Notes under the pieces: model-generated | The model's database searches: none | What the model was told of the DNA's origin: nothing | The model's input: the letters and a program-made list of their open reading frames with translations, nothing else | Position numbers and translations under genes: made by a program | Part shown: piece by piece, positions 1 through 64,000 of the stretch | Position numbering within the stretch: the first letter of the stretch is position 1 | Layout: each line of letters opens with the position of its first letter | From: Frankiaceae bacterium | Lineage (GTDB): Bacteria; Actinomycetota; Actinomycetes; Mycobacteriales; SCTD01 | Length of the DNA: 64,000 bases | Direction of reading: 5' to 3' | Assembly (NCBI GenBank): GCA_016650445.1 | Contig: JAENVS010000002.1 | Location: forward strand, 10,980 to 74,979

Positions 1-756
1 GACCTCGACTCGAAGTTCTACGCCGCCACGCAGACCATGGACGAGGCTCGGCACGCGGAGACCTACGCGCGGTTCCTGCAGGAGAAGCTGGGACTGCTGT
101 ACCCCATCAACGACAACCTCTCCAAGCTGCTCGAGGAGACGCTGCGCGACTCGCGCTGGGACATGCCGTACCTCGGCATGCAGGTGCTCATCGAGGGGCT
201 CGCGCTGGCGGCCTTCGGGATGCTGCGCGACATCACGACCAAGCCGCTGCCCAAGCAGATCCTTGCCTACGTCATGCAGGACGAGGCGAGGCACGTCGCA
301 TTCGGCCGGCTTGCCCTGAAGGACGCCTATCGCGACCTGACGTCGAAGGAGCGCGACGAGCGCGAGGAGTTCGTGGTCGAGGCGTGCTACCTGATGCGCG
401 ACCGCATCCGGGGCCGCGAGGTCTGGGCGCTGTGCGGGCTGGACGAGAAGGAGTGCGACGGCTACGTCGACCAGTCGGAGTTCATGAAGCTGTTCCGCAA
501 CCAGCTCTTCACCCGCATCGTCCCGATCGTCAAGGACATCGGCCTGTGGGGCCCGAAGGTCCAGCGGGCCTACGCCGACATGGGCGTGCTGGAGATGGGC
601 GACGCCGACCTCGACCTGCTGATGAAGAACGACGAGGACCTGGCCGAGCAGATCGACCGCGACAAGCAGGAGGCCGCCGAGGTCGAGCGCCGGATCACCG
701 AGATCGAGCAGACGATCGCCATCGGTGCCGACGAGCAGCCGGTCGCTGTCGACTGA
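1..756 (+). CDS. Ferritin-like diiron-carboxylate domain protein (5' end lies upstream of window)
   Basis: Frame is open from nt 1 to the stop at 754-756. Two DEARH motifs (MDEARHAE, QDEARHVA) lie about 80 aa apart, as in diiron four-helix-bundle proteins. GC3-rich codon usage. Confidence 0.7.
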   Translation, partial: DLDSKFYAATQTMDEARHAETYARFLQEKLGLLYPINDNLSKLLEETLRDSRWDMPYLGMQVLIEGLALAAFGMLRDITTKPLPKQILAYVMQDEARHVAFGRLALKDAYRDLTSKERDEREEFVVEACYLMRDRIRGREVWALCGLDEKECDGYVDQSEFMKLFRNQLFTRIVPIVKDIGLWGPKVQRAYADMGVLEMGDADLDLLMKNDEDLAEQIDRDKQEAAEVERRITEIEQTIAIGADEQPVAVD

Positions 757-792
757 TTCCCCCTAGCCTGGTCGCCATGGCGTGGGTGTCGC

Positions 793-1323
793 GTGGCTGA
801 GCTGTGGGGGCTCCTCGCGGATGAGGACCGGCTTCGGGTGTTCTCGGCCATCGCACTCGGTGCCCGGTCGGTGCCCGACATCGCCGACCACACCGGTATG
901 GACCCGCGCACCGTCGTGAAGGCGTTGCAGCGGCTGGAGTCGGGCGGCGTCGTGCGCACCGACGGGCCCGAGTGGGAGCTGTGCCGCGACGTCATCGCCG
1001 CCGAGGCTCGGCGTACGTCCAAGTCGTTCGAGCCGTACGACGAGGAGGGCCTCGCGCCGCAGCAAGCCTCCGTGCTGCGTGCGTTCCTGCGCGACGGGAG
1101 ACTGGCGTCGATCCCGTCGGTCCGCTCCAAGCGGCTCGTCGTCCTGGACCACATCGCGAAGGTCTTCGAGGTCGGCGTCCGTTACAAGGAGCGAGACGTG
1201 GATGCCCTGCTTCGGGCGTTCCACGACGACTACGCGGCCTTGCGCCGGTATCTCGTCGACGAGGGCTTTATGTCGAGGGAGCACGCCGAGTACTGGCGGA
1301 CCGGAGGCAGTGTCAGGGTCTGA
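793..1323 (+). CDS. HTH / DUF2087-like putative transcriptional regulator
   Basis: GTG start. N-terminal winged-helix-like segment (RVFSAIALGARSVPDIADHTGMDPRTVVKALQRLESGGVV). C-terminal part resembles DUF2087 (KRLVVLDHIAKVFEVGVRYKERDVDALL..YAALRRYLVDEGFMSRE). Confidence 0.55.
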   Translation: MAELWGLLADEDRLRVFSAIALGARSVPDIADHTGMDPRTVVKALQRLESGGVVRTDGPEWELCRDVIAAEARRTSKSFEPYDEEGLAPQQASVLRAFLRDGRLASIPSVRSKRLVVLDHIAKVFEVGVRYKERDVDALLRAFHDDYAALRRYLVDEGFMSREHAEYWRTGGSVRV

Positions 1324-1333
1324 ATATGGTGGT

Positions 1334-1357
1334 CCCGGATTGGGCGAGAAATCCGGG
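1334..1357 (+). terminator. Stem-loop downstream of the DUF2087-like gene
   Basis: CCCGGATT-gggcgaga-AATCCGGG is an 8-bp perfect stem starting 11 nt after the stop codon. There is no U-tract, which is common in actinobacteria. Confidence 0.35.
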
Positions 1358-1376
1358 TGATCCGTCCACGGGATTG

Positions 1377-1580
1377 GTCCGATCGGGTGATGCGCGGCCA
1401 ATCGGCTGCGCACGAGGCTTTCCCGTGCAACGGCACGAAATCTGCCGTCCGGCCACCAGGCCGGCGGGCAGGGGGCGAAGATCCGCGCGGTCCTCACCGA
1501 CACCGCACCGGTGCACGGAGGCAGACGGTCGCCTAGACCGGCGGGGAGCCAACGGCGAGCCCGACTTGTCCGGCTGGACG
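1377..1580 (+). promoter_or_regulatory. Conserved structured 5' leader, copy A (upstream of LPFTG surface-protein gene 1)
   Basis: Shares long identical blocks with 3038-3238: GTCCGA-n-CGGGTGATGCGCGGCCA, CTGCCGTCCGGCC, CACCGACACC, GGTGCACGGAGG-n-AGACGGTCGCCTAGACCG, GGGGAGCCA, GGCGAGCCCGA, TGTCCGG. Hairpins at 1430-1448, 1449-1464 and 1526-1540. Confidence 0.55.
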
Positions 1581-1616
1581 AGCGTCGCGGCGCTCCCGCC
1601 TGGATGGACGACGACA

Positions 1617-2852
1617 GTGACCCCTCGTACGCGCCATGTCCCGACAACCAGCACAGTTCACGGGTTTCGGGCACTCGTCGGCGCGGTGGCGCTCCTTGTG
1701 CCGCTGACGCTGTTGTTGTCAGCTTCGCCGGCCGCGGCCGCGGTGCTCACCACGCACGACAAAGTCGGGATCTGCCATGCAATCGGCGGTCCCAAGGCGT
1801 ACGTGACGAACAGCCCGAACATCGACAGCATCGTCAAGGGAACCGGTCACGGCGGCCACGTCGACGACATCATTCCGGCGTTCGACTACGACCTGGGCGC
1901 GGGCGTCAAGCACTACGCAGGCCAGAACGTCGCGCTGATCAGCATCCTGAACAACAACTGCGGTCTGCCCGCGACTGCGCGGGCGGTGGCCCCGACTGTC
2001 GTTCAGTCGCAGTGCGTCAACAACGCGGGCACCGTGCCCACGTACACGATCGTCCCGGTCGCCGGGGTGGTCTACAGCGTCGGCGGCACCCCGGTGACGG
2101 GTACGAACAACGGCGCGGCGGGCAGCGCGATCACCGTCGTGGCAACGGCTGCGTCCGCAGCCATCACCTTGACGGGGAGCACGAGCTTCCCGATCACCTT
2201 CGCCGCGACCCCGACTCCGTGCGGCAGCACCCCCGCAGGCCCAGGACCGGGGAGCACAGGCGATGGGGGCGGCCCGGCACTGGACGGCAACCTCGGTGTG
2301 ACCAAGACGGGGACAGCCACGGCGCAGCCGGACGACGAGCTCGTGTGGAGCATCGTCGTGACCAACACGTCGGGTGCGGCTGCTACCGGCTTCACGGTCG
2401 CCGACAGGCTGGCTCCGGGGCTGTCGTTCAGCCAGGTTCAGGGCAACGACTTCGTCTGCACGCTCGCGGGCCCGAACATCAGCTGCGGTTACACCGGGTC
2501 GCTGGCGGTAGGCGCGAGCGCGACGATCTCGGTGCGGGCCCTCCTCGACGCCGGCTACAAGCCGGATGCGGTCACGAACACCGCTGTTCTGACTCCGGGC
2601 CGGCCGGACACCGACAGCGCGGACAACAGCTCCACAGCGATCACCGCTGTCACGCACCCCGCTGAGGAGTTCACTGGGGGCGGCGGCGGTGCGGTTGTGG
2701 CCCCGCCGGCTGAGACGGCGGGCGGCGGCGCGGCCCTGCCGTTCACGGGGTCGAGCACCGCGCGACTCGCCCAAGCAGCGCTGGCACTCCTGCTGCTCGG
2801 CGGATACCTGCAGGTCCTCGGTCGTCGACGCCGCCCGGAGGTCATCGGGTAG
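1617..2852 (+). CDS. Sortase-anchored surface protein, DUF11-type repeat, LPFTG sorting signal
   Basis: GTG 1617 gives a signal peptide (RALVGAVALLVPLTLLLSASPAAAA). There is a DUF11-like repeat (GVTKTGTATAQPDDELVWSIVVTNTSG..). The C-terminus is LPFTG plus a hydrophobic stretch plus RRRR. The upstream part of the 972..2852 ORF is judged a GC artefact. Confidence 0.8.
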   Translation: MTPRTRHVPTTSTVHGFRALVGAVALLVPLTLLLSASPAAAAVLTTHDKVGICHAIGGPKAYVTNSPNIDSIVKGTGHGGHVDDIIPAFDYDLGAGVKHYAGQNVALISILNNNCGLPATARAVAPTVVQSQCVNNAGTVPTYTIVPVAGVVYSVGGTPVTGTNNGAAGSAITVVATAASAAITLTGSTSFPITFAATPTPCGSTPAGPGPGSTGDGGGPALDGNLGVTKTGTATAQPDDELVWSIVVTNTSGAAATGFTVADRLAPGLSFSQVQGNDFVCTLAGPNISCGYTGSLAVGASATISVRALLDAGYKPDAVTNTAVLTPGRPDTDSADNSSTAITAVTHPAEEFTGGGGGAVVAPPAETAGGGAALPFTGSSTARLAQAALALLLLGGYLQVLGRRRRPEVIG

Positions 2853-2876
2853 TTCGTCGCCGCCGGCGCGGCCCAG

Positions 2877-2906
2877 GCCCCCTGCCCTGCACCGAGGGGA
2901 GGGGGC
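2877..2906 (+). terminator. Imperfect GC-rich stem-loop after surface-protein gene 1
   Basis: GCCCCCTgCCC-tgcaccga-GGGgAGGGGGC forms 10 bp with one G/G mismatch, 25 nt after the stop codon. Confidence 0.35.
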
Positions 2907-3037
2907 TGTGGCCTGCCCGGAGCACCTTCATGATCCCGCGGAACCAATTTCTCACTCTGAGTATCTCGAGCCGTGCGTTCCGTCACTCTCTGAGGTCGAT
3001 TCGGCCCGGAAAGATAGGAAGTACGCACGCGAAGATT

Positions 3038-3238
3038 GTCCGAACGGGTGATGCGCGGCCATCCGCCGTGGAGAACGCTCAACGGGCACGGCAAAACCTG
3101 CCGTCCGGCCGAGCGATCGGCTGGCGGGTGGGGGGCACGGATCCGAGTGGTCCACACCGACACCCACAAGGTGCACGGAGGAAGACGGTCGCCTAGACCG
3201 CTCGGGGAGCCAGTGGCGAGCCCGATCTGTCCGGTACG
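3038..3238 (+). promoter_or_regulatory. Conserved structured 5' leader, copy B (upstream of LPFTG surface-protein gene 2)
   Basis: Collinear with 1377-1580. Core block 3170-3200 matches 1510-1540 at 30/31 positions. Hairpins at 3088-3104, 3105-3124 (an extended version of the copy-A stem) and 3186-3200. Distance to the start codon is the same as in copy A. Confidence 0.55.
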
Positions 3239-3276
3239 ACCAAAGCGCCGCTGCGCTTCGCCGGACGGATGTCGCC

Positions 3277-5661
3277 GTGAACGTTCTCCCTCAGTCCCTC
3301 GCGACCGGCCTGCGACGCCGTGCTGCGCGGCGGGGCGCTGCGCTTGCCCTGGCCGTCGCCGTAGTCGCCCTGTTCGGTGGGGTGCCAGCCTCGGCCGGTG
3401 GCAGCGGGACGGTCAAGGTCGACGGTGACGACGTCGGCGGTCCCGGCAACGCGCCGCACCAGGCGTGCGGGCTGCAGGTCTCCCTGTACGACTTCGACGC
3501 GGGCGCGCACAACGCGGTGGTTACGTGGACCGCGAAGGACACGGGTCTGCCGATCGTCACCACCCCCGCGAGCGGCGCGACCAACCCCTACCCGTTTAAC
3601 GCGAGCGGCAACTCCGAGCTCAACATCTCCCTCCCCTTTGCCCTGCACACCGCCGGTCTCACGTTCCACGCCGGCCTCGGGTACCACGTCACGCTGGACG
3701 TGAGCGTCGACGGCGTCGGCAAGAGCAAGGTCATCTACGTCGGCGCCTGCTCGACGGACGTGGCCCTGTCCAAGACGACGTCGACTCCGACCGTCGCAGT
3801 CGGCGACGCGGTGCACTACACGCTGACCGTCACCAACAACGGCCCGCTGAACGGCGTGGGCTTCCAGGTCACCGACACGCTGCCGGCCGGGTTCACCCTG
3901 ACCTCCATCACGGCCCCCCTGTGGGACTGCGTCGGCACGGGTGTCGACTGCACGTACAAGCCCTCGAGTCCGCCGGTCCTGGTGGGCTCGTCGACGTCCT
4001 TCACCGTCAACGGCACGGCAACGGCCGCGGGCATCCCGTCCATGACGAACAACGCGCACCTTGACCCGCAGGACACGGACAACACCAACAACGCGGCCTC
4101 GGTGGTCGTCAACGTGAACGGCCTCGCGACCTCGCAGGCCGTGACCTTCGCGGACTCGGCCTGTGTGGCCAACCAGTCGACGGCGAACACCTACACGATC
4201 CCTGACCCGATCCCGACCGGTGTGGTCTACAAGATCGGTGCCGCCACCCAGACCGCGGGGCAGCACGCCGCCAGCCCCGGTCTGCTCACGGTCGACGTGA
4301 CTGCGGCTCCCGGCTACACCCTGTCTGGACTGGCGCAGTACACCCACACCTTCCCGGCCGTGGCGACCGGCTGCGAAGCCCCCACGGCGGCGGTGACGAA
4401 GGCCAACAACGCGAACGGGGATGAGACCTTCAGCATCTCGGAGGAGGCGACCTCGGTCTCACAGCCCGTGCAGTTCAAGCTGACGGTCACCAACACCAGC
4501 CCCTACGCGATCGACGTCAACCCGTCGATCTCCGACCAGGTGTGGGTAGGTGCGGAGCCCACGGAGGGCCCCAACCCCACGTCGTACAACTGCCTGCCGG
4601 CGATCACCAACCTGGCGCCCACGGTCAGTGCTTCCTGCGTGTTCACCGCGGACAGCTACTCGCCGGAGGACGGCGTGACCAAGTCCAACCGGGCGACGGT
4701 CACGTTGACCAAGTTCGTTCCTGTGGACGTTGACGTTCCGGGCCTGCGGCGCTTCAGGGCAGCGGCGCTGGTCGCGCCGTTCACCGCCGTCAGCAACGTC
4801 TCGACGGTGAAGACGGTGAAGCCCGTGATCCGCGTCGTCCTGCCGACCCCGGCTGCGGCGGTTGCCCCGACGGCGTCGCAGTCGACGTGCACCAACGGCA
4901 CCGCAACGACTCCCTCGTTCACCGTCCCGACGACGACGGGTGTGGTCTACACGCCGGCCACCGGCGGGACCGCGACGCCGGGCTCGACGGTGACCGTGAC
5001 GGCTGCTGCGGCTCCCGGCTACGTCCTGAGCGGACCGAGCAGCTTCCCGCTGGTCTTCGCAGCGCTGGCGGACTGCAGCATCACGGACAACGTCGGCGTC
5101 AGCAAGACCGGCCCCGGCACCGCACAGCCGGGTGACGAACTGGTCTACGCGATCGACGTGACCAACGTGCGGGGTACGCCGGCCACCGCCTTCACGGTCG
5201 TCGACACCCTGCCCGCGGGGCTGTCGTTCAGCTCCGCCGTCGGCTCCGGCTTCGCCTGCACCAACGCCGCCCAGGTCATCACGTGCGTGTACGGCGGTCC
5301 GGCGCTCACCGTCGGTCAGTCGGCCACCATCTCGGTCCGGGCACTGCTCGACAGCACCTTCAGCGGGACGTCGGTCGCCAACACGGCGGTCGTCGACCCG
5401 GGCCGGGCCGACTCCGACGCCGGTGACAACAGCGCGACCGCGACCACTGCGGTCGTCCCGCTGCCGATCTCCGGCGGTGGAGGCGGCGCCGTGGAGGAGC
5501 CCGCCGCCTCACCGTCGCCCGAGCCCGTCGCCGGTGGTGGAGGGGCCCTGCCGTTCACCGGCATCGACGGCGCCCAGCTCCTGCAGCTCGGAGTCTCGCT
5601 CCTGCTGGCCGGCCTGTTCGTGTCGCTGGCCACCCGCCGGCGGCGGACCAGCGCGGAGTAG
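3277..5661 (+). CDS. Large sortase-anchored surface protein with DUF11-type repeats, LPFTG sorting signal
   Basis: GTG start with signal peptide (RRGAALALAVAVVALFGGVPASA). DUF11-like repeats (VALSKTTSTPTVAVGDAVHYTLTVTNNG; GVSKTGPGTAQPGDELVYAIDVTN). Repeated GVVY..APGY.LSG modules are shared with gene 1. C-terminus is LPFTG plus TM plus RRRR. Confidence 0.85.
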   Translation: MNVLPQSLATGLRRRAARRGAALALAVAVVALFGGVPASAGGSGTVKVDGDDVGGPGNAPHQACGLQVSLYDFDAGAHNAVVTWTAKDTGLPIVTTPASGATNPYPFNASGNSELNISLPFALHTAGLTFHAGLGYHVTLDVSVDGVGKSKVIYVGACSTDVALSKTTSTPTVAVGDAVHYTLTVTNNGPLNGVGFQVTDTLPAGFTLTSITAPLWDCVGTGVDCTYKPSSPPVLVGSSTSFTVNGTATAAGIPSMTNNAHLDPQDTDNTNNAASVVVNVNGLATSQAVTFADSACVANQSTANTYTIPDPIPTGVVYKIGAATQTAGQHAASPGLLTVDVTAAPGYTLSGLAQYTHTFPAVATGCEAPTAAVTKANNANGDETFSISEEATSVSQPVQFKLTVTNTSPYAIDVNPSISDQVWVGAEPTEGPNPTSYNCLPAITNLAPTVSASCVFTADSYSPEDGVTKSNRATVTLTKFVPVDVDVPGLRRFRAAALVAPFTAVSNVSTVKTVKPVIRVVLPTPAAAVAPTASQSTCTNGTATTPSFTVPTTTGVVYTPATGGTATPGSTVTVTAAAAPGYVLSGPSSFPLVFAALADCSITDNVGVSKTGPGTAQPGDELVYAIDVTNVRGTPATAFTVVDTLPAGLSFSSAVGSGFACTNAAQVITCVYGGPALTVGQSATISVRALLDSTFSGTSVANTAVVDPGRADSDAGDNSATATTAVVPLPISGGGGGAVEEPAASPSPEPVAGGGGALPFTGIDGAQLLQLGVSLLLAGLFVSLATRRRRTSAE

Positions 5662-5677
5662 CCGCGCAGCTCCCGGA

Positions 5678-5703
5678 GGCCGCGTCCCACACAGGACGCG
5701 GCC
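5678..5703 (+). terminator. Intrinsic-terminator-like hairpin after surface-protein gene 2
   Basis: GGCCGCGTCC-cacaca-GGACGCGGCC is a perfect 10-bp stem followed by TTCGGTGT, 17 nt after the stop. Confidence 0.55.
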
Positions 5704-5836
5704 TTCGGTGTACGACGGGGATGCTCACGCCCGCGAAAATGGTCCTCCTGTAGTCCGAACGGGCCATGACGGCGGGCGCCCGTCTCGCGCACTCTGACAG
5801 CGGCAACAAAACGGACAGTTCAGTCAGGAGTACATC

Positions 5837-6286
5837 GTGGCCACATCAGCCCCACAGCGCCGCCTCGCCCACGCCGTCGTGGCGCTGGCCGTCGCCGGCC
5901 CTGCCGTGCTGCTCGGCGGGGTGGCTTGGGCCGACCCCACGCCGCCGCCGGACGCTGTCACGGCGACGGACACCGCCGCGGCCACCGAGGCGCCGGTCGT
6001 CCAGCCGAGCGTCGGCACCTGGATCATCGGCGGCACCTTGCTGGAGGGCTCCGCGGCCAAGCCGGCGGCCAAGCCGGCCGCCAAGCCCGTCGCCAAGCCG
6101 GCCGCCGTCGCGCCGGCCCGCACCTCCACCCGCACGGGGGCGCGCACGCAGCGGGCGACCAGCCAGCCGACCGCGCTGGCTTTCACCGGCGGCCACGTCG
6201 AGGCGCTCCTGCCTGCCGGCATCAGCCTGCTCGTCGGCGGTGTCGCGCTGATGCTCGCCGCCCGCCCCCGCCGCGCCGTCGCCTAG
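5837..6286 (+). CDS. Small secreted Ala/Pro-rich protein with LAFTG sortase (class E-like) sorting signal
   Basis: AGGAG lies 7 nt before the GTG. Signal peptide (LAHAVVALAVAGPAVLLGGVAWA), an AKPA repeat, and LAFTG plus TM plus RPRR at the C-terminus. Confidence 0.7.
   Translation: MATSAPQRRLAHAVVALAVAGPAVLLGGVAWADPTPPPDAVTATDTAAATEAPVVQPSVGTWIIGGTLLEGSAAKPAAKPAAKPVAKPAAVAPARTSTRTGARTQRATSQPTALAFTGGHVEALLPAGISLLVGGVALMLAARPRRAVA
6056..6103 (+). repeat. In-frame 12-nt tandem repeat (x4) encoding AKPA units
   Basis: GCCAAGCCGGCG / GCCAAGCCGGCC / GCCAAGCCCGTC / GCCAAGCCGGCC, read directly from the sequence. Confidence 0.85.
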
Positions 6287-7254
6287 GTCGCGCCTTCCGC
6301 GAGCGCGACCAGCAGCCTGCGCAACGAATCCAGTCTGGCCGCGCTGACCCCCACCTCGTCCAGGGCGCAGCCCGTTGTGCCCGGCAGGTGGCTGCACCCC
6401 GGCGGGCACCGCTCGGCGGCCACGGCGAGGTCAGGGAACGCCGCGAGCACCCGGGCCGGCGTCACCGCGCCCAGGCCGAACGACCGGATCCCAGGGGTGT
6501 CGATAACGGTGCCGCCCCCCGGCAGCTCCAGCGCGATCACGGACGACGAGATGTGCCGGCCCTTGCCGATCCCGCTGACGTCCCCCACCGCGCGCTGCGC
6601 GTCCGGGACGAGCTGGTTGACGAGCGTCGACTTGCCGACCCCCGACTGCCCGAACAGCACGCTGGTCCGTCCCGCGAGCCGGGCCTTCAGCTCCGGGACC
6701 CCGGTCGCCGGTCCCGTGACGACGGCCTCCACACCCAGCGGCCGGTAGAGCGCGAGCAGCTCCTCGGGTGACGCGAGGTCGGACTTCGTCAGGCACAGCA
6801 GCGGCTCCAGACCTCCGTCGTACGCCGCGACGAGGCAGCGGTCCACGAGCCGAGGCCGCGGTGGAGGGTCGGCGAGCGCGGTGACGACGACGAGCAGGTC
6901 GGCGTTGGCGACGACGGCGCGCTCGACCGGGTCGCTGTCGTCGGGTGTGCGCCGCAGCAGGCTGCTGCGCGGCTCGATCCGCACGATCCGGCCGAGCGCA
7001 TCCGGACCGCCGGCGATGTCGCCGACCACCCCGACCCGGTCGCCGACGACGACCGCGCGCCGCCCGAGCTCGCGGGCCCGGACCGACGTGATGATCGAGC
7101 CGTCCGCGAGCCGGAGCCGGTAGCGACCGCGGTCGACGGTGACGACCGTCGCGGCGACGGCCTCCTCGTGGGCAGGGCGGATGCGCGTGCGCGGACGCGA
7201 GCTGCGCCCGGGGCGGACCCGGACGTCGTCCTCGTCCAGCTCGCGCGCGGTCAC
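6283..7254 (-). CDS. rsgA: Ribosome small-subunit-dependent GTPase A
   Basis: GTG start overlaps the aroA stop (GTGA). Permuted GTPase motifs TKSDL, GQSGVGKSTLVN and DTPG. C-terminal Cys/His zinc cluster (CPPGCSHLPGTTGC). Confidence 0.9.
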   Translation of the reverse strand: MTARELDEDDVRVRPGRSSRPRTRIRPAHEEAVAATVVTVDRGRYRLRLADGSIITSVRARELGRRAVVVGDRVGVVGDIAGGPDALGRIVRIEPRSSLLRRTPDDSDPVERAVVANADLLVVVTALADPPPRPRLVDRCLVAAYDGGLEPLLCLTKSDLASPEELLALYRPLGVEAVVTGPATGVPELKARLAGRTSVLFGQSGVGKSTLVNQLVPDAQRAVGDVSGIGKGRHISSSVIALELPGGGTVIDTPGIRSFGLGAVTPARVLAAFPDLAVAAERCPPGCSHLPGTTGCALDEVGVSAARLDSLRRLLVALAEGAT

Positions 7255-8525
7255 TCGCCGCCCAGCATGCGGTGCCAGGAGCCCGCGAAGTCCGGCACGG
7301 TCTTGCGCGTCGTGGCGATGTTCTCGACCTCGATGGCGTCCACGCCCAGGCCCAGCACGGCCCAGGCCATCGCGAGCCGGTGGTCGTCGTAGCTGTTCAT
7401 GACGCCACCCGTGAGCGGCCTGGGCCGCACCTCGAGGCCGTCGCTTCGCTCCCGGACGTCCCCACCGCGGGCGTTGATCTCGGTCGCGAGTGCGGCGAGG
7501 CGGTCGGTCTCCTGAAGCCTGATGTGGGCGATGCCGCGCAGGCGGCTCGGTCCGTCGGCGAGCGCGGCCAGCGCGGTGATCACGGTGGCGAGCTCGGGGG
7601 CGTCCCGCAGGTCGGTGTCGATCCCGTGCAGACCCGCTCCGGCCGACACGGTGAGGGAGGTGTCGTCCCTGGAGATCTCGGCGCCCATCGCGGCGAGCAC
7701 ATCGGGCAGCACAGCACCGGGCTGGGCGGTGTGCCGCGGCCATCCCCGCACCGTGACGGAGCCGCCGGCCACGAGCGCCGCCGCGAGGTAGGCCGCCGCT
7801 GTCGACAGGTCGGGCTCGACCGCGGCGTCCCGCGGCACGAGGGGCCCCGGCTGGACCGTCCACTCTCCGGGAGTCGCGTCGTCGACGAGCGCACCTGCAG
7901 CGCGCAGCGCCTCGACGGTCATGGCCAGGTGCGGCGCGCTGGGCAGCGGCGGGCCGTCGTGGCGCACGCGGATGCCGTCGTCGTACCGAGGTGCGCTGAG
8001 CAGGAGCCCGCTGACCAGCTGGCTGGACTCGGAGGCGTCCACGACGACGGCCCCGCCACGCAGGCCCCCGCCGCCCCGGACGGTCACGGGGAGCGCATCC
8101 ACCCGGTCCAGGTCGGCGCCGAGGTCGCGCAGGGCGGCCAGCAGCGGTCCGAGCGGTCGCAGCCGCACCCGGGGGTCGCCGTCGAACCGCACGGTGCCCT
8201 TCGCGAGGGTCGCGACCGGCGGCAGGAAGCGCGCGACCGTGCCCGCATTGCCCACGTCGACGTGGTCGGCTGCCGGCAGCAGCGGGCCGCCCACGCCGTC
8301 GACCACCCAGTCGGTGCCGTCGTCGGCGACCCCGACGCCGAGCGCGCGCAGGCCGGCTGCCATGAGCTCGGTGTCGCGGCTGCGCAGCGGCCGGCGAACG
8401 ACGGAGCGCCCGGGGGTGAGGGCGGCGAGGACGAGCGCGCGGTTGGTCACGCTCTTGGACCCCGGCAGCTCCACCACCGCGGCGAGCGGGTGCGTCGCGC
8501 GCGGTGCAGGCCACAGATCGGTCAC
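7251..8525 (-). CDS. aroA: 3-phosphoshikimate 1-carboxyvinyltransferase (EPSP synthase)
   Basis: LPGSKSVTNRAL, NAGTVARFL, SSQLVSGLLL and DHRLAMA motifs. The GTG at 8525 (GGGAG upstream) is preferred. An in-frame ATG at 8579 is an alternative start. Confidence 0.9.
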   Translation of the reverse strand: MTDLWPAPRATHPLAAVVELPGSKSVTNRALVLAALTPGRSVVRRPLRSRDTELMAAGLRALGVGVADDGTDWVVDGVGGPLLPAADHVDVGNAGTVARFLPPVATLAKGTVRFDGDPRVRLRPLGPLLAALRDLGADLDRVDALPVTVRGGGGLRGGAVVVDASESSQLVSGLLLSAPRYDDGIRVRHDGPPLPSAPHLAMTVEALRAAGALVDDATPGEWTVQPGPLVPRDAAVEPDLSTAAAYLAAALVAGGSVTVRGWPRHTAQPGAVLPDVLAAMGAEISRDDTSLTVSAGAGLHGIDTDLRDAPELATVITALAALADGPSRLRGIAHIRLQETDRLAALATEINARGGDVRERSDGLEVRPRPLTGGVMNSYDDHRLAMAWAVLGLGVDAIEVENIATTRKTVPDFAGSWHRMLGGE

Positions 8526-8639
8526 TCGCTCAGTCTCCCAGGTGACATCGGCGACAGGCTGTAACCGGAATCCGGACATCTCGGTCGTGAAGTCACGCGT
8601 TGTAGTCAAGGATTCGCCCGAACCCGCCGAGGGGACAGC

Positions 8640-9500
8640 ATGCGCCTTCCGCTCACGTCCCCCGCGCTCCGTCGACTGCTGGCCGCTCTTGCGCTCGGTG
8701 CGACCGCCGCGGCGGGGCCCGTCCCAGCCGCGACGGCCGTCGCCGGCGGCCTGGCAGAGGGTCGCGACGTCGCGCCCGTCGTCGTCTCCGTAGGCGCCGA
8801 GAGCGCCGCGCACTGGATCCCCGCCCCGCGCCGCCGCCTGGCCACCCCGACGCTCAGCACCAGCGCGACGGTCGTGTCCGCGCCCGTCGTCGCCGCTGCA
8901 CCGAACCTCACCCCCGCGCACGCGGGCAGCTACAGCTTCATGGCCGAGCCGACCGCCGGCGACCCGATCCGCTGGGACGCCTGCGGCACCGTGCACTGGG
9001 TCTTCAACCCCGCCAACGCCCCGGCCGGTGGGCTCGCCGCGGTGCAGAGCGCCGTCGCCAGGGTCTCCAGCGCGACCGGACTGCACTTCGCGTACGACGG
9101 AACGACCACGGCGGTCCCCAGCGGCGCCTACCTCGATGGCCAGAGCGGCGTGACCGGGTTCAAGCCGCTGCTCATCGGGTGGAGCACCGCGTCGGCGTCG
9201 AGCCTGCTGGCGAACCAGCCGGCCAACCTGGTCGGCATGAACCAGACGATCTGGGCCCGTCCGGCGACCGGGGCGACCCACATCGTCAGCGGCGTCGTCG
9301 CCCTCAACGCCGGTGTGAAGGCAGCGACGACCGGCGGCAACTCGTGGTTCACGTTCGCGCTGCACGAGCTCGCTCACGGGGTGGGCCTCGGCCACACCTC
9401 CGACGCGACGCAGATCATGGCGCCGACGATCCCGGCGGCGGCCACGGACTTCGGCAGTGGTGACCTGGCCGGCCTGGCGAAGCTCGGCGGCACCTGCTGA
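8640..9500 (+). CDS. Secreted zinc metalloprotease (matrixin/M10-like)
   Basis: Signal peptide, then the HELAHGVGLGH zinc-binding motif (HExxHxxGxxH) followed by a Met-turn-like IMAP. Confidence 0.7.
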   Translation: MRLPLTSPALRRLLAALALGATAAAGPVPAATAVAGGLAEGRDVAPVVVSVGAESAAHWIPAPRRRLATPTLSTSATVVSAPVVAAAPNLTPAHAGSYSFMAEPTAGDPIRWDACGTVHWVFNPANAPAGGLAAVQSAVARVSSATGLHFAYDGTTTAVPSGAYLDGQSGVTGFKPLLIGWSTASASSLLANQPANLVGMNQTIWARPATGATHIVSGVVALNAGVKAATTGGNSWFTFALHELAHGVGLGHTSDATQIMAPTIPAAATDFGSGDLAGLAKLGGTC

Positions 9501-9528
9501 GGCAGGCAATCGCACCTATCCTGACCGC

Positions 9529-10059
9529 ATGCGCCGCTCTGCACCGATCCTCGCCGGCGTCGCTCTGCTGCTGCTGACTGCCTGCTCGGGCGGCAGTGAG
9601 CCGCAGGCCCTGCCCTCGCCGGTGCCGACGTTCGCGGCCCCGTCGCCGTCCCCCTTGCCGACGTGCGCCCCCGCGCCGAACACGACCTACTCCTGGCCCA
9701 AGCAGATCCCCCAGGACCTGCCGAAGATCCCGGGTGCGGTGATCGAGTCGACCCGGCAGACCCAGGACGGTCTGTTCATCGTCCTGTTCTCCACGAAGGC
9801 CTCGCTGCGCGATGGTGTGCTGTTCATCGTGAAGAAGCTGCCACCCGCCGGGTTCGTCCTTGGGCGCGGTGACGCAGAGGCGTCCGAGGCGGACGCGCCG
9901 TTCAACAAGGGGGACCTGCGCGGCGTGCTGCGCGGCGCGGCCGTGGCGTTGTGTGAGACGAAGTGGGTGCTGGCGGTGACGCGACAGAGCCGGAGCACGG
10001 GCACGCCGCTGCTCCCGGCCCACACCGGCCCGTCGCCCTCGCCACTGCCGTTCGGCTGA
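9529..10059 (+). CDS. Lipoprotein, unknown function
   Basis: ATG 9529 gives MRRSAPILAGVALLLLTAC, a lipobox LLTAC. No recognisable catalytic motif. Confidence 0.6.
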   Translation: MRRSAPILAGVALLLLTACSGGSEPQALPSPVPTFAAPSPSPLPTCAPAPNTTYSWPKQIPQDLPKIPGAVIESTRQTQDGLFIVLFSTKASLRDGVLFIVKKLPPAGFVLGRGDAEASEADAPFNKGDLRGVLRGAAVALCETKWVLAVTRQSRSTGTPLLPAHTGPSPSPLPFG

Positions 10060-10088
10060 GGGCGGCCCGCACGCACTAGGGTCCGCGC

Positions 10089-11015
10089 GTGGATCCCGGC
10101 GTGCTGCTGCAGGCACTCGTCGGTGGGCTCGCGACGGGTGCCGTCCTGGGCCTGGTCGCCCTCGGCTTCACGCTCATCGCGGGCACGGTGCGGGTGCTGC
10201 ACCTGGCTCACGGTGACCTCGTCGTGGCCGCCGTGTTCACCGGGGTTCTGGTGGTTCTCGGCCGTACGCCGGTCGCGACGACGCTCGACCCCGGCCCCGC
10301 CCTCGGCTTCGCGCTGCTCGTCCTCGCCGCGGGTGCCGTGCTCTCCGGAGCCGTCGGGTGGCTCGCGGTCCGGCCGCACCTGCCGGACGTCGCCTCCGGC
10401 CGCCAGGGCGACGCCCTGGGGTGGGTCGCCGCGCTCGTCGCTGCCGGGCTCTTGCTGCGCGAGGTCCTGGGGGTGCTGCTCCCGCAGGAGGCGTACGCCG
10501 TCCCGGACCCGCTGCGGCTCGACGCCCTGAGCGCCACCGGCGTCTTCTCGCTGCCCGGGGGCGGGTCGCTGCCGGCGCGTGTCCCGGCGGTTCTCGTGAT
10601 CGCCCTGGTGGTCGGCGTGACCGCCGAGCGGGTGCTCGTGCGAAGCCGGTTCGGCAAGGCGCTGCGCGCGGTCGCGGACGACCCGGACGCGGCTGCCCTG
10701 TGCGGCATCCCGGCCAGGCGCGTCGTACTCACCGCGTTCGTCGCCGCGGGCCTCCTCGCCGGCATCGCTGGGCTGCTGGACGCGCCTGGCCGCGCGATCG
10801 GCGTCGACGACGGGGTCGTCCTCGGACTGGCGGGGATCGGTGCCGCGCTGCTCGGCGGACTCGGGTCCCTACGCGGCGCGCTCGCCGGCGGTCTGGTCGT
10901 GGGAGTTGCGCAGTCGCTTGCGGTCACGTCGCTGGGGGCGGAGTACGCCGACGTCGTACCGCTGGGTCTGGTCGTCGTCCTGCTCGCCGTACGTCCGCTG
11001 GGGTTGCGCCGGTGA
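10089..11015 (+). CDS. Branched-chain amino acid ABC transporter permease (LivH-like)
   Basis: Polytopic membrane protein with a typical LivH N-terminus (LLQALVGGLATGAVLGLVALGFTLI) and a TGA/GTG overlap with the next gene. Symbol withheld: family-level call only. Confidence 0.75.
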   Translation: MDPGVLLQALVGGLATGAVLGLVALGFTLIAGTVRVLHLAHGDLVVAAVFTGVLVVLGRTPVATTLDPGPALGFALLVLAAGAVLSGAVGWLAVRPHLPDVASGRQGDALGWVAALVAAGLLLREVLGVLLPQEAYAVPDPLRLDALSATGVFSLPGGGSLPARVPAVLVIALVVGVTAERVLVRSRFGKALRAVADDPDAAALCGIPARRVVLTAFVAAGLLAGIAGLLDAPGRAIGVDDGVVLGLAGIGAALLGGLGSLRGALAGGLVVGVAQSLAVTSLGAEYADVVPLGLVVVLLAVRPLGLRR

Positions 11016-12703
11016 GTGCCGTCGAGCTGGCTCAGGCACTGTGGCTGCTGGTCGCGGCTCTCGGGCTCGCCCTGTCGGTGCAGCACGCGGGTCTGCCGGT
11101 CCTGGGCCAGGGCGCCTTCGTCGCCGTGGGCGGTGTCGGCACGGCGCTGCTCGGCCCGGGTGGCAGGGGCTGGCCCCTGCTGGTCGCTGCCCTCGTGTCG
11201 ATCCTCGCCGCGGCGGTGCTCGGGCACCTCGTCGCGCTCGCCGCGAGCCGGCTCGAGGGCGCCTATCTGGCGCTCGCGACGTGGGCGCTGGCGTGGCTGG
11301 TCTACCGGATGATGCTGGCGTTCCCCTCGACCTTCGGCGGAGCGCAGGGGCTGGTCCGGCAGTCGCCGGCGCATCTGGTCTCGCCGTGGCTGGGGCTCGA
11401 CCTGACCCTGACACCCGCGGTCCATGTCGTGGTCGCCGCGGTGACGTGCGCGCTCGTCGTCGTGGCGGGCATCCGCATGACACGCGGGCCGGCCGGCCTC
11501 GATCTCGCCGCTCTGCGCGAGGGGCCGGAGCTGGCCGCGTCGCTCGGCATCCCGGTGGCCGCGCGCCGTCGCGCTGTCCTGACCGTCACCGCGGCGCTCG
11601 GTGCGCTGTCCGGTGCCGGCACGGTCGTGCTCCTGGGACTGGTCGCGCCGGCCGACGTCAGCCCGCTGCTGTCGCTGCAGCTGTTCGTCGCCGTCCTCGT
11701 CGGCGGTACGACGTCGTGGTGGGGACCAGCCCTCGGCGTTGCGCTGCTGACGGCCCTGCCGCACGTCGCGGACGCGCTGCCCGGCGACGCCGAACGAGGA
11801 CGCGGAGTGCTCACCGCGGCGCTGCTCGTCGTCGTGCTTCTCGTCCGCCGGGTACTGGCGCAGGGCCGGCGCACCGCGGCCGCCGCGCCGCGCGGCGCCG
11901 CGGTGCCGGATCTGCCGCACCCGGTCCGCGACGCCGACACGGTGCTGCTGCGCGCCCGAAGCATCACGGCGTCGTACGGGTCGTTGCGCGCCCTCGACGG
12001 TGTCACGCTGGAGCTGTGGAGCGGCCACGTGCACGCCCTCATCGGCCCGAACGGCTCGGGGAAGTCCACGCTCATCAAGGTCCTGTCCGGCGAGCTCGAG
12101 CCCGACAGCGGTGAGGTCGAGGTGCGCGGAACCACCATGACCGCTCCGGGGCCGGAGCAGCGCGTGCTCGAAGGGGTTGCGGCCACACCGCAGCGCACGA
12201 TCATCCTGCCCGGGTTGACGCCGGAACGGCAGGTCGCGGTTGGGCTGCGCGGGGGCTCGCGACCGCGTCAGGCGGTGCTGCGGCACCTGCTGGCGACGCC
12301 GTCGTCGCGCGTCGCCGCGCGACGGACGGCATCGTTGGTCGCCGAGCTCCTTCGGGAGACGCGGCTCACGCCGGTCGCGAGGCTGGACCCCGCGGAGCTC
12401 ACCGTCGGCGAGCAGCGCATCCTGCAGATCGCGCGCGCACTGGCCACCGGCGCCCGTGTTCTGCTGCTCGACGAGCCCGCGGCCGGCATGTCCTCCGACG
12501 AGCGGACCACGTTGCGGCACGTCCTTCGGCGGCTGGCGGGGAACGGCATCGCCGTGCTGCTCGTCGAGCACGACATGACGCTCGTCAACGCAGTGGCCGA
12601 CCACGTCACGGTTCTCGATGCCGGTCAGGTGATCGCCACTGGTCGACCCAGTGAGGTGCGAGCCGACCCCGCGGTTCAGCGCGCCTATCTTGGGACCCCA
12701 TGA
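11012..12703 (+). CDS. Fused LivM-like permease / LivG-like ATP-binding protein
   Basis: One uninterrupted frame. The N-terminal half is polytopic. The C-terminal half has Walker A GPNGSGKST, signature LTVGEQR and Walker B LLLDEPAAG. Confidence 0.75.
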   Translation: MSAVELAQALWLLVAALGLALSVQHAGLPVLGQGAFVAVGGVGTALLGPGGRGWPLLVAALVSILAAAVLGHLVALAASRLEGAYLALATWALAWLVYRMMLAFPSTFGGAQGLVRQSPAHLVSPWLGLDLTLTPAVHVVVAAVTCALVVVAGIRMTRGPAGLDLAALREGPELAASLGIPVAARRRAVLTVTAALGALSGAGTVVLLGLVAPADVSPLLSLQLFVAVLVGGTTSWWGPALGVALLTALPHVADALPGDAERGRGVLTAALLVVVLLVRRVLAQGRRTAAAAPRGAAVPDLPHPVRDADTVLLRARSITASYGSLRALDGVTLELWSGHVHALIGPNGSGKSTLIKVLSGELEPDSGEVEVRGTTMTAPGPEQRVLEGVAATPQRTIILPGLTPERQVAVGLRGGSRPRQAVLRHLLATPSSRVAARRTASLVAELLRETRLTPVARLDPAELTVGEQRILQIARALATGARVLLLDEPAAGMSSDERTTLRHVLRRLAGNGIAVLLVEHDMTLVNAVADHVTVLDAGQVIATGRPSEVRADPAVQRAYLGTP

Positions 12704-13926
12704 GACCGAGGACGGCGGTGCTCCACCGGCTGCTGCTCGTGGTGCTCGTCTGCGCCGCAGCGGCCTGCTCCGGGAGCGACGCCGCGTCCTCGAAGAACGG
12801 CGAGGTGCTGATCGTCGTGTCCGCGCCACTGACGGCGCAGCCGTGGATCGGCCGGTTCGCCGAGCGGGGCGCGAAGCTCGCCGCCCAGGAGCTCAACGCC
12901 GATGGCGGGGTCGAGGGAAAGAAGGTCGTGGTCTCGGTCCTCGACAACGGCGGGTCACCGCAGCGTGCCGTCGCCAACGCGCGCACCGCGGTCGCGCAGG
13001 GCGCGGCGGCACTCATCATCGACGGCGTCGGCGCCGTGGCTACAGCTGACGTGACCGACCCGGTGTCGCTGCCCGTCTTCATGGTGTTCGAAGGCGGTGC
13101 CTCGCTCGTCGACGCGACCCAGCGCCCGACCCTGTTCAGGATGGCGCCGGCCAACAAGCCCATGGCCACCAGGCTCTCCGACTACATGTCGGAGAAGTAC
13201 AAGGTCGTCGCGCTGCTCGCGGACGACTCGACCTACGGACGCGAAGGCGCCGTCCAGTCACGTATCGCCTTCACACGCAACGAGATCCGGGTCGCCTCCG
13301 ACAAGACCGTTCCCGAGGGGGCGAGCGACGTCGCGACGCAGGTGCTCGACGCCCGGCGGGCGGGTGCCCAGGCGCTCGTCGTGTGGACTCGCGCGACAGG
13401 TCTCGCGGCCGCGATGCGGGCAGCCCGGTCCAGTGGCTGGGACGTGCCGATCTACAGCGGGCCGACCGGTGAGGACCCACTCGTCCGGCAGCGGCTGGCG
13501 GACCACCCCGAGTGGGTGGAGGGCCTGACGTTCGTGTCGTTCCGCATCACGAGCGAGACCGGGCCGGCGCCGTTCGCGGCGTACCGCAAGGCCTACGTGA
13601 AGGCCTTCGGCGAGGACGAGGTCGGTGTGACCGCTGGTGGCCGACGGGTCCTCATGCCGCCGGACTGGTCGATGTACTCCTACGACTCGGTGAAGCTCGT
13701 CGCCGCGGTGCTGAAGAACTCCGGCGGCAAGCTGGGTGGGCCGTTCATGGACGCGATGGAGCGGACCGTCATCACCGGTGCCAACGGCGACGAGCGCGGG
13801 TTCGGTGCCGAGGACCGCGAGGGCGTCAGCCCGGATGACATGTACTTCGGCGTGTTCAAGGACATGCGGTTCGCCTCGGTCACCGACGACATCCTCTCGA
13901 CCAACCTCCCCGTCGTCGAGCAGTAG
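12700..13926 (+). CDS. ABC transporter substrate-binding lipoprotein (Leu/Ile/Val-binding family)
   Basis: ATGA overlap with the upstream gene. Lipobox LVCAAAAC. Type-I periplasmic binding fold signature regions. Confidence 0.75.
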   Translation: MRPRTAVLHRLLLVVLVCAAAACSGSDAASSKNGEVLIVVSAPLTAQPWIGRFAERGAKLAAQELNADGGVEGKKVVVSVLDNGGSPQRAVANARTAVAQGAAALIIDGVGAVATADVTDPVSLPVFMVFEGGASLVDATQRPTLFRMAPANKPMATRLSDYMSEKYKVVALLADDSTYGREGAVQSRIAFTRNEIRVASDKTVPEGASDVATQVLDARRAGAQALVVWTRATGLAAAMRAARSSGWDVPIYSGPTGEDPLVRQRLADHPEWVEGLTFVSFRITSETGPAPFAAYRKAYVKAFGEDEVGVTAGGRRVLMPPDWSMYSYDSVKLVAAVLKNSGGKLGGPFMDAMERTVITGANGDERGFGAEDREGVSPDDMYFGVFKDMRFASVTDDILSTNLPVVEQ

Positions 13927-13937
13927 CGGCAGCAGCC

Positions 13938-14624
13938 ATGTGCGGGCGCTACGCGAGCAGCGCGAACCCGGACGACCTCGCGTCGTACTTCACGGTGGAG
14001 GAGCCGCCCGAGGAGGTGCTGCCTGCGTCGTACAACGTTGCTCCGACCGATCCCGTCTACGTCGTCATGGAGCGGCACGAGAAGCGCCAGCTGCGGGTCG
14101 TGCGATGGGGGCTCGTGCCGTCGTGGGCGAAGGACGCCAAGGGCGGTGCGCGGTTCATCAATGCGCGCCGCGAGACGGTCGCGGAGAAGCCGGCGTTTCG
14201 CGCGGCCTATTCGCGCCGGCGATGCCTCGTTCCGGCCGACGGCTACTACGAGTGGCAGGTGCAGGGACCGCACAAGCAGCCGTGGTTCCTGGCCGCGCGC
14301 GACCGCTCGCCGCTGGCGATGGCGGGGCTGTACGAGGTCTGGAAGGCGCCGGACGAGACGCTGCTCTGGACCTGCACGATCCTGACCACGGACGCGCCCG
14401 ACGAGCTCGGTCAGATCCACGACCGCACGCCGCTCCTGGTGCCCAAGAACGACTGGGCGAGGTGGCTCGACCCGTCGGTCGAGGACCCGGGCCCGGACCT
14501 CCTCGTCCCGGGTACGCCGGGCTTTCTCGACGCCTGGCCGGTGTCGAAGGCCGTCGGCAACGTGAAGAACAACGGCCCCGAGCTCGTCGAGCCGCAGGCC
14601 GTCGAGGACGCGCCCCTGTTCTGA
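13938..14624 (+). CDS. SOS response-associated peptidase (SRAP/YedK family, abasic-site processing)
   Basis: N-terminal MCGRY with catalytic Cys2. Also NVAPT, RWGLVPSW, INARRET and YYEW motifs. Confidence 0.85.
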   Translation: MCGRYASSANPDDLASYFTVEEPPEEVLPASYNVAPTDPVYVVMERHEKRQLRVVRWGLVPSWAKDAKGGARFINARRETVAEKPAFRAAYSRRRCLVPADGYYEWQVQGPHKQPWFLAARDRSPLAMAGLYEVWKAPDETLLWTCTILTTDAPDELGQIHDRTPLLVPKNDWARWLDPSVEDPGPDLLVPGTPGFLDAWPVSKAVGNVKNNGPELVEPQAVEDAPLF

Positions 14625-15890
14625 TCAGCTACGGCGCCAGACCGCGGTTCCGGCGGCGAACAGCAGGGCGACAGCCGCCAGCACGATGGCGATCGGACCG
14701 GGTCTCGGGTGCAGCACGGGTCGCGCGGCTGACACCGTGTCCGGCGGCGTGAACGCGTAGCGGAACACGGTCGACCCGGTGCCGGGCAGGTCGGCACCGA
14801 GGTAGGGCGAGTACGACGAGGCCCGCGCGCCGGTGGCTGCCGTGGCGACGAGCAGGTCGAGGGCGGCCCGCCGCTCCGCAAGCGGCGGCTTCGACCGCGA
14901 CCACGCGGCCCACGACGGCAGGTCGCGTGGCGGAGCGAGAACGCGTTCGTCCAGCGCCGGCACGACGTTGAGATCCAGCCGCAGCGTGCCCGCGCCGTCG
15001 ACCTCGGCTGCGAGCTCGACGGTGCGGAGCTCGGCGGTGAGTGTGCCCGCGACGACGCCACCGTCGGGCAGGGCCGTGACCCCGGGCCCGGTCACCTTGG
15101 CCGCAGCGCCGGTCACGCGCAACGAGCCGCTGATGTGCAGCGGGACCGACTGAGTCCCCTGGCGCCGCGCGGGTCCGCTGACGTCCAGCGTCTTCGGGAG
15201 TGTCGTCTCGGTGGTGGGCAGCCGCGGACCGGGCGGAGCCTTGGCGGTGCGCAGCGCCAGGTCCAGCGGTCCAGCGAGGACGGCCGCGTCGGCGTCGCTG
15301 CCCGTCGGGAGCTCGGCCGGCTGGGCGGTCCGGTTCTCCAGGACGACGCGGACCGTGCCGGGGCCAGGAAGCTGCCCTCCGGGTGCCAGCGGCTGCGGGC
15401 CGTCGCCGCCGTCGAAGCTGACGGTCGCGCGCAGCGGGAGCCGCTCGGCCTCGAGCCCCGCATCGAGGGTGAGGCGGGCGCCGAGCTTGCGGTTCCCTGG
15501 CGTGAAGCCCTGGAAGACGACCGCGCCGAACTTCGTGTTCGGGGGGTCGGAGTCCGGCACCAGCCCGACGGCGGCGCGAGCCGGCCCGCGCTCCCGGATC
15601 ACGTAGTCACCGACCTTGGTCAGCAGCAGGCGCTGCTCCAGCAGTACGCGATGGGGAGTCCCTGCGCCGTCGACTCCCACCAGCACGACCTCGTCGTTGA
15701 CGACCGGCCCGGGCACCGACGACGCCTTGCACCGGTCCGGCAGCGCGCCGACGACCTTGTTGCAGACGAGCGCGAGCTCCTGCGCGCGCGAGGCGCCCGG
15801 CACCGGGAGCTCTATCGTGGCGGCGTACGCCGGTGCTGCCGAGGCCAGGACGGCCGTCAGCGCAAGCGTGACCGCCGTGACCCTTTGCAC
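14625..15890 (-). CDS. Secreted protein with C-terminal transmembrane anchor, unknown function
   Basis: Signal peptide (TLALTAVLASAAPAYA) and a C-terminal hydrophobic helix (PIAIVLAAVALLFAAGTAVW) followed by RRS. GC3-rich. No family recognised. Confidence 0.6.
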   Translation of the reverse strand: MQRVTAVTLALTAVLASAAPAYAATIELPVPGASRAQELALVCNKVVGALPDRCKASSVPGPVVNDEVVLVGVDGAGTPHRVLLEQRLLLTKVGDYVIRERGPARAAVGLVPDSDPPNTKFGAVVFQGFTPGNRKLGARLTLDAGLEAERLPLRATVSFDGGDGPQPLAPGGQLPGPGTVRVVLENRTAQPAELPTGSDADAAVLAGPLDLALRTAKAPPGPRLPTTETTLPKTLDVSGPARRQGTQSVPLHISGSLRVTGAAAKVTGPGVTALPDGGVVAGTLTAELRTVELAAEVDGAGTLRLDLNVVPALDERVLAPPRDLPSWAAWSRSKPPLAERRAALDLLVATAATGARASSYSPYLGADLPGTGSTVFRYAFTPPDTVSAARPVLHPRPGPIAIVLAAVALLFAAGTAVWRRS

Positions 15891-15978
15891 ATCGGCAGGC
15901 TAGATGCTGTCCGTCCACGCGTGCCCGCGCCGCGGAAGGGCAGAGTGACTGTTACACCAACGATCGAGGAGCACCCCC

Positions 15979-16329
15979 GTGGACGTGCAGGACGCCCGCC
16001 AGCAGCTCGAGCAGATGCTGCATGAGCTCGACACCGCGACGACGACGCTCGAGAGCGAGGGCGCGGGAGACAACGCGGAGCTCAGCCACGTCGACCAGCA
16101 CCCGGCGGACAACGCGAGCGACCTCGTCGACCAGGACCGCGAGAACGCGCTGCTCGAGGCGGCAGACACCCAGCGGGCCCAGATCCGCGCCGCGCTCGCG
16201 CGGATCGACGACGGCACGTACGGCACCTGCACCGACTGCGGCGCCGCGATCAGCGAGGCGCGGCTGTCCGTCCGGCCCGAGGCCGCCCGGTGCGTGGAGT
16301 GCCAGTCGAAGGCGGAAGACGCCGCCTGA
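15979..16329 (+). CDS. DksA/TraR-family C4 zinc-finger protein
   Basis: GAGGAG lies 8 nt before the GTG. Acidic coiled-coil region, then CTDCG..x17..CVEC. Confidence 0.75.
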   Translation: MDVQDARQQLEQMLHELDTATTTLESEGAGDNAELSHVDQHPADNASDLVDQDRENALLEAADTQRAQIRAALARIDDGTYGTCTDCGAAISEARLSVRPEAARCVECQSKAEDAA

Positions 16330-16420
16330 CCCCCCGCTCCTTGATCATCGGCGAGCTACCTGTATCCCAAGGCGCTGATGCGGACAGCTCGCCGTTGATC
16401 ATGGGCTTGTGGGTCGGACG

Positions 16421-17035
16421 ATGAGCGAAATGCGGGAGGTCGAGACTCCTCGCGGGCCGGCGCGGGTGCACCTGGACCCGGGGGAGCGCGGGTTGCTCGT
16501 GCTGGGGCATGGCGCGGGCGGTGGTCCGGAGGCGCCGGACCTGCTCGCCGCGAGAGAGGGCGCGCTGGCAGCGGGCTTGTCGGTGGCACGCGTGGAGCAG
16601 CCGTGGCGGGTGGCCGGGAAACGAGTGGCCGAGGCGGCACCCAAGCTGGATGAAGCCTGGCTCGCTGTCATTGCGCAGTTGCAGTACGACGGCACCCTGG
16701 TCCTCGGTGGTCGCAGCAGTGGCGCCCGGGTGGCGTGCCGTACGGCGACAGAGCTACGAGCCAGCGCCGTACTCGCACTGGCCTTTCCCCTTGTGCCACC
16801 GGGAAGAGCGACCAGTCGGGCGCACGAGCTCGCGCTGCCCACGGTGCCGCGCCTCGTCGTACAAGGACGTCGTGACACCTTCGGCCTGCCGGCCGAGAGC
16901 GACGGCGTTTCCCTGCACGTCGTCGACGGGGCGGACCACTCGTTCGCTGTACGACGGCAGGACGGGCGCACCCGCAGTGAGGTGCTGACCGAGGTGCGCG
17001 AGACCGTGCGGGACTGGCTTCAGACCGTCACGTAG
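16421..17035 (+). CDS. Alpha/beta hydrolase (KANL3/Tex30-like small hydrolase)
   Basis: LVLGHGAGGG, nucleophile elbow GGRSSG, GRRDTFG and DGADHSF. Start ambiguous (GTG 16409, ATG 16421 or ATG 16430). Confidence 0.65.
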   Translation: MSEMREVETPRGPARVHLDPGERGLLVLGHGAGGGPEAPDLLAAREGALAAGLSVARVEQPWRVAGKRVAEAAPKLDEAWLAVIAQLQYDGTLVLGGRSSGARVACRTATELRASAVLALAFPLVPPGRATSRAHELALPTVPRLVVQGRRDTFGLPAESDGVSLHVVDGADHSFAVRRQDGRTRSEVLTEVRETVRDWLQTVT

Positions 17036-17679
17036 ACGTTGGCCGCCACGTCGTGCTCGAGCAGCACGTCGACACCGTTCACGCGGACCGACAGCTCGCC
17101 GGACGCCGTCTCGCCGACCAGCACCTCCTGGCCGGGCATGAGGTGCGCCGACTCCAGCTCTCGCATGTGCACGATCTGCGTCTGCAGGTGCTCGTCGATC
17201 CGGCGTACGACGCAGGACCGGCCGGCCTGAACCGTCGACAGCGGCTGCAGCGGTCCCGGGTCGACCGCGTTGGCCGAGCCCGGGATGGGGTTGCCGTGCG
17301 GGCAGGCCCCCGGATCGCCGAGCAGGGTGACCAGGTGCGCTTCGAGGGTCGGGCTGATGGCGTGCTCCAAGCGGCAGGCCTCCTCGTGCACCTGCGACCA
17401 GGGCACCTTCAGGACGTCGACCAGCAGCAGCTCGGCGAGCCGGTGGCGCCGCAGCATCGAGGTGGCGTAGGCCCGGCCGGTCTCGGTCAGGTGCATGACC
17501 CGGTCCCCGTCGAGGGTCAGGTAGCCCTCTCGCTCCAGCCGCTTGACGGTCTCGCTCACCGCCGGTGCGGAGACCCCGAGGCGCTCGACCAGCCGGGCCC
17601 GCATCGGGACGACGCCGGACTCCTCGAGCTCCAGGATGGTCTCGAGGTACTGCTCGACTGCCGGGTGGTGGCCTTCCAC
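17020..17679 (-). CDS. DtxR/IdeR/MntR-family metal-dependent transcriptional regulator
   Basis: GTG start. Typical N-terminus ([40 protein letters not shown]), metal-site region ([18 protein letters not shown]) and a C-terminal FeoA/SH3-like domain. Confidence 0.8.
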
Positions 17680-17707
17680 GCCCCGAATCGTACGTGCGAC
17701 GGCTCCG

Positions 17708-17734
17708 GGAATCGCCGGCCGAAGGCCCGGTGTT
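17708..17734 (+). promoter_or_regulatory. Candidate SigH/SigR-type autoregulatory promoter
   Basis: GGAAT (17708-17712), a 19-nt spacer, then GTT (17732-17734), in the ideR-like/sigH intergenic region. This resembles the GGAAT-N18-GTT class known for SigR/SigH regulons. Confidence 0.45.
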
Positions 17735-17845
17735 GCAGCACCAGGACGTGTTGCGGGAGGAGAGCGAATGCTTGCCCACGGGCTGGTGAGGGATGAGTGG
17801 CCCGCGCCCGCGACGGTAGGCTGGTTCTTCGGGCAGCGCGAGGAG

Positions 17846-18457
17846 GTGGGCAGGGTTCCGCAGTCAGCAGAGAGCGAGACCAGCGAGCAGCGCACTGCCC
17901 GCTTCGAACGCGATGCCCTGCCGTTCCTCGACCAGCTCTACGCCGCGGCGATGCGGATGACGCGCAACCCCGCCGACGCCGAGGACCTCGTCCAGGAGAC
18001 GTTCGTCAAGGCGTTCGCGGCGTTCCACCAGTTCCAGGAGGGCACCAACCTCAAGGCCTGGCTGTATCGCATCTTGACCAACACGTTCATCAACACCTAC
18101 CGCAAGAAGCAGCGTCAGCCGCAGCAGTCACCGGCCGACGAGATCGCCGACTGGCAGCTGGCCGCGGCGGAGGGGCACCAGAGCACGGGCCTGCGCAGCG
18201 CCGAGATGGAGGCGCTCGACCACCTGCCCGACTCCGATGTCAAGAACGCCCTGCAGGAGCTGCCCGAGGACTTCAGAATGGCGGTCTACCTCGCCGACGT
18301 GGAGGGCTTCTCCTACAAGGAGATCGCCGAGATCATGGGTACGCCGATCGGGACCGTCATGAGTCGGTTGCATCGCGGTCGCCGCGGCCTGAAGAAGCTC
18401 CTTGGTGACTACGCCGTCGAGCGTGGCCTCGTGAAGGCGGGTGCTGAGGACTCATGA
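17846..18457 (+). CDS. sigH: ECF sigma factor SigH/SigR
   Basis: Close colinear match, from memory, to M. tuberculosis SigH ([81 protein letters not shown]). Start uncertain (GTG 17846 or upstream). Confidence 0.9.
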
Positions 18458-18738
18458 GCTGTGGCGAGCCGCACGAGACCCCCTGCGACGAGGTCCTCGA
18501 GAAGGTCTACCTGTACCTCGACGGCGAGGCGGGTTCCGAGGACCACCAGCACGTGCGGCTCCACCTCGACGAGTGCGCCCCCTGCCTGCGGCAGTACGGC
18601 CTGGAGAACGCCGTGAAGGCGCTCGTCGCGCGATGTTGCGGTGGGGATGCCCCGCCGGAGGATCTCAAGCAGCGGGTGATGGTCCGCATCCAGGAGGTTC
18701 GCCTGGAGATCGAGCACGTGGAGTTCCGCGCCGAGTGA
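18454..18738 (+). CDS. rshA: Zinc-associated anti-sigma factor (ZAS; RshA/RsrA)
   Basis: ATGA overlap with sigH. HxxxCxxC motif (HLDECAPC) plus upstream Cys residues. Confidence 0.85.
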
Positions 18739-18753
18739 CCTAACCTCGCCGGC

Positions 18754-19713
18754 ATGACGTGGCTGGTGACCGGAGGCGCGGGCTACATCGGTGCGCATGT
18801 CGTGCGTGCCATGGTCGAGGACGCGACGAGCGTCATCGCGCTCGACGACCTGTCGACCGGCGGGGCCGATCGCGTCCAGGGCGCAGCGTTGGTCGTCGGC
18901 AGCGTTCTCGACGGTCCGCTGCTGGATCGCACGATCGCCGAGCACGGCGTCACGGGGGTCGTGCACATCGCCGCGAAGAAGCAGGTCGGTGAGTCGGTCG
19001 AGGACCCGCTGAAGTACTACCGGGAGAACCTCAGCGGGCTCGTCACCCTCCTTGAGTCGTGCCGTTCCGCCGGAGTGGACCGCTTCGTCTTCTCCTCGAG
19101 TGCCGCGACGTACGGGCTGCCCGATGTCGACCTGGTCACCGAGGACATCCCGGGGGTCCCGCTGTCGCCGTACGGCGAGACCAAGCTCGTCGGCGAGTGG
19201 CTCATGCGCGACTGCGCGACGGCGTTCGGCCTGCGCTACATGGCATTGCGCTACTTCAACGTCGCGGGGGCTGCCACGGACGACCTCGCCGACCCCGGGG
19301 TGTTCAACCTGATCCCGATGGTCTTCCGCGAGCTGGAAGCGGGCTCTCGGCCGAAGGTGTTCGGTATCGACTACCCGACCCCGGACGGCACCTGCATCCG
19401 CGACTACGTGCACGTCGCCGACATCGCGGCGGCGCACCTCGCGGCGGCCCGTGCGCTCGACGACGGTGCGCAGCCGGCGACGTACAACATCGGCTGCGGT
19501 GAGGGCTCCTCGGTGCTCGAGGTGCTTGACGTGATCGGCCAGGTCACCGGGCGCGATGTGACGCCGGAGTTCGTCGCGCGCCGCCCGGGTGACCCGGCAC
19601 GCGTCGTCGCGGCGGTCGACAGCATCCGCGACGGCCTCGGCTTCATCGCGACGCGCGACCTCGAGGACATGGTCGCGACCGCCTGGTCCGGCTGGCGCGC
19701 CGCCCGCGACTGA
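18754..19713 (+). CDS. galE: UDP-glucose 4-epimerase
   Basis: TGGAGYIG Rossmann motif, SSSAATYG, YGETK catalytic motif and DGTCIRDYVHV. Confidence 0.85.
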   Translation: MTWLVTGGAGYIGAHVVRAMVEDATSVIALDDLSTGGADRVQGAALVVGSVLDGPLLDRTIAEHGVTGVVHIAAKKQVGESVEDPLKYYRENLSGLVTLLESCRSAGVDRFVFSSSAATYGLPDVDLVTEDIPGVPLSPYGETKLVGEWLMRDCATAFGLRYMALRYFNVAGAATDDLADPGVFNLIPMVFRELEAGSRPKVFGIDYPTPDGTCIRDYVHVADIAAAHLAAARALDDGAQPATYNIGCGEGSSVLEVLDVIGQVTGRDVTPEFVARRPGDPARVVAAVDSIRDGLGFIATRDLEDMVATAWSGWRAARD

Positions 19714-19734
19714 TCGGCGTCAGCCGCCGCGCCG

Positions 19735-20664
19735 TCACTGCGCTCGGTCGCGCTGTCCCGGGGTGCGGCGGTCCCAGGACTCGAGCAGGGTGCCGAGGAT
19801 CTCCTCGGCGACGCCGAGCGTCCCGAGGTGGCTTTCGCCCGGGCGGACGTAGAAGTGCCCGTCGGGCACCCGGCTGACAACGTGTCGGCCGTGTGCCAGC
19901 GGAACGATGTGGTCGGCGTCGCCGTGCCACCAGTGCAGCGGGATGGTGACGTCGGCCAGCGCGAAGCCCCAAGGCCGACCGAACAGCACGACGTCGTAGA
20001 CCGGAGCCCGCAGGCCTGGCCGACCGCCGGTCAGCAGGTCGTCGAGGAACATCGCCCGCATCTCGGGGCGCGCGAACACCGCCCGATCGCCCGGCGGTGA
20101 GAAGCGCGCGTACAGGTGGATCGCCGGGACGGCGACCGGCCTCGCGCTCCAGAAGAACGCGGCCAGCGCCCACGACAGGGGCACGCGGAGTGCGGCGAGC
20201 GCAGGTGCGAACGTCGCCGCCAGGGCCGTGACGCCCCCCGCCGCTGCGTCGTCGCCGACAGTGGGCGCGACGCCGCCGAGAACGCCGGCGACCTTCATCC
20301 GGTCGGGCATCGCCGCGGCGCAGCCGAGGACGTAGGGCCCGCCGCCGGACAGGCCGAGCATCGAGAACTCGCCGATGCCCAGTCGGTCGAGCACGTCCTC
20401 GAGGTCGCCGGCGAAGCCGATGATCCGGTCGTAGAGGTGTGGTGTCGAGTGGCCGACGCCCGGTCGGTCGATGCCGATGAGCCGGACGCCGAGCTCGACC
20501 GCAGCCAGGCGGGCCGCCTGCGGGATCTGGCGGCGGGCGCCGGGGGTGCCGTGCATCCACAGGACGGCGCGCCCGTGCGGATCACCGAACTCTGCGAAGC
20601 CGAGTCGCCGCCCGTCCCTGACCGTGACGGTGCCTTCGACGAACGGGTCGAGGAGAGTGGCCAC
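19735..20664 (-). CDS. Alpha/beta hydrolase
   Basis: HGTPG oxyanion region, nucleophile elbow GLSGGG and C-terminal GESHLG. Confidence 0.7.
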   Translation of the reverse strand: MATLLDPFVEGTVTVRDGRRLGFAEFGDPHGRAVLWMHGTPGARRQIPQAARLAAVELGVRLIGIDRPGVGHSTPHLYDRIIGFAGDLEDVLDRLGIGEFSMLGLSGGGPYVLGCAAAMPDRMKVAGVLGGVAPTVGDDAAAGGVTALAATFAPALAALRVPLSWALAAFFWSARPVAVPAIHLYARFSPPGDRAVFARPEMRAMFLDDLLTGGRPGLRAPVYDVVLFGRPWGFALADVTIPLHWWHGDADHIVPLAHGRHVVSRVPDGHFYVRPGESHLGTLGVAEEILGTLLESWDRRTPGQRDRAQ

Positions 20665-20766
20665 GCCGTCATCCTCGCAGCCGCCCGCCCCGTCTCGGAG
20701 CTGCCGGTCCGACCCGCCGGCGCGGCGGCCCGGTCACTCCGAGGTCAGCAGTGGCTGGACATGCGA

Positions 20767-20798
20767 GGAGCCCGCACCCTTCGTGGGTGACGGGCTCC
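20767..20798 (-). terminator. Stem-loop downstream of the bL37 gene
   Basis: GGAGCCCGCACCC / GGGTG(A)CGGGCTCC forms a 13-bp stem with one bulge, 17 nt after the TAA of the small gene on the minus strand. Confidence 0.5.
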
Positions 20799-20814
20799 TC
20801 GTCGTACGACGCTG

Positions 20815-20889
20815 TTACGCGTTGGGGCGCTTGCCGTGGTTGGCGGCGTTCTTCTTGCGCCCGCGGCGCTTGCGGCCTCTCTTCGCCAT
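20815..20889 (-). CDS. 24-aa basic peptide, ribosomal protein bL37-like
   Basis: MAKRGRKRRGRKKNAANHGKRPNA. GAGGAG lies 6 nt upstream of the ATG. Matches my recollection of actinobacterial 50S protein bL37 (MAKRGRK..ANHG.RPN.). Confidence 0.7.
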   Translation of the reverse strand: MAKRGRKRRGRKKNAANHGKRPNA

Positions 20890-20936
20890 GACGGACTCCT
20901 CTGTGTCTTCAGTTCGATGGGCGGCGACGTACAGGG

Positions 20937-21506
20937 TTACACAACCGGCGCTGGGGCTATCGCGCGACGGGCGTGCTTGGCCGGTCCGCGCCCGGTCCGC
21001 ATGCCCAGCAAGACCAGCTGGGCCAGACCGGCCGCGACCAGGATGTCGCCCGGACTGACCACCTCCGGCCAGCGCGGCGCCGGCAGCGGGATGACGTCGC
21101 CGAGGAAGCCCAGCCGGGTGTTCCGGTCGGCCAGCTCGTGCCGCGGGTCCTCGCCGCTGAGGATGTGCTGGGTCGTCGTCCCGGCCCGCCCGGCGGCGTC
21201 GACGGACACCGGCATCGCTCCGTTCAGGCCGACCACCAGGGCGTTGGCCAGCAGCCCCAGCGCGATCAGCCCGGTGCCGCGGATCCCGCGGTTGTGCAGG
21301 AGGAACCACGCGACCAACCCGGCTGACACAGCGAGCCCGAGTGGGTAGACCGGCCCGCCGATGAGCGTCGCCGCCGCCTGGACCGCGAACGCCGACCAGA
21401 CCAGCCGCCGCGACCGCATCGGCATCGCTCCCAGCCGGTCCAGGCTGCCGCCGGTGAGCCAGCCGAGCACGACCGCGATGAGCAGCGCGACTCCGGCCAG
21501 GACCAC
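20937..21506 (-). CDS. DUF5317-like integral membrane protein
   Basis: Only the 3' 570 nt of the 536-aa ORF look coding. Multiple TM helices and an NGAMPV motif. GTG start at 21506 is a guess. Confidence 0.55.
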   Translation of the reverse strand: MVLAGVALLIAVVLGWLTGGSLDRLGAMPMRSRRLVWSAFAVQAAATLIGGPVYPLGLAVSAGLVAWFLLHNRGIRGTGLIALGLLANALVVGLNGAMPVSVDAAGRAGTTTQHILSGEDPRHELADRNTRLGFLGDVIPLPAPRWPEVVSPGDILVAAGLAQLVLLGMRTGRGPAKHARRAIAPAPVV

Positions 21507-21554
21507 CTCGCTAGTGTCGCCGGTCGAACCTCTCCCGCTCTGGAAGGACCCCGC

Positions 21555-22892
21555 GTGTTCGACACCGTCCTGGTCGCCAACCGCGGCGAGATCGCCCGCC
21601 GGGTCGTGCGCACCTGCCAGCGGCTGGGTGTGAAGGCCGTGACGGTGCACTCCGAGGCCGACGCGCACGCGCTGCACGTCGTCGAGTCCGACGAGTCGGT
21701 GCTGATCGGCCCGGCGCCGCCGACCGAGTCCTACCTCGACCAGCTGAAGGTCCTCGAGGCGGCGCGGCAGACCGGCGCGCAGGCTGTCCACCCGGGCTAC
21801 GGCTTCCTCGCCGAGAACGCGACGTTCGCGCAGGCAGTCATCGACGCCGGGCTCACCTGGATCGGCCCGTCGCCCGATGCGATCGACCGCATGGGCGACA
21901 AGATCAACGCCCGCAACCTGATGTCTGCCGCCGGCGTTCCCGTCGCCGTCGGGACGCCGGAGCCGCTGGCCGACGTCGAGGCGGCCGTCAGCGCGGCCAA
22001 GGAGATCGGCTACCCGGTGATGGTCAAGGCGTCCGCGGGAGGCGGCGGCATCGGCATGGGCGTCGCTCGCGACGAGGCGGAGCTGCGCACGTCCTTCGAC
22101 ACCGCCCGCACGCGCGCGGAGCGCTTCTTCGGCTCGCCCGCGATCCTGCTCGAGCGCTACATGGAGAAGGCACGGCACGTCGAGGTTCAGGTGCTCGGGC
22201 TTGCCGACGGCCGGGTCGTCACGTTGGGCGAGCGCGACTGCTCCGTGCAGCGACGGCACCAGAAGGTCGCGGAGGAGACGCCGTCGCCGGGCGTCTCGCC
22301 GGAGCTGCGCGCGCGGATGCTGGCCGGCGCCGTGCGCGCCGGCGAAGCCGTCGGCTACCGCAACGCGGGCACCGTGGAGTGCCTGGTCTCCGGTGACGAG
22401 TTCGTGTTCCTCGAGATGAACACGCGACTGCAGGTCGAGCACCCTGTGACCGAGCTCGTGCACGGCGTCGATCTCGTCGAGCAGCAGCTGCTGGTGGCCG
22501 CGGGTGAGCCTGCGTCGTACGACGTGAACGTGCAGTCTGACGGGCACGCGATCGAGCTGCGGATCTACGCCGAGGACCCGGTGCGCTTCCTGCCGGGGCC
22601 GGGCACGATCACGCGCTGGGAGGAGCCGAGCGGTGAAGGCATCCGCGTGGACGCCGGCTACCGCAAGGGTGACGTCGTGACGCCGTACTACGACCCGTTG
22701 CTCGCCAAGCTCGCGGTCTGGGCACCTGACCGCGACGAGGCCCTGCAGCGCACGCGCGACGCCGTCGCTGCCTTTGCGGTCGAGGGGCCGAAGGTCAACC
22801 TGCCGTTCTTCACCGAGCTGCTCGCGAACGCGGAGTTCGTCAGCGGCGACTACGACACCGGGCTGGTCGAGCGGATGAGGGCCAAGAAGTGA
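21555..22892 (+). CDS. Biotin carboxylase subunit of an acyl-CoA carboxylase (BC domain only, no fused BCCP)
   Basis: LVANRGEIA, HPGYGFLAEN, GYPVMVKASAGGGGIGM, ERDCSVQRRHQKV.EE and EMNTRLQVEH. Ends after the BC C-terminal domain. Confidence 0.85.
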   Translation: MFDTVLVANRGEIARRVVRTCQRLGVKAVTVHSEADAHALHVVESDESVLIGPAPPTESYLDQLKVLEAARQTGAQAVHPGYGFLAENATFAQAVIDAGLTWIGPSPDAIDRMGDKINARNLMSAAGVPVAVGTPEPLADVEAAVSAAKEIGYPVMVKASAGGGGIGMGVARDEAELRTSFDTARTRAERFFGSPAILLERYMEKARHVEVQVLGLADGRVVTLGERDCSVQRRHQKVAEETPSPGVSPELRARMLAGAVRAGEAVGYRNAGTVECLVSGDEFVFLEMNTRLQVEHPVTELVHGVDLVEQQLLVAAGEPASYDVNVQSDGHAIELRIYAEDPVRFLPGPGTITRWEEPSGEGIRVDAGYRKGDVVTPYYDPLLAKLAVWAPDRDEALQRTRDAVAAFAVEGPKVNLPFFTELLANAEFVSGDYDTGLVERMRAKK

Positions 22893-23650
22893 GTGACCTG
22901 GCGGTCAGCAACAAGGGTCGCGTGCTGCGACTGCACATCGACCGGGAGCCGAAGCGCAACGCCCTCAACGGCGAGGTGCTCCGCGGAATGCTCGATGCCT
23001 TGCGGTCACCGGGCGACGCACGCGTCGTGCTCGTCAGCAGCGCGGGGGAGAAGGTCTTCTGCTCCGGCGCCGACCTCGTGGCGATGGCACCCAACGCCAC
23101 CGGGCTCGAGGTGCACGAGGGTCGTGGCCTGCTGCGTGAGGTCGTGCTGGAGATGCGCGCGTGCCCGCTCCCGGTGGTCGCTTCGGTGCAGGGACTGTGC
23201 CTGGCCGGCGGGGTCGGCCTGGTGATGGGTTGCGACATCGTGCTTGCCGCGGAGTCGGCTGCCTTCGGGCTCCCGGAGGTCGACCTCGGGCTCTGGCCGT
23301 TCATGGTCAGTGCGCTGCTCGGTCGGCATGTCAGCCCGAAGCGCGCACTCGAGATGATGCTGTCGGCCCGCCGCGTGCCAGCCCGAGAGGCACTCGAGAT
23401 GGGGCTGATCTCGCGCGTCGTCGACGACCTTCCCGCGGAGACCGACGCCTTGGTTGCCGCACTCGCCGCCAAGCCGCCCGTCGCCGTACGGCTCGGCAAG
23501 AAGGCCTTCTTCGCCGCGATGGACAGCTCGCTCGAAGCCGGGTTGGAAGCCATGCAGGCCCAGCTGTCCCTTCTCAACACCACGCAGGACGCCGCCGAAG
23601 GCGTCGGTGCCTTCCTCGAGAAGCGCAAGCCGGAGTGGAAGGGCCGCTGA
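22889..23650 (+). CDS. Enoyl-CoA hydratase/isomerase (crotonase) family protein
   Basis: GTGA overlap with the upstream gene. FCSGADL oxyanion motif and G.C.AGG..L.M.CD. Confidence 0.8.
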   Translation: MSDLAVSNKGRVLRLHIDREPKRNALNGEVLRGMLDALRSPGDARVVLVSSAGEKVFCSGADLVAMAPNATGLEVHEGRGLLREVVLEMRACPLPVVASVQGLCLAGGVGLVMGCDIVLAAESAAFGLPEVDLGLWPFMVSALLGRHVSPKRALEMMLSARRVPAREALEMGLISRVVDDLPAETDALVAALAAKPPVAVRLGKKAFFAAMDSSLEAGLEAMQAQLSLLNTTQDAAEGVGAFLEKRKPEWKGR

Positions 23651-23690
23651 TCGGCTCTGATCCGGCCCTGATCGGCGTAACCTCGACGGC

Positions 23691-25130
23691 ATGACGGAGA
23701 CGCCTCAGGAAGCCACTGCCGCGGCGACGCACGACCCCGACCGCCCGGCGGCGCTGCTGGAGTTCATGAGCACCGGCTGGGCCCCCCGCGAGGAGTCGCT
23801 GCCGGCTGCGGCGCCCGCATCGTCGTACTGCTCCGCTCGTCGGCGGGCCCTCGCCGAGCGCTTCCCGGGTGAGGTCCTCGTCGTACCGACCGGGGGTTAC
23901 AAGACCCGCGCGAACGACACGGAGTTCCGGTTCCGACCGGGCACCGAGTTCGCCTACCTCGCCGGCTCGCACGAGCCCGACGCCGTGCTGGTCATCGACG
24001 CCAAGGGGGACGCCGTCCTCTACCAAGCACCGTCGATGGACCGCTCGACGCCGTCGTTCTTCACCGACCGGATGTACGGCGAGCTGTGGGTCGGGCCGCG
24101 GCCGACGCTCGCCGCGACGAGCGCGCTATTGGGCATCGAGACGCGCCCGCTCGAGGAGCTGGACAAGCTGTCCGGCAAGGCCCGCGTCGTGCGTGGCTTC
24201 GACGCCCGCATCGAGTCGCTGTTCGACTCGGAGGAGGAGAACGACACCGAGCTGGCGGTCTTCCTGTCCGAGCAGCGGCTGGTCAAGGACGAGCACGAGG
24301 TCGCGCAGCTGCAGGAAGCCGTCGACGCGACGATCCTGGGCTTCGAGGACGTCGTGCGGCAGCTGCCGGCCGCGGTGCAGACGACCGAGCGCTGGATCGA
24401 GGGCGTGTTCGGGCTGCGCGCTCGGGTCGAGGGCAACGACGTGGGCTACGGCTCCATCTGCGCGGCCGGCACGCACGCGTGCATCCTGCACTGGACAGAC
24501 AACGACGGCGAGGTGCGCGAGGGCGATCTGGTACTGCTCGACATGGGCGTCGAGGGCCACGAGCTCTACACCGCCGACGTCACCCGGACTCTGCCGGTCA
24601 ACGGCACCTTCACGCCGCGGCAGCGCGAGGTCTACACCCTCGTCTACGAGTCGCAGGAAGCGGCAATCGCAGCGTGCAAGCCGGGCGCCGACTTCCTCGA
24701 CCCGCACCGGGCCGCCATGAAGGTGCTCGCCGAGGGCCTCGAGCGGATGGGGATCCTCGAGTCGGCCGAGTCCGCCCTGGCCGAGGACAGCCAGCTCTAC
24801 CGCCGCTACACCCTGCACGGCGTCAGCCACATGCTCGGCCTCGACGTGCACGACTGCGCGCACGCGCGCAAGGAGATGTACACGAAGGGGACCCTCGCCG
24901 AGGGCTACGTCCTCACGATCGAGCCCGGTCTGTACTTCCAGCCCGACGACCTCACCGTGCCGGCGGACCTGCGCGGGATCGGTGTGCGGATCGAGGACGA
25001 CGTCGTCGTGACGAAGGACGGCTGCCGCAACCTTTCCGCGGCCCTGCCCAGGCACCCGGACGAGGTCGAGGCGTGGATGTCGGGTCTTCGCGAGGAGTCG
25101 CTCGACCACCCCCCTCTACGAGAGCACTGA
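23691..25130 (+). CDS. Xaa-Pro aminopeptidase (M24B, PepP-like)
   Basis: Creatinase-like N-terminal domain plus M24 metal ligands (DMG..Y.ADVTRT, HG.SH.LGLDVHD, EPGLY, GIGVRIEDDV). Confidence 0.85.
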   Translation: MTETPQEATAAATHDPDRPAALLEFMSTGWAPREESLPAAAPASSYCSARRRALAERFPGEVLVVPTGGYKTRANDTEFRFRPGTEFAYLAGSHEPDAVLVIDAKGDAVLYQAPSMDRSTPSFFTDRMYGELWVGPRPTLAATSALLGIETRPLEELDKLSGKARVVRGFDARIESLFDSEEENDTELAVFLSEQRLVKDEHEVAQLQEAVDATILGFEDVVRQLPAAVQTTERWIEGVFGLRARVEGNDVGYGSICAAGTHACILHWTDNDGEVREGDLVLLDMGVEGHELYTADVTRTLPVNGTFTPRQREVYTLVYESQEAAIAACKPGADFLDPHRAAMKVLAEGLERMGILESAESALAEDSQLYRRYTLHGVSHMLGLDVHDCAHARKEMYTKGTLAEGYVLTIEPGLYFQPDDLTVPADLRGIGVRIEDDVVVTKDGCRNLSAALPRHPDEVEAWMSGLREESLDHPPLREH

Positions 25131-25330
25131 CCCAAATGGGCTCCGTGCGCGTGTAGAGCGCCCCTGTCCGGGGCGTCCAGTTCTTATGCCACGAGTGGCT
25201 GGCTGGTGCCTGCTTCATCGGGTGGCACCGACCAGACAGCCTGGGCTGCCGGGTCTGACGTCCACCCTCCACAGGCGTGACGAGCGGGCTCGTCTGACCG
25301 GCCTGCTGGGTGCAGGTCCCGGGCCTGGGA
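25131..25330 (-). ncRNA. Candidate TnpB-associated omega (reRNA) scaffold and guide region
   Basis: By analogy with characterised TnpB loci, the RNA overlaps the tnpB 3' end and the right end. Hairpins are seen at 25279-25294 (GACGAG-cggg-CTCGTC), 25205-25229 (GGTGCC..GGCACC) and 25158-25176. Not verified. Confidence 0.3.
25158..25176. terminator. GC stem-loop between the convergent pepP and tnpB genes
   Basis: GCGCCCC-tgtcc-GGGGCGT (7 bp including one G-U), followed on the plus strand by CCAGTTCTTAT. Could be a pepP terminator, a bidirectional terminator, or part of the IS right end / omega-RNA. Confidence 0.4.
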
Positions 25331-26569
25331 GTCATCGCAGGGGCAGGTGCCCCGTTGGTGCTCGCCCCAGGCGGCGAGGGTCGCGGCAGCGTTCAGGTCG
25401 CGGTCAAGGACCAGACCGCAGCGGTCGCAGGTGTAGGTGCGCTCGGACAGGGCCAGCTTGGCTTTCACTGATCCGCAGCTCGAGCACGTCTTGGACGAGG
25501 GGAAGAAGCGGGGGGCGAGCAGCACCGTGCCGCCGGCCCAGTCGGCTTTGTAGGTGAGCTGCCGGCCGAGCTCCCCCCAGCCTTCGTCGGCGATGGAACG
25601 GGCCAGCCGCGAGTTCGCCATCAGGTTCTTGGTCGACAGGGTCTCCAGCACGAGCACCAGGTGCGTCTGGATGAGGGCGCTCGAGTAGGCGTGGAGGGCG
25701 TTCTTACGTTGCTGCGCGACCTTCTCGTGTAGCCGTCCAACCCTGGCGACAGCCTTGCGTCGGTTCCGGCTCGATGCTTGTCCGCGCACGGTGCGGCGAC
25801 TGACGGTGCGCTGCGCCCGAGCGAGCTTCCGCGAGGTCTGACGCAGATACCGCCCGGAGTCGAGCGCGAGAACCGCTGCTCCGTCGGCGGTTGCGGCGAC
25901 CGCGCCCGTCCGGATCCCCCGGTCGACCCCGACGATCGGCATGCAGGCGGCCGCCGCCACTGCCGGCGCCCGCAACTGTTGCTCGATCTTGCACGACGCC
26001 CACCACGAACCGTCCGCATGCCGCGCGATCGTCACACTCGTGATCCGGGCCCGGCCGCGACGGATGAGCCGGCGGAGCCTCGCTTGGTCGGGGTCGGGGC
26101 CAGCAATCCGGATCTCGCCTATCTTCGGCAGGCGCAGCGCCCCGGCCGCCAGCCGGCAATCCCGGCCCCACTCGGTCCAACGCTCCCGAGCCTTGCCCTT
26201 CTTCGCGAACTTCGGGAACCGCGTCCGGCCCGACAGGAACCCGTTCGAAGCCGCTGCCGCGTCGACAGCGGCGAACTCCAAGACCCACACGCTGAGCTCA
26301 CGCAGCCATTCCGGCCGATCCGCCTTCAGCGCGTTGCGCAGATCCATCGCCGACAGCGGCTTGACCCGCTCCTTCGCGTCAATGCCTGCATCACGCTGCG
26401 CCTGCCAGACGGCGTGGTTCTGGGCGATCAGCGCAACGGACTGGTTGAAGCACCACCGACGCGAACCAGCCGACCGCGCGAACCAACCGGTCTGCATGTT
26501 GGTCGGATCCAGCTTGAACGACACCCCGTACCGGCGAAGTCTCGCCTGCGGCCTAGCCACCTCGCCCAT
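25184..26569 (-). CDS. tnpB: TnpB RNA-guided endonuclease (OrfB_IS605 / Cas12 ancestor family)
   Basis: RuvC-like residues in IVGVDRGI, VLETLS and LDRDLNAA. Zinc finger CSSCG..CDRCG. Typical PKFAKKGK and RLPKIGEIR segments. ATG 26569 preferred over the TTG at 26599. Confidence 0.9.
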   Translation of the reverse strand: MGEVARPQARLRRYGVSFKLDPTNMQTGWFARSAGSRRWCFNQSVALIAQNHAVWQAQRDAGIDAKERVKPLSAMDLRNALKADRPEWLRELSVWVLEFAAVDAAAASNGFLSGRTRFPKFAKKGKARERWTEWGRDCRLAAGALRLPKIGEIRIAGPDPDQARLRRLIRRGRARITSVTIARHADGSWWASCKIEQQLRAPAVAAAACMPIVGVDRGIRTGAVAATADGAAVLALDSGRYLRQTSRKLARAQRTVSRRTVRGQASSRNRRKAVARVGRLHEKVAQQRKNALHAYSSALIQTHLVLVLETLSTKNLMANSRLARSIADEGWGELGRQLTYKADWAGGTVLLAPRFFPSSKTCSSCGSVKAKLALSERTYTCDRCGLVLDRDLNAAATLAAWGEHQRGTCPCDDSQARDLHPAGRSDEPARHACGGWTSDPAAQAVWSVPPDEAGTSQPLVA

Positions 26570-26666
26570 GTCGGCGATGGTGCCCGGCCCGTCCGACAAA
26601 TTTCAGGTCAGTGCAGTCGAAAGGTGCTGGCACTAGGGTCGGAGCGACATCGAGCGAGGAGTGCAG

Positions 26667-26879
26667 ATGGCCGAGGTACGCGCCGAAATGGTCGCGAACG
26701 TCTGGAAGGTCGTGGTCGCCGAAGGGGACCCTGTCGCCGACGGGGACACCCTGGTCATCCTCGAGTCGATGAAGATGGAGATCCCGGTGCTGGCGGAGGG
26801 CGACGGGACCGTCTCCACGCTCGCCGTGAGCGAGGGCGACGTCGTCCAGGAAGGCGACGTGATCGCGGTCATCTCGTGA
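26667..26879 (+). CDS. Small biotin/lipoyl-attachment domain protein (TB7.3-like orphan BCCP)
   Basis: 70 aa with the biotinylation motif ESMKME. GGAG lies 6 nt before ATG 26667 (GTG 26661 is an alternative start). Confidence 0.8.
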   Translation: MAEVRAEMVANVWKVVVAEGDPVADGDTLVILESMKMEIPVLAEGDGTVSTLAVSEGDVVQEGDVIAVIS

Positions 26880-26957
26880 GCGAGGTGTGACGGCAGCGCT
26901 CAGACTGACCCTTTCGGGTGGGTCAAGCCGGGGCCGTCGTACGCCGAAGAGCAGAAC

Positions 26958-28037
26958 GTGACCAACTCCATCGAGCCTTTCCTGCGCGCGCTCGTCGAGT
27001 GCGGCGGCTCCGACTTGCACTGCAAGGTCGGGTCCCCGCCCCGGGTGCGCATCGACGGCCGGCTGCGCAAGCTGCAGACGCGTGACCTGAGCGCGGCGGA
27101 CACCTCGCAGATGGTCAGCGAGGTGCTGCGCGAGGACCTCGTCGAGGAGTTCCATAAGTCCAACGAGGCCGACTTCGCCTACTCGCTGTCCGGCGTCGGC
27201 CGCTTCCGCGTCAACGCCTTCCGCTCCCGCGGGTCCTGCGGACTGGTCTTCCGGCGCGTCAGCGTGGGTGCCATCCCGCTGCAGGACCTGGGCCTGCCGG
27301 CGGTACTCGCCTCGCTCGCCATGGAGCCCCGAGGTCTGGTCCTCGTCACCGGCCCGACCGGGTCCGGGAAGACGACGACGCTGGCCGGCATGATCGACCA
27401 CATCAACAGCAACAAAGAGGTCCACGTCGTCACGATCGAGGACCCGATCGAGGTCCTGCACTTCGACAAGATGGCGATGATCAACCAGCGCGAGGTCCGC
27501 GTCGACACCGAGGACTTCGTGACAGCGATGCGCGCCGCCATGCGGCAGGACCCCGACGTCATCCTCGTCGGTGAGATGCGCGACCACGAGACCGTGAAGG
27601 CGGGACTGGCCGCGGCCGAGACCGGCCACTTCGTCATGTCGACGCTGCACACGACCGACGCGGCCGAGACCGTCAACCGCATCATCGACTTCTTCCCGCC
27701 GCACGAGCAGAAGCAGATCCGGCTCGCGCTCGCCGGCGCCCTGCGCGGCATCATCTGCCAGCGCCTCGTGCCGCGGGCCGATGGCGAGGGCCGCTGCGTG
27801 GTCATGGAGATCGCGGTCAACACCGGCCGTATCGCCGACGCGATCGCCGACCCCGACAAGACCTCGTCGCTGCCGCAGCTGATCGCCGAGGGCGGCTACT
27901 ACGGCATGCAGACCTTCGACCAGCACCTGGTCACGTTCATCCGCGACGGCGTCATCACGCTCGAGGCCGCGATGGCCGCCAGCACGAGCCCGCACGACCT
28001 CACCGTCGAGCTGCGCCGCCTCGGCCTCGTCGCCTGA
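26958..28037 (+). CDS. pilT: PilT-family type IV pilus retraction-type ATPase
   Basis: Walker A GPTGSGKTTT, Asp box IEDPIE, Walker B DVILVGEMRD, His box TGHFVMSTLHT. Confidence 0.85.
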   Translation: MTNSIEPFLRALVECGGSDLHCKVGSPPRVRIDGRLRKLQTRDLSAADTSQMVSEVLREDLVEEFHKSNEADFAYSLSGVGRFRVNAFRSRGSCGLVFRRVSVGAIPLQDLGLPAVLASLAMEPRGLVLVTGPTGSGKTTTLAGMIDHINSNKEVHVVTIEDPIEVLHFDKMAMINQREVRVDTEDFVTAMRAAMRQDPDVILVGEMRDHETVKAGLAAAETGHFVMSTLHTTDAAETVNRIIDFFPPHEQKQIRLALAGALRGIICQRLVPRADGEGRCVVMEIAVNTGRIADAIADPDKTSSLPQLIAEGGYYGMQTFDQHLVTFIRDGVITLEAAMAASTSPHDLTVELRRLGLVA

Positions 28038-28150
28038 CACCTGCCCGCCTCGTCATCTCGGAGATGCCGGGCTGACACGCCGGCGAGTCGGCCCGGTTGC
28101 TCCGAGACCAGTCACCGGCGATGGGCTGAAGGTTTCCCGGCGACCTGCCG

Positions 28151-28984
28151 ATGACTCGGGGCATGCGCCACGCACCGGTCGCTGACTCGTCCGGGTCCTC
28201 GCCTGAGGTCCGGATCGCTGCCGTCATGGTGGGCGCCGGCGCGGTGCTCGGCGTGCTGCTCCTCGTCGCCGGCGGCATGCTCTTCACGGTTGACCCGGGG
28301 TTTCTGTTCGCCGTGCTGCCCGTCATCATCGGCGCCGTTCTCGTCGCCGGGTTCCAGCTGCTCACCGTGTCGGTGTCGCTGTCCCGCCAGCTGCTGAAGC
28401 ACCAGCCCGGAGCACGGCTGCAGGCCGCGGTCATCGGTGGCTGCGTCATGCTCTCCGGTCTGGTCGGCTGCACCATCGCGCCACTGATGGGCCTGCCGAT
28501 CGCCGTCTACGGCGCCGTTCTGTTCTGGCTCATGACGACTTCCGCAGCATCCCGCGATCTCGGTCCGTGGGTTGTCGTCAGGGCGCCGCGCAATCGATCG
28601 CAGCAGATGCCGCGTTGGGTGCCGCGCTCGTGGCGGCCGGCGCCGACACCTACCGAGCAGCCGCCCTCCTTCTTCACCGGGTCGCAGCCGCTACCGGGCG
28701 GCCAGCCGCCGTTCTTCACCGGCGCGGGTCCGGGAGCGAAGCGGCAGCGACCCGCGACCTGGATGGAGCTCTGGCAGGAGGGCCTCGGTCGAATCCCGCT
28801 TGCGGATCTCGTCGCGGTGGTGATCGGTCTCGTCGCTTTCGTCGTCGGCGACGTGCTGATGTTCATGACGCTCGTCGGTGCTCACCACGGCGGCCTCCCG
28901 GTGGCGCTGCTCCTCATCGGAGCAGCCATCGCGATCCACGTCGTGCTCGAGCGGCGGATGCTCGCGCGCCTCGGCTACGCCTGA
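28151..28984 (+). CDS. Polytopic membrane protein, unknown function
   Basis: About six hydrophobic helices split by a Pro/Gln-rich loop (PPSFFTGSQPLPGGQPPFFTG). GC3-rich. Confidence 0.55.
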   Translation: MTRGMRHAPVADSSGSSPEVRIAAVMVGAGAVLGVLLLVAGGMLFTVDPGFLFAVLPVIIGAVLVAGFQLLTVSVSLSRQLLKHQPGARLQAAVIGGCVMLSGLVGCTIAPLMGLPIAVYGAVLFWLMTTSAASRDLGPWVVVRAPRNRSQQMPRWVPRSWRPAPTPTEQPPSFFTGSQPLPGGQPPFFTGAGPGAKRQRPATWMELWQEGLGRIPLADLVAVVIGLVAFVVGDVLMFMTLVGAHHGGLPVALLLIGAAIAIHVVLERRMLARLGYA

Positions 28985-29195
28985 GTTCGGCAGCAAGCAC
29001 GGATGAGGGGCGCAAACGACGGCGCCGCGCGTGATCGGCGTGCGCACCGCACGTGTATGACGTGAGCGTGCCGTGCGCACGGCGATCTTGGAACCAGCCG
29101 CGCAGGGCGGCGACCGCGCCTCACCTCGGTCGGGCTGGTCTCCGTTCCGGAGGTCTCCTCACGCACCATCGATCCGAGCCCGCTGCCGAACCCAG

Positions 29196-29687
29196 CTACA
29201 TCTGAAGGTCGAGGCGGTAGCCGAGCAGGGTGACGCCCGGCACCGGTTCCCAGTCGTCGGACGGCGTTCGGACGAAGCCGATGCGCTCGTACAGCCGGTG
29301 CGCCACGGTCATCGTGGGCTCCGTCGACAGCCGGATGCGCGTGCAACGGTCGGCGCGCGCGACGTCGACGCAGGCGCGGACCAGGGCTTCGCCGGTGCCG
29401 GCGCCACGAACATCGGGGTGGACAGCCAACATCCGGATGACGGCTTCAGCGGGCTCGGCCGCTTCGGCCCAGTCACTTCCGTACGGCGCGAGCGTGACCG
29501 CTCCGACGACCCGGCCGTCGAGGACCGCGACCAGCACGTGCGCGGCTGCATCGCGGCCGGCGACGTCGCGCAGTCGGGGCTCGTACTCCGGTGACCCGTA
29601 GCCCTCGTCCAGGTAGACCCGGGCCGTCAGCTCGGCGACGGCGGCGTAGTCCTCCGGCCGGACGGCGCGGATCTGCGGTGTGCCCAC
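29196..29687 (-). CDS. GNAT-family N-acetyltransferase
   Basis: Acetyl-CoA binding motif VHPDVRGAGTGEALVRA and a typical GNAT length. Confidence 0.75.
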   Translation of the reverse strand: MGTPQIRAVRPEDYAAVAELTARVYLDEGYGSPEYEPRLRDVAGRDAAAHVLVAVLDGRVVGAVTLAPYGSDWAEAAEPAEAVIRMLAVHPDVRGAGTGEALVRACVDVARADRCTRIRLSTEPTMTVAHRLYERIGFVRTPSDDWEPVPGVTLLGYRLDLQM

Positions 29688-29761
29688 GCCATCGTGTCTA
29701 CCTCAGAGCGAACGAGAGCGATGTCATGGTCGTGCCGGGCTGCGCGGGGTATGCGGAAGAC

Positions 29762-29863
29762 ATGTTCTTCTTCTTCTCCAACCGGCTGGGCTGTCTGCCG
29801 AGCCTGCTGCTGTCCGCCGCCGTGACCCTGGTCCTGCTGTTCCTGCTCGGCGTCATCCGCTGA
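29762..29863 (+). CDS. Possible 33-aa hydrophobic peptide
   Basis: MFFFFSNRLGCLPSLLLSAAVTLVLLFLLGVIR, with GGAAGA just upstream of the ATG. The 3' end overlaps the convergent tauE-like gene by 11 nt. Weak support. Confidence 0.35.
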   Translation: MFFFFSNRLGCLPSLLLSAAVTLVLLFLLGVIR

Positions 29864-30569
29864 CGATGCTGCGGAGCAGGACCACGAGGCCGCCGACCCC
29901 CGCCAGCGACAGCGTCAGCCGCCGGGCGGCCGGTTCCGAGACTCGCTGAGCCACCACCGCGCCCAGAGGCAGGCCGACGGCGAGAGCCGCCACGCAGCCG
30001 GCGAGCAGCGCACCGGCGACATGGGGGAAGCCGAGGCTGACGAGCGCGACGACGTTGAGCCCGACGAAGTAGATCTGCGCCGTGGAGCGCATCGCCGTGG
30101 CCGGCCAGTCCGCGTTGCCGGCGTACAGCGCGATCGCGGGACCGCCGATCCCGGCCGCCACGTTCATCACCGCGCTGACGATGCCGGCGAGCACGGCGCC
30201 GGCACGACCCCGAGCCGCGCGCCACCGGAGCCCGATGGCCAGTGCCGCCGCGGCCACGACCGCCGACGCACCGGCGAGACCTTCCGCGAGCCGGTCCGGT
30301 GCCGACCGCAGCAGCCGCGCGGCGAGCGGTGTCGCGAGCGCTGCCGGGGCGAGGAGGAGCAGCGCCGTTCGCAGCTCGGCGTCGCGCCAGGTCCGGGCCA
30401 GCATCGCGGAGTTGACGACCAGCGACAGCACCACCGCCAGTCGGACGCCGTCGTCGGGCCCGAGGGCCGCGACGAGCAGCGGTCCGCACACCAGCACGAA
30501 GCCGATGCCGCTCAGTGACTGCGCCACCGCCCCCACCAGCACGGCCAGCGCCGTGAGGACTCCCGTCAC
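29853..30569 (-). CDS. TauE/SafE-family sulfite/anion exporter
   Basis: Seven to eight TM helices. The GTG at 30569 overlaps the tag stop (GTGA), so it is preferred over the longer ORF start at 30644. Confidence 0.7.
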   Translation of the reverse strand: MTGVLTALAVLVGAVAQSLSGIGFVLVCGPLLVAALGPDDGVRLAVVLSLVVNSAMLARTWRDAELRTALLLLAPAALATPLAARLLRSAPDRLAEGLAGASAVVAAAALAIGLRWRAARGRAGAVLAGIVSAVMNVAAGIGGPAIALYAGNADWPATAMRSTAQIYFVGLNVVALVSLGFPHVAGALLAGCVAALAVGLPLGAVVAQRVSEPAARRLTLSLAGVGGLVVLLRSIVSG

Positions 30570-31126
30570 CACGCGCGGACGCGCTCCGCTTCGACGTCCA
30601 CCCGCACGGGACACGTCGTGAGGTGGTCGTTCACCAGCCCGCACGCCTGCATGAGCGAGTAGACCGTGGTGGGTCCGACGAAGGTGAAGCCCGCCTTCTT
30701 CAGCCGCTTGGCGAGGTCGGCGGACGCAGGTGTCGTGGGTGGCACCTCAGCCCAGCCCCGGTACGCCGGCGACGGCAGTGCCGCGGCGTTCCACAGCAGC
30801 TCCGGGAGCCCGCCCGACGCTCGTAGCGCGACCGTGGCGCGGGCGTTGCGCACGCACGCCTCGAGCTTGGCCCGCGAGCGGATCAGCCGGGCGTCGGTCA
30901 GCAGGTGGTCGATGCTGTCGTACTCCGCGACCTTGTCGGGGTCGAAGCCGTCGAAGACCTCGCGGAACGCTTCTCGCTTGCGCAGCACGGTGATCCACGA
31001 CAGGCCGGCCTGCATGCCCTCCAGACAGAGCTTCTCGTAGAGCGCCTGCTCGCTGCGCCGCGGCCGCCCCCACTCCGTGTCGTGGTACCGCTCGTAAAGC
31101 GGGTCACCCGCACCGAAGCAGCGCAC
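30566..31126 (-). CDS. tag: DNA-3-methyladenine glycosylase I
   Basis: Colinear with E. coli Tag from memory (RC.W...DPLY..YHD.EWG, CLEG.QAGLSWITVL.KRE, GFKFVGPT..YSFMQA.G.VNDH). Confidence 0.9.
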   Translation of the reverse strand: MRCFGAGDPLYERYHDTEWGRPRRSEQALYEKLCLEGMQAGLSWITVLRKREAFREVFDGFDPDKVAEYDSIDHLLTDARLIRSRAKLEACVRNARATVALRASGGLPELLWNAAALPSPAYRGWAEVPPTTPASADLAKRLKKAGFTFVGPTTVYSLMQACGLVNDHLTTCPVRVDVEAERVRAW

Positions 31127-31241
31127 TGGGCGATCCTCGCAGCGGTCGACTGTGGCGAAGACGACAGGTGTCTCGACGCCGACTCCTGGATTGCCGCGAC
31201 GAACCCGGGGAAGCCTGCAGGTAACGGACCCGGGAGGCGCT

Positions 31242-31562
31242 GTGCACGTGACCTGGCCAGACGAGCAGGCGTTCCACGCGGCCGACCCGCGCCGTCGGCA
31301 GTCCGCCGAGGTCGACCTCGGGGCCACGTGGCGCTACGCGGACGCCCCCGACGCCCACCGGGTCGCCTGGCTCCAAGACACCGGTGAGCTCTACGTCTGC
31401 AAGGCGGACGGGTACGACGGTTCGTGCACGGACGTCTCGGTCCTGGCCGTGGTCCGCGACGAGGACCTGATGGACACGCTGCTGTTCGGCTGGCGAGACG
31501 CCCGCCTGGCGCCGGACGGCCTCGACTGGTTGCTCAGCCGGCTCGAGCTCGTCGCCGCCTGA
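31242..31562 (+). CDS. Conserved hypothetical protein
   Basis: GGGAGG lies 4 nt before the GTG. GC3-rich 106-aa ORF. No family recognised. Confidence 0.5.
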   Translation: MHVTWPDEQAFHAADPRRRQSAEVDLGATWRYADAPDAHRVAWLQDTGELYVCKADGYDGSCTDVSVLAVVRDEDLMDTLLFGWRDARLAPDGLDWLLSRLELVAA

Positions 31563-31592
31563 TCCGCCCGGCGGCAGCTCTAGGCTGCCGGA

Positions 31593-33053
31593 GTGTCGAC
31601 CCTCGGCGACCTGGTGCGCGCCCGCACCGATCTCGGTGACGACGACGTCGACTGGCTGCACCGGCTGGTCGCCGAGTGGCAGCTCGTCGCCGACCTGTCG
31701 TTCGCCGACCTGGTGCTCTGGGTCCATACGAACGAGGCCACCTGGCTGGCGGTCGCGCACATGCGACCGACGACCGGCCCCACGGCGTACCCGCTTGACG
31801 TCGTCGGCTCCCTGCTCGACGAGAGCCTGAGCTTCCGGGTCGAGCGCGCCTGGCGCGAGGGACGGATCGTCCGTGACGGCGAGCCGGAGTGGCGCGCGCG
31901 CACGCCGGTCCGTCAGGAGGCCGTGCCCGTCCGTCGCGGCGACCGGCTGCTGGCCGTCCTGTCCCGGGACACCAACCTGTCGGCGGCGCGGATGCCCAGC
32001 CAGCTGGAGCTGTCGTACCTGACGTCGGCGGGCGAGCTGCTCCAGATGGTCTCCGAGGGCACGTTCCCGTTCCCCGGTCCGGATCGCGAGCCCGAGCACT
32101 CCCCGCGCGTGGGGGACGGCTACCTGCGGCTCGACCGCACCGGCCACGTCGTCTACGCCAGCCCGAACGCGCTCTCGGCGTACCGCCGGCTAGGGGTCAG
32201 CGCCGACCTGATCGGAGTGCACCTGGGACGCACGATCGCCAGGCTGGCCGGGGGGAGCGGGCTCGACGAGCCGCGCGGGTCCGCCGCCCTGGCGGCCGTG
32301 CTGCGGTTCCAGGAGCCGCGCGACTCCGAGGTGGAGGCACAGGGGGCGACCGTGCTGCTGCGGGCGTTGCCGCTCGTGCCGGGGGGCGAGCCCCGAGGGG
32401 CGCTTGTGCTGATGCGCGACGTCACCGAGCTGCGGCGGCGCGACCGCCAGATCCTGGGCAAGGACGCGACGATCCGCGAGATCCACCACCGGGTGAAGAA
32501 CAACCTGCAGACCGTGGCCGCTCTCCTGCGCCTGCAGGCCCGCCGGCTGGACGAGCCGCGGGCCCGCGCCGCGCTGGAGGAGTCAGTACGCCGGGTGGCG
32601 TCGATCGCGATGGTGCACGAGACGCTGTCGCTCGCCGTCGACGAGTCGGTTCGGTTCGACGGCATCGCCGACCGCGTGCTGGCGATGTGCGCCGAGGTGG
32701 CGGCCCCGGAGTCGGAGGTCACCGTCGTACGCCGGGGTGAGTTCGGTGTCCTCGCCGCCGATGTCGCGACGCCGCTGGCGATGGTGCTCACCGAGCTGGT
32801 CCAGAACGCGGTGGAGCACGCCGCCGCCAGTCGCATCGAGGTGGAGGTGGAGCGCACCGACGACGCACTGGCCGTCGTGGTCCGCGACGACGGTCAGGGG
32901 CTGCCCGACGGCTTCACGCTCGATGCCTCGACGCGCCTCGGGCTGACGATCGTCCGGACGCTGGTCGAGGGTGAGCTGCGCGGCACGATCGACCTGGCTC
33001 CCGGCGAGCGCGGCGGCACGGCAGCGCGGCTGCGGCTCCCCCTGGCAACCTGA
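31593..33053 (+). CDS. pdtaS: Sensor histidine kinase PdtaS (GAF/PAS - HisKA_2 - HATPase)
   Basis: EIHHRVKNNLQ H-box, LTELVQNAVEHA N-box, DDGQGLP, and adjacency to whiB1 as in mycobacteria. Confidence 0.85.
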   Translation: MSTLGDLVRARTDLGDDDVDWLHRLVAEWQLVADLSFADLVLWVHTNEATWLAVAHMRPTTGPTAYPLDVVGSLLDESLSFRVERAWREGRIVRDGEPEWRARTPVRQEAVPVRRGDRLLAVLSRDTNLSAARMPSQLELSYLTSAGELLQMVSEGTFPFPGPDREPEHSPRVGDGYLRLDRTGHVVYASPNALSAYRRLGVSADLIGVHLGRTIARLAGGSGLDEPRGSAALAAVLRFQEPRDSEVEAQGATVLLRALPLVPGGEPRGALVLMRDVTELRRRDRQILGKDATIREIHHRVKNNLQTVAALLRLQARRLDEPRARAALEESVRRVASIAMVHETLSLAVDESVRFDGIADRVLAMCAEVAAPESEVTVVRRGEFGVLAADVATPLAMVLTELVQNAVEHAAASRIEVEVERTDDALAVVVRDDGQGLPDGFTLDASTRLGLTIVRTLVEGELRGTIDLAPGERGGTAARLRLPLAT

Positions 33054-33059
33054 CGGCCG

Positions 33060-33257
33060 CTACCTGAAGGCTGGGGCCGAGGACAGGCCGGGGTCCTGGT
33101 CGGTGGCGCCGGACAGGTGCTGGAACGCGTCGTACCCGAGGATCAGCACGACGACGAGCAGCGCGAGCGCCGTGACGCGGAAGCGCCACACGGCGTGCCA
33201 GCGCGGCGGCGCCTCACGCGGCACCAGGGGTGGCCGGACGTACTGCTCGCCGCTCAC
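33060..33257 (-). CDS. Small single-pass membrane protein
   Basis: 65 aa with one TM helix (VTALALLVVVLILGY). Position and codon bias support it. No family recognised. Confidence 0.45.
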   Translation of the reverse strand: MSGEQYVRPPLVPREAPPRWHAVWRFRVTALALLVVVLILGYDAFQHLSGATDQDPGLSSAPAFR

Positions 33258-33281
33258 GAAGATCGCAGCCGGACCGTCGAC

Positions 33282-33536
33282 TCAGGCGGAGCTGGAGGTT
33301 TGCAGGCGGACGCTGTGGCGCTTGAGCGCGCGCCGCTCGTCCTCGCTCGTGCCGCCCCACACGCCGGCGTCCTGACCGGTCTCGAGCGCCCACGACAGGC
33401 AGTCGTCGAGGACCGAACAGCGGTGACAGACCTGCTTGGCCTCATCCACCTGTGTCGCGGCCGGCCCGGTCGTCCCGATCGGGAAGAACAGCTCCGGGTC
33501 CTCGTTACGGCAGAGCGCGAGGTGGCGCCAGTCCAT
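33282..33536 (-). CDS. whiB1: WhiB-family [4Fe-4S] transcription factor (WhiB1/WblE-like)
   Basis: MDWRHLALC..x..C.RC.V...C with the G(V/I)WGG turn and a basic tail. Confidence 0.9.
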   Translation of the reverse strand: MDWRHLALCRNEDPELFFPIGTTGPAATQVDEAKQVCHRCSVLDDCLSWALETGQDAGVWGGTSEDERRALKRHSVRLQTSSSA

Positions 33537-33631
33537 GCGGTCCAACTCCTTCGTGGGCGACCCGGCCTGGCATGGCGGGCTGCTGGGTCCCGACAGCCGC
33601 TGCCCTCGGGGCGGCACCCTCGCGGGCACCT

Positions 33632-33647
33632 TGTGAAGCGTTTCACG
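33632..33647. promoter_or_regulatory. CRP/FNR-family (Crp/Cmr/GlxR-like) binding site upstream of whiB1
   Basis: TGTGA-agcgtt-TCACG, about 100 nt upstream of the whiB1 ATG. The whiB1 promoter is a known Crp target in M. tuberculosis. Confidence 0.55.
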
Positions 33648-33846
33648 ATCACGTTGTCAGAAGTCCGGTGGAGACCGAGCCGCTTACGCCCCGCTTCCTG
33701 AGGCGCTCAGCAACCCAAGCACCCCACCGGTCGACCTGGCAAGGGTTTCCGAACGTCATTCGGTTCGTCCCGGGTGTCGTCTTCGTCACCCGTGGCCGGG
33801 CTGTCCCCGCACCCGACCGGTTCATGCGTGGAACGCCCCGATTTGT

Positions 33847-34767
33847 TCAGACCAGGACGTCGAGCGCGCGTGGCACGGCGCGGAAGGTCACGGACGTCCG
33901 CTCGCCCAGGTCGTCGCCGTCGAGCTGGAACGGCAGCGGTGTCTGCGCCGAGATCGTGAACGCGTCGACGTCGTGCAGCGCGAGCAGGTGCTTGCCGCGG
34001 ACCTTCGGCTCCAAGGACAGGATCTGGCGCAGGTGGCGCAGGGTCGTGGCTGTGCGTAGGCGGCGCAGGCCGAAGACGTCGAGTCCGGTGTCGAAGGAGG
34101 CCTCGGGGCAGGGCAGCACCGGTCGACCGCCGAGGTAGGTCCACGGGGCGGTGTTGCAGACCAGCGCCAGGCCGAGCTGCTCCGGCTCGGCCCCTTCGCG
34201 GGTGAGCGTGAGCGGCGGCGTCTTGCGCTCCGCCGACAGGAAGAACTCGCGCAGCGCCTCGGTGACGAACAACGTGGGGGTGGCCTTGCGTCCCTTGGCC
34301 CGGCGACGGTCGGTACGGCGTACGACGGCGGCGTCGAGCCCGAGCCCGGCGCAGAAGGTGAACCACCGGTCGTCGGCGAGGGCGAGCCCAAGCGTGCGTC
34401 GGCGGTTGATGCGCAGTGCCTCGAGGAGATCACCCGTGGCTTCGACGGGCGACTCCGGCAGGCCGAGCGCACGCGCGAACACGTTGGTGCTGCCGCCCGG
34501 GACGACAGCCAGGGCCGGTACGCCGGGACCCGGACCGTTGGTCAGCAGGCCGTTGACGACCTCGTTGACGGTGCCGTCGCCGCCGAGAGCGACGACGAGG
34601 TCGAGACCGTCGGCGGCAGCTTGCCGGGCCAGCTGCATCGCATGGCCGCGGGCGGTGGTGTGGACGACGTCGAGCTTCGTCTCGCTGGCCAGTGCATGCG
34701 CGAGGACGTCGCGGGCCCGCTCGGTGGTGGCTGTGGCCTTGGGGTTGACGACCAGCAGCGCGCGCAT
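33847..34767 (-). CDS. Diacylglycerol kinase-family lipid kinase
   Basis: ATG 34767 gives MRALLVVNPKA. Also has the GGDGTVNEV motif and PGGSTN. Confidence 0.8.
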   Translation of the reverse strand: MRALLVVNPKATATTERARDVLAHALASETKLDVVHTTARGHAMQLARQAAADGLDLVVALGGDGTVNEVVNGLLTNGPGPGVPALAVVPGGSTNVFARALGLPESPVEATGDLLEALRINRRRTLGLALADDRWFTFCAGLGLDAAVVRRTDRRRAKGRKATPTLFVTEALREFFLSAERKTPPLTLTREGAEPEQLGLALVCNTAPWTYLGGRPVLPCPEASFDTGLDVFGLRRLRTATTLRHLRQILSLEPKVRGKHLLALHDVDAFTISAQTPLPFQLDGDDLGERTSVTFRAVPRALDVLV

Positions 34768-34801
34768 GGGCACCAGCGTATCCGCGGCTAACCTCATCGC
34801 C

Positions 34802-35173
34802 GTGGAGCGTGCGACCCCCGTAGTGCGCCGTGCAGCGGTGCTCCTGGCCGTCGAGGGCGTCGCCCTCATCGTGCTTGGCGGCGTCGACGCTGTGGCCACG
34901 ACCATCGGCTCACCGGCGCGGCGCGGCTTCTCCTACGGCCAGGCCGCTCTCGCCGTCGCTGCCGGCGTCGTCCTGCTCGTGCTGGCCCGTGCGATCGACG
35001 GTCGCCGCGGTTGGGCCCGGTCGCCCGCGATCGTGCTGCAGCTGCTGGCTGTGCCGGTCGGGATCGGCCTGCTGCAGGGCGGGGTGTGGGCGGCCGGGGT
35101 GCCGGTGCTGCTGCTCGCCGGCGTGACGATGGTGCTGGTGCTGGCGGGCGGCGCCGACGCCGAGGCGACCTGA
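34802..35173 (+). CDS. Integral membrane protein (4 TM), unknown function
   Basis: GTG start, divergent from the kinase gene. Four hydrophobic helices. Confidence 0.5.
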   Translation: MERATPVVRRAAVLLAVEGVALIVLGGVDAVATTIGSPARRGFSYGQAALAVAAGVVLLVLARAIDGRRGWARSPAIVLQLLAVPVGIGLLQGGVWAAGVPVLLLAGVTMVLVLAGGADAEAT

Positions 35174-36082
35174 CTACTCCTCGACGAGCAGGCCCTCGCG
35201 GAGCTGGGCGAGGGTGCGCGCGAGCAGCCGGGAGACGTGCATCTGGCTGATCCCGAGCTCGGCGGCGATCTGCGACTGCGTCATGTTGCCGAAGAACCGC
35301 AGCAGCAGGATGCGCTTCTCCCGCGGCGGGAGCTTCTCGAGCAGCGGCTTGAGCGACTCGCGGTACTCCACGCCCTCGAGCGACTCGTCCATGATCCCGA
35401 GCGTGTCCGCGACGGCGGGGGAGTCGTCGTCGCCGCCGTCGGGTGCGTCGAGCGACAGCGCCGAGTAGGCGTTGGCCGACTCCAGGCCCTCGAGGATCTC
35501 CTCCTCGGTCATCTGCAGGTGCGCGGCCAGCTCCGCCACCGTGGGGGACCGGCCGTTCTTCTGCGACAGCTCGCTGGTTGCCTTGGTCAGGCTGAGCTTG
35601 AGCTCCTGCAGTCGACGCGGAACCCGGATCGCCCAGCCCTTGTCGCGGAAGTGCCGCTTGATCTCCCCGACGATCGTCGGGGTCGCGTACGTCGAGAACT
35701 CGACGGCGCGCTCGAGGTCGAACCGGTCCACCGACTTGATCAGCCCGATGGTGGCCACCTGGATCAGGTCGTCGAGCGGCTCGCCTCGGTTGCGGAAGCG
35801 GCGGGCGAGGTACTCCACGAGCGGCAGGTGCGCCTCGACGAGCTCATCGCGCAGCCGGTGGCGTTCCGCGTCGCCCTCGGGCAGCGCGGCGAGCCGCACG
35901 AACATCTCGCGGGCCTTGGCCCGGTCGGCGGCACTGCGCTCGGAGCGCGTCGGGATCGTGGCGATCTCTGCCTCGGAGGGCACTTCTGCCTCGGGTCCGG
36001 TCACGAGATCGACGTCGGGCTGCACGGGCACGTCGGAGGTGTCTACGGACGTGGTGGTGCCGTCCCCGGTGTGTCCGCTCAC
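35174..36082 (-). CDS. Group 3 sigma factor (SigB/SigF/SigG-type)
   Basis: Region 2 (DLIQVATIGLIKSVDRFD..FSTYATPTIVGEIKRHFRD), region 3 and region 4 (TQSQIAAELGISQMHVSRL). GTGA overlap with the upstream anti-sigma gene. Confidence 0.85.
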   Translation of the reverse strand: MSGHTGDGTTTSVDTSDVPVQPDVDLVTGPEAEVPSEAEIATIPTRSERSAADRAKAREMFVRLAALPEGDAERHRLRDELVEAHLPLVEYLARRFRNRGEPLDDLIQVATIGLIKSVDRFDLERAVEFSTYATPTIVGEIKRHFRDKGWAIRVPRRLQELKLSLTKATSELSQKNGRSPTVAELAAHLQMTEEEILEGLESANAYSALSLDAPDGGDDDSPAVADTLGIMDESLEGVEYRESLKPLLEKLPPREKRILLLRFFGNMTQSQIAAELGISQMHVSRLLARTLAQLREGLLVEE

Positions 36083-36528
36083 GAGCCGGAGGGGGTCTCG
36101 CCCAGGAACTCCCCACGCCGCTTGCGCAGAGAGAGGGCGACGCGGTTCTCGGCGTCGACGGAGCTGTCGACCTCGCCGGCCAGCGCGGTCAGGACGGTCC
36201 AGGCGAACGTGTCGCGCGACGGCTGCTGCCCGTCGAGGGTGAGCACCGCGACGGAGACCGCGATGGAGTCACCGGTGAGCTCGAAGCTGCACTCGAGGTC
36301 GGCGCCCGGGACGGCCTGGGCCAGCAGCATCGCGCAGGCCTCGTCGACGGCGATGCGCAGGTCCTCGATGTCGTCGATCGTGAAGTCCAGGCGCGACGCC
36401 AGGCTCGCCGTCGCGGTGCGCAGCACGGACAGGTAGGCGCCCGCGGCGGGCAGCCGAAGGGTGACGACGTCTCGGCCGGCTCCCGACAGCGCGTCGCCAG
36501 CCTTCGTCGTACCCACCTGCTCAGTCAT
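36079..36528 (-). CDS. Anti-sigma factor (RsbW/UsfX-like)
   Basis: Translationally coupled upstream partner of the SigF-type sigma factor. Size and acidic profile resemble mycobacterial UsfX. Family call rests mainly on context. Confidence 0.6.
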   Translation of the reverse strand: MTEQVGTTKAGDALSGAGRDVVTLRLPAAGAYLSVLRTATASLASRLDFTIDDIEDLRIAVDEACAMLLAQAVPGADLECSFELTGDSIAVSVAVLTLDGQQPSRDTFAWTVLTALAGEVDSSVDAENRVALSLRKRRGEFLGETPSGS

Positions 36529-36642
36529 GCCCCGATCCTATGTCGGACGGGTGCCCACCGCGATGCGCCGGGGCGCCACAGTCGTACTTCGCCCGGAGCC
36601 CGCTCCGGGATGGCACGCTTCGGGCCGAGGACGGGAGGTGGC

Positions 36643-38556
36643 ATGGACGCCAGCCGGCGGCAGGTCTTGAAGGGCATCGCGCGGGGGACTGCCGCAGCGG
36701 CGGCGTACGGCGGTCTCCGGGCCTTCCCGGCTCGGGCGGCCCTCGCGGCTCCCGCGGTCGCGCGACCGGAGGGCACGACGCTCGACAGCACCGTCGTGCG
36801 CGGAGCGAAGATCAACGCCCAGGGCTATCTCCGGCTCGCGTCAGGGGCCGGTGAGCCGTTCCGGGTGCGGGACGAGCTCGGGACAAAGGCGAAGTCAGGT
36901 CGGGAGGCCCGGCGGCGCGAAGTCCTGTCGTTCGCCCAGCTGACGGACATCCACGTCGTCGACGCCCAGTCGCCGGCTCGGGTGGAGTACCTCGACCGCT
37001 ACAACGACGGGCCGGGCGCGCCGCTGATCTTCGGGGCTGCCTACCGCGCCCACGAGTTCCTCACCACGCAGGTCGCCGACTCGATCGTGGCCGCCGTGGC
37101 GCAGGTCGGCGTCGGTCCGGCCGCGGGCCGGCCGCTGACGTTCGCCATCTGCACGGGCGACAACAACGACAACTGCCAGGGCAACGAGCTGCAGTGGCAG
37201 ATCGCCGTCCTCAACGGCACCCCACTGACGCCGACGTCGGGCGATCCGAAGACGTTCGAGGGCGTCGCGGACCAGAACGCCGACACGTACGACGAGCACT
37301 ACTGGCACCCGGACGGCACACCGGTCGGGAAGACCGACGACAACCCGCGTCGGGTGTTCGGCTTCCCAGTCGTGAAGGGGCTGCTCGACGCGGCGACCCG
37401 CCCCTTCACGCCGCAGGGGATCGGGATGCCTTGGTACACCTGCTACGGCAACCACGACGGGCTCGTGCAGGGCAACTTCCCGCAGTCGTTCCAGCTGAGC
37501 AACGCCGCCACCGGGCCGCTGAAGGTGTTCACGCTCCCCGCTGGTGTCTCGCCCGACGAGCTCCAGCGAGGCGACCCGGCCGCGGGCGCGGCTGTCGCGG
37601 TGGCGCCTGCGCGCGTGGTCACGGCTGACGCGAGCCGCAAGGTCGTCACGCGCACCGAGACGGTCAAGCAGCACTTCACCAGCGGCGGTGTGCCGCTCGG
37701 CCACGGCTACACCTCGAAGAACGTGACGGACGGTACGGCGTACTACACGTTCGACCCGGATCCGCAGGTGCGCGCCATCGTCCTCGACACGGTCAACCCG
37801 AACGGCGAGTCCGGCGGCTCGCTCGACCAGGCGCAGTTCGCGTGGCTGAGGACACAGCTCGAGGCGGTCAGCGGGGCCGGCAAGAACAAGCTGGTCATCG
37901 TCTTCAGCCACCACCCGCCGAGCTCGATGGACAACCGGATCGTCTTCGCCGACAGCCCGGGGCAGCGGGTGCTCGGGCCCGAGGTAGTAGCTCTGCTGCT
38001 GCAGTTCCCCAACGTCGTCCTGTGGGTCAACGGGCACACCCACCAGAACCGCGTGACGCCGTACAAGGCCACCGGTGAGGGCGGCTTCTGGGAGGTCAAC
38101 ACGGCGGCGCACGTCGACTGGCCCTGCCAGGCGCGGCTGCTCGAGCTCGTCGACAACCGCGACGGAACGCTCTCCATCTTCGCCACCGTTGTCGACGCTG
38201 CAGCGCCGCTGTCGTACGGCGGTCGCCTCGACAGCCCGACGTCGCTCGCGTCGCTCGGCCGCGAGCTCGCGGCCAACGACTGGCAGGAGCAGTCGGACGC
38301 CCGGCGCGGAAAGGTCGAGGACCGCAACGTCGAGCTGCTCGTCAAGGCGCCGTTCGCCCTGGGCGTCGCAGCTCCTGTCGAGCGCCCGCCGACAGCCGTG
38401 CCGCCGACGGCGCCCGGCGAGCTGCCGGCAACCGGCACGGACGTCGCCGTGCCGATCGCGGCTGCGGCTGCCGTTGCGGCCGGCCTGGCCCTGCGCTGGT
38501 CGCACCGGGTCGACGACGTCGCCGCGACCGCTCGCACGGAGCCTGCGCCGGAGTGA
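36643..38556 (+). CDS. Tat-exported metallophosphoesterase (TIGR03767-like) with C-terminal LPATG sorting signal
   Basis: GGGAGG RBS. Twin-arginine signal SRRQVLKG. Phosphoesterase motifs (LTDIHVVD, GDNNDN, GNHD, SHHPP, NGHTHQN). C-terminal LPATG plus hydrophobic segment plus RWSHR. Confidence 0.8.
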   Translation: MDASRRQVLKGIARGTAAAAAYGGLRAFPARAALAAPAVARPEGTTLDSTVVRGAKINAQGYLRLASGAGEPFRVRDELGTKAKSGREARRREVLSFAQLTDIHVVDAQSPARVEYLDRYNDGPGAPLIFGAAYRAHEFLTTQVADSIVAAVAQVGVGPAAGRPLTFAICTGDNNDNCQGNELQWQIAVLNGTPLTPTSGDPKTFEGVADQNADTYDEHYWHPDGTPVGKTDDNPRRVFGFPVVKGLLDAATRPFTPQGIGMPWYTCYGNHDGLVQGNFPQSFQLSNAATGPLKVFTLPAGVSPDELQRGDPAAGAAVAVAPARVVTADASRKVVTRTETVKQHFTSGGVPLGHGYTSKNVTDGTAYYTFDPDPQVRAIVLDTVNPNGESGGSLDQAQFAWLRTQLEAVSGAGKNKLVIVFSHHPPSSMDNRIVFADSPGQRVLGPEVVALLLQFPNVVLWVNGHTHQNRVTPYKATGEGGFWEVNTAAHVDWPCQARLLELVDNRDGTLSIFATVVDAAAPLSYGGRLDSPTSLASLGRELAANDWQEQSDARRGKVEDRNVELLVKAPFALGVAAPVERPPTAVPPTAPGELPATGTDVAVPIAAAAAVAAGLALRWSHRVDDVAATARTEPAPE

Positions 38557-38996
38557 CGGCCGCGCACCCGGACCTCCCTGTGGTGCCGGGAACCCACACC
38601 GTCGACCCGGATCTGCCGCCCGATCCGGTGCCGCTCCTCCCGCTGCTCCTCGTCGTCGCGGTCGGCGGGGTCCTCGGATCGCTGGCGCGCTACGGCATCG
38701 GGGTGGCGATGCCGCACGGCCGGGCCGATCTGCCGCTGGCCACGTTGCTGGTCAACGTCCTCGGCTGCCTGCTGCTCGGCGTTCTCGTCGCGGCGCGCCC
38801 GCACGCGATGTGGATGCGGCCGTTCCTCGGCACGGGTGTGCTCGGCGGGTTCACCACCTTCTCGGCGTTCGCGCTCGAGACCGACCGGCTGCTCGAGCGC
38901 GCACCCGTCGTCGCCGTCGTCTACGTCGCCCTGTCGCTCGCTGTCGGTCTGTCCGCGGCCGGCGTCGGGCTGCGTCTGGGGGTGCGGCTGCGATGA
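38553..38996 (+). CDS. crcB: Fluoride channel CrcB/FluC (subunit 1, N-terminally extended)
   Basis: GTGA overlap with the upstream gene. GG.LGSLARY and GGFTTFSAF motifs. Confidence 0.85.
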   Translation: MTAAHPDLPVVPGTHTVDPDLPPDPVPLLPLLLVVAVGGVLGSLARYGIGVAMPHGRADLPLATLLVNVLGCLLLGVLVAARPHAMWMRPFLGTGVLGGFTTFSAFALETDRLLERAPVVAVVYVALSLAVGLSAAGVGLRLGVRLR

Positions 38997-39307
38997 CCGC
39001 GCTGCTGGTCGCCCTCGGTGCCGGACTGGGCGCGCCCGCGCGGCTCGTCGTCTCGCGCGTCGTTGCCGACGAGCGAGGGACGCTGGTCGTCAACGTGCTG
39101 GGCAGCCTGCTGATCGGTCTGTTCGCAGGGCTCTCTCACTCGGCGTACGCGCTCCTGGGTGTCGGCTTCTGCGGCGCCTTCACGACGTACTCGACCTTCG
39201 CGGTCGAGGCCGTGACCCTGCGGGCTCGATCGGACGTGCGCTTCGTCGCGATGAGCGTGCTGCTGTGCTGCCTTGCCTGCGCTCTCGGCCTGGCTGTCAC
39301 CGGCTGA
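38993..39307 (+). CDS. crcB: Fluoride channel CrcB/FluC (subunit 2)
   Basis: ATGA overlap. TLVVNVLGSLLIG and GAFTTYSTF motifs. Confidence 0.85.
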   Translation: MTALLVALGAGLGAPARLVVSRVVADERGTLVVNVLGSLLIGLFAGLSHSAYALLGVGFCGAFTTYSTFAVEAVTLRARSDVRFVAMSVLLCCLACALGLAVTG

Positions 39308-39343
39308 GCTCGATCTGTCGTACGCCGCTGGGAGGGTCGCGGC

Positions 39344-39790
39344 ATGAGCTCATGGCAGCAGTTCGAAGCTGATGCGCCCGACCTGGCGCGACGGGTTCGT
39401 GAGCGGTTCGCAGCGCGCAAGCACTGCACGATGGCGACGCTGCGCCGCGACGGCTCGCCGCGCATCAGCGGCACCGAAGTCGAGATCACCGACGGCGAGC
39501 TGCGGATCGGGAGCATGCCTGGCGCGGTGAAGGCGAAGGACCTGCTGCGCGACCCGCGCTTGGCCATTCACTCTGCGACCGTCGACCCACCTGACGGGAA
39601 TCCTGCGGCGTGGGACGGCGAGGCGAAGGTCGCAGGGACAGCCGTCGTGCGCCCGTCCTTAGACGACTCGCATGCGTTCGCCGTCGACGTGACGGAGGTC
39701 GTCCTGACCCACCTCGATGACGCCGGCACCCAGCTCGTCATCACGTCCTGGCACCCCGACCGCGGCGTCCGCGAAATCCGCCACAGCTAG
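39344..39790 (+). CDS. Pyridoxamine 5'-phosphate oxidase-family (FMN-binding split barrel) protein
   Basis: The profile MATLRRDGSPR.SG.E, with size and pattern, is typical of the PNPOx-like family. Confidence 0.65.
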   Translation: MSSWQQFEADAPDLARRVRERFAARKHCTMATLRRDGSPRISGTEVEITDGELRIGSMPGAVKAKDLLRDPRLAIHSATVDPPDGNPAAWDGEAKVAGTAVVRPSLDDSHAFAVDVTEVVLTHLDDAGTQLVITSWHPDRGVREIRHS

Positions 39791-39857
39791 GCGGTTGGTT
39801 GCCGGAGCCGCAAGAGCTGCAGGATCGTCGGCACGTCGTCGGGGGTGGCCGAGCGGA

Positions 39858-40412
39858 TCACGTGTTCCACCGCACGACGACGGGCAGCTCGTGCTCGCTG
39901 CCGAGAACGCTGATCGCGCCAGCCGACAGGGCGAACAGCCGGCCGTCCGCAGCCGGCAGGCCGAGCCACACGGCGGCCAGGATGCGCAGCGCGTGCCCGT
40001 GCCCGACGAGACAGACGTCACCCGCCGCGAGCGCCGGCGCGACGAGCTCGAGCAGCCGTTCGGCCCGCCGCCCCACGTCGTCGGGCGTCTCGGGCAGGTC
40101 GCGGTCGGTCCAGATGCTCCAACCGCCCTGCTCCCGGTTCAGGTCGGCCGTCGTGCGCCCCTCGGCGTGCCCGTAGTCCCACTCGAGCAGGTCGTCGTTC
40201 TCCATGGCGGCCAACCCGGCCAGCTCGGCCGTCTTGCTGGCGCGTACGAGCGGGGACGTCAGGACGAGAGTCCACGGTCGGTCGAGGCGTGGCCGCAGGC
40301 TACGGGCCTGCTTCTCGCCGTGAGGTGTCAGCGGGACGTCGGTGCGGCCGGTGTGCTGGCCCGTCCTCGACCAGTGCGTCTCGCCGTGCCTGACCAACCA
40401 CAGCTCGCCCAT
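39858..40412 (-). CDS. Histidine phosphatase (phosphoglycerate mutase-like) family protein
   Basis: LVRHGET catalytic RHG motif and a second His in GHGH. Confidence 0.8.
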   Translation of the reverse strand: MGELWLVRHGETHWSRTGQHTGRTDVPLTPHGEKQARSLRPRLDRPWTLVLTSPLVRASKTAELAGLAAMENDDLLEWDYGHAEGRTTADLNREQGGWSIWTDRDLPETPDDVGRRAERLLELVAPALAAGDVCLVGHGHALRILAAVWLGLPAADGRLFALSAGAISVLGSEHELPVVVRWNT

Positions 40413-40422
40413 GAGGAAAGCG

Positions 40423-40836
40423 TCAGGCCTTCTTCGTCTCCCAGAAGATCCGGTCGATCTCCTTGATGTTGTCCAGCAGCTTCTGGCCGTCGGCGGGGTC
40501 CATCGACTGCTTTGCCCCGGTGCCGCTGGCCTGCTTGATGGTGTCGTTGAACAGGTTGTGCAGCTCGGGGTACTTCTCGAAGTGCGGGGGCTTGAAGTAG
40601 TCGTGCCACAACACGGCGAGGTGGTGCTTCACGAGCTCGGACCGCTGCTCCTTGATGAGCACGGCGCGCTGTCGGAAGACCGCGTCCTCGTTGCCCTGGT
40701 ACTTCTCCTGGATCGCCTTCACCGACTCCGCCTCGATGCGGGCCTGCGCCGGGTCGTAGACGCCGCAGGGCAGGTCGCAGTGCGCGGAGACGATGGTCTG
40801 GGGTCCAAGGTCTTTGATCCAGCTAAGGGCACGCAT
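40423..40836 (-). CDS. sodN: Nickel superoxide dismutase
   Basis: A propeptide is followed by the Ni-hook HCDLPCGVYDPAQA. The rest is colinear with Streptomyces SodN from memory (..YFKPPHFEKYPELH..IFWETKKA). Confidence 0.95.
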   Translation of the reverse strand: MRALSWIKDLGPQTIVSAHCDLPCGVYDPAQARIEAESVKAIQEKYQGNEDAVFRQRAVLIKEQRSELVKHHLAVLWHDYFKPPHFEKYPELHNLFNDTIKQASGTGAKQSMDPADGQKLLDNIKEIDRIFWETKKA

Positions 40837-40889
40837 GATGTGTTCCTTCCGGTTCGGTTTCTTCCAGCGACCTTAGTGCGAGGTGGGCG

Positions 40890-41180
40890 GTGCGCTTCGC
40901 GTCGGTCCGCGTCAGCGGTCCGTCGATGGTGCCCGCGGTCCGCGACGGCGACTGGCTCGTGGTGCTCCGCGGCGCCCGGATCCGTCCCGGGCAGGTCGTG
41001 GTGGCCTGCTACCGCAGCCGACCGGACCTGCTTGTCGTGAAGCGAACCGTCGCGCCACGGGACGGCGGCTGGCTGCTCTCGTCGGACAACCCGTTCGTCG
41101 AAGGACCGACCGGGGTCGCCGACGTGGAGGCGCGGGTGCTCCTGCGCTACCGACCGCTGCCGCCGCGCAGGGTGTCGTAG
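40890..41180 (+). CDS. sodX: Ni-SOD maturation protease SodX (S26 signal-peptidase-like)
   Basis: Divergent from sodN. SGPSM catalytic Ser motif and KRV region. 96 aa. Confidence 0.8.
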   Translation: MRFASVRVSGPSMVPAVRDGDWLVVLRGARIRPGQVVVACYRSRPDLLVVKRTVAPRDGGWLLSSDNPFVEGPTGVADVEARVLLRYRPLPPRRVS

Positions 41181-41758
41181 AAGGCGAGACACGCGTCGTA
41201 CGACGGCAGCAGCCCTTGGGCCTCCGCTTCGGCGAGGGTCGGGGCGGCGGCGTCCTTGTCGGACAGGAGCGGTTCGACCCCGTCGGGCAGCGGGAGGTCG
41301 AGGGCCGGGTCCAGCGGGTTGATGCCGCGCTCGCGTTCGGGGGCATACGGCTGCGTGACGAGGTAGTTGAGGTTGACGTCGTCGGTCAGCGCGATGACAG
41401 CGTGACCGAGGCCCTCTGCGACGTACACCGCCCGTCGGTCGACGTCGTCGAGCCGCACCGACTCGACGACCCCGAACGTCGGCGAACCGACCCGGATGTC
41501 GACGATGATGTCGAGCGCCGCGCCACGCGTGACGTAGACGTACTTCGCCTGGCTCGGTGGCACGTCGGCGTAGTGGATGCCGCGCAGGGTGCCCAGGCTG
41601 CTCGTCGAGTGGTTGACCTGACGCAGCACGAACGGGTGACCGATCGCCTCCTCGACGACGGCGCCCTTGAACCACTCGAGGAAAACCCCACGCGGGTCGG
41701 GGAACTGGCGCGGTGTGAAGACCCAGGACCCCGCGATCTTCAGCTCGGCGACGTCCAC
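41147..41758 (-). CDS. rmlC: dTDP-4-dehydrorhamnose 3,5-epimerase
   Basis: Colinear with mycobacterial RmlC from memory (RG.F.EW, LRG.H.A..PPSQAKYV, DIR.GSPTFG, LSD.DAAAP). The 3' end overlaps sodX by 34 nt. Confidence 0.9.
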   Translation of the reverse strand: MDVAELKIAGSWVFTPRQFPDPRGVFLEWFKGAVVEEAIGHPFVLRQVNHSTSSLGTLRGIHYADVPPSQAKYVYVTRGAALDIIVDIRVGSPTFGVVESVRLDDVDRRAVYVAEGLGHAVIALTDDVNLNYLVTQPYAPERERGINPLDPALDLPLPDGVEPLLSDKDAAAPTLAEAEAQGLLPSYDACLAFYDTLRGGSGR

Positions 41759-41759
41759 G

Positions 41760-42524
41760 TCACAGCACCTTTCCCAGGAACGCCTTCGTGCGCTCCTCTT
41801 GCGGGTTGTTGATGACCGACTTCGGATCGCCCTGCTCGACGACCACGCCGCCGTCCATGAACACGACGGTGTCGCCCACTTCGCGCGCAAAGCCCATCTC
41901 ATGGGTGACCACGACCATGGTCATGCCGTCCTCGGCGAGCCCGCGCATGACGTCGAGGACGTCGCCGACGAGCTCGGGATCGAGGGCGCTGGTCGGCTCG
42001 TCGAACAGCATCAGCTTCGGCTGCATCGCCAGCGCGCGTGCGATCGCGACCCGCTGCTGCTGCCCACCGGACAGCTGGGCGGGGTAGGCGTCCACCTTGT
42101 CGGCGAGACCTACCCGGTCGAGCAGGGCGCGCGCTCTGTCTGCGGCCGCCGACTTCGACTCGCCCTTCACCCTGATCGGCGCCTCGACCACGTTGCCCAG
42201 CGCCGTCATGTGCGGGAACAGGTTGAAGCGCTGGAAGACCATGCCGATCTCCGAGCGGGCCTGCGCCGTCTCGCGCTCCTTGAGCTCGTAGAGCTTGTCC
42301 CCCTGCTGCCGGTATCCGACGAGCTTGCCGTCCACCGACAGCCGGCCGGCGTCGACCTTCTCCAGGTGGTTGATGCACCGCAGGAAGGTCGACTTGCCCG
42401 ACCCCGACGGCCCGAGCAGGCAGCACACCTCGCCGCGCCGCACCTCGAGGTCGATGCCCTTGAGCACCTCGACCCGACCGAAGGACTTGTGGACGTTCTC
42501 CGCGAGCACCATGAGCCCACTCAT
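41760..42524 (-). CDS. Polar amino acid ABC transporter ATP-binding protein (GlnQ-like)
   Basis: Walker [10 protein letters not shown], signature LSGGQQQR, Walker [13 protein letters not shown] and H-loop VTHEM. Confidence 0.9.
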
Positions 42525-43390
42525 ATGCGTGGCCCTCCGCGCAGGTTGGCCAGCACTCTCGACAGGGGTGTCGCGGGTAGGTCGCGCAGCGCTCCCCGGG
42601 CGAACCGGCGCTCCAGGTAGTACTGGCCGATGCTGAACACGCTCGTGAGCACGAGGTACCAGAGCGAGACGGTGAACAGCAGCTCGATGACCTGCAGGTT
42701 GCGCGTGTAGACCGACACGGCCGACAGCAGCAGCTCGCCGTACTGGATGGTGTAGGCCAGCGAGGACGTCTTGAGCATGTTGATGAACTCGTTGCCCGTC
42801 GGCGGGATGATGACCCGCATCGCCTGCGGAAGGACGACCCGGCGAAGGGTCTGCCCCTGGGTCATCCCGAGCGCCTGAGATGCCTCCGTCTGCCCTTCGT
42901 CGACCGAGGCGATGCCGGCCCGGACGATCTCGGCCATGTACGCGCCCTCGTTGATGCCCAGGCCGAGAAGCGCAGCGACGAAAGGCGTCATGAGATCGCT
43001 GGTCGGGTGGCCGAACATCGTCGGGAAGACGAGCGCGAGGTTGTACCAGATGAGCAGCTGCACGAGCACCGGAGTGCCGCGGAACAGCCAGATGTAGCAC
43101 CAGGAGACCGTGCTCGTCACGGGGTTCTTCGACAGGCGCATCACCGCGAACACGACACCGAGCGCGATGCCGATGGCCTGGGCCAGGACGCTGATGAGCA
43201 GCGTCCGGCCGGCACCGCGCACGATGTTGTCTGCCGTGAAGAACTCGCCGGTTGTGCCGTAGTCGATCTCCGCCTGCGAGAAGGCGTAAACGACCGCGGC
43301 CAAGCCGGCGAGGACGGCGACGGCACTGACCCACCGTCCGTAGTGGCGGACCGGTACGGCGACGAGGCGCTCCGGCGCCCCGGCGCTCAT
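42521..43390 (-). CDS. Polar amino acid ABC transporter permease
   Basis: ATGA overlap with the ATPase gene. EAA-type loop ([22 protein letters not shown]). Confidence 0.85.
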
Positions 43391-43403
43391 CTGGACGCGC
43401 TCC

Positions 43404-44306
43404 CTATCCGCCGTTGACGGTGGCGCTGGTCACTGCGCCTGCCTTCACGTTCCACTTCTCCAGGATCTTGGCGTACTCACCGTTGTCGATGATCGCCTGG
43501 AGGGCCTTCTGCAGCGCATCGCGGATCGCCGTGTCCTCCTTGCGGACGCCGATGCCGTACGGTCCCGCCTCGATCTGCTCGCCGACGACCTCGAAGTCGT
43601 TGCCGCCGCCAGAGGTCTGGGCGTTGTACGCCGCGACCGGGAAGTCGTTCATGTCGGCCACCGCGCGCCCCTGCTTCACCTGCAGCAGCGCCTCGGTGTC
43701 GCGGTCGAACTTGAGGACCTTCAGCTCCTTACCCGCCGTCTTGCACGTGGCCTGCTGAGCTGTGGCCACGTCGTCCTGGGTCGTTCCCCGCTGCAGCGCG
43801 ATCGTCTTGCCGCAGAAGTCGTCGAGGCTCGCGATCTTCTCCGGATTGCCCTTCTTCACGAGGATGGACGTGCCGGCGGTGAAGTAGTCGACGAAGTCGA
43901 TCTGCTGCTGCCGCTCCTTCGTGTCGCTCATCGACGACATGATCAGGTCGATCCGCTTGGACCGCAGCTGGGTGATGAGCCCGTCGAACGTGCCGTTCTG
44001 GAACGTCAGCTTGACGCCGAGCTGGTCTCCGATCGCCTTGCCGATGTCAGGGTCCACGCCGATGATGGTCTTGCCGTCCTTGTCGAAGAACTCGATCGGC
44101 GCGTAGGCGACGTCGGAGCCGACCTTGAGAACGCCCGCGTCCCGGATGGCCTGCGGCAGGAGCTCTGCCAGGGAGGTGCCGCTCGCCGTGCCGGATGGCT
44201 GGGACAGCGTCGGGTCGTCGCCGTCGGACGAGCCTCCACAGCCGCTCAGGACAAGCGCCGCGGCGGCGGCCAGGGCAGGAAGCAAGCGGGATCCGGTACG
44301 ACGCAC
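43404..44306 (-). CDS. Polar amino acid ABC transporter substrate-binding lipoprotein (family 3)
   Basis: GAGGAG lies 5 nt before GTG 44306. Lipobox LVLSGC. Also has the YAPIEF and DLIMSSMS motifs. Confidence 0.85.
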   Translation of the reverse strand: MRRTGSRLLPALAAAAALVLSGCGGSSDGDDPTLSQPSGTASGTSLAELLPQAIRDAGVLKVGSDVAYAPIEFFDKDGKTIIGVDPDIGKAIGDQLGVKLTFQNGTFDGLITQLRSKRIDLIMSSMSDTKERQQQIDFVDYFTAGTSILVKKGNPEKIASLDDFCGKTIALQRGTTQDDVATAQQATCKTAGKELKVLKFDRDTEALLQVKQGRAVADMNDFPVAAYNAQTSGGGNDFEVVGEQIEAGPYGIGVRKEDTAIRDALQKALQAIIDNGEYAKILEKWNVKAGAVTSATVNGG

Positions 44307-44425
44307 GTGCGCTCCTCTGACAAGGCGCCCCCTGGACGCGAATGCGCACATCTTGGCAGTCCCGGGCCCACGGTGCTCGGCCCGTCCTGGCTGTGCCACG
44401 ATCGAGAGGTGTCGGAAACCGGGTC

Positions 44426-45607
44426 GTGACGTCGTCTGAGGCCGCAGATCGTGCCCGGGACCCGGCGTTCGTCCTGCACCGCGGCGGCAAGATCGAGGTC
44501 CGCTCCACGGTCCCGCTGGAGTCACGTGAGGACCTGTCGCTGGCCTACACGCCCGGCGTCGCACGCGTGTGCACCGCGATCGCGGAGGACCGCACGCTGG
44601 CTTACGACTACACCTGGAAGTCCCACACCGTCGCGGTGGTCACTGACGGCACAGCCGTGCTCGGGCTCGGCGACATCGGCCCCGAGGCCGCGCTGCCGGT
44701 GATGGAGGGCAAGGCCCTGCTCTTCAAGCACTTCGGCGGCATCGACGCCGTACCGATCTGCTTGGACGTCACCGACGTCGACGGGCTGGTCGAGACCGTC
44801 GCCCGGCTCGCGCCCGCCTTCGGAGGCATCAACCTCGAGGACATCAGCGCCCCGCGCTGCTTCGAGGTCGAGCGCCGCCTGCAGGACAGGCTCGACATCC
44901 CGGTCTTCCATGACGACCAGCACGGCACCGCGATCGTGGTGCTGGCGGCACTGAAGAACGCCGCTCGGCTCAGCGGTCGTCCGCTCAGCGACCTGCGCGT
45001 CGTCGTGAGCGGGGCGGGGGCGGCCGGCATCGCGGTCTCGCGGATGGTGATCGAGGCAGGGATCGGGGACCTCGCGGTCGCCGACAGCAAGGGGATCGTC
45101 CACATCGGTCGCCAGGACCTGAACGACGAGAAGCGGCTGTTCGCCGCCATCAGCAACAAGGGCGGACTGACGGGCAGCTTCGACGAGGCGCTCGTCGGGG
45201 CGGACGTCTTCATCGGCCTGTCCGCCGGCACCATCCCAGCCGAGGCGGTGCGCACTATGGCGAAGGACTGCATCATCTTCGCGATGGCCAACCCCGACCC
45301 CGAGATCCACCCCGACGTCGCGCACGCCGTCGGCGCCCGCGTCGTTGCCACGGGTCGGAGCGACTTCCCGAACCAGATCAACAACGTGCTCGCCTTCCCC
45401 GGCGTGTTCAAGGGCGCGCTCGCCGTGCGCGCGTCGCGGATCACCGAACACATGAAGCTGGCCGCCTCCGACGCCCTCGCCGGAGTGGTCGGCGACGAGC
45501 TGTCCGCCGACTGCGTCATCCCGAGTGTGTTCGACCCGCGCGTCGCCCCTGCCGTCGCGGACGCCGTCGCCGCAGCCGCCCGCGAAGACGGTGTCGCCCG
45601 GCTCTAG
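44426..45607 (+). CDS. NAD(P)-dependent malic enzyme (short form)
   Basis: LSLAYTPGVA, VTDGTAVLGLGDIG, FGGINLEDI, FHDDQHGTA, GAGAAG and ANPDPEI. Start is a guess (GTG 44426). Confidence 0.85.
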   Translation: MTSSEAADRARDPAFVLHRGGKIEVRSTVPLESREDLSLAYTPGVARVCTAIAEDRTLAYDYTWKSHTVAVVTDGTAVLGLGDIGPEAALPVMEGKALLFKHFGGIDAVPICLDVTDVDGLVETVARLAPAFGGINLEDISAPRCFEVERRLQDRLDIPVFHDDQHGTAIVVLAALKNAARLSGRPLSDLRVVVSGAGAAGIAVSRMVIEAGIGDLAVADSKGIVHIGRQDLNDEKRLFAAISNKGGLTGSFDEALVGADVFIGLSAGTIPAEAVRTMAKDCIIFAMANPDPEIHPDVAHAVGARVVATGRSDFPNQINNVLAFPGVFKGALAVRASRITEHMKLAASDALAGVVGDELSADCVIPSVFDPRVAPAVADAVAAAAREDGVARL

Positions 45608-45617
45608 GGTCATTCGC

Positions 45618-46583
45618 ATGCTCGCCGTCACCTGCGTGTCTCAATCCGCCGACGACCCGCTGAGCGGTCTCGAGGTGGGGGACAGCCCCGATCCCGACGT
45701 GCCCGAGGGCTGGGCCCGGGTGCACGTGAAGGCCGCCGCCCTCAACCACCACGACCTGTGGTCGCTCAAGGGCGTCGGGCTGCCGGCGGACCGCCTGCCG
45801 ATGGTGCTCGGCTGCGATGCCGCGGGGGTGACCGACGACGGGCACGAGGTCGTCGTCCATGCCGTCATCAGCACCCCAGGGTGGACCGGCGACGAGACGC
45901 TCGACCCGCGTCGCACGCTGCTCTCGGAGCTCTACGACGGCGCCCTGGCCGAGACGGTCGTCGTCCCCGCCCGCAACCTGCTGCCCAAGCCGACAGCTCT
46001 GTCGTGGACGGAGGCAGCATGCCTGCCGACCGCGTGGCTGACGGCGTACCGGATGCTCTTCACGCAAAGCGGCCTGCGGCCCGGTGACCGGGTGCTCGTG
46101 CAGGGCGCCGGCGGGGGAGTTGCCACTGCCGCGATCGCGCTGGCCAAGGCCGCGGGCTACGTCGTCTACGCGACCAGCCGCGACGAGGCCAAGCGCGCGA
46201 AGGCGCTCGAGCTCGGTGCGCATGAGGTGTTCGACAGCGGTGCTCGGCTGCCCGAGCGGGTCGACGCCGTGATCGAGACGGTCGGCAAGGCCACCTGGGC
46301 GCACTCGATGAAGTCGCTCCGGCCGGGCGGCACGCTCGTTGTCTCCGGCGCCACCAGCGGACCGGACCCGGGTGCCGACCTCAACCGGCTGTTCTTCCTG
46401 CAGCTGCGTGTGCACGGCTCGACGATGGGCACCCGCGACGAGCTGGTCGCGCTGCTTCGGTTCTGCGAGGCCACCGGCGTGCGCCCGCTCATCGACGAGA
46501 CGCTGCCACTCAGTGACGCACGTCGCGGCTTCGAACGGCTCGCATCGGGCACGGTGTTCGGCAAGATCGTCCTGACGACCTAG
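45618..46583 (+). CDS. Zinc-type alcohol dehydrogenase / quinone oxidoreductase (MDR superfamily)
   Basis: GCDAAG, VQGAGGGVATAAIALAKAAG Rossmann motif and C-terminal GKIVL. Confidence 0.8.
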   Translation: MLAVTCVSQSADDPLSGLEVGDSPDPDVPEGWARVHVKAAALNHHDLWSLKGVGLPADRLPMVLGCDAAGVTDDGHEVVVHAVISTPGWTGDETLDPRRTLLSELYDGALAETVVVPARNLLPKPTALSWTEAACLPTAWLTAYRMLFTQSGLRPGDRVLVQGAGGGVATAAIALAKAAGYVVYATSRDEAKRAKALELGAHEVFDSGARLPERVDAVIETVGKATWAHSMKSLRPGGTLVVSGATSGPDPGADLNRLFFLQLRVHGSTMGTRDELVALLRFCEATGVRPLIDETLPLSDARRGFERLASGTVFGKIVLTT

Positions 46584-46592
46584 GAGTCCGCC

Positions 46593-47390
46593 GTGGTGCT
46601 GCCAGTCCACGACGTCAACCCGACGCGGCGTACGCCCTGGGTGACGTACGTCCTCATCACGATCAACGTCATCGCCTTCCTCTACAGCCCCGTGTCGCAC
46701 CACATCATCGGCGAGAGCGCGCAGGCGACCCAGTGCCGTCAGGTGGAGTTCTTCGACAGGTACGCCGCCGAGCCGAAGGAGGTCCTGTCCAACGAGGCGC
46801 AGCCGCAGCGGCGCATCGTGCTGACCGATGGCGAACGGCAGTACGTGTGCCCGACCCCCGAGCCGTTCGAGAAGTCACCGTTCCTCTCGGTGCTGACGGC
46901 GATGTTCCTGCACGGCGGGTGGCTGCACCTGCTCGGCAACCTGCTCTTCCTCTACGTGTTCGGCAACAACGTGGAGGACCGCCTCGGCCGGCTCACGTAC
47001 CTGCTGTTCTACCTGGGTTGCGGCTACGCCGCGACGTACGGCTTCTCGCTCTTCCAGGCCGGCTCGACTGAGCCGCTGGTCGGCGCATCCGGGGCGATCG
47101 CCGGGGTGCTCGGTGCCTACATCGTGCTGTTCCCGCGCGCGAAGGTGTGGTCGCTCCTGACGTTCTTCTTCTTCCTCCCCGTCCGGCTCCCGGCATGGCT
47201 GGTGCTCGGAACCTGGTTCGTCCTTCAGTACCTCTACTTCCGCGGTGCCGGGCTCGCCACGGGATCAGGCGTGGCGTACGGCGCACACGTCGTCGGTTTC
47301 GTCGTCGGAGCGGCCCTGGTCTGGCGGATCCGCAACACGGCGCGGTCCCGCGAGCTGCACCCGCGGTGGGGCCCGTACGCCGGTCGCTGA
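46593..47390 (+). CDS. Rhomboid-family intramembrane serine protease
   Basis: FLHGGWLHLLGN and GASGAI catalytic Ser motifs, with a His in AHVVGF. Confidence 0.85.
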   Translation: MVLPVHDVNPTRRTPWVTYVLITINVIAFLYSPVSHHIIGESAQATQCRQVEFFDRYAAEPKEVLSNEAQPQRRIVLTDGERQYVCPTPEPFEKSPFLSVLTAMFLHGGWLHLLGNLLFLYVFGNNVEDRLGRLTYLLFYLGCGYAATYGFSLFQAGSTEPLVGASGAIAGVLGAYIVLFPRAKVWSLLTFFFFLPVRLPAWLVLGTWFVLQYLYFRGAGLATGSGVAYGAHVVGFVVGAALVWRIRNTARSRELHPRWGPYAGR

Positions 47391-47452
47391 GCTACCCGGC
47401 GCTGCTCCACCTCATGTGGCCCCCTCGGGCTATCAAGCCATACCCTCGTCTC

Positions 47453-47954
47453 ATGTTCGCGGTCGTCGCCGGGCAGCGGCAAGACGACGCTGGCGGAGCC
47501 GCTGGCGACCAAACTGGCGCTGCCGCTCATCTCCAAAGACCACATCAAGGAGATGCTGGCCGACCAGCTGGGACTCGGGCCGCTGGCGGAGCAGTACGGG
47601 CGAGCGGCGGTGCACGTCATGCTCGGGTTGGCAGCCAGGTCGCCCGAGGTAGTGCTGGAGTCGTTCTTCTGGCCCGGCTTGTCGGAGCCAGAACTCCTTG
47701 CGCTGCATCGACCGCTGGTACAGGTCCACTGCCGCTGCGACCCCGCCTTGGCGCGTGAGCGGTTTGAGCGGCGGGCGCGAGTGGGCCGACGGCATGCGGT
47801 GCACAACGCGATGGACGACTGGGATCGCTTCTCCGACGGAGGCGGGCTGCTCGACCTCCCTGGGCCGCTTATCGCTGTGGACACTTCCACGGCTCTTGAC
47901 GTTGCCGGGGTCGCCCGAGAGGTCGTCGCAGCGTTGGCGGCAGTCAGCGCATAG
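47453..47954 (+). pseudogene. P-loop kinase-like (AAA_33-type) gene with apparent frameshift between start codon and Walker A
   Basis: ATG 47453 (MFAVVAG) is in one frame. The Walker A and the rest (PGSGKTTLAEPLATKLALPLISKDHIKEMLADQ...) are in the next frame, which has no ATG/GTG/TTG between the rhomboid stop and the P-loop. The first in-frame ATG (47553) lies after the P-loop. Confidence 0.45.
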
Positions 47955-48095
47955 GGATGCCGTTAGCCCATGTCCGTGACGGACGTGGACGTGCGAGCTC
48001 TTGGCGGAGCGGCAATGTTCTCCACAGCGAGGAATGCCTTGCACAGCAGGGGAATCCGTTCCGGTTTTGTCGGAGGTCGTCAGTAGGTTTCTCGC

Positions 48096-49532
48096 ATGCC
48101 CACCGCCGCCTCGCCCGTCGACTGGTCTACACGACCGGGGCCCTCGGCGATGTCGCCTGAGAAGCTGGCGGCGTTCGTAGACAAGGCGGTCGCCCGCACG
48201 GACGGCATGTTGTTCACGGCGACGCCGACCGAGGAGCTTGACGCAATCGGACGCTGGCAGCAGATCAAGGACCGGGCGTTCGCTGGTCTGATGCGCGAGA
48301 TCGTGGCGGCCTACAACCGGGCGGGCACCGAGGAGCGGGAGTTCGCTGCCGACGAGGTCGGTCTGGCGGTCGGGGCGGCGTCGACGACAGGCGGCAACCT
48401 GGTCGCGCAAGCACTCGCGGTGTCGGCGCTGCCCGGTTTGCTCGAAGCGGTCGATGCCGGGCAGCTCACCGAGCGGCACGTGCTGGCGGTTGTGCGCGAG
48501 CTGGACAGGGTCGAGCTCACGCTCGAGCAGCGGCAGGCGGTCGTGCTCGTCATGCTCGCGCGTTACCAGGGGCAGACACCCGGTGAGCTCGGCGCGCTGG
48601 TGGCCCGGCTGATCGTGCAGGTCGACCGGGCGGCTGCTGCCGCGCGGGACGCCAAGGCCACCGGGGAGCGCAAGGTGTGGTTCTCCCGCGACGTCGACGG
48701 CCAAGCGCTGGTGCTCGCCCGCGGGCCGGCCGCGAAGATCGCCGCGATCCGCGCGTCGCTCGAGGCGACCTTGCCGGACGAGGCCGAGCCCGGGGATGAG
48801 CGCAGCCGGGACGCGCGAGAGTTCGACCTGTTCGTCGACCTGCTGACCGGCGGCGCGGAGGCCGGATCCTGGAGTGCCGAAGTTGTCGTCCCGTTCTCTG
48901 TCGCGCAGGCCGGTGACGTGGAGCTGGCCGATATCCCGGGCCTCGGCCCGATCCTGCCCTCGACCGCCCGTGACCTGCTCGGCCAGTGCGACACAATCAC
49001 CCAGATCGCTGTCGACCAGGACGGCAAGGTCATCGCGGTCGGCGACCCGATCCGACCCGACTCCCCACCGGGACGACCCGCCGACGAGCCGCCGGTCGAA
49101 GAGCCGCCGGTCGACGAGCCGCCGGCCAGCGAGCCGCCGGCCAGCGAGCCGCCGGCCGACGAGCCGCTGGTCCAGCGATCGGGCATGACGCCGCTGTCAC
49201 CGCGGGTGCTGCGCCGCATCGCTTCCCCTCCGTCGATGCGGGACATGGCTGGCAGCGGCTACCGATTCCCACCCCGGCTCCGCCGGTTCCTCGAGGAGCG
49301 CGACCGCACCTGCGTGTTCCCGGGCTGCGGCCGACCCGCCCGCAAGACCGACAAAGACCACCGAAGGCCCTGGCCGGCCGGTCCGACCAGCGCCGACAAC
49401 GGCGACTGCCTGTGCCGACATCACCATCGCGCCAAGCACACGATCTTCACCGTCCTACGCGACACTGACGGCAGCTACATCTGGATTACCCGCGGCGGGT
49501 GGCAGTTCCGCCGACATCCCAAGGGCTACTGA
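48096..49532 (+). CDS. DUF222 / HNH endonuclease domain protein (13E12-repeat-like family)
   Basis: N-terminal DUF222-like region. C-terminal HNH/zinc motif (CVFPGCGRPARKTDKDH...NGDCLCRHHHRAKH). Preceded by a lower-GC spacer. Confidence 0.8.
   Translation: MPTAASPVDWSTRPGPSAMSPEKLAAFVDKAVARTDGMLFTATPTEELDAIGRWQQIKDRAFAGLMREIVAAYNRAGTEEREFAADEVGLAVGAASTTGGNLVAQALAVSALPGLLEAVDAGQLTERHVLAVVRELDRVELTLEQRQAVVLVMLARYQGQTPGELGALVARLIVQVDRAAAAARDAKATGERKVWFSRDVDGQALVLARGPAAKIAAIRASLEATLPDEAEPGDERSRDAREFDLFVDLLTGGAEAGSWSAEVVVPFSVAQAGDVELADIPGLGPILPSTARDLLGQCDTITQIAVDQDGKVIAVGDPIRPDSPPGRPADEPPVEEPPVDEPPASEPPASEPPADEPLVQRSGMTPLSPRVLRRIASPPSMRDMAGSGYRFPPRLRRFLEERDRTCVFPGCGRPARKTDKDHRRPWPAGPTSADNGDCLCRHHHRAKHTIFTVLRDTDGSYIWITRGGWQFRRHPKGY
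49083..49172 (+). repeat. In-frame 15-nt tandem repeat x6 inside the HNH gene (encodes [DES]EPP[VA] units)
   Basis: GACGAGCCGCCGGTC / GAAGAGCCGCCGGTC / GACGAGCCGCCGGCC / AGCGAGCCGCCGGCC / AGCGAGCCGCCGGCC / GACGAGCCGCTGGTC, read directly from the sequence. Confidence 0.9.
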
Positions 49533-49628
49533 CATCGTCACAGCCCGCCCCGCCAACCGTCAGCCCGAACCCGCAGACGAGCAGCCGCCCGCCAGCGGCT
49601 TCGGCATGCCCGCAGCCGCTGACCCTGT

Positions 49629-49805
49629 CTAGTCCTCGTCGTCGTCGAGGCGGGCGAGCCAGGTGGCCAGTCGCTCGACCGGCACCTCGAAGTCGGGGTT
49701 GAGGTCGACGAACTCGCGCAGCCGCTCGGCCAGCCAGGCCAGCGACACCGACTCGTCGCCGCGCCGCTGGGCGAGCTCCTCGAGCCCACGGTCGGTGAAG
49801 TACAT
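49629..49805 (-). CDS. Small acidic protein (DUF6104-like)
   Basis: 58 aa (MYFTDRGLEELAQRRGDESVSLAWLAERLREFVDLNPDFEVPVERLATWLARLDDDED), beginning 2 nt after the kgd stop. Family name is from memory. Confidence 0.55.
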   Translation of the reverse strand: MYFTDRGLEELAQRRGDESVSLAWLAERLREFVDLNPDFEVPVERLATWLARLDDDED

Positions 49806-49807
49806 CG

Positions 49808-52800
49808 CTACCTCGCGAAGACGCCCTCGATGAGGGCCGCCTGCTCTGCCTCGTGCACCTTGCTGGAGCCGGCCGCGGGAGAGGCGGCCGACGTGCGCGA
49901 GATGCGCCGCAGCGTGACGTGGTCCGGCAGGTGGTCGGGCAAGGACAGGGCGATGTGCGACCACGCGCCCTGGTTGGCCGGCTCTTCCTGGGCCCAGACG
50001 ACGTCGCGGGCGTTGGGGTACGCCGAGAGCACGTCGGTCACCTCTTCGCCGGGCAGGGGGTAGAGCTGCTCCACTCGGATGAGCGCGGTGGAGGTGTCCC
50101 CGGACTTGCGTCGCGCGGCCAGCAGGTCGTAGTAGACCTTGCCCGCGGTCAGGACGACGCGCGTGACGCCGGACGGCTCCGGCGCGTCAGGGTCGCCGAG
50201 CACCGGCGCGAACGTCCCTGAGGTGAAGTCGTCGATCGACGATGAGGCAGCGCGCAGCCGCAGCATCGACTTCGGCGACATGACGATCAGCGGGCGCTGG
50301 TGCGACGCCAGCGCCTGGCGCCGCAGGAGGTGGAAGTAGTTGGCGGGCGACGTCGGCGCCGCGACGGTCATGTTGTCGTCGGCACACAGCTGCAGGTAGC
50401 GCTCGAGCCGAGCGGAGGAGTGGTCCGGCCCCTGGCCCTCGTAGCCGTGCGGGAGCAGCAGCGTCACGCCGGAGCGCTGGCCCCACTTCGCCTCGCCGCT
50501 CGCGATGAACTCGTCGATGATCGTCATCGCGCCGTTCGTGAAGTCGCCGAACTGCGCCTCCCACACCACGAGCGCTTCCGGTCGGGCGACGGCGTAGCCG
50601 TACTCGAAGCCCATCGCGGCGTACTCGCTCAGCAGCGAGTCGTAGACGTAGAACGTCCCCTGGCTCTCCGACAAGTGCGCGAGCGGTGTGTGCTCGTTGC
50701 CGTTCGTACGGTCTACGAGGACGGCATGACGGTGACCGAACGTCCCGCGCCGTGAGTCCTGGCCCGCTAGTCGGACCGGCCGACCCTCGAGCAGCAGCGA
50801 GCCGAAGGCCAGCGTCTCGCCGAGCGCCCAGTCGATCGTCGCGTCGTTGATCATGGCGGCGCGCTTCTGCAGCTGCGGCAGCAGGCGCGGGTGCACCGTG
50901 AACGCCTCCGGCAGGTTGACCTGGGAGTCGACGATCGTCTTCACGACCTCCATCGGGATCGCGGTCTGCACCGCCTCCGGTGCCGGCGTCTCCATCACCG
51001 GCTCGACGGAGGGTGCGGTCGATGCTTCGCGCGTGCCCTGGAACACCTTCTCGAGCTGCTCCTGGTAGTCGCGCAGCGCTGCCTCGGCCTGCTCGACGGT
51101 GATGTCGCTGCGCCCGATGAGGGCCTCTGTGTAGATCTTGCGCACCGACCGCTTGGCGTCGATCGTGTCGTACATCAGCGGCTGCGTGAACGAGGGCTCG
51201 TCGACCTCGCTGTGTCCGCGGCGGCGGTAGCAGACCATGTCGATGACGACGTCCTTCTTGAACGCCTGCCGGTAGTCGAACGCGAGCTTCGCCACGCGAA
51301 CACACGCCTCCGGGTCGTCCCCGTTGACGTGGAAGATCGGCGCCTGCACCATGCGCGCGACGTCGGTCGCGTAGACCGACGACCGTGCGCTGTGCGGCCC
51401 CGTCGTGAACCCCACCTGGTTGTTGACGACCACGTGGATCGTGCCGCCCGTGCGGTAGCCCCGCAGCTGGCCCATCTGGAGCGTCTCGGCCACGACGCCC
51501 TGGCCGGCGAAGGCGGCATCGCCGTGCAGCAGCAGCGGGAGGACCGTGAAGCCCTCCTCGCCCTTGTTGATGACGTCCTGCTTGGCGCGCACGACACCCT
51601 CGAGAACCGGATCGACGGCTTCGAGGTGCGAGGGGTTGGCCTGCAGGCTCACGTTGACCGCGTTGCCGTCGGGTGAGACGAAGACTCCCTCGGCCCCCAG
51701 GTGGTACTTCACGTCGCCGGAGCCGTGGGCCGTGCGCGGGTCGATGTTGCCCTCGAACTCACGGAAGATCTGCGCGTGGCTCTTGCCGACGATGTTGGCC
51801 AGCACGTTGAGCCGGCCTCGGTGCGGCATGGCGATCGCCACCTCGTCCAGGCCGGCCGCTGCAGCCTTTCTCAACACGCCGTCGAGCAGCGGGATCACCG
51901 ACTCCGCGCCCTCGAGCGAGAAGCGCTTCTGCCCGACGTACTTCGTCTGCAGGAAGGTCTCGAAAGCCTCTGCCGCATTGAGTCGCTTGAGCACGTGCAG
52001 CTGGTCGTCGCGGTCTGGGGCCTCCGCCTTGCGCTCTACCCGCTGCTGGAGCCACGCCCGCTCGGCTGGGTCCTGGATGTGCATGTACTCCAGGCCGACG
52101 GTCCGGCAGTAGGAGTCGCGCAGTACGCCGAGGATGTCGCGCAGTTTCTTGACGCGCTTTCCGGCGAAGCCGCCGACCGGGAACTCGCGGTCCAGGTCCC
52201 ACAGCGACAGGCCGTGGTTGACGACGTCGAGGTCGGGGTGGGCGCGGACCTTGAAGTTGAGCGGATCGGTGTCGGCGAGCAGATGCCCGCGGACCCGGTA
52301 GGCGTGGATGAGCTCGTGGACGCGGGTCGCCTTGTCGAGCTCGCCCTCGGCGGTCGCGTGCTGGTCGTGCACCCAGCGCACCGGCTCGTACGGGATCCGC
52401 AGCGAGTGGAAGACCTCGTCGTAGAACCCGTCCTCGCCGAGCAGCAGCTCGTGCATCCGGCGCAGGAACTCACCGGACTGGGCGCCCTGGATCACCCGGT
52501 GGTCGTAGGTCGACGTCAGCGTGATGATCTTGCTGATCGCGAGCGCCGCGAGCGTCTCCTCCGACGCGCCCTGGAACTCCGCGGGGTACTCCATCGCCCC
52601 GACGCCGAGGATCGCGCCCTGCCCCTTCATCAGGCGGGGCACGGAGTGGACGGTGCCGATGCCGCCGGGGTTGGTCAGGCTGATCGTGGCGCCTTGGAAG
52701 TCCTCGGTCGTCAGCTTGCCGCCACGTGCGCGGCGCACGATGTCCTCGTACGCCGCCCAGTAGGCGGCGAAGTCCATCGTGTCGGCGTCGCGGATGGCCG

Positions 52801-53485
52801 CCACGACGAGCGAGCGGGTGCCGTTGGGGTTCTGCAGGTCGATCGCCAGCCCCAGCCCGACGTGCTCCGGCGTCATCAGCGCCGGCTTGCCGCCGACCTC
52901 GGCGAACGCGTTGTTCATGACCGGGACGTCGGCGACGGCCTTCACGAGGGCGTAACCGATCAGGTGCGTGAAGGACACCTTGCCGCCGCGGCTGCGACGC
53001 AGGTGGTTGTTGATCACCGTGCGGTTGTCGGCCAGCAGCTTGGCCGGCACAGCCCGCACGCTGGTCGCGGTCGGCACGGTCAGGCTCGACTCCATGTTGG
53101 CGACGACGCGGGCCGCGGCGCCCTTCAACGGCGTGCTTGCCGTGCCCGCAGGGGCGGCGACCTCAGGGGTCGGTGCGGAAGGGGCAGGCGCGGGGGCGAT
53201 CGGCGCAGCCGGTGGGGCCGCGATCACGGGGGCTGGGGCAGCCGGCGCGGGAGCGGGCGTCGCGGGCGCCTCGGCCACCGGCGCGGGAGTCGATGCCGCC
53301 GTGCCGTTGGCCGTGCCGCTGGGCCCGCCGTTGGCGGTCGGGCCCTCGCCTGGGGAGTAGTCGGAGAGGAACTCACGCCACTCGGCTGACACGCTCGAGG
53401 GGTCCTTGAGGTACTGCTGGTGGATCTCGTAGACGAGCCACTCGTTGGCACCGAAGTCGGTCTGCTGTCCCGGCTGCGTGGACAC
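49808..53485 (-). CDS. kgd: Multifunctional 2-oxoglutarate decarboxylase/dehydrogenase E1 with N-terminal E2-like acyltransferase domain (Kgd/OdhA)
   Basis: 1225 aa. Ala/Pro-rich linker, then an acyltransferase-like segment ([23 protein letters not shown]), then a TPP E1 domain ([21 protein letters not shown]). Confidence 0.95.
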
Positions 53486-53652
53486 GCTGGGCTTCGCCTC
53501 TTCCCGGAAGATCCCTCAGGCGCCGAGCTGGCTGGCCTGGCGACCCCTCAGGTTACCTGTGAGGAAGTACGCGACGACACCCCTGGGGTGACTCCGAAGT
53601 CGGCAAGGATCGGGGACAGTACGCCCAGACCGCGCGGATTCGGAGGAGGCGC

Positions 53653-54804
53653 ATGGACAGGGATCGACCATCGCTCGTGGTCGGGGTGCTGCGCGAGCAG
53701 GCGCCGGCCGAGCGCCGAGTCGCGCTGACGCCCGAAGTCGTGGGCCGGGTGCAGGCCCTGGGGCTGGAGGTGCTCGTGGAGCGCGGCGCCGGCGAGCGGG
53801 CCATGTACAGCGACGGCGACTACACCGCCACGGGTGCGCTGCTCGTGGCCCGCGAGGAGCTGCTGTCCCGTGCGGACGTGCTGGTGTCCGTCCGCGCGCC
53901 GGACCGCCCAACGATGCTGGCACTGCGGCCGCGGCAGGCGCTGATCGGCATGCTGCGTCCCGATCTCGACCTCGAGCTGGCGGCGACGCTCGCGGACACG
54001 AAGGCCACCACGCTCAGCTTCGAGGGGCTGCCGCGCACTCTGTCGCGGGCACAGTCGATGGACGCGCTGACGTCGCAGGCCAACGTGGCCGGCTACAAGG
54101 CCGCCCTCGTTGCCGCCGATGCCTACGGCGGGTTCTTCCCGATGCTCATGACCGCTGCCGGCACCACCCGGCCGGCGTCCGTCCTCGTGCTCGGCGCGGG
54201 CGTCGCCGGGCTCCAGGCGATCGCCACCGCGAAGCGCCTCGGCGCCCGGGTCACCGGCTACGACGTCCGCGCGGAGGCGCGGGGCGACGTGCTGTCGCTC
54301 GGCGCCGCCTTCCTCGACCTCGGCGGCGTGAGCGTGGCCAGCGAAGGGGGATACGCCCGACCGCTGACCGCGGAGGAGAGCGCGGCGCAGCAGCAGGCGC
54401 TGGTCGACGCGATCAGCGGCTTCGACGTCATCATCACCACGGCGCAGGTGCCGGGCCGGCGACCGCCGGTGCTGGTTCCGCGTGAGGCGCTGGACCGCCT
54501 CGGGACCGGGTCGGTCGTCGTCGACATCGCGGCCAGCCCGCTCGGCGGCAACGTCGACGGCTCGGCCCCGGACGTGACGATCGTCACCGACCGCGGTGTG
54601 ACGGTGATCGGTGCCGGCAACCTGCCGTCCCAGGTCCCGCGCGCGGCGTCCACCGCGTATGCGCGCAACGTCACCGCTCTGCTCGGTCTGCTCGTCCGCG
54701 ACGGCGCCTTGAGCGTCGATCTGCAGGATGAGGTGCTCGCCGGACTCGTCGTCACTCACGACGGCGTCGTCAACCGCCCCGAGACGCTGGGAGGCAGCCG
54801 ATGA
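53653..54804 (+). CDS. pntAA: NAD(P) transhydrogenase subunit alpha part 1
   Basis: Alanine-dehydrogenase-like fold. VLGAGVAGLQAIATAKRLGA Rossmann motif. Confidence 0.9.
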   Translation: MDRDRPSLVVGVLREQAPAERRVALTPEVVGRVQALGLEVLVERGAGERAMYSDGDYTATGALLVAREELLSRADVLVSVRAPDRPTMLALRPRQALIGMLRPDLDLELAATLADTKATTLSFEGLPRTLSRAQSMDALTSQANVAGYKAALVAADAYGGFFPMLMTAAGTTRPASVLVLGAGVAGLQAIATAKRLGARVTGYDVRAEARGDVLSLGAAFLDLGGVSVASEGGYARPLTAEESAAQQQALVDAISGFDVIITTAQVPGRRPPVLVPREALDRLGTGSVVVDIAASPLGGNVDGSAPDVTIVTDRGVTVIGAGNLPSQVPRAASTAYARNVTALLGLLVRDGALSVDLQDEVLAGLVVTHDGVVNRPETLGGSR

Positions 54805-55097
54805 CGGCAGCCCTGCTCGCCACGATCACAGTCTTCGTGCTCGGTCTGCTCGTCGGCTTCGAGGTGATCAGCAAGGTCCCGCAGAGCTTGCACACGCCGC
54901 TGATGTCGGGCGCCAACGCCATCCACGGTGTGATCGTGGTCGGTGTGATGGTGATCGCCGCGTCCTGCGACTCGGTGCTCGGCCGGATCCTGCTGTTCAT
55001 TGCGGCGGTGTTCGCCGCGATGAACGTCGTCGGCGGCTACGTCGTCACGGACCGGATGCTGGAGATGTTCCGGGCGAAGCGGGGCGGCGGCTCATGA
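54801..55097 (+). CDS. pntAB: NAD(P) transhydrogenase subunit alpha part 2 (membrane)
   Basis: ATGA overlap. 98-aa, 3-TM protein with the PLMSGANAIHG motif. Confidence 0.9.
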   Translation: MTAALLATITVFVLGLLVGFEVISKVPQSLHTPLMSGANAIHGVIVVGVMVIAASCDSVLGRILLFIAAVFAAMNVVGGYVVTDRMLEMFRAKRGGGS

Positions 55098-56503
55098 GCG
55101 CGTTCGACAGCACCGTCGCGCTGATCTACCTCGCCGCTGCGACGTCGTTCGTCGTCGGCCTGCACCTGATGAACTCCCCGGCCAGCGCCCGCCGCGGCAA
55201 CGCGGTGTCCGCAACGGGGATGGCCGTCGCGATCCTCACCACCGGGGTCGTCCTGGTCCGTGACGACGTCATCTCCGGCGGGTCTGTCGGCGTGCTCGTT
55301 GCGGGGCTGGTCGTGGGCGCGGTCGCCGGTCTGATCGGTGCCCGGCGCGTGAAGATGACGGAGATGCCGCAGCTGGTGTCGCTGTTCAACGCGGTCGGTG
55401 GCGGCGCGGCAGCGCTGGTCGCACTCGTCGAGGTGGTCGACGGCGAGGGCCTGCGGGACGCCGCCGTCAGCCTGTCGCTGCCCACGGTGCTCGACGTCCT
55501 CATCGGCGCCATCACCTTCAGCGGCTCGCTGGTCGCCGCAGGCAAGCTCGCTGGTCGAGTGTCGGGTGCACCGGTGACATCGGCGCTCGGCCGGGCGGCG
55601 TCAATGGTTCTGGCGGTCGTCGCTGTGGTCGGCTCCCTGGTGATCCTCACCGGACACGGCGGTGGAGCCGTCCTCGTCGTCGTCGGGGTGGCCGCGCTCG
55701 GGCTGGGCGTGCTGCTCACGCTGCCGATCGGCGGCGCCGACATGCCCGTCGTCATCTCGCTGCTCAACGCGTTCACCGGCACCGCGGTCGCGATGGCCGG
55801 CTTCGTCCTCGAGAACACGCTGCTGGTGGTTGCCGGAGCCCTCGTCGGCGCGGCCGGCGCGATCCTCACGCTCCTCATGGCGGAAGCGATGAACCGCTCG
55901 TTGATGAGCATCATGCTCGGCGGCTTCGGCACGGGAGACGAGGTCGTTGCCGTGGGCGCCGGTGGTGCTTCCGTGCGAGAGACCACGACGGACGACGCAG
56001 CCTTGCAGCTGGCCTACGCATCCAAGGTCGTCATGGTGCCCGGCTACGGGCTGGCCGCGGCGCAGGCACAGCACGAGATGGTCGACCTCGCGACCGCTCT
56101 CGAGGCACATGGCGTGGAGGTCAGCTACGGCATCCACCCGGTCGCCGGCCGGATGCCCGGGCACATGAACGTCCTGCTTGCCGAGGCCGACGTTCCCTAC
56201 ACCCAGCTGCGCGACCTGGAGGAGATCAACGGCGAGTTCAGCCGCACCGATGTCGTCCTCGTCGTCGGGGCCAACGACGTGACCAACCCGGCAGCCCGCC
56301 GCCCGGGCAACGCCGTCTCCGGAATGCCGATCCTGGACGTCGACCACGCCAAGAGCGTCATCGTCATCAAGCGCTCGATGGGGCACGGCTACGCGGGCAT
56401 CGAGAACGAGCTCTACGGCGACCCGAAGACCTCGATGCTCTTCAGCGACGCGAAGGCCGGCCTGCGTGAGCTGCGCACGGCGCTGTCGGCGTACGTCAAG
56501 TAG
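55094..56503 (+). CDS. pntB: NAD(P) transhydrogenase subunit beta
   Basis: ATGA overlap. Polytopic N-terminus plus a C-terminal NADP(H) domain (PGYGLAAAQAQH, HPVAGRMPGHMNVLLAEA, GANDV.NPAA). Confidence 0.9.
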   Translation: MSAFDSTVALIYLAAATSFVVGLHLMNSPASARRGNAVSATGMAVAILTTGVVLVRDDVISGGSVGVLVAGLVVGAVAGLIGARRVKMTEMPQLVSLFNAVGGGAAALVALVEVVDGEGLRDAAVSLSLPTVLDVLIGAITFSGSLVAAGKLAGRVSGAPVTSALGRAASMVLAVVAVVGSLVILTGHGGGAVLVVVGVAALGLGVLLTLPIGGADMPVVISLLNAFTGTAVAMAGFVLENTLLVVAGALVGAAGAILTLLMAEAMNRSLMSIMLGGFGTGDEVVAVGAGGASVRETTTDDAALQLAYASKVVMVPGYGLAAAQAQHEMVDLATALEAHGVEVSYGIHPVAGRMPGHMNVLLAEADVPYTQLRDLEEINGEFSRTDVVLVVGANDVTNPAARRPGNAVSGMPILDVDHAKSVIVIKRSMGHGYAGIENELYGDPKTSMLFSDAKAGLRELRTALSAYVK

Positions 56504-56519
56504 CTCTTGTACGACGGCG

Positions 56520-57569
56520 TCAGCGGAAGCCGGCTTGGAGCTTCGCCAGGGCGTCGGACCCCGGGCACAGCCGGTCGTAGGTGATCGACGCGAGCGCGGC
56601 GGCCGGCGTCTTGTTCAGGTCGTGCAGGTCGGCGACCTCGTCGTTGGCGTAGAGCAGGCCGGTGACGACCTCGCCGCGGGCGCGGTGTTCCTCGACGAAG
56701 CGGGCGACGGCCTGCCGGTCGGTCGGGTCGTAACCCTTCGGCACGGCCCGGAAGCGCATCGCGGTGCCGTCGTGCATCGTGACGCTGATCGCCCCCTCGG
56801 CGGGTACGGCCGCCACGATCTCCTCCCGCGGCGGCACGAAGTCGGTTGCCGTCACCTCGTGCTGGCGGGTGAACAGGTAGCTCTTCGTCGAGCCCTCGTG
56901 GTCGTTGAACTGGATGCACGGCGAGATGACGTCGATGAGGGCGAAACCGCGATGCGAGATGCCGGCCTGCAGGATTGGGATGAGCCGGTCCTTGTCGCCG
57001 GAGAACGCCCGCGCGACGAACGTGGCGCCGAGGCTGAGGGCCATGACGATCGGGTCGATCGGGGGCAGCAGGTTCGGCTCGCCCTTCTTCGACGTCGAGT
57101 CGATGTCGGCCGACGCGGAGAACTGGCCTTTCGTGAGCCCGTAGACGCCGTTGTTCTCGATGACGTAGAGCATGTTGATGTTGCGGCGGATCGCGTGAGC
57201 CAGGTGCCCGAGCCCGATCGACAGCGAATCGCCGTCTCCGGAGATGCCGAGGTAGGTGAGCTCGCGATTCGCGGCGTTCGCCCCGGTCGCGATCGTGGCC
57301 ATCCGGCCGTGGACCGAGTTGAACCCGTGTGCCCCGCGAACGAAGTACGCCGGCGTCTTGGACGAGCAGCCGATGCCCGACAGCTTGGCGATCTTGTGCG
57401 GCGGGATGCCGAGCTTGAACAACGCCTCGATCAGCGCGGCGGTCACCGAGTCGTGGCCGCAACCACCGCAGAGCGTCGACGGCGCGCCCTCGTAGTCGCG
57501 CACGGTCAGCCCCAGGTCGTTGTGCTGGAGGTGCGCCAGCGGGACCAGCGGCTTGGCGATCGAGGGCAC
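56520..57569 (-). CDS. korB: 2-oxoacid:ferredoxin oxidoreductase subunit beta (TPP-binding)
   Basis: CGGCGH cluster and TPP motifs (GDGD..IG, NN.VYGLTKGQ). Confidence 0.9.
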   Translation of the reverse strand: MPSIAKPLVPLAHLQHNDLGLTVRDYEGAPSTLCGGCGHDSVTAALIEALFKLGIPPHKIAKLSGIGCSSKTPAYFVRGAHGFNSVHGRMATIATGANAANRELTYLGISGDGDSLSIGLGHLAHAIRRNINMLYVIENNGVYGLTKGQFSASADIDSTSKKGEPNLLPPIDPIVMALSLGATFVARAFSGDKDRLIPILQAGISHRGFALIDVISPCIQFNDHEGSTKSYLFTRQHEVTATDFVPPREEIVAAVPAEGAISVTMHDGTAMRFRAVPKGYDPTDRQAVARFVEEHRARGEVVTGLLYANDEVADLHDLNKTPAAALASITYDRLCPGSDALAKLQAGFR

Positions 57570-57572
57570 GGT

Positions 57573-59423
57573 TCAGCCTCCCAGCTGGTTGCGGACGCCG
57601 TCGACGACGTGCTCGGCACTGAGCGGGAAGCCGCCGTACACGAGGACGGACTTCAGTCTGCTCTGATCGGCACCTGTCTCGAGCACGAGCAGGGAGCGCA
57701 GCTGCGCGTCACGGTTCTGCTCGATGACGAAGCAGGTCTCGTGGGCGTCGAGGAACTCCCGAACCTCGGCCTGGAACGGGAAGGAGCGGATGCGCATGAC
57801 ATCGACGGGGATACCTCCGTCGTCCAGCAGCTCTGCTGCCTCCCGCACGGCCAGGTCGCAGCTGCCCACGGTCACGATGCCGACCCGCGCCTCCGCGCGT
57901 CGCTCGACGGCCGGGCCGGGCATGTGGTCGGCGGCTGCCCTGTGCTTGTGCGCCAGGCGGTCGACGACCTCCTGGTACTTGTCCGGGATCTCGGTGTAGC
58001 CGCCGTACTTGTCGTGACCGGACCCGCGGACGAAATATGCACCGCGGGAGTCCTCGCCCGGGAACGTGCGCGGCGTGACGAAGTCGGCATCCTCGTCGGC
58101 GAAGCGGTGGAACTCCGTCATCAGGTCCAGATCGGCGCTCGTCAGCACCCGCCCGCGGTCGGGGAGGTAGGTGTCGTCCCACGTCAGGGTCGGCACCACC
58201 CAGTCGTTCATGCCGATGTCGAGGTCGGTCAGCACGATCACCGGTGTCTGAAAGCGCTCGGCCAGGTCGAACGCCTGGACAGCGAAGTCGAAGCACTCGG
58301 CCGGGTTCGCCGGGAACAGCAGCAGGTGCTTGGTGTCGCCGTGCGAGGCGTAGGCGCAGGCGAGGATGTCGCCTTGCTGGGTTCGCGTCGGCATCCCTGT
58401 CGAAGGACCGGTCCGCTGGACGTCGATGAGGACGGCGGGGATCTCGGTGTAGTAGCCGAACCCGAGCAGCTCGTTCATCAGCGAGATGCCCGGGCCGGAC
58501 GTGGCGGTGAAGGCCCGTGCGCCGTTCCAGTTGGCGCCGAGCACCATGCCCAGAGCCGCCAGCTCGTCCTCCGCCTGCAGGATCAGGTAGTCGTTGCGGT
58601 AGTCCGTCGTGCCGTCCGGCCGGTGCACGGCCTCGCGGCGGTACGTGCGGCACAGCGAGGTGAAGTTGTCCATGACGGACGTGGACGGGGTGATGGGGTA
58701 CCAGGCCGCGACGGTCGCTCCGGCGTACAGGCATCCGAGGGCCGTCGCGGTGTTGCCGTCGATGAGGATGCTGTCGCGGGTCGCGTCGATCGCGCTGAGG
58801 TGGAAGGGCAAGGGGCAGGCGAGGTGCTCCCGCGCGTAGTCGTAGCCGAGCCGCAGCGCGCGCTGGTTGGCCTCCCGCAGCTTCTCCTTCTTGGCGAAGG
58901 TCTCATCGAGCAGCGTTGAGACGACCTCGAGATCCACGTCGAGCAGTGCGACGAGGACGCCGGCGTAGCAGATGTTCTTCAGCAGCAGCCGCTCACGTGG
59001 CTTGTCGAACGCGTCCACGCACATCTGCGCCAGCGGTACGCCGAGGAAGGTGACGTCCTCGCGGTCGAGGGCCGCGTCGAGCGGCCAGGTCGAGTCGTAG
59101 AGGACGTAGCCACCGCTGCGGACCTCGGTGATGTCGGCGGCGTAGGTCTGGGCGTTCATCGCGACCATGAGGTCGTAGTCGAGCGCCCTCGCGGTCCAGC
59201 CGCTGCCGTTGACGCGGATCTCGTACCAGGTCGGCAACCCCTGGATGTTCGACGGGAACAGGTTCTTGCCCGACACCGGGATGCCCATCCGGAAGATCGC
59301 TCGCATGAGCAGGCCGTTGGCGCTCGCGGAGCCGGTGCCGTTGACGTTGGCGAGCTTGACGGCGAAGTCGTTGACCCGCACCTGCGCCGGGGCAACGTCC
59401 TGCGCGTTGTCGAGCGTCGTCAT
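57573..59423 (-). CDS. korA: 2-oxoacid:ferredoxin oxidoreductase subunit alpha
   Basis: ATG 59423 overlaps the stop of the upstream gene (ATGA). Typical KorA segments (NGTGSASAN, YPITPST, TSGPGISLM). Confidence 0.9.
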   Translation of the reverse strand: MTTLDNAQDVAPAQVRVNDFAVKLANVNGTGSASANGLLMRAIFRMGIPVSGKNLFPSNIQGLPTWYEIRVNGSGWTARALDYDLMVAMNAQTYAADITEVRSGGYVLYDSTWPLDAALDREDVTFLGVPLAQMCVDAFDKPRERLLLKNICYAGVLVALLDVDLEVVSTLLDETFAKKEKLREANQRALRLGYDYAREHLACPLPFHLSAIDATRDSILIDGNTATALGCLYAGATVAAWYPITPSTSVMDNFTSLCRTYRREAVHRPDGTTDYRNDYLILQAEDELAALGMVLGANWNGARAFTATSGPGISLMNELLGFGYYTEIPAVLIDVQRTGPSTGMPTRTQQGDILACAYASHGDTKHLLLFPANPAECFDFAVQAFDLAERFQTPVIVLTDLDIGMNDWVVPTLTWDDTYLPDRGRVLTSADLDLMTEFHRFADEDADFVTPRTFPGEDSRGAYFVRGSGHDKYGGYTEIPDKYQEVVDRLAHKHRAAADHMPGPAVERRAEARVGIVTVGSCDLAVREAAELLDDGGIPVDVMRIRSFPFQAEVREFLDAHETCFVIEQNRDAQLRSLLVLETGADQSRLKSVLVYGGFPLSAEHVVDGVRNQLGG

Positions 59424-61210
59424 GAGCCGTTCCCGTTCGAGCAGGGCTTTCCGGCGTACGGGAGAATGAGGTCGAAGCGCTGCATGTCCCAGGCGGCGGT
59501 GGGACAGCGCTCGGCGCACAGGCCGCAGTGCACGCAGAGGTTCTCGTCCTTGACCATGACCCGCGCGGTCTGGGGGAGGTCCTCGGAGACGAACAAGCCC
59601 TGGTCCGGGTTGAGCCGTGGTGCCTTGAGGCGAAGGGAGAGCTCGGCCTCCTCGCCGTCGGCCGTCATGGTCAGGCACTCGACGGGGCAGATGTCGATGC
59701 ACGCGTCACACTCGATGCACAGCGAGGTGTTGAAGACCGTCTGTATATCGCAGTTCAGGCAGCGCTGCACCTCACGTACGGTCTGCTCGACGGTGAACCC
59801 GAGCTCGACCTCCAGGCCGATGTCCTTGAAGCGCTTGGTGAGCTCGACGTGCTCCATCTTCTGGCGGCCCGCTGGGTTGTAGTCGTTGTGGTAGCTCCAC
59901 TCGCTGAGCCCCATCTTCGCGCTGATGAGGTTCATGCCTTCCTCGAGCCGATCGGTGAGCGGCCGGTCCTCGCAGCGGTTGTGGATGGAGATCGCGGCCT
60001 GGTGCGCGTGCGCGACGGCCCAGATGATGTTCTTCGGCCCGAAGGCCGAGTCACCGCCGAAGAAGACGCCGGGCAGCGTCGACTCCATCGTTGTCTCGTT
60101 GACGACCGGCACGTCCCAGTCGCCGAACTCGAGCCCGACGTCCCGCTCGATCCACGGGAAGGCGTTCTCCTGGCCGATCGCGAGGATGACATCGGTGCAC
60201 GGGAGTACGACGGTGTCGACCCGGCGCGACTTCGTCGCGTTCTCGTCCCACTCGAGCACCTCGAACTCCACGCCGGTCAGTCGGCCGTCCTCGACGATGA
60301 AGCGGGTCGGGGAGTGGTTGATGAGGATCTCGACGCCTTCCTCCTCGGCGTCGTCGAGCTCCCACGGCGAGGCTTTGAAGAAGCGCCTCGGCCGACGCGC
60401 GATAACCGTGATGTCCTTGCCACCGAGTCGGAGCGAGGAGCGGCAGCAGTCCATCGCCGTGTTGCCGACGCCGATGATGATCACCTGCTCACCGACCGAG
60501 GTGATGTGCTCGAACGCGATGGACTCGAGCCAGTCGATCCCGATGTGGATGCGCGAGTCGCCGGTCTCGTCCCAGCGGCCGGGCAGGTCGAGCTCCTTCC
60601 CGCGGGGTGCGCCGGTGCCGACGAAGACGGCGTCGTATCCCTCCTTGAGCAGCGCGCCGAGGCTCTCGACCGGCGTGCCGTAGCGGATGTCGACGCCCAT
60701 GTCGAGGATGACCTGGGTCTCCTCGTCGAGCACCTCGGCGGGCAGCCGGAAGGCCGGGATGTTGGTGCGCATGAGGCCACCGGCCTTCTCGAACTGCTCG
60801 TAGATCGTCACCGAGTAGCCGAGCGGCAGCAGGTCGTTGGCGACGGTGAGCGAGGCCGGGCCCGCGCCGACGCAGGCGATCCGCTTGCCGTTGCCCTGCT
60901 CCGGCGCCCGAGGGAGGCGATCGCTGATGTCGCCGCGCAGGTCGGCGGCGACCCGCTTGAGCCGGCAGATCGCGACCGGCTCCCCGTCGATGCGCTCGCG
61001 GCGGCAGGCCGGCTCGCAGGGCCGGTCGCACGTCCGGCCGAGGATCGCCGGGAAGACGTTGGACTCCCGGTTGACCATGTACGCGTCGTCGAAGCGGCCC
61101 TGGGCGATCAGCCGGATGTACTCGGGGACGTTCGTGTGCGCCGGGCAGGCGTACTGGCAGTCCACGACCTGGTGGAAGTAGTCCGGATCCCCGACGTCCG
61201 TTGGTTTCAC
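59420..61210 (-). CDS. GltD-like NAD(P)H-dependent FAD oxidoreductase fused to a C-terminal 2x[4Fe-4S] ferredoxin domain
   Basis: N-terminal GltD-type Fe-S region (CQYACP..GRTCDRPCEPAC), dinucleotide motifs (VGAGPASL, IIGVGNTAMD), and C-terminal CIECDACIDICP and CVHCGLCAERCP. Confidence 0.8.
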   Translation of the reverse strand: MKPTDVGDPDYFHQVVDCQYACPAHTNVPEYIRLIAQGRFDDAYMVNRESNVFPAILGRTCDRPCEPACRRERIDGEPVAICRLKRVAADLRGDISDRLPRAPEQGNGKRIACVGAGPASLTVANDLLPLGYSVTIYEQFEKAGGLMRTNIPAFRLPAEVLDEETQVILDMGVDIRYGTPVESLGALLKEGYDAVFVGTGAPRGKELDLPGRWDETGDSRIHIGIDWLESIAFEHITSVGEQVIIIGVGNTAMDCCRSSLRLGGKDITVIARRPRRFFKASPWELDDAEEEGVEILINHSPTRFIVEDGRLTGVEFEVLEWDENATKSRRVDTVVLPCTDVILAIGQENAFPWIERDVGLEFGDWDVPVVNETTMESTLPGVFFGGDSAFGPKNIIWAVAHAHQAAISIHNRCEDRPLTDRLEEGMNLISAKMGLSEWSYHNDYNPAGRQKMEHVELTKRFKDIGLEVELGFTVEQTVREVQRCLNCDIQTVFNTSLCIECDACIDICPVECLTMTADGEEAELSLRLKAPRLNPDQGLFVSEDLPQTARVMVKDENLCVHCGLCAERCPTAAWDMQRFDLILPYAGKPCSNGNGS

Positions 61211-61295
61211 GTGGCTATCATTGACCCTGACGCCGCCGAGCGCGGGAAGTCACCCGAAACCGGTACCCGTCCGTGTCGTGACGCAAGATGTCACG

Positions 61296-62864
61296 GTGAG
61301 ACGCCACCCCCTGTCCGCCATCGTGATCTTCCTCGCCGCGTTCAGCACGGCATGCGCGGGGAGCTCGAGCCCGGACGCGGCGTCGCCGGCCCCGACCGCT
61401 CCTTCGCCGACCGTGTCTGAGGCGGCGTCACCGGTCGCGTCGCCGTCGAGGACGGCAACAGGTTCACCCGGCGTCGCCGTGCCCCAGCCGCCGCCGTTGG
61501 CCTGGGATGGTTGTCGCGACGGGTTCCAGTGCTCCAACCTGACGGTCCCTCTCGACTACGCCAACCCGGCCGCAGGCTCGGTCACGCTGCGGCTCATCCG
61601 GATCCGGGCCAGTCGCCCGGCGCAGCGGGTCGGCTCGCTCGTCGTCAACCCGGGCGGGCCCGGGGTGTCGGCGGTCGACTTCCTGCGCGGCTTCGCCAAG
61701 GGCTCGGCGCCGGCGTCCGTCCGGCAGCGGTTCGACCTCGTCGCCTTCGACCCTCGAGGGACGACCGGCAGCTCGCCCGTCCACTGCGCGACGACCGCCG
61801 AGTTCGACCGCTTCGTGCACGTCGACCCCGATCCCGACAACGCGCAGGAGATCGATGCGCTGGTCGCCGCCAACCGCAGCTTCGACGCGGGCTGCCAGCG
61901 ACGGTCCGGCCGGATCCTGCCGCACATGTCGACGGCGGTCGCCGCCCGAGACATGGAGAGCCTGCGGGCCGCGCTGCGCGAGCCGAAGCTCACCTACCTG
62001 GGCTACTCCTACGGGACTTCGCTGGGCGCCGCCTACCTCGACCAGTTCCCCACCCACGTCAGGGCGATGGTGCTGGACGGCGCCCTGGACCCCCGCTCGA
62101 CCTGGGAGCAGCTCCTCGCCGGACAGGCTCGCGGCTTCGACCAGGCGCTCGGGTCTTTCCTGTCCTGGTGCGACAAGCACCGCTCGCAGTGCGAGTTCCG
62201 GGAGGCCGTCAGCGGAGACCTCGGTGCTGCTTTCGACGCACTGCGCGACCGGGTGGAGGGCGAGCCGCTGCCTGGGGACGGCAAGCGGGACGTGGGGCCG
62301 GGTGAGTTCTCGTACGGCACCGGTCAGGCGCTCTACAGCACCAGCTACTGGGAGTTCCTGGGAACGGCGCTCGCCGACGCCCAACAGGGCGACGGCGGCC
62401 TGATCCTGCAGCTGAGCGACATCTACCTCGACCGCACCGAGCGCGGCTACGCCAACACGATCGACGCCAACAACGCCGTCAACTGCATCGACAAGCCGTT
62501 CCCGAAGGACACCGCGGCCTACCAGCAGCTCGCGGAGAAGACGAAGGCCTACGCGCCTCGGTTCGGGCCGGCCATTGCGTGGTCGGGCTCGACCTGCGCC
62601 CTGTGGCCGGTGCCCGCGACCGGCACGCCGCACGCCGTGTCCGGCACCGGGTCGCCGCCGATCGTCGTCATCGGCACCACCCGTGACCCGGCCACTCCCT
62701 ACATCTGGGCGCAGGGCCTGGCCGAGCAGCTCGACAACGGCATCCTGCTGACGCACGTGGGCGACGGGCACACCGCCTACCGGGCCGGTGCGCCGGCCTG
62801 CATCGTCAACCCGGTCAACGCCTACCTGCTCACCGGACGCGCTCCGGCCGAGGCCCGCTGTTAG
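61296..62864 (+). CDS. Secreted alpha/beta hydrolase lipoprotein (tripeptidyl aminopeptidase / TAP-like, S33)
   Basis: GTG 61296 gives the lipobox FSTAC. NPGGPG, nucleophile elbow GYSYGT, and a C-terminal TAP-like region with GDGH. Confidence 0.8.
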   Translation: MRRHPLSAIVIFLAAFSTACAGSSSPDAASPAPTAPSPTVSEAASPVASPSRTATGSPGVAVPQPPPLAWDGCRDGFQCSNLTVPLDYANPAAGSVTLRLIRIRASRPAQRVGSLVVNPGGPGVSAVDFLRGFAKGSAPASVRQRFDLVAFDPRGTTGSSPVHCATTAEFDRFVHVDPDPDNAQEIDALVAANRSFDAGCQRRSGRILPHMSTAVAARDMESLRAALREPKLTYLGYSYGTSLGAAYLDQFPTHVRAMVLDGALDPRSTWEQLLAGQARGFDQALGSFLSWCDKHRSQCEFREAVSGDLGAAFDALRDRVEGEPLPGDGKRDVGPGEFSYGTGQALYSTSYWEFLGTALADAQQGDGGLILQLSDIYLDRTERGYANTIDANNAVNCIDKPFPKDTAAYQQLAEKTKAYAPRFGPAIAWSGSTCALWPVPATGTPHAVSGTGSPPIVVIGTTRDPATPYIWAQGLAEQLDNGILLTHVGDGHTAYRAGAPACIVNPVNAYLLTGRAPAEARC

Positions 62865-63253
62865 CGATCAGCCAGCCGGCGTACGAAGGCCAGTCCCGAC
62901 CAGGTGTCGTCGATCGCGCAGACCTTCACGTCGACGAGTCCCTGTGCCAGGCCGTAGTCACGGACGTCGTTCTCCGACAGGTCGGTCTGCCGGCCGCTCG
63001 CCCGCTTCGGCCAGCACACCCAGAGCCGTCCGGGAACGGTCAGTCGCGAGGCCAGTGGGCCCCAGCGCTGCTCCAGCCTGCGTCGGTCCGGCGCGAAGAG
63101 CAGAACGATGTCGTACGGCGATGTGCCCGCCCGGCGGTGCGTGTCGACCCCGGCCAGCGCGAAGCCAGCCGGCGCCCCGTCGAGCAGCACCCGGCCGGCG
63201 GGCTTCACCCCGAGCTTGCGTGGCAACGGCGTGCCGCTGTACCCGGCTGTCAC
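62861..63253 (-). CDS. DUF3052-like protein
   Basis: N-terminus GYSGTPLPRKLGVKPG, typical of DUF3052 as I recall it. 130 aa. Confidence 0.6.
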   Translation of the reverse strand: MTAGYSGTPLPRKLGVKPAGRVLLDGAPAGFALAGVDTHRRAGTSPYDIVLLFAPDRRRLEQRWGPLASRLTVPGRLWVCWPKRASGRQTDLSENDVRDYGLAQGLVDVKVCAIDDTWSGLAFVRRLADR

Positions 63254-63288
63254 GAGTGGCAGGGTAAGCGGATGCGGCGGACCAAGGC

Positions 63289-64000
63289 GTGAGCAGCACG
63301 AAGCGCCGTCCGAGCGTCCGACGGAAGATCGCGGTCGCGACCTGGCGCGCCTCGAAGGAGGGCCGCCTCTACGCGCGGATGGCCGTCGACGCGACGGCCC
63401 TGCTGGCTTTCTGCGCGGAGCAGCGCGCCCTCACGGGGATCCCCGTGACGCCGGCCGCTGTTGTCGGGCTGGCGTTCCAGCGCGGCGTCGAGCAGGTCCC
63501 GGCCTTCCACAACCGCGTCGTGTTCGGGCGGATCGTGCCGTTCCCGTCGTACGACGTCGCCTTCGCCGTCGACATCGAGGGCGGCGACGACCTCGCGCCG
63601 ACCAAGGTCCGCGACGCGGACAGGAAGACCGTCGCCGAGGTGGGGGCAGAGCTCGTCGCGGGCGCGGAGCGGCTGCGGGCTCGGGCCGACCGCGACTTCC
63701 AGACGACCAACGGCATCGCGCGGCTCGTCCCGTGGTTCCTGCTGCGGCCGCTGCTCGCGCTGGCGTCGCTGCTGAACGGCGGCATCGGCGTCCGGGCCTT
63801 CGGCCAGCCGGCGCACCCACTCGGCTCGCTCTTCGTCACCAACATCGGGTCGTTCGGCCTCGACGAGGGCTATGTCGCGCCGGTGCCGCTCGCGCGGGTG
63901 CCGCTGTACATCTGCGTCGGCGCCGTCTCGGACGCGGCGCTGGTCGTGCACGGCGAGGTGGTGGTCCGCCCGCAGCTCGTCATCACTGCGACCGCCGACC
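63289..64000 (+). CDS. 2-oxoacid dehydrogenase acyltransferase catalytic-domain protein (3' end beyond window)
   Basis: Not in the ORF track because there is no stop in the window. GTG 63289 opens a GC3-rich frame to nt 64000 (SSTKRRPSVRRKIAVATW...SLFVTNIGSFG...LVITATAD). It ends just before the expected DHR..DG catalytic motif. No lipoyl domain at the N-terminus. Confidence 0.65.
   Translation, partial: MSSTKRRPSVRRKIAVATWRASKEGRLYARMAVDATALLAFCAEQRALTGIPVTPAAVVGLAFQRGVEQVPAFHNRVVFGRIVPFPSYDVAFAVDIEGGDDLAPTKVRDADRKTVAEVGAELVAGAERLRARADRDFQTTNGIARLVPWFLLRPLLALASLLNGGIGVRAFGQPAHPLGSLFVTNIGSFGLDEGYVAPVPLARVPLYICVGAVSDAALVVHGEVVVRPQLVITATAD

Follow-up and report, generated by a model that had tools for sequence, protein, structure and literature searches.

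The canonical c-di-GMP-II riboswitch family, RF01786, represented by the structure 3Q3Z from Clostridium acetobutylicum, is found mainly in Firmicutes. Its members lie mostly upstream of genes for surface-anchor proteins, tandem cases included (PMC9481103); the class is described as switching translation ON (PMC7583470), its kink-turn is documented (PMC4316175), and positions 69 and 70 are given among the c-di-GMP contacts of 3Q3Z (PMC7288161). Rfam also holds RF03169 (c-di-GMP-II-GAG; consensus GGCGAGACCGa) and RF03170 (c-di-GMP-II-GCG; consensus GGCGAGCCCGa). Typical members of the former are 85-87 nt long, are free of an inserted hairpin and score 63-73 bits, and insert-free members of the latter score 62-80 bits. 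Weinberg and colleagues, writing in PNAS in 2017, are said to have suspected an altered specificity, for which reason GAG and GCG were made separate Rfam families. The ydaO-yuaA riboswitch (RF00379), likewise a cyclic-dinucleotide-related leader, is found in Actinobacteria upstream of cell-envelope genes.

Here we describe two copies of a leader in a 64-kb stretch of DNA (hereafter, the window) from a high-GC actinobacterium of the Frankiaceae. An initial annotation had put the pair forward as a candidate novel cis-regulatory RNA preceding two genes for sortase-anchored surface proteins. The two leaders are best read as a real regulatory RNA, not a new class.

Assignment to the c-di-GMP-II clan

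The initial annotation had suggested an Rfam scan that included the c-di-GMP classes, and this proved to be the right check. With cmscan, copy A matched RF03169 at 41.2 bits and copy B at 50.5 bits (E = 5.7e-7), each over the complete model (1-86 of 86) and against a gathering score of 40 bits, which makes the match of copy A marginal. These were the sole Rfam hits at gathering level in the 64 kb. Neither copy reached the gathering score of RF03170 (47.9 bits) or RF01786 in the scan of the window, RF03169 alone being reported and no suppressed clan overlap noted, and further clan matches to the leaders (1300-3320) were lower-scoring and appeared at the E-value threshold only. Apart from the c-di-GMP-II clan, Rfam gave two hits at E <= 5, both at chance level; c-di-GMP-I, raiA and all other families were without a match. 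An insertion of ~28 nt is the likely cause of the missed RF03170 cut-off. The gathering score of that family is an operational cut-off rather than a biological feature.

We also built a covariance model, R1, from 23 insert-free relatives, with every insert-type sequence excluded. R1 found copy B at 43.8 bits (E = 8e-8) and copy A, at 1461-1576, at 30.8 bits (E = 1e-4). When 37 aptamers, both copies among them, were aligned to R1, compensatory changes were present in 19 of 22 pairs and the covariation score was 0.44 vs 0.18 in shuffles (0/500), with slid controls all far lower, in an alignment that was itself fitted to that model. The covariance-model alignment was used because MAFFT misplaced the 5' strand of P3 when insert-type and insert-free aptamers were combined. 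Both aptamers very probably belong to the c-di-GMP-II clan (Rfam CL00127). The proposal of a novel RNA is thereby withdrawn, since the family of the element is already in Rfam; the earlier view of a structured, cis-regulatory leader of the riboswitch type is supported.

A duplicated leader upstream of paralogous genes

The repeat reported to begin at 1377 and 3038 is present there: copy A (1377-1575) and copy B (3038-3236) are 78% identical (160/205, pairwise alignment), rising to 82% in the aptamer part and 85% in the core (1496-1575 vs 3156-3236). As background, leader A compared with 200 random windows from the same 64 kb gave 51.6 +/- 1.9% identity (maximum 57%). We likewise verified the identical runs given in the initial annotation, together with the offsets of 1660/1661 nt. 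Identity between the copies is 54% in the 53 nt 5' of block 1 and also 54% in the initial 200 nt of coding sequence, so the leader is indeed better conserved than the adjacent coding DNA.

The proteins encoded downstream both end in an LPFTG sortase signal, a hydrophobic segment and RRRR (for gene 2, ...ALPFTGIDGAQLLQLGVSLLLAGLFVSLATRRRR). They had been described as unrelated at their N-termini, which is correct for the N-terminal parts; their C-terminal ~280 residues, however, are 47% identical and mark them as paralogues. A protein identical to that of gene 2 is on record from a Frankiaceae MAG. The claim that the repeat stands exactly 107 nt before each start is valid only if gene 1 begins at GTG 1617, whereas a public gene call places its start at 1698; we prefer GTG 1617 because the positively charged beginning of the signal peptide is then kept.

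Homologues extend beyond the tandem pair. Leaders built in this way, 14 distinct ones with compensatory changes, occur in related Frankiales, Mycobacteriales and soil-metagenome contigs, and their loci are syntenic (AurF-like gene, DUF2087/HTH gene, leader, DUF11 gene). At the related loci L169 and L174 (copy A) the leader persists without a called DUF11 ORF downstream of it. A loose pattern scan of genome contigs returned 119 loci, nearly all of them chance matches in GC-rich coding DNA; only L003, L043 and L059 were real.

Structure of the leaders

Table 1. Positions of leader elements and downstream genes in the window (all on the + strand).
Feature	Copy	Position	Remarks
Block 1	A	1377-1394	GTCCGATCGGGTGATGCG
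Hairpin Pa	A	1430-1448	ACGGCA-loop-TGCCGT
Hairpin Pb	A	1449-1464	CCGGCC-ACCA-GGCCGG
Aptamer	A	1462-1575	RF03169 match and R1
P1	A	1465-1472/1565-1572	
P2	A	1474-1476/1548-1550	
P3	A	1483-1492/1536-1544	
Kink-turn-like bulge and GA	A	1477-1482	with GGA 1545-1547
Inserted hairpin Pi	A	1497-1518	CCGACACC-loop-GGTGCACGG, inside ~28 extra nt of P3 loop
Pseudoknot	A	1526-1533 x 1554-1563	
Hairpin Pc	A	1580-1595	GAGCG-TCGCGG-CGCTC, between aptamer and ribosome-binding site
Shine-Dalgarno-like site and start	A	1602-1619	GGATGGA 1602-1608; GTG 1617
Gene 1	A	1617-2852	DUF11 surface protein, 411 aa; Pfam DUF11 E = 6.8e-14
Block 1	B	3038-3055	GTCCGAACGGGTGATGCG
Hairpins Pa and Pb	B	3088-3124	Pa 3088-3104; Pb 3105-3124
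Anti-P1	B	3097-3102	CCTGCC, complementary to P1 5' strand 3127-3132
Aptamer	B	3122-3236	RF03169 match and R1
P1	B	3125-3132/3226-3233	
P2	B	3134-3136/3209-3211	
P3	B	3143-3152/3196-3205	
Inserted hairpin Pi	B	3157-3178	
Pseudoknot	B	3186-3193 x 3215-3224	
Putative expression platform	B	3227-3279	includes GTG start 3277
P1 3' strand/Shine-Dalgarno helix	B	3227-3234/3261-3268	CTGTCCGG with CCGGACGG; overlaps Shine-Dalgarno GGACGGA 3263-3269
Hairpin Pc	B	3243-3258	enclosed by P1 3' strand/Shine-Dalgarno helix
Gene 2	B	3277-5661	DUF11 surface protein, 794 aa; Pfam DUF11 E = 2.2e-29

Both copies share with RF03170 the helices P1-P3, the pseudoknot strands CGGUCGCC (P3 loop) and GGCGAG.CCG (3' tail), the 3' motif GGCGAGCCCGA, a position in the 5' UTR and a P1 3' strand near the ribosome-binding site. 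They differ from it in the ~28-nt insertion in the P3 loop, in the additional upstream hairpins Pa and Pb, in reading GGGGAGCCA where the family has c/uGAGCCA, and in scoring below 47.9 bits. With the parent structure they have in common the clan and the overall build, with a kink-turn-like sequence, a putative pseudoknot and the 3' CCGA pocket segment. In the family register, non-canonical pairs in P1-P3 are confined to the two outermost pairs of P1 in each copy. The P3 of copy A requires one bulged G. A kink-turn between P2 and P3, with a 3-nt bulge and then tandem G.A and A.G, would fit the sequence of both copies (copy A, GGC-GAA-GA...GGA-GCC; copy B, GGC-ACG-GA...GGA-GCC). The pseudoknot strands are complementary in both copies, forming 8 pairs with a 2-nt bulge; they are identical throughout the 14 insert-type leaders and hence carry no covariation signal.

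The insertion seen against the Rfam model contains a 22-nt hairpin, Pi, common to all 14 leaders. Its 7 pairs are all 100% paired, its loop varies in length and sequence, and one A-U to G-C double change was found in 2 sequences. Two of the hairpins proposed earlier (Pa and Pb of copy A) are real and are kept in relatives. In Pa, 96% paired, all changes are one-sided, and in copy A its 3' strand and the junction are complementary to the P1 5' strand as well; Pb covaries, with compensatory double changes in 3 of 6 pairs and 98.8% of cells paired. Every one of the 13 leaders that are complete has Pc, in which double changes turn G-C into A-U; in copy A it has no U tail. Overall, 96% of cells are paired, and double changes occur in all four of Pb, P3, Pi and Pc. 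The third proposed hairpin, CGGTC-GCCTA-GACCG at 1526-1540, was rejected as incompatible with the family structure, in which CGGTCGCC is a pseudoknot strand and GACCG the 3' strand of P3. At most, it could form in the unliganded state.

Block 1 occurs twice in the window, both times within these leaders, and is kept in all 14 related leaders, where its distance to the Pa region is fixed at 28-33 nt. The gene-1 leader of L121 has no aptamer and still has block 1, which is therefore separable from the aptamer and is a candidate for a separate promoter or operator element. It has no sigma-70 consensus match, and a scan of 1250-3350 revealed no sigma-70 promoter in either leader. Each leader probably contains one aptamer of the GAG/GCG type, placed in the 5' UTR of a gene for a DUF11 protein with a sortase anchor; translational ON control is proposed, most clearly for copy B.

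Signature nucleotides and ligand

RF03169 is the top Rfam model for both copies and aligns over its full length, but the family has A where both copies have C (GAGACCGa vs GAGCCCGA). Both read G-C-G (copy A, G1559 C1560 G1563; copy B, G3220 C3221 G3224), the signature of RF03170 and not the G-A-G of RF03169, and the automatic label is corrected accordingly. The positions to which the family names refer appear to be these, judging from the two Rfam consensus lines and the parent contact list. Aligned on the shared CCGA, the parent pocket residues A69, A70 and G73 become G, C and G here. Since the positions mapped to 69 and 70 differ from the parent, c-di-GMP binding should not be assumed. Within one orthologous group, moreover, the signature position is C in 13 leaders and A in L170-L173, which have the GAG form (GGCGAGACCGA) on an otherwise unchanged build; this toggle bears on whether the two Rfam families differ in ligand at all.

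The parent class and the adhesin-type genes presumably controlled make c-di-GMP, or a cyclic dinucleotide close to it, the most likely ligand. That it is c-di-GMP itself is a finely balanced proposal, to which we would not quite commit ourselves. Ten long ORFs of the window that were searched for c-di-GMP enzymes yielded none, only housekeeping genes.

Alternatively, the same aptamer, with a variant pocket (G-C-G vs the A-A-G of the parent), might sense a signal different from c-di-GMP, for instance some other dinucleotide, cyclic or linear, and surface-protein display in Frankiaceae would then follow that signal. The substitutions at both 3Q3Z contact positions would fit such a change. So would the mixed set of genes behind insert-free GCG/GAG members, which precede genes for GYD-domain proteins, an SRPBCC-type protein, a methyltransferase and a subtilase, as well as many secreted proteins with no assigned function. 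No ligand of the GAG or GCG variants was reported in the literature searched. Nevertheless, genes for sortase-anchored, adhesin-like proteins such as these are what canonical c-di-GMP-II riboswitches classically control (PMC9481103), and the C/A toggle within orthologous leaders argues that the signature position does not set specificity. We regard a non-c-di-GMP ligand as a serious possibility, if not the one we would choose. A stronger version is rather unlikely: that leaders of the Frankiaceae type, with their P3-loop hairpin, upstream anti-P1 module and fixed promoter/operator block, form an undescribed architectural subtype that senses a non-c-di-GMP signal to control display of DUF11 surface proteins. 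If this were true, the A/C toggle would make GAG and GCG one functional class with one ligand yet to be found.

Whichever molecule is bound, the GAG/GCG variants gain a clear output in high-GC actinobacteria, namely two paralogous LPXTG-anchored DUF11 proteins at a conserved syntenic locus.

A putative translational switch

A model with two exclusive folds, clearest for copy B, can be drawn from the complementarities in the leaders. In the unliganded RNA, CCUGCC, a conserved stretch where Pa meets Pb, would capture the P1 5' strand (GGCAGG/GGUGGG), and the freed P1 3' strand (UGUCCGG) would pair with CCGGAC/U overlapping the Shine-Dalgarno sequence, closing a long helix around Pc and hiding the ribosome site. 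Ligand would stabilise P1 and the pseudoknot, CCUGCC would be back in hairpin Pa with the ribosome site now free, i.e., translation would be switched ON.

Both switching helices, anti-P1 and anti-SD, appeared in an unguided RNAalifold consensus and were 94% paired in 13 leaders. In 11 of the 13 the anti-P1 duplex outranked 97% or more of the random segments, and the duplex of the P1 3' strand with the Shine-Dalgarno region was stronger than at least 96% in 7 of the 13 (0/300 for copy B). In copy A this second pairing was at chance level (0.14), as it was in L122A (0.60). For copy B the helix is part of the minimum-free-energy fold, and the OFF fold as a whole nearly equals it (-96.9 vs -97.4 kcal/mol). 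Since P1, anti-P1 and anti-SD vary only by G-U wobbles within the 14 leaders, the switching helices are compatible with the model and not proven by covariation. In the nearest-neighbour model the ON fold of B-type leaders lies 14-21 kcal/mol above the OFF fold; this cost would have to be met by the pseudoknot, tertiary contacts and ligand, or else the choice of fold would have to be kinetic. A further pairing offered by RNAalifold, CACGGC (Pa 5' strand) with GCCGTG (start region), was mostly no better than random segments (copy A, 0.95) and was discarded.

On these predicted folds, we lean slightly towards a ligand-responsive translational ON switch for copy B; for copy A the same function can be proposed only tentatively. 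The model is testable, and the leaders are thus a reasonable system in which to find the GAG/GCG ligand.

The aptamer could instead control transcription, with the helix around Pc acting as an intrinsic terminator that needs no U tail, or by exposing a Rho entry site. Actinobacterial terminators often lack U tails, and the OFF helix, which spans 3227-3268 and encloses Pc, is indeed a long GC-rich hairpin just 5' of the start codon. However, the Shine-Dalgarno sequence that its 3' arm overlaps lies 7 nt before the start, which is the standard translational geometry, and the complementarity between the P1 3' strand and the Shine-Dalgarno region (GUCC...GGAC, GGAGGAC) is present in insert-free L127 and L140 as well. 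Neither leader has a terminator-like site with a U run: within 1250-3350 a single U-tailed terminator was found, and it lies inside the upstream gene. Transcriptional control is therefore improbable.

Probable maintenance of the two copies

One or both leaders, and mainly copy A, might also be decaying remnants of the duplication that no longer regulate. Consistent with this are the low scores of copy A with both RF03169 and R1, its bulged P3 and its chance-level Shine-Dalgarno pairing, as well as the loss of the aptamer from the gene-1 leader of L121 and of the gene behind the A-type leader in L174. Yet the A-type leaders of the window, L122 and L174 are 81-87% identical and keep all invariant aptamer nucleotides, leader conservation is far above that of the flanking DNA, and copy B is without signs of decay; we consider decay quite improbable, even more so than transcriptional control. 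A riboswitch class of its own, or a divergent member of the c-di-AMP type ydaO-yuaA, for which only the short strings of the initial annotation speak, may safely be set aside, because RF00379, which differs in architecture, has no match on either strand of 1300-3320 even at E <= 5, whereas the clan matches are full-length and the independent model finds both copies. Across genomes, leaders of the copy-A type and of the copy-B type each cluster together, which indicates that the duplication is old.

Clan membership of the leader element

Scanning all 64 kb against Rfam at the gathering threshold returned exactly two matches, both to RF03169 ('c-di-GMP-II-GAG riboswitch aptamer'; gathering score 40), one in each of the leaders preceding two DUF11 genes (copies A and B; see table). 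As an independent check of this assignment, a covariance model (R1) was made from 23 insert-free relatives only, and it recovered copy B at 43.8 bits (E = 8e-8) and copy A at 30.8 bits (E = 1e-4). In a 37-sequence alignment fitted to R1, compensatory double changes occurred in 19 of the 22 P1-P3 pairs, and the covariation score was 0.44, compared with 0.18 in shuffles (0/500 reaching it), while slid controls were all far lower; the fit to R1 is a caveat on these values. Taken together, the Rfam matches, R1 matches and covariation indicate that the element in both leaders is a member of the c-di-GMP-II clan; they rule out a new RNA class and a relative of ydaO. The initial annotation had proposed a candidate novel cis-regulatory RNA and had pointed to short strings like those of ydaO-yuaA, without assigning it to that class. 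A real riboswitch-type leader was indeed found, but its family was already known, and a permissive Rfam scan of 1300-3320 gave no match to ydaO-yuaA at E <= 5 and added nothing else relevant.

Features of the two leaders, their genes and a related leader
Feature	Position	Strand	Description
Gene 1 product	GTG 1617		DUF11 protein, 411 aa
Gene 2 product	GTG 3277		DUF11 protein, 794 aa
RF03169 match, copy A	1462-1575	+	41.2 bits, full model
RF03169 match, copy B	3122-3236	+	50.5 bits, full model
Block 1	1377-1394 (A); 3038-3055 (B)		GTCCGAWYGGnKGATGYG
Pi, inserted hairpin	1497-1518 (A); 3157-3178 (B)		CCG-A-CACC / loop / GGUG-CA-CGG
Pa, hairpin	upstream of P1		ACGGCA/UGCCGU, conserved
Pb, hairpin	upstream of P1		CCGGyC/GrCCGG, conserved, three covarying pairs
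Pc, hairpin	between aptamer and ribosome-binding site		GAGCGC/GCGCUC, double changes present
GAG-type insert leader	L170 6229-6425, identical in L171-L173		carries GGCGAGACCGA; 13 others GGCGAGCCCGA

The duplicated leader and its genes

Pairwise alignment of 1377-1575 with 3038-3236 gave 78% identity, with 82% in the aptamer part and 85% in the core (1496-1575). Since leader A and 200 random windows gave a background of 51.6 +/- 1.9% (maximum 57%), the leaders are related, and the 54% identity seen both in the 53 nt 5' of the first shared block and in the first 200 nt of the coding regions is at background level. The shared identical runs and the 1660/1661-nt offsets between the leaders had been listed correctly. 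The N-terminal parts of the two proteins are unrelated, as had been noted, but the C-terminal ~280 residues are 47% identical. The C-terminus of each consists of LPFTG followed by a hydrophobic segment and RRRR, the sortase-substrate signature. A public source attributes a protein identical to the gene 2 product to a Frankiaceae MAG. The exact gene 1 product had no record in the public collection; the public call (384 aa, via locus L120) begins at GTG 1698 and cuts off the charged N-terminal end of the signal peptide, which is complete from GTG 1617. Directly after the gene 1 stop lies a strong GC-rich hairpin without a U tail (2870-2912; fold of 2853-2960, -50.5 kcal/mol, z = -1.8), which may separate two transcription units.

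Relatives and lineage-specific build

Both copies hold ~28 nt in the P3 loop beyond the Rfam model. Relatives were gathered from DUF11-homologue loci, from loci of the upstream DUF2087/HTH protein and by one metagenome pattern scan, and 14 distinct leaders built in this way were found in a Frankiales MAG and in soil-type metagenome contigs, all sharing the order AurF-like gene, DUF2087/HTH gene, leader, DUF11 gene(s), small ORF and RsgA. The seven pairs of Pi were intact in all 14; its loop spans ~3 to 10 nt, and in two sequences one pair has changed on both sides, from A-U to G-C. Within a known family, these members stand out by this hairpin, which is specific to the lineage, and by an unusual anti-P1 module upstream. 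A-type leaders (window A, L122A, L174A) cluster apart from B-type leaders across genomes, indicating that gene and leader were duplicated before these organisms diverged and ruling out a recent duplication remnant.

In a MAFFT alignment, the Pi 3' arm and flank (GGTGCACGGAGG; window 1510-1521 and 3170-3181) matched the insert-free P3 5' strand (GACGCGCGGCC), which may be coincidence or the trace of a local duplication that made the insert. Aptamer-bearing leaders without a called DUF11 ORF behind them (L174 5641-5810, also L175; L169 5621-5815) are orphaned, either because the gene was lost or because the expression platform has degenerated. Two RF03169 aptamers lie in tandem ~170 nt apart on a Gemmatimonadales MAG contig (L043, 811-725 and 552-467, minus strand), and a tRNA-Sec gene (RF01852, 76.4 bits) occurs directly 3' of a riboswitch-controlled DUF11 gene at L124 3545-3636.

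The GAG/GCG signature and the ligand

In Rfam alignments of insert-free relatives, the RF03169 consensus contains ...UGGCGAGACCGaCC and that of RF03170 ('GCG') ...UGGCGAGCCCGaCC. Contacts to c-di-GMP in the parent structure 3Q3Z include C68, A69, A70, C71, C72, G73 and A74 (review, PMC7288161). Aligned on the shared CCGA, parent A69-A70-G73 would correspond to G-A-G in the GAG family and to G-C-G in the GCG family. Both window copies have GGCGAGCCCGA (G1559 C1560 G1563 in A; G3220 C3221 G3224 in B), the GCG signature. Despite this, the GAG model scored best, and in the window RF03170 fell short of its gathering score (47.9), probably because of the P3-loop insertion. Several insert-free GCCCGA elements were also assigned to RF03169; the two models are nearly interchangeable. 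Given this and the signature, we file the copies under the clan with a GCG signature, rather than under RF03169 as such. The signature position was C in 13 of the 14 insert-type leaders and A in one (L170-L173) of otherwise identical build. The nucleotide that tells these Rfam families apart thus alternates between A and C inside a single orthologous group, which is evidence that the division into GAG and GCG may have no functional basis.

These leaders are valuable mainly for this evidence and because they offer a tractable example of an orphan variant class in a well-described context. No report of a ligand for GAG or GCG variants was found in the literature searched; the paper defining them reportedly suggested another signalling molecule as a possible ligand. 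For c-di-GMP or a near relative, our analysis offers two points on each side. The A/C toggle suggests that the signature position is no specificity switch, and the targets here, sortase-anchored adhesin-like proteins, are typical of canonical c-di-GMP-II riboswitches (PMC9481103), both of which argue for such a ligand; arguing against it are the G and C of the window copies, which differ from pocket residues A69 and A70 of 3Q3Z if the mapping on CCGA is right, and the mixed genes behind insert-free variants (among them GYD-domain and SRPBCC-type proteins, a methyltransferase, a subtilase and numerous secreted proteins without known function).

Two folds and a proposed switch

Unguided RNAalifold returned an alternative fold of the leaders, not the aptamer fold. 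In it, the P1 5' strand (GGCAGG) is captured by CCUGCC from the Pa/Pb junction, which lengthens Pb, and the P1 3' strand UUGUCCGG pairs with CCGGAUGG, overlapping the Shine-Dalgarno, in a long helix closed around Pc. Both folds fit all leaders (cells paired: 96% for the aptamer, or 'ON', fold and 94% for the 'OFF' fold). The switching helices varied only by G-U wobble, as expected for strands with two partners, though short of proof. Compared with random same-length segments from the same loci, the anti-P1 duplex ranked in the top 3% for 11/13 leaders and the P1-3'/SD duplex in the top 4% for 7/13, with none of 300 random segments reaching the latter in copy B. In this copy the OFF fold (-96.9 kcal/mol) is essentially the minimum free energy structure (-97.4 kcal/mol), and the ON fold, computed without pseudoknot or ligand, lies ~21 kcal/mol higher. 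A terminator scan found no U-tailed terminator in the leaders, and Shine-Dalgarno GGACGGA ends 7 nt 5' of GTG 3277. From these duplex ranks, energies and positions we favor a translational ON switch; the parent class has itself been described as switching translation ON (PMC7583470). In the OFF state, CCUGCC would hold the P1 5' strand while the P1 3' strand pairs over the Shine-Dalgarno; ligand-stabilised P1 and pseudoknot would return CCUGCC to Pa and free the ribosome site. P1-3'/SD complementarity is also visible by eye in insert-free relatives such as L127 and L140. The mechanism is less clear for copy A, where pairing with the SD does not exceed chance (0.14), P3 needs a bulged G and scores are marginal.

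Block 1 and the upstream region

Outside the aptamer, no sequence is better conserved than block 1, which has a palindromic core (CCG-WW-CGG), a nearly fixed distance to the Pa region (28-33 nt) and no other occurrence in the 64-kb window. The gene-1 leader of L121 (1621-1745) keeps a block-1-like motif, CCCGTCGGGGGATGCGC, and lacks the aptamer altogether; block 1 is therefore a module separable from the riboswitch. It has no match to the sigma-70 consensus; it may serve an alternative sigma factor as promoter, or it may act as an operator. The DUF2087 protein (gene at 793-1323), which has an N-terminal winged-helix HTH, is an obvious candidate for a regulator that would bind there. Its gene follows the AurF-like gene and always comes immediately before the riboswitch-controlled DUF11 gene(s) (window, L121, L122, L125, L166, L169, L170 and L174). 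A perfect 8-bp inverted repeat, CCCGGATT-gggcgaga-AATCCGGG (1334-1357), lies 11 nt past the stop of this gene and could be its terminator or an operator; it is also kept in the L174 copy-A leader.

Follow-up and report, generated by a model that had tools for sequence, protein, structure and literature searches.

Two consecutive genes for putative surface proteins are each preceded by a homologous intergenic leader in the window analysed here (the whole stretch of 64,000 nucleotides), and the leaders are more conserved than the genes that they precede: comparing the A unit with the B unit, identity reaches 82–96% in blocks of the leader and 74% in the best coding block. What kind of element these leaders are, and how they could act on the downstream genes, is the question addressed here. 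The initial annotation of the locus had described a structured cis-regulatory leader present in two copies, and our results agree with that description and with selection for structure in both copies. We propose, from sequence comparison and folding, that leaders A and B are probably riboswitches of the c-di-GMP-II-GAG class located before LPFTG surface-protein genes and working as translational ON switches. The coordinates of all the features are collected in Table 1.

Table 1. Features of the two leader-plus-gene units and of the third 5' motif core (positions in the window)
Feature	Positions	Strand	Description
Leader A	about 1377-1616	+	homologous to leader B; intergenic, 5' of gene 1
Leader B	3038-3276	+	homologous to leader A; intergenic, 5' of gene 2
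Gene 1	1617-2852	+	GTG start; 411 aa; one DUF11 domain; LPFTG signal
Gene 2	3277-5661	+	GTG start at 3277-3279; 794 aa; two DUF11 domains; C-terminal LPFTG signal
5' motif, copy A	1377-1400	+	GTCCGATCGGGTGATGCGCGGCCA
5' motif, copy B	3038-3061	+	GTCCGAACGGGTGATGCGCGGCCA; outside the aptamer
5' motif core, third site	5754-5763		before gene 3 (5837-6286), a gene without aptamer
H1, copy A	1430-1448	+	ACGGCA-cgaaatc-TGCCGT
H1, copy B	3088-3104	+	ACGGCA-aaacc-TGCCGT
H2, copy A	1449-1464	+	CCGGCC-ACCA-GGCCGG
H2, copy B	3105-3124	+	CCGGCCGA-GCGA-TCGGCTGG, one G-U; directly abuts P1
Aptamer, copy A	1462-1575	+	RF03169, 41.2 bits, model positions 1-86
Aptamer, copy B	3122-3236	+	RF03169, 50.5 bits, E = 5.7e-07, model positions 1-86
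P1, copy B	3125-3132 with 3226-3233	+	RF03169 element
P2a, copy B	3134-3136 with 3209-3211	+	GGC with GCC; RF03169 element
k-turn GA, copy B	3140-3141	+
P2b, copy B	3143-3152 with 3196-3205	+	covariation
Inserted hairpin P3, copy B	3161-3173	+
Pseudoknot, copy B	3186-3193 with 3215-3224	+	predicted; CGGTCGCC with GGCGAGCCCG
Platform, copy A	1566-1619	+	predicted; P1 3' strand TTGTCCGGC, hairpin GAGCG-tcgcgg-CGCTC
Platform, copy B	3227-3268	+	predicted; P1 3' strand CTGTCCGG (3227-3234) pairs with CCGGACGG (3261-3268)
Platform inner hairpin, copy B	3242-3257	+	predicted; AAGCG-ccgctg-CGCTT, enclosed by the P1-3'/RBS helix
Shine-Dalgarno run, copy A	1602-1608	+	GGATGGA, 8 nt ahead of GTG 1617
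Shine-Dalgarno run, copy B	3263-3269	+	GGACGGA, 7 nt ahead of GTG 3277

Duplication of the leader-plus-gene unit

The window is high-GC actinobacterial DNA, and its nearest relatives are Actinomycetota and Frankiales MAGs. The proteins of genes 1 and 2 have signal-peptide-like N-termini and end with a sortase-anchoring signal made up of LPFTG, a hydrophobic stretch, and RRRR. The two genes are paralogs, with 47% amino-acid identity over 283 aa, and the comparison of the two units shows that both copies were produced by a tandem duplication of the whole leader-plus-gene unit.

We compared the two leaders at 50 pairs taken from the helices of the family model, on a MAFFT alignment. Thirty-eight pairs are identical, six are changed on one side with pairing kept (mostly via G-U), one is changed on both sides with pairing kept, and one lies inside an indel. 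Three apparent breaks all fall in the platform hairpin, which MAFFT misregistered, and a further one adjoins a 1-nt deletion in the P2b of copy A. When the platform hairpin is aligned by eye, it reads GAGCG/CGCTC in A and AAGCG/CGCTT in B, that is, a double change from G-C to A-U. Overall, the copies differ at 15 of the 99 paired columns and at 50 of the 140 unpaired columns, with 19 gap columns in addition. The earlier observation that the differences tend to keep the hairpins therefore holds, since every clean in-helix substitution retains pairing, and so does the reported divergence between the 5' motif and H1: in this spacer 12 of 32 aligned bases differ between A and B, plus gaps.

The annotation had also considered that the two copies could be mainly direct repeats for homologous recombination, deleting or amplifying gene 1 and thereby giving copy-number or antigenic variation. 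Indeed, the repeats are direct and 1.66 kb apart, the number of units between the same flanking genes varies by species (one in L057; two in the window, L002, L008, and L059), and the L057 leader resembles a mosaic of A-like and B-like segments. However, the overall identity of the leaders is about 80%, with indels, and their longest perfect match is 18 nt, shorter than what efficient RecA recombination usually requires. Conservation centres on aptamer positions and the differences keep the helices, as in selection on RNA and not in recent conversion; moreover, genes 1 and 2 are old paralogs. The pair was also considered as a repeat-mediated variation locus and rejected, since there is no long near-perfect repeat: besides the 18-nt run, identity within the aptamer is at best 82% over 82 nt.

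The presence or absence of gene 1 in related strains, indicated by the annotation as informative, gave a divided answer at the level of species: L002 (84% nucleotide identity), the closest relative, retains two units, with both leaders present and a shorter gene 1, and L057 (84%) carries one. In many MAGs the island is flanked by an AurF-like di-iron gene and an rsgA-containing ORF. The different unit numbers between species indicate that units were gained and lost over evolutionary time. Recombination is thus unsupported as the mechanism of the leaders, given the 18-nt run, the age of the paralogs, and the two units kept by L002, and as their main role we regard it as very improbable; nothing favours the leaders as active recombination substrates.

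The aptamer and its relatives

When the whole window was scanned against Rfam, just two matches reached the gathering threshold (40 bits for RF03169), one per leader, and both were to RF03169, the c-di-GMP-II-GAG riboswitch aptamer (clan CL00127); relaxing the cut-off to E <= 1 brought up no other family. Two overlapping matches to other CL00127 families scored lower than RF03169 and were suppressed, and the canonical c-di-GMP-II (RF01786) was discarded as the class because RF03169 is the best clan match. The aptamers are in a cis-regulatory position, in the 5' UTR and on the same strand as the downstream ORF (+), and the aptamer core (through GGCGAG) ends 56–57 nt ahead of the GTG in both copies and 53–59 nt ahead in most relatives. 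Judged by these matches, the window leaders are a new example of a catalogued riboswitch variant class. The initial annotation had not recognised that the core of the leader corresponds to a catalogued aptamer with a pseudoknot.

The window copies share with RF03169 P1, P2a, the k-turn-like GA bulge, P2b, the loop strand CGGUCGCC, its partner GGCGAGnCCG, and the location in the 5' UTR. They differ from it by an insertion of about 30 nt, P3 included, in the P2b loop and by the bulged P2b of copy A. Furthermore, H1, H2, and a conserved motif lie upstream of model position 1, outside the coverage of the model, and these elements beyond the Rfam model are only partly explained by our analysis.

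A genome collection was searched with a pattern of the conserved core, which returned 63 loci, about 50 of them real family members, mostly belonging to Frankiales, Mycobacteriales, Nakamurella, and unclassified Actinomycetota MAGs. Of 20 related loci scanned with Rfam, 19 were hit by RF03169. Sixteen leaders, both window copies among them, have every element of leader B, from the 5' motif through H1, H2, and the aptamer to the platform, and a metagenome scan for the extended leader gave only 4 loci. The patterns used to gather these sequences fixed CGGTCGCC...GGCGAG and, for the 16 leaders, also ACGGCA...TGCCG; the invariance of the pseudoknot strands and of H1 is thus partly due to the search itself. 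In addition, the sequences are phylogenetically related, and for this reason the permutation and shuffle tests overstate significance. Among the complete downstream ORFs of the family, most encode proteins with a signal peptide and with LPFTG at the C-terminus; a few are GT2-like glycosyltransferases.

Joint analysis of the 16 leaders gave shared structure beyond that of the controls, and the lack of such structure, named in the initial annotation as part of a refuting outcome, did not occur. The bound-state model is 90.2% paired in these related sequences, against 34–41% when the partners are slid, and 15 pairs carry double changes; none of 500 shuffles reached any of these measures, a significance inflated by kinship. 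The single-sequence folding energy of the window copies (z = −1.65 and −1.56) is not significant alone. At the level of single helices, sequence comparison shows that P1, P2a, P2b, the inserted hairpin P3, and the upstream H2 are backed by compensatory change in related genomes. Two pairs each in P1 and P2a have double changes among the 16 leaders. With the sequences parsed by P2b anchoring, the cognate P1 duplexes had a mean of −11.86 kcal/mol versus −10.21 kcal/mol for non-cognate ones, and 0 of 5000 permutations reached the cognate mean, although relatedness inflates this significance. P2b (CCGnnnGGTC/GACCnnnCGG) usually keeps 9–10 of its 10 pairs across 39 distinct family sequences, with many compensatory changes, the covarying arms including CCGGACGGTC/GACCGTCCGG, CCGGACCGTC/GATGGTCCGG, CCACGACGAT/GACGTCGTGG, and CCGCGGCGGC/GCCGCTGCGG, among others. 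In copy A, P2b is CCGCGCGGTC with GACCG-GCGG, and the 1-nt deletion in its 3' strand leaves a bulge.

These pairings change the interpretation of CGGTC-GCCTA-GACCG (3186–3200), which had been annotated as an invariant hairpin. The sequence is identical in both copies, as stated, but the hairpin has only 3–4 of its 5 pairs in 12 of the 39 distinct family sequences. GACCG forms one end of the 10-bp P2b, where its partner is CGGUC at 3148–3152, not the adjacent CGGUC. The predicted role of CGGUCGCC is that of the P2b-loop strand that pairs with the downstream GGCGAGnCCG as the pseudoknot of the c-di-GMP-II fold, with 8 complementary pairs in both copies and in all 16 leaders, where both strands were fixed by the search pattern.

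The ligand would presumably be c-di-GMP or a related signalling nucleotide and, because the class is defined as a binding-site variant, it may differ from c-di-GMP. We know of no ligand established for the c-di-GMP-II-GAG class. In the abstract of their PNAS 2017 article, Weinberg et al. are said to have proposed it as c-di-GMP-II binding-site variants that "might recognize different bacterial signaling molecules". The main text of PMC5737381 does not mention the motif.

The definition of the class as a binding-site variant also leaves room for an aptamer fold kept without small-molecule binding, as a degenerate riboswitch or as a leader bound by a protein or sRNA, and copy A, with just 41.2 bits and its bulged P2b, would suit such a reading. 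Against it, the unpaired core GCACGGAG, CGGUCGCCUAGACC, GGGGAGCCA, and GGCGAG is highly conserved across many genomes and, together with the conserved platform, is typical of ligand-binding aptamers. We therefore judge the loss of ligand binding decidedly unlikely.

Expression platform and upstream hairpins

Two segments are complementary to the P1 3' strand (CUGUCCGG): the P1 5' strand and the RBS region (CCGGACGGA). The purine run GGA(C/T)GGA had already been annotated as the likely RBS, and we retain this assignment; it lies 7 nt (copy B) or 8 nt (copy A) ahead of the GTG, where 8–9 nt had been given. The isolated platform of copy B folds as a long hairpin of −25.2 kcal/mol, with a P1-3'/RBS duplex of −19.5 kcal/mol, and the full-leader MFE of this copy contains both helices of the putative off state. 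In copy A the P1-3'/RBS duplex is bulged and reaches −10.8 kcal/mol, and the MFE has, in place of the P1-3'/SD helix, a pairing of the SD region with the 5' motif. The isolated platforms of most of the family fold as a long hairpin like that of copy B.

Across the family, pairing of the P1 3' strand with its cognate RBS region has a mean of −11.78 kcal/mol versus −10.08 kcal/mol for non-cognate combinations, and 0 of 5000 permutations reached the cognate value, a significance again inflated by kinship. The two strands also covary between subgroups (GUCCGG/CCGGAC, CCGUCGA/UCGACGG, and GACCCGU/ACGGGUC). This family-wide complementarity of the RBS to the P1 3' strand suggests a translational ON switch, which is the simplest reading of the predicted folds. 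Without ligand, the P1 3' strand and the RBS would be held in the long hairpin and translation would be off; with ligand, P1 and the pseudoknot would be locked, the RBS freed, and translation switched on.

The long, GC-rich off-state hairpin could also be seen as a terminator without U-tract, as in high-GC actinobacteria, in which case the same riboswitch would control transcription elongation or termination. The stability of the hairpin in copy B and the action on transcription of the known class II c-di-GMP switches of C. difficile (PMC11477304) are in line with this possibility. However, the only terminator-like T-run site in 1250–3400 is at 1251–1264, and no GC-rich hairpin followed by a T-run was found inside either leader. 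Moreover, the 3' arm of the hairpin is the RBS itself, 7–8 nt from the start codon, and this overlap is conserved and covaries as translational control predicts. Transcriptional control appears therefore unlikely, and translational control is the reading that we prefer.

An ON switch also fits the biology of the parent class: in C. difficile, the genes for the sortase substrates CD2831 and CD3246 are preceded by class II c-di-GMP riboswitches that act as ON switches (PMC11477304). With these canonical c-di-GMP-II riboswitches, the window copies share the clan, the overall fold, the control of sortase-anchored surface adhesins, and the predicted ON direction. They differ in fitting the GAG variant model better than the other clan members, in their host, which is a high-GC member of Actinomycetota and not of Clostridia, and in the predicted control via RBS sequestering instead of transcription termination. 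Tandem c-di-GMP-II riboswitches, which are mostly found ahead of surface-anchor protein genes (COG4932), similarly combine repeated aptamers with surface-anchored protein genes; there, 2–3 aptamers occur per leader, whereas the window has one aptamer per gene and two tandem paralogous genes (PMC9481103). Among the relatives, doublet aptamers within a single leader are present in L018, L037, L042, L046, L047, and L051.

The sequence details previously given for H1 and H2 in both copies are all correct. H2 had been proposed as a helix with compensatory change, and this is borne out by double changes at 5 of its 7 pairs across the 16 leaders, despite a partly misregistered alignment. Its arms are CCGGCC/GGCCGG, CCGGCCGA/TCGGCTGG, GGTCGTCA/TGGCGACC, GGTCATCG/CGATGACC, GGTCACC/GGTGACC, GCCGCC/GGCGGC, and GGCCGCGG/CCGCGGCC, which are complementary even where they differ completely. 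About 70% of the whole family have a hairpin that ends no more than 3 nt from P1.

The case of H1 is different. It is conserved, as annotated, yet almost without sequence variation: 5 of 6 pairs are constant in the 16 leaders, partly through the way in which these were selected. The lone compensatory variant that we found is ACGGCU-GAUA-GGCCGU (A-U to U-G), in the first copies of L008 and L059. The H1 3' arm (CCUGCCG) is complementary to the P1 5' strand, and this pairing is present in the MFEs of both window copies. When the segment from H1 to the P1 5' strand is considered, the extended H2 is preferred in 15 of the 16 leaders, by 1.4–7.5 kcal/mol. The extended-H2 pairs are kept in 88–100% of the sequences, with one-sided changes only; the divergent first copies in L008 and L059 lack them.

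A tentative relay role of H1 can be modelled on this basis. In the off state, the H1 3' arm would pair with the P1 5' strand, extending H2, and the P1 3' strand would pair with the SD, giving a double lock; in the on state, H1 would form together with the ligand-bound P1. Such a chain of constraints would explain the sequence invariance of H1. We hold the relay loosely, because the first copies of L008 and L059 do not have the extended-H2 pairing.

The 5' domain and the meaning of the proposed switch

The 5' motif GTCCGA(A/T)CGGGTGATGCGCGGCCA is 96% identical between copies B and A and, in the form GTCCGA(A/T)CGGGTGATGCG, is located 48–51 nt (49 in most) ahead of H1 in all 16 leaders. Only three sites in the 64 kb have the exact core TCCGAWCGGG, one upstream of each of the three consecutive surface-protein genes. 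Upstream genes end merely 24–56 nt ahead of the motif, which is probably promoter-proximal or the mRNA 5' end. It can also pair with the SD region, both in RNAalifold and in the MFE of copy A. The motif could be where the mRNA begins, an operator site, or an additional anti-SD.

A sigma-70 promoter scan of 1250–3400 returned nothing, and inspection of the 5' domain by eye gave no consistent fit to ECF-type (GAAC-N17 then a conserved -10), SigB/SigF-type (GGGTA -10), BldD-like (TNAC-N5-GTNA), or MtrA-like boxes. The Rfam search with the 5' domain alone returned only chance-level matches (CyVA-1, E = 0.41; COG3860 RNA, E = 5.4). A single "P0" helix closing the 5' domain was also considered and discarded, its register being inconsistent across the leaders. 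In subgroup II, the spacer contains GTCAC direct repeats with a 10-nt period, inverted to GTGAT in L066 and L067.

Several of these observations would agree with 3038–3104 (5' motif, spacer, and H1) acting not as part of the RNA switch but as a DNA promoter or operator bound by a transcription factor, for instance the adjacent HTH-DUF2087 protein (793–1323), an arrangement that is compatible with the riboswitch and would give dual control. The motif recurs before gene 3, which has no aptamer, the region has no Rfam family match, and the short distance from the upstream gene end implies that the promoter must be near or within the motif. H1 is a near-invariant perfect palindrome while the neighbouring helices covary, the GTCAC repeats, with their inversion, suit protein sites better than an RNA helix, and the HTH-DUF2087 gene is adjacent in the window, L035, and L057. 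On the other hand, no sigma-70-like promoter was found, subgroup II loci have no DUF2087 gene beside the leader, H1 has one compensatory variant, and its alternative pairing with the P1 5' strand offers an RNA-level reason for its conservation. Overall, we consider a DNA role of this region possible but doubtful.

Beyond the riboswitch assignment itself, it is conceivable, at a level of confidence that we keep low, that the GAG-variant class senses a nucleotide other than c-di-GMP and switches on sortase-anchored DUF11 adhesins via a five-segment relay (H1 5' arm, H1 3' arm, P1 5' strand, P1 3' strand, and RBS), maybe with a protein operator in the 5' domain. The motif scan of the window found no GGDEF genes and no sortase TLxTC genes. 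The leaders tie an orphan-like variant to a clear regulon of LPFTG cell-wall-anchored proteins and a few glycosyltransferases in Frankiales- and Mycobacteriales-like actinobacteria, and offer a concrete model of switching together with defined RNAs on which ligands can be screened. Should c-di-GMP prove to be the ligand, its control of adhesins at the RNA level would reach beyond Clostridia into high-GC Gram-positives; a different molecule would point to a new signal acting on surface architecture.

Synteny of the island

The riboswitch-controlled LPFTG genes (LPFTG being a C-terminal sortase signal) lie in a variable island, containing one to several units, between conserved flanks, one holding an AurF-like di-iron gene and the other an rsgA-containing ORF. 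The same synteny was found in the related loci L002, L006-L008, L011, L026, L035, L039, L041, L057, L059, L064, L065, and L067. In six relatives (L018, L037, L042, L046, L047, and L051), single leaders carry two RF03169 (c-di-GMP-II-GAG) aptamers about 27-30 nt apart, and L042 has two such doublets, ahead of successive genes.

Coordinates of the features in the window and in related loci
Sequence	Coordinates	Feature
Window	1-756; 6283-8514	Island flanks
Window	793-1323	HTH + DUF2087 regulator gene
Window	2951-2961; 2982-2995	Near-palindromes CTCACTCTGAG and GTCACTCTCTGAGG
Window	3056-3103	H1 region
Window	5675-5700	Hairpin GGCCGCGTCC-cacaca-GGACGCGGCC, then TTCGGTG
Window	5753-5836	Gene 3 upstream region
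Window	5837-6286	Gene 3
L008	3700-3961	First leader copy, divergent version of extended leader
L059	2691-2950	First leader copy, divergent version of extended leader
L009	~215-245	GTCAC x3
L039	~7100-7460	Nudix-box ORF
L065	~930-1290	Nudix-box ORF
L011	~4470-4830	Nudix-box ORF

Intergenic regions and gene 3

The two near-palindromes are located between gene 1 and leader B. Directly 3' of gene 2, a hairpin is likely the terminator between this gene and gene 3, the third secreted-protein gene in the row. The aptamer is absent from the region upstream of gene 3; the motif GTCCGAACGGG recurs there, and ACGC(A/C)CGCGAA(G/A)AT is common to this region and to that before leader B. Immediately 5' of AGGAG, a CGGAC could be a pairing partner of GUCCG.

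Leader variation

In the first leader copies of L008 and L059, hairpin H1 reads ACGGCU-GAUA-GGCCGU, the P2a helix is UGC/GCA in place of GGC/GCC, and the 5' motif is GGCCGAAGCGTGGCAAG. Such copies would be of value for covariation tests. The H1 region of the window gave a weak, non-significant Rfam match to 'COG3860 RNA' (9.4 bits, E = 5.4), covering ...AAACCUGCC.

Between the 5' motif and H1, GTCAC(G/T) direct repeats occur in L009, L008, L059, and L064, while L066 and L067 carry an inverted GTGAT in their place. The 10-nt period of the direct repeats, together with the inverted GTGAT, suggests a DNA-binding-protein site.

Neighbouring genes

The HTH + DUF2087 regulator gene stands immediately upstream of leader A, and is also present in L035 and L057. 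In L039, L065, and L011, the leader 5' motif is preceded, at a distance of about 50 nt, by the end of an ORF that carries a textbook Nudix box (GGVDVDESLPAAAAREVLEETGW). A nucleotide hydrolase adjoining a nucleotide-type riboswitch may have a bearing on the ligand.

Follow-up and report, generated by a model that had tools for sequence, protein, structure and literature searches.

The Frankiaceae DNA analysed here, a stretch of 64,000 nucleotides that we call the window, very probably carries a TnpB/omegaRNA transposon that is non-autonomous, about 1.52 kb long, antisense to the aminopeptidase gene pepP and placed between that gene's last sense codon and its TAG stop. Judged by comparison with related genomes, the insertion is lineage-specific, having entered the interval between pepP and the neighbouring biotinyl-protein gene in one Frankiaceae lineage. 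What annotation presents as a 'transposase' between housekeeping genes is here a recent, precisely placed insertion, one that rewrote the last codons of pepP and did not destroy the gene.

The pepP locus and the ends of the element

The tnpB gene lies between genes for an M24 Xaa-Pro aminopeptidase (pepP) and a 72-aa biotin/lipoyl carrier protein, its open reading frame flanked by 53 nt (25131-25183) on one side and about 98 nt (26570-26667) on the other; the antisense position between housekeeping genes and the flank lengths given in an earlier note on this DNA hold up. In a tblastn survey of relatives, pepP is followed directly by the carrier-protein gene or by pilT, and about 38 related genomes, one of them with a 98%-identical PilT, have no tnpB at the pepP locus. 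By that note's own criterion, its reading would have fallen had every relative carried the gene here, and the survey came out for insertion. Its proposal to align the region from pepP to the biotinyl-protein gene with insertion-free relatives proved productive, defining the ends and allowing a candidate TAM to be read. In L031, L006 and L007 the empty site is uninterrupted, ...GACCAC being followed at once by TGA or TAG; the ancestral stop position reads TAGGGTCG in L006 and L007 and TGA in L031.

Against these empty sites the element spans 25110..26633 on the minus strand, 1524 bp (about 1.5 kb), with an uncertainty of at most 3 nt either way because CAC occurs both in the flank (25107-25109) and inside the element (26631-26633). 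It stops at 26633, short of the left end at 26650 proposed previously. Lying antisense to pepP, it entered exactly at the junction of the last sense codon and the TAG stop, which now stands displaced at 26634..26636 (plus strand) and on the element's strand reads CTA(G), the candidate TAM adjoining the left end. The intergenic placement first assigned to the element is correct insofar as the insertion separates the two genes, but the right end reaches 21 nt into the present pepP reading frame (25110-25130). There it supplies, on the plus strand (25110..25130), a new C-terminal extension, PPLREH, and a new TGA stop, and pepP now terminates six codons within the element; the PepP proteins of relatives end in ...ESLDH (L031) or ...ESLSH (L006), each directly before the stop.

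The window holds a single copy of the element, and no second copy of it or of its ends was found among the repeats within the window. The GC content of the element carries no foreign signature. Scanning for promoter and terminator consensus sequences gave no hits, as would be expected in an actinobacterium of high GC content.

The nuclease and its guide RNA

The tnpB gene (25184..26569, minus strand) encodes 461 aa from an ATG at 26569, within an open reading frame (25184..26599, minus strand) that would yield 471 aa from a TTG start. Its product matches the Pfam domains OrfB_IS605 (PF01385, 63.5 bits), Cas12f1-like_TNB (PF07282, 73.3 bits) and HTH_OrfB_IS605, reaches 218 bits with the NCBIfam model guided_TnpB (NF040570), whose cutoff is 100, and ties at 215 bits, under both cutoffs, between IS607_TnpB and IS200_TnpB; a protein annotated 'transposase [Frankiaceae bacterium]' is a 100% match. 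Alignment with ISDra2 TnpB (E = 2e-42 across residues 16-398) places the RuvC residues D216, E309 and D391 (motifs VDRG, LETL and DRDLNAA) in register with D191, E278 and D361, and in an 18-member family alignment both this triad and the four zinc-finger cysteines (C362, C365, C381 and C384) are invariant. The 461-aa TnpB, the intact D/E/D triad and the zinc finger read earlier from the translation are thereby confirmed, and the misalignment of catalytic residues that the earlier note had offered as a further refutation did not appear. By its active-site residues, then, the protein is a catalytically intact solo TnpB.

Overlapping the end of the gene is a predicted omegaRNA scaffold of about 223 nt (25109..25331, minus strand), which covers the last ~150-165 nt of tnpB and 75 nt downstream, as far as the right-end G-run. 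A consensus fold built from 12 family members contains 46 pairs, 22 with compensatory changes; it is 96.3% paired, as against 33-49% in slid controls, and none of 500 shuffles was as good. All helices pair in the window copy (-115.5 kcal/mol, z = -3.56), and the synonymous divergence of tnpB is 0.12 in the part that overlaps the omegaRNA, compared with 0.73 elsewhere in the gene. Positions 23000-29000 matched no Rfam family at E <= 1.

In every locus the conserved family sequence stops at the G-run and unrelated sequence lies beyond it; this boundary between conserved scaffold and variable flank, common to all family members, was used to assign the position of the guide. The predicted guide, TGGTCGAGCGACTCCT, comprises the first 16 nt to the right of the element (25093..25108, minus strand), is antisense to the last codons of pepP and has a perfect match at a single site within the window. 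By analogy with characterized systems, we infer that this 16-nt flank acts as the TnpB guide. At the empty site of the closest relative, L031, which reads TCA-G-TGGTCGAGCGACTCC, the guide matches over 16 nt, adjoining TCA; six other family members also have TCA at the candidate-TAM position, where the window copy has CTA(G). The candidate motif TCA/CTA(G), derived from ten sites, is the complement of a stop codon in either form (TGA or TAG).

These features suggest how the element might persist. As in ISDra2-type systems, the tnpB transcript would be processed to an omegaRNA whose 3' guide is the flank (TGGTCGAGCGACTCC...), and the TnpB-omegaRNA complex would cut element-free copies of the locus, in which TCA/CTA(G) precedes TGGTCGAGCGACTCC..., with the occupied copy then serving as repair template so that the insertion is restored or spread. 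The occupied site would be spared because the element's G-run, not the motif, precedes the guide-matching sequence. Movement to new sites would depend on a transposase supplied in trans. On landing at a stop codon, the right end would give the host gene a replacement in-frame stop (after PPF or PPLREH), which would make the insertion nearly harmless.

One might instead suppose an inert relic, an old arrival that neither moves nor acts and in which disabling mutations have still to accumulate. Such a history could account for the degenerate left end described below, for a third-codon-position GC of 0.83 in tnpB when neighbouring genes have 0.91-0.95, and for the presence of only one copy in the window, and the family is known to include relics truncated at the 5' end (L094/L095). 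We regard it as improbable, however, for a copy that retains a full-length 461-codon reading frame with all catalytic and zinc ligands, in which every omegaRNA helix pairs and whose guide matches a relative's empty site over 16 nt.

Mobility and terminal repeats of the family

Homologues of the TnpB, 55-81% identical, occur in unrelated loci, where their neighbours include ADH, TetR/acyl-CoA synthetase, GDPD, luciferase-like, PPK2/SWIM and Fer2/AHSA1 genes; another lies inside an atp operon. No tnpA or other transposase gene stands beside the approximately 14 family members examined; the lack of tnpA reported earlier extends to all 48 candidate open reading frames of the window, none of which has a transposase domain, and no serine recombinase gene was found at the family members examined or in the window. 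The recurrence of homologues in unrelated loci, never with a transposase gene, indicates that, as far as sequence can tell, the element is mobile and non-autonomous and has not become a domesticated gene. A metagenome protein scan gave 10 loci, three of them useful. Viral contigs, searched with a DNA pattern and with a protein profile, yielded chance matches or else homologues no more than 34% identical. The omegaRNA region had no DNA match in a plasmid collection, whose protein matches (at most 35% identical, mostly labelled IS607 TnpB) are too distant to indicate the family's transposase, and no relevant account of TnpB elements that target stop codons turned up in the literature searched.

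The earlier note had left room for a fixed guide-RNA nuclease. A domesticated nuclease or regulator serving the host, for instance by acting on pepP or the carrier-protein gene, would suit a copy whose left repeat is degenerate and which lacks a duplication, yet whose tnpB and omegaRNA helices are intact, and a read-through transcript would be antisense to pepP. The arrangement also recalls TldRs, nuclease-dead transcription regulators derived from TnpB, in being a solo tnpB-like gene beside housekeeping genes. We nevertheless consider domestication very improbable: the gene is missing at the pepP locus in all related genomes examined (about 38), its family is mobile, non-syntenic in relatives and spread over unrelated loci, the guide has no second match in the window, and the RuvC triad is intact, unlike that of TldR regulators, much as the earlier note had argued against a TldR-type gene. 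The tnpB core does evolve under constraint (dN/dS = 0.19 against an 81%-identical homologue), but purifying selection is expected equally for an active selfish element.

The ends bear on how such a mobile element might have moved. The right-end terminal inverted repeat, CCCCCCTCTACGAGAGCACTGACC on the plus strand (25109..25132, feature on the minus strand), doubles as the 3' arm of the hairpin that closes the omegaRNA scaffold; its left-end counterpart (26606..26630, minus strand) is degenerate, matching the right end at about 16 of 24 positions with its C-run interrupted. Among ten family members, nine have terminal inverted repeats of 20-26 nt, as against ~16/24 in the window copy; the repeats take in the loop of the right-end hairpin, and no further copies of them were found in the window or in the family loci compared. 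The hairpin that the earlier note had marked near the left end (AGTGCAG..CTGGCACT) can be located at 26610-26634, yet it crosses the boundary of the element and does not occur in the minimum-energy fold. Nor does its interpretation as a left-end subterminal hairpin survive, since 51 of 200 shuffled versions of the region fold at least as well, z-scores for left ends run from +0.5 to -1.6 with none significant, and relatives share no conserved hairpin at this end. The element's right terminus is a run of G5-8, and the left junction reads ...CTAGTG/CCAG in the window copy and ...GTACA/CCCCCC in L222.

Half of the members (5/10) carry 8-bp flanking direct repeats, which have the TCA motif on one side and the inverted repeat on the other. 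Anchored comparison gave matches of 8/8 in L003, L097, L221 and L222 and 7/8 in L004, whereas 90 mismatched pairs reached a maximum of 6/8. In L099 the 8-bp repeat is displaced by 8 nt, making three 8-nt units; L100, at 4/8, is at chance level; and the duplication is absent from the window copy (at most a 3-nt CAC), L001 and L098. With these last four members, a single DDE-type mechanism fails to account for the whole family. An unanchored longest-common-substring test was dropped, because 6-8-mers recur by chance in GC-rich DNA, and the left flank of L096 was discarded: the first 78 nt of L096 are the reverse complement of its last 78, an artefact of fold-back assembly. As sources of the 8-bp repeats, IS607 GG-core exchange was not adopted, the left junction having no GG, a tyrosine recombinase with coupling sequences was rejected because the L099 units number three and not two, and IS605 movement with read-through excision was not adopted, being contrived. 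A decayed duplication in the window copy, which needs a 2-nt deletion and three substitutions, is possible and unproven and was likewise not adopted.

With the transposition mode read from end architecture alone, the ~25-nt inverted repeats and 8-bp duplications point to a DDE-like enzyme making double-strand cuts, by cut- or copy-and-paste, and not to an IS605 Y1 or IS607 serine transposase. The competing account, a conventional solo element, either IS200/IS605 (IS1341-type) or IS607-derived, moved by a Y1 or serine TnpA encoded elsewhere, Y1 working through single-stranded DNA, draws on the kinship of the protein, which is closest to ISDra2-type and IS607-type TnpBs, on the short conserved TCA/CTA motif that borders the element on its left as an IS605 target/TAM would, and on the lack of a target duplication in the window copy. 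Passages of Altae-Tran et al. 2023 (PMC10691335) describe the majority of solo TnpBs as such elements, and a right end finishing in G's is found in most IS607 elements (PMC13565253). We think this account unlikely, since it must contend with genuine terminal inverted repeats of ~25 nt, into which the right-end hairpin loop falls, five relatives with 8-bp flanking duplications, a left-end hairpin neither conserved nor significant, a left junction without GG in the window copy and L222 (against IS607 in particular), and a tnpA found neither at ~14 members nor in the window. The IS1341-type label offered earlier is doubtful on account of the ~25-nt inverted repeats and of the 8-bp direct repeats in half of the members. 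Under the preferred reading, a non-autonomous element mobilised in trans, the window copy may no longer be mobilisable, because its left repeat is degenerate and it has no 8-bp duplication, with nuclease and guide RNA apparently still intact.

Relation to known systems

Solo TnpB elements are common, and inverted-repeat ends and a stop-codon preference are atypical of TnpB elements. The present case is a new member of an ordinary kind of element, with a modestly interesting pattern of stop-codon insertion, and its family forms a small clean data set comprising a guide RNA supported by covariation, an exactly defined empty site and a candidate TCA/CTA(G) motif, with ends that resemble those of cut-and-paste transposons and not of IS605/IS607. 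If it is true that integration, not survivorship, causes the stop-codon preference, these elements would have a second way of hiding from selection besides that of self-splicing IStrons. The TnpB itself, compact and of high GC, with its defined guide RNA and short motif, is also a potential editing tool. It is conceivable, although we hold the idea tentatively and with some doubt, that the family represents an undescribed type of bacterial TnpB transposon, combining ~25-bp inverted repeats, an 8-bp duplication that forms the first 8 guide nt, an antisense preference for stop codons, a replacement stop supplied to the host gene and a transposase acting in trans. Prokaryotic TnpB systems beyond IS605/IS607 have been named as under-studied (PMC13565253).

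ISDra2 TnpB/omegaRNA of the IS200/IS605 group (structures 8H1J and 8EXA) shares the fold family, the D/E/D triad and the zinc finger, a guide RNA that spans the tnpB 3' end and the right end and takes its guide from the flank, and a short motif on the left side. The family described here differs in its ~25-nt inverted repeats, the 8-bp duplications of half its members, the lack of a significant left-end hairpin and of a nearby Y1 tnpA, a candidate TAM of TCA/CTA(G) where ISDra2 has TTGAT, and a C-terminal tail of ~60 aa in which the codons are under constraint at the RNA level. IS607 elements with a serine TnpA are exemplified by the Clostridium botulinum (Cbo) IStron and IS1535. To these the family is linked by the equal IS607_TnpB and IS200_TnpB scores, plasmid homologues labelled IS607 and a right end in G's, and from them it is separated by a left junction without the GG core dinucleotide, by its inverted repeats and duplications, and by the lack of a serine recombinase gene; published descriptions of IS200/IS605 and of IS607 elements give them no inverted repeats and no duplications (PMC13565253, PMC6188088).

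Similar in architecture are the solo TnpBs with inverted-repeat ends, presumed to be mobilised in trans, for which parts of Altae-Tran et al. 2023 (PMC10691335) provide precedent. In those parts, the DDE-associated TnpB branches have symmetric inverted repeats, a tnpB 3' end within 250 bp of the transposon end (<=250 bp) and solo copies; our likening to these six branches is by end architecture, no DDE gene having been found beside any member of the present family. The main text of that study mentions neither a variable 8-bp duplication that opens the guide nor stop-codon insertion (PMC10691335). Eukaryotic cut-and-paste transposons with Fanzor likewise place a TnpB-type nuclease in an element with inverted-repeat ends and target duplications, the 5' duplication lying within the TAM and the 3' duplication within the RNA scaffold (PMC13565253). 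In the family described here, by contrast, the duplication is variable and would constitute the first 8 nt of guide and target, and the motif lies outside it.

Insertion of a TnpB element at the end of pepP

The tnpB ORF (25184..26599, minus strand; 471 aa from TTG, 461 aa from the ATG at 26569) neighbours the M24 Xaa-Pro aminopeptidase gene pepP (23691-25130, plus strand) and genes for a 72-aa biotin/lipoyl carrier protein and a PilT-type ATPase. Scanning species-representative genomes with the aminopeptidase yielded 80 loci; by tblastn, the ~38 closest have the aminopeptidase followed directly by the carrier-protein gene or pilT, never by tnpB. The empty site of the closest locus, L031 (98% identity in PilT, 97% in the carrier protein and 89% in PepP), reads ...GAGTCGCTCGACCAC TGA CGG...ATG, and that of a second relative, L006, ...GAGCCAC TAG GGTCGCGG... 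Comparing these two sites with the window junctions at 25109|25110 (right end, tnpB 3' side; ...GAGTCGCTCGACCAC|CCCCCTCTACGAGAGCACTGA...) and 26633|26634 (left end; ...GGTGCTGGCAC|TAGGGTCGGAGCG...) defines an inserted element of 1524 bp at 25110-26633, its ends ambiguous by 3 nt because CAC both precedes the segment and closes it. The interval originally proposed, 25131-26650, covers most of this element but begins 21 nt inside it and ends 17 nt outside. Insertion cut pepP off from its TAG stop codon, now at 26634-26636, and pepP gains six codons (PPLREH) from the element's right end before a TGA stop at 25128-25130.

Between pepP and pilT, the carrier gene occurs in some relatives only (L006, L007, L014, L018, L019, L023, L031 and L045); because it is patchy (L008-L013 and other pepP loci), this intergenic slot is variable even without a TnpB element. 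The window also holds two direct-repeat pairs, unrelated to the element, near a DUF11-domain gene, one of 82 nt (1459-1540 / 3119-3200; 82% identity, 1.7 kb apart) and one of 145 nt (2288-2432 / 5088-5232; 74% identity, 2.8 kb apart). At 49077-49166, within an ORF (48087-49532) lacking a Pfam match, 15-nt units (CCGGTCGACGAGCCG-like) recur five to six times in tandem and encode a short proline/glutamate-rich peptide repeat.

Nuclease, omegaRNA and predicted guide

The window TnpB matches the Pfam families OrfB_IS605, Cas12f1-like_TNB and HTH_OrfB_IS605 and reaches 218 bits with NCBIfam guided_TnpB, whose cutoff is 100; IS607_TnpB and IS200_TnpB each give 215 bits, under their own cutoffs. An identical 461-aa protein is recorded as 'transposase [Frankiaceae bacterium]' on a 75-kb MAG contig. 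The RuvC and zinc-finger motifs named in the earlier note are correct, since D216, E309 and D391 align with catalytic D191, E278 and D361 of the solved ISDra2 TnpB and, together with zinc-finger C362, C365, C381 and C384, do not vary among 18 aligned members of the family of homologous elements (46-80% identity). Against an 81%-identical relative, the tnpB core has a dN/dS of 0.19. Third-position GC in tnpB (25184-26602) is 0.83, compared with 0.91-0.95 in flanking host genes, and overall GC is the same as in the surroundings.

All members keep a conserved stretch downstream of the tnpB stop (GAACTGGACGCCCCGGACAGGGGCG... followed by a hairpin) that extends to a run of 5-8 G, outside which members are unrelated. 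Aligned over their last 260 nt, 12 members share a consensus fold with 46 pairs in 10 helices, 96.3% of cells being paired (33-49% with partners slid by 1-3 columns) and compensatory changes being present at 22 pairs (4-9 in slid controls); 500 column shuffles never matched these values. For the window copy alone, the fold has an energy of -115.5 kcal/mol (z = -3.56), with a closing helix that pairs CUCCC near 25331 with the terminal G-run. Synonymous divergence from the 81%-identical relative is 0.73 across codons 1-400 and 0.12 across codons 401-461, the part overlapping this structure. Judged from sequence, conserved structure and low synonymous divergence at the tnpB 3' end are the signature expected of an omegaRNA, the TnpB guide RNA, for which Rfam holds no model.

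The predicted guide starts at 25108 (TGGTCGAGCGACTCCT...) and runs antisense to the 3' end of pepP; its sole perfect match in the 64-kb window is the pepP-end site itself; the L031 empty site, TCA-G-TGGTCGAGCGACTCC, has 16 nt identical to it. By analogy with ISDra2-type systems, the omegaRNA would direct cleavage, and predicted cutting of the empty pepP site followed by repair would keep or spread the insertion. That this TnpB has instead been domesticated for a host function is unlikely, given the lack of a second guide target in the window, the intact nuclease and the gene's absence at the pepP locus in all relatives examined.

Family mobility, element ends and landing sites

Homologues with 55-81% identity occupy unrelated contexts: adjoining an alcohol dehydrogenase gene (L001), a GDPD gene (L097) or PPK2/SWIM genes (L221); between TetR and acyl-CoA synthetase genes (L004) or ferredoxin and AHSA1 genes (L222); inside an ATP-synthase operon, between the genes for the beta subunit and a short (86-aa) epsilon subunit (L003:3389-5243); and on a single 147-kb contig, where two diverged copies lie 25 kb from each other (L099 and L100). 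The family is mobile, and these scattered loci, with relatives lacking tnpB here, dispose of the refuting case set out in the earlier note, an ancient gene fixed at this site. In L003, ~270 nt of unassigned sequence separates the right end from atpD. Two related metagenome contigs (L094:627-917 and L095:3000-3284) carry a 5'-truncated remnant, starting at about TnpB residue 393, with the omegaRNA region and right end complete and the left inverted repeat absent; such a remnant could be either a copy in decay or a solo guide RNA that has been kept. The left flank of L096 was unusable as a fold-back assembly artefact, L096:1-78 being the reverse complement of the contig's last 78 nt (L096:1609-1686), with the switch at the element's inverted repeat.

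Aligning left ends to the reverse complement of right ends revealed terminal inverted repeats of 20-26 nt across the family (in L221, CCCGCCTTCTGATGGCGTTGGGAT and CCCCCCTTCTGATGCCGTTGGGAT); because the repeat spans the right-end hairpin loop, the two ends are genuine inverted copies of each other, as opposed to two similar palindromes. Left ends fold no better than shuffled sequence (z +0.5 to -1.6), and the left-end hairpin suggested earlier is absent from the window copy's minimum-energy fold, which 51 of 200 shuffles equal. The window copy has the most degenerate repeat (about 16/24 positions, C-run broken). There is a small possibility that this copy is an inert relic, as its left end would suggest, but neither ORF nor RNA is damaged.

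Directly beyond the inverted repeats, matching 8-nt sequences occur left and right of the element in five members (GCGCGGGG in L003, GCGGTCGG in L097, GGTCCGGG in L221, GCTGTACA in L222 and, at 7/8, L004); the best of 90 mismatched flank pairings reached 6/8. In L099 the flanking repeat is shifted by an additional 8 nt (CGCTGCGT) lying between the right-end G-run and the repeat copy GTGGTGG (L099:4443-4457), which looks as if the element brought 8 nt of an earlier flank along. No such repeat flanks L001, L098 or the window copy, whose exact empty site is known; the two flanks of L100 agree at 4/8, the chance level, and in the window copy, as in L001, the two flanks have only 3 nt in common. 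If the window insertion is old, its left copy of a duplication could have decayed.

Next to the 8-nt segment, on its left side, six members (L003, L004, L097, L099, L221 and L222) have the triplet TCA, and the window copy has CTA. In five of the six, and in the window copy, this triplet is the in-frame stop (TGA or TAG) belonging to a convergent host gene; at L003 no such gene is present. At these sites the host gene's coding end now adjoins the right end, from which it takes a replacement in-frame stop: CCC CCC TTC TGA, adding PPF, in L004, L097, L099 and L221, with PPLPQK added in L222 and PPLREH in the window copy. The convergent genes at L100 and on the P0009 contig end 50-58 nt past the tnpB stop. 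In the empty site, TCA/CTA(G) lies immediately before the sequence that matches the guide, which makes it a candidate target-adjacent motif (TAM). Over about a dozen sites, the stop-codon pattern may stem either from how the element integrates or from selective persistence of those TCA/CTA insertions that do least harm.

Mobilisation and known systems

With its defined ends, intact active site and structured RNA, the window element is a non-autonomous TnpB/omegaRNA transposon. Modestly new at the family level are the inverted repeats, the 8-bp duplication that opens the predicted guide, and insertion at stop codons with a replacement stop; these merit a targeted survey and leave the element's classification unchanged. 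No transposase gene occurs at any family locus examined, nor a transposase domain in the 48 high-GC3 ORFs of the window.

The IS1341-type label of the earlier note is doubtful for these ends, with their inverted repeats, 8-nt duplications in five members and insignificant left folds: PMC13565253 and PMC6188088 describe IS200/IS605 and IS607 without inverted repeats or duplications. On this difference, and on the precedent of DDE-associated TnpBs, our preferred reading is that a double-strand, probably DDE-like, transposase acting in trans moves the element. This reading does not account for the duplication-free members, and the searched loci and window yielded no transposase partner. In that precedent, as set out in PMC10691335, TnpB branches associated with DDE transposases have flanking inverted repeats, as do solo TnpBs with the same ends, and it is in these inverted-repeat ends that the present family resembles them.
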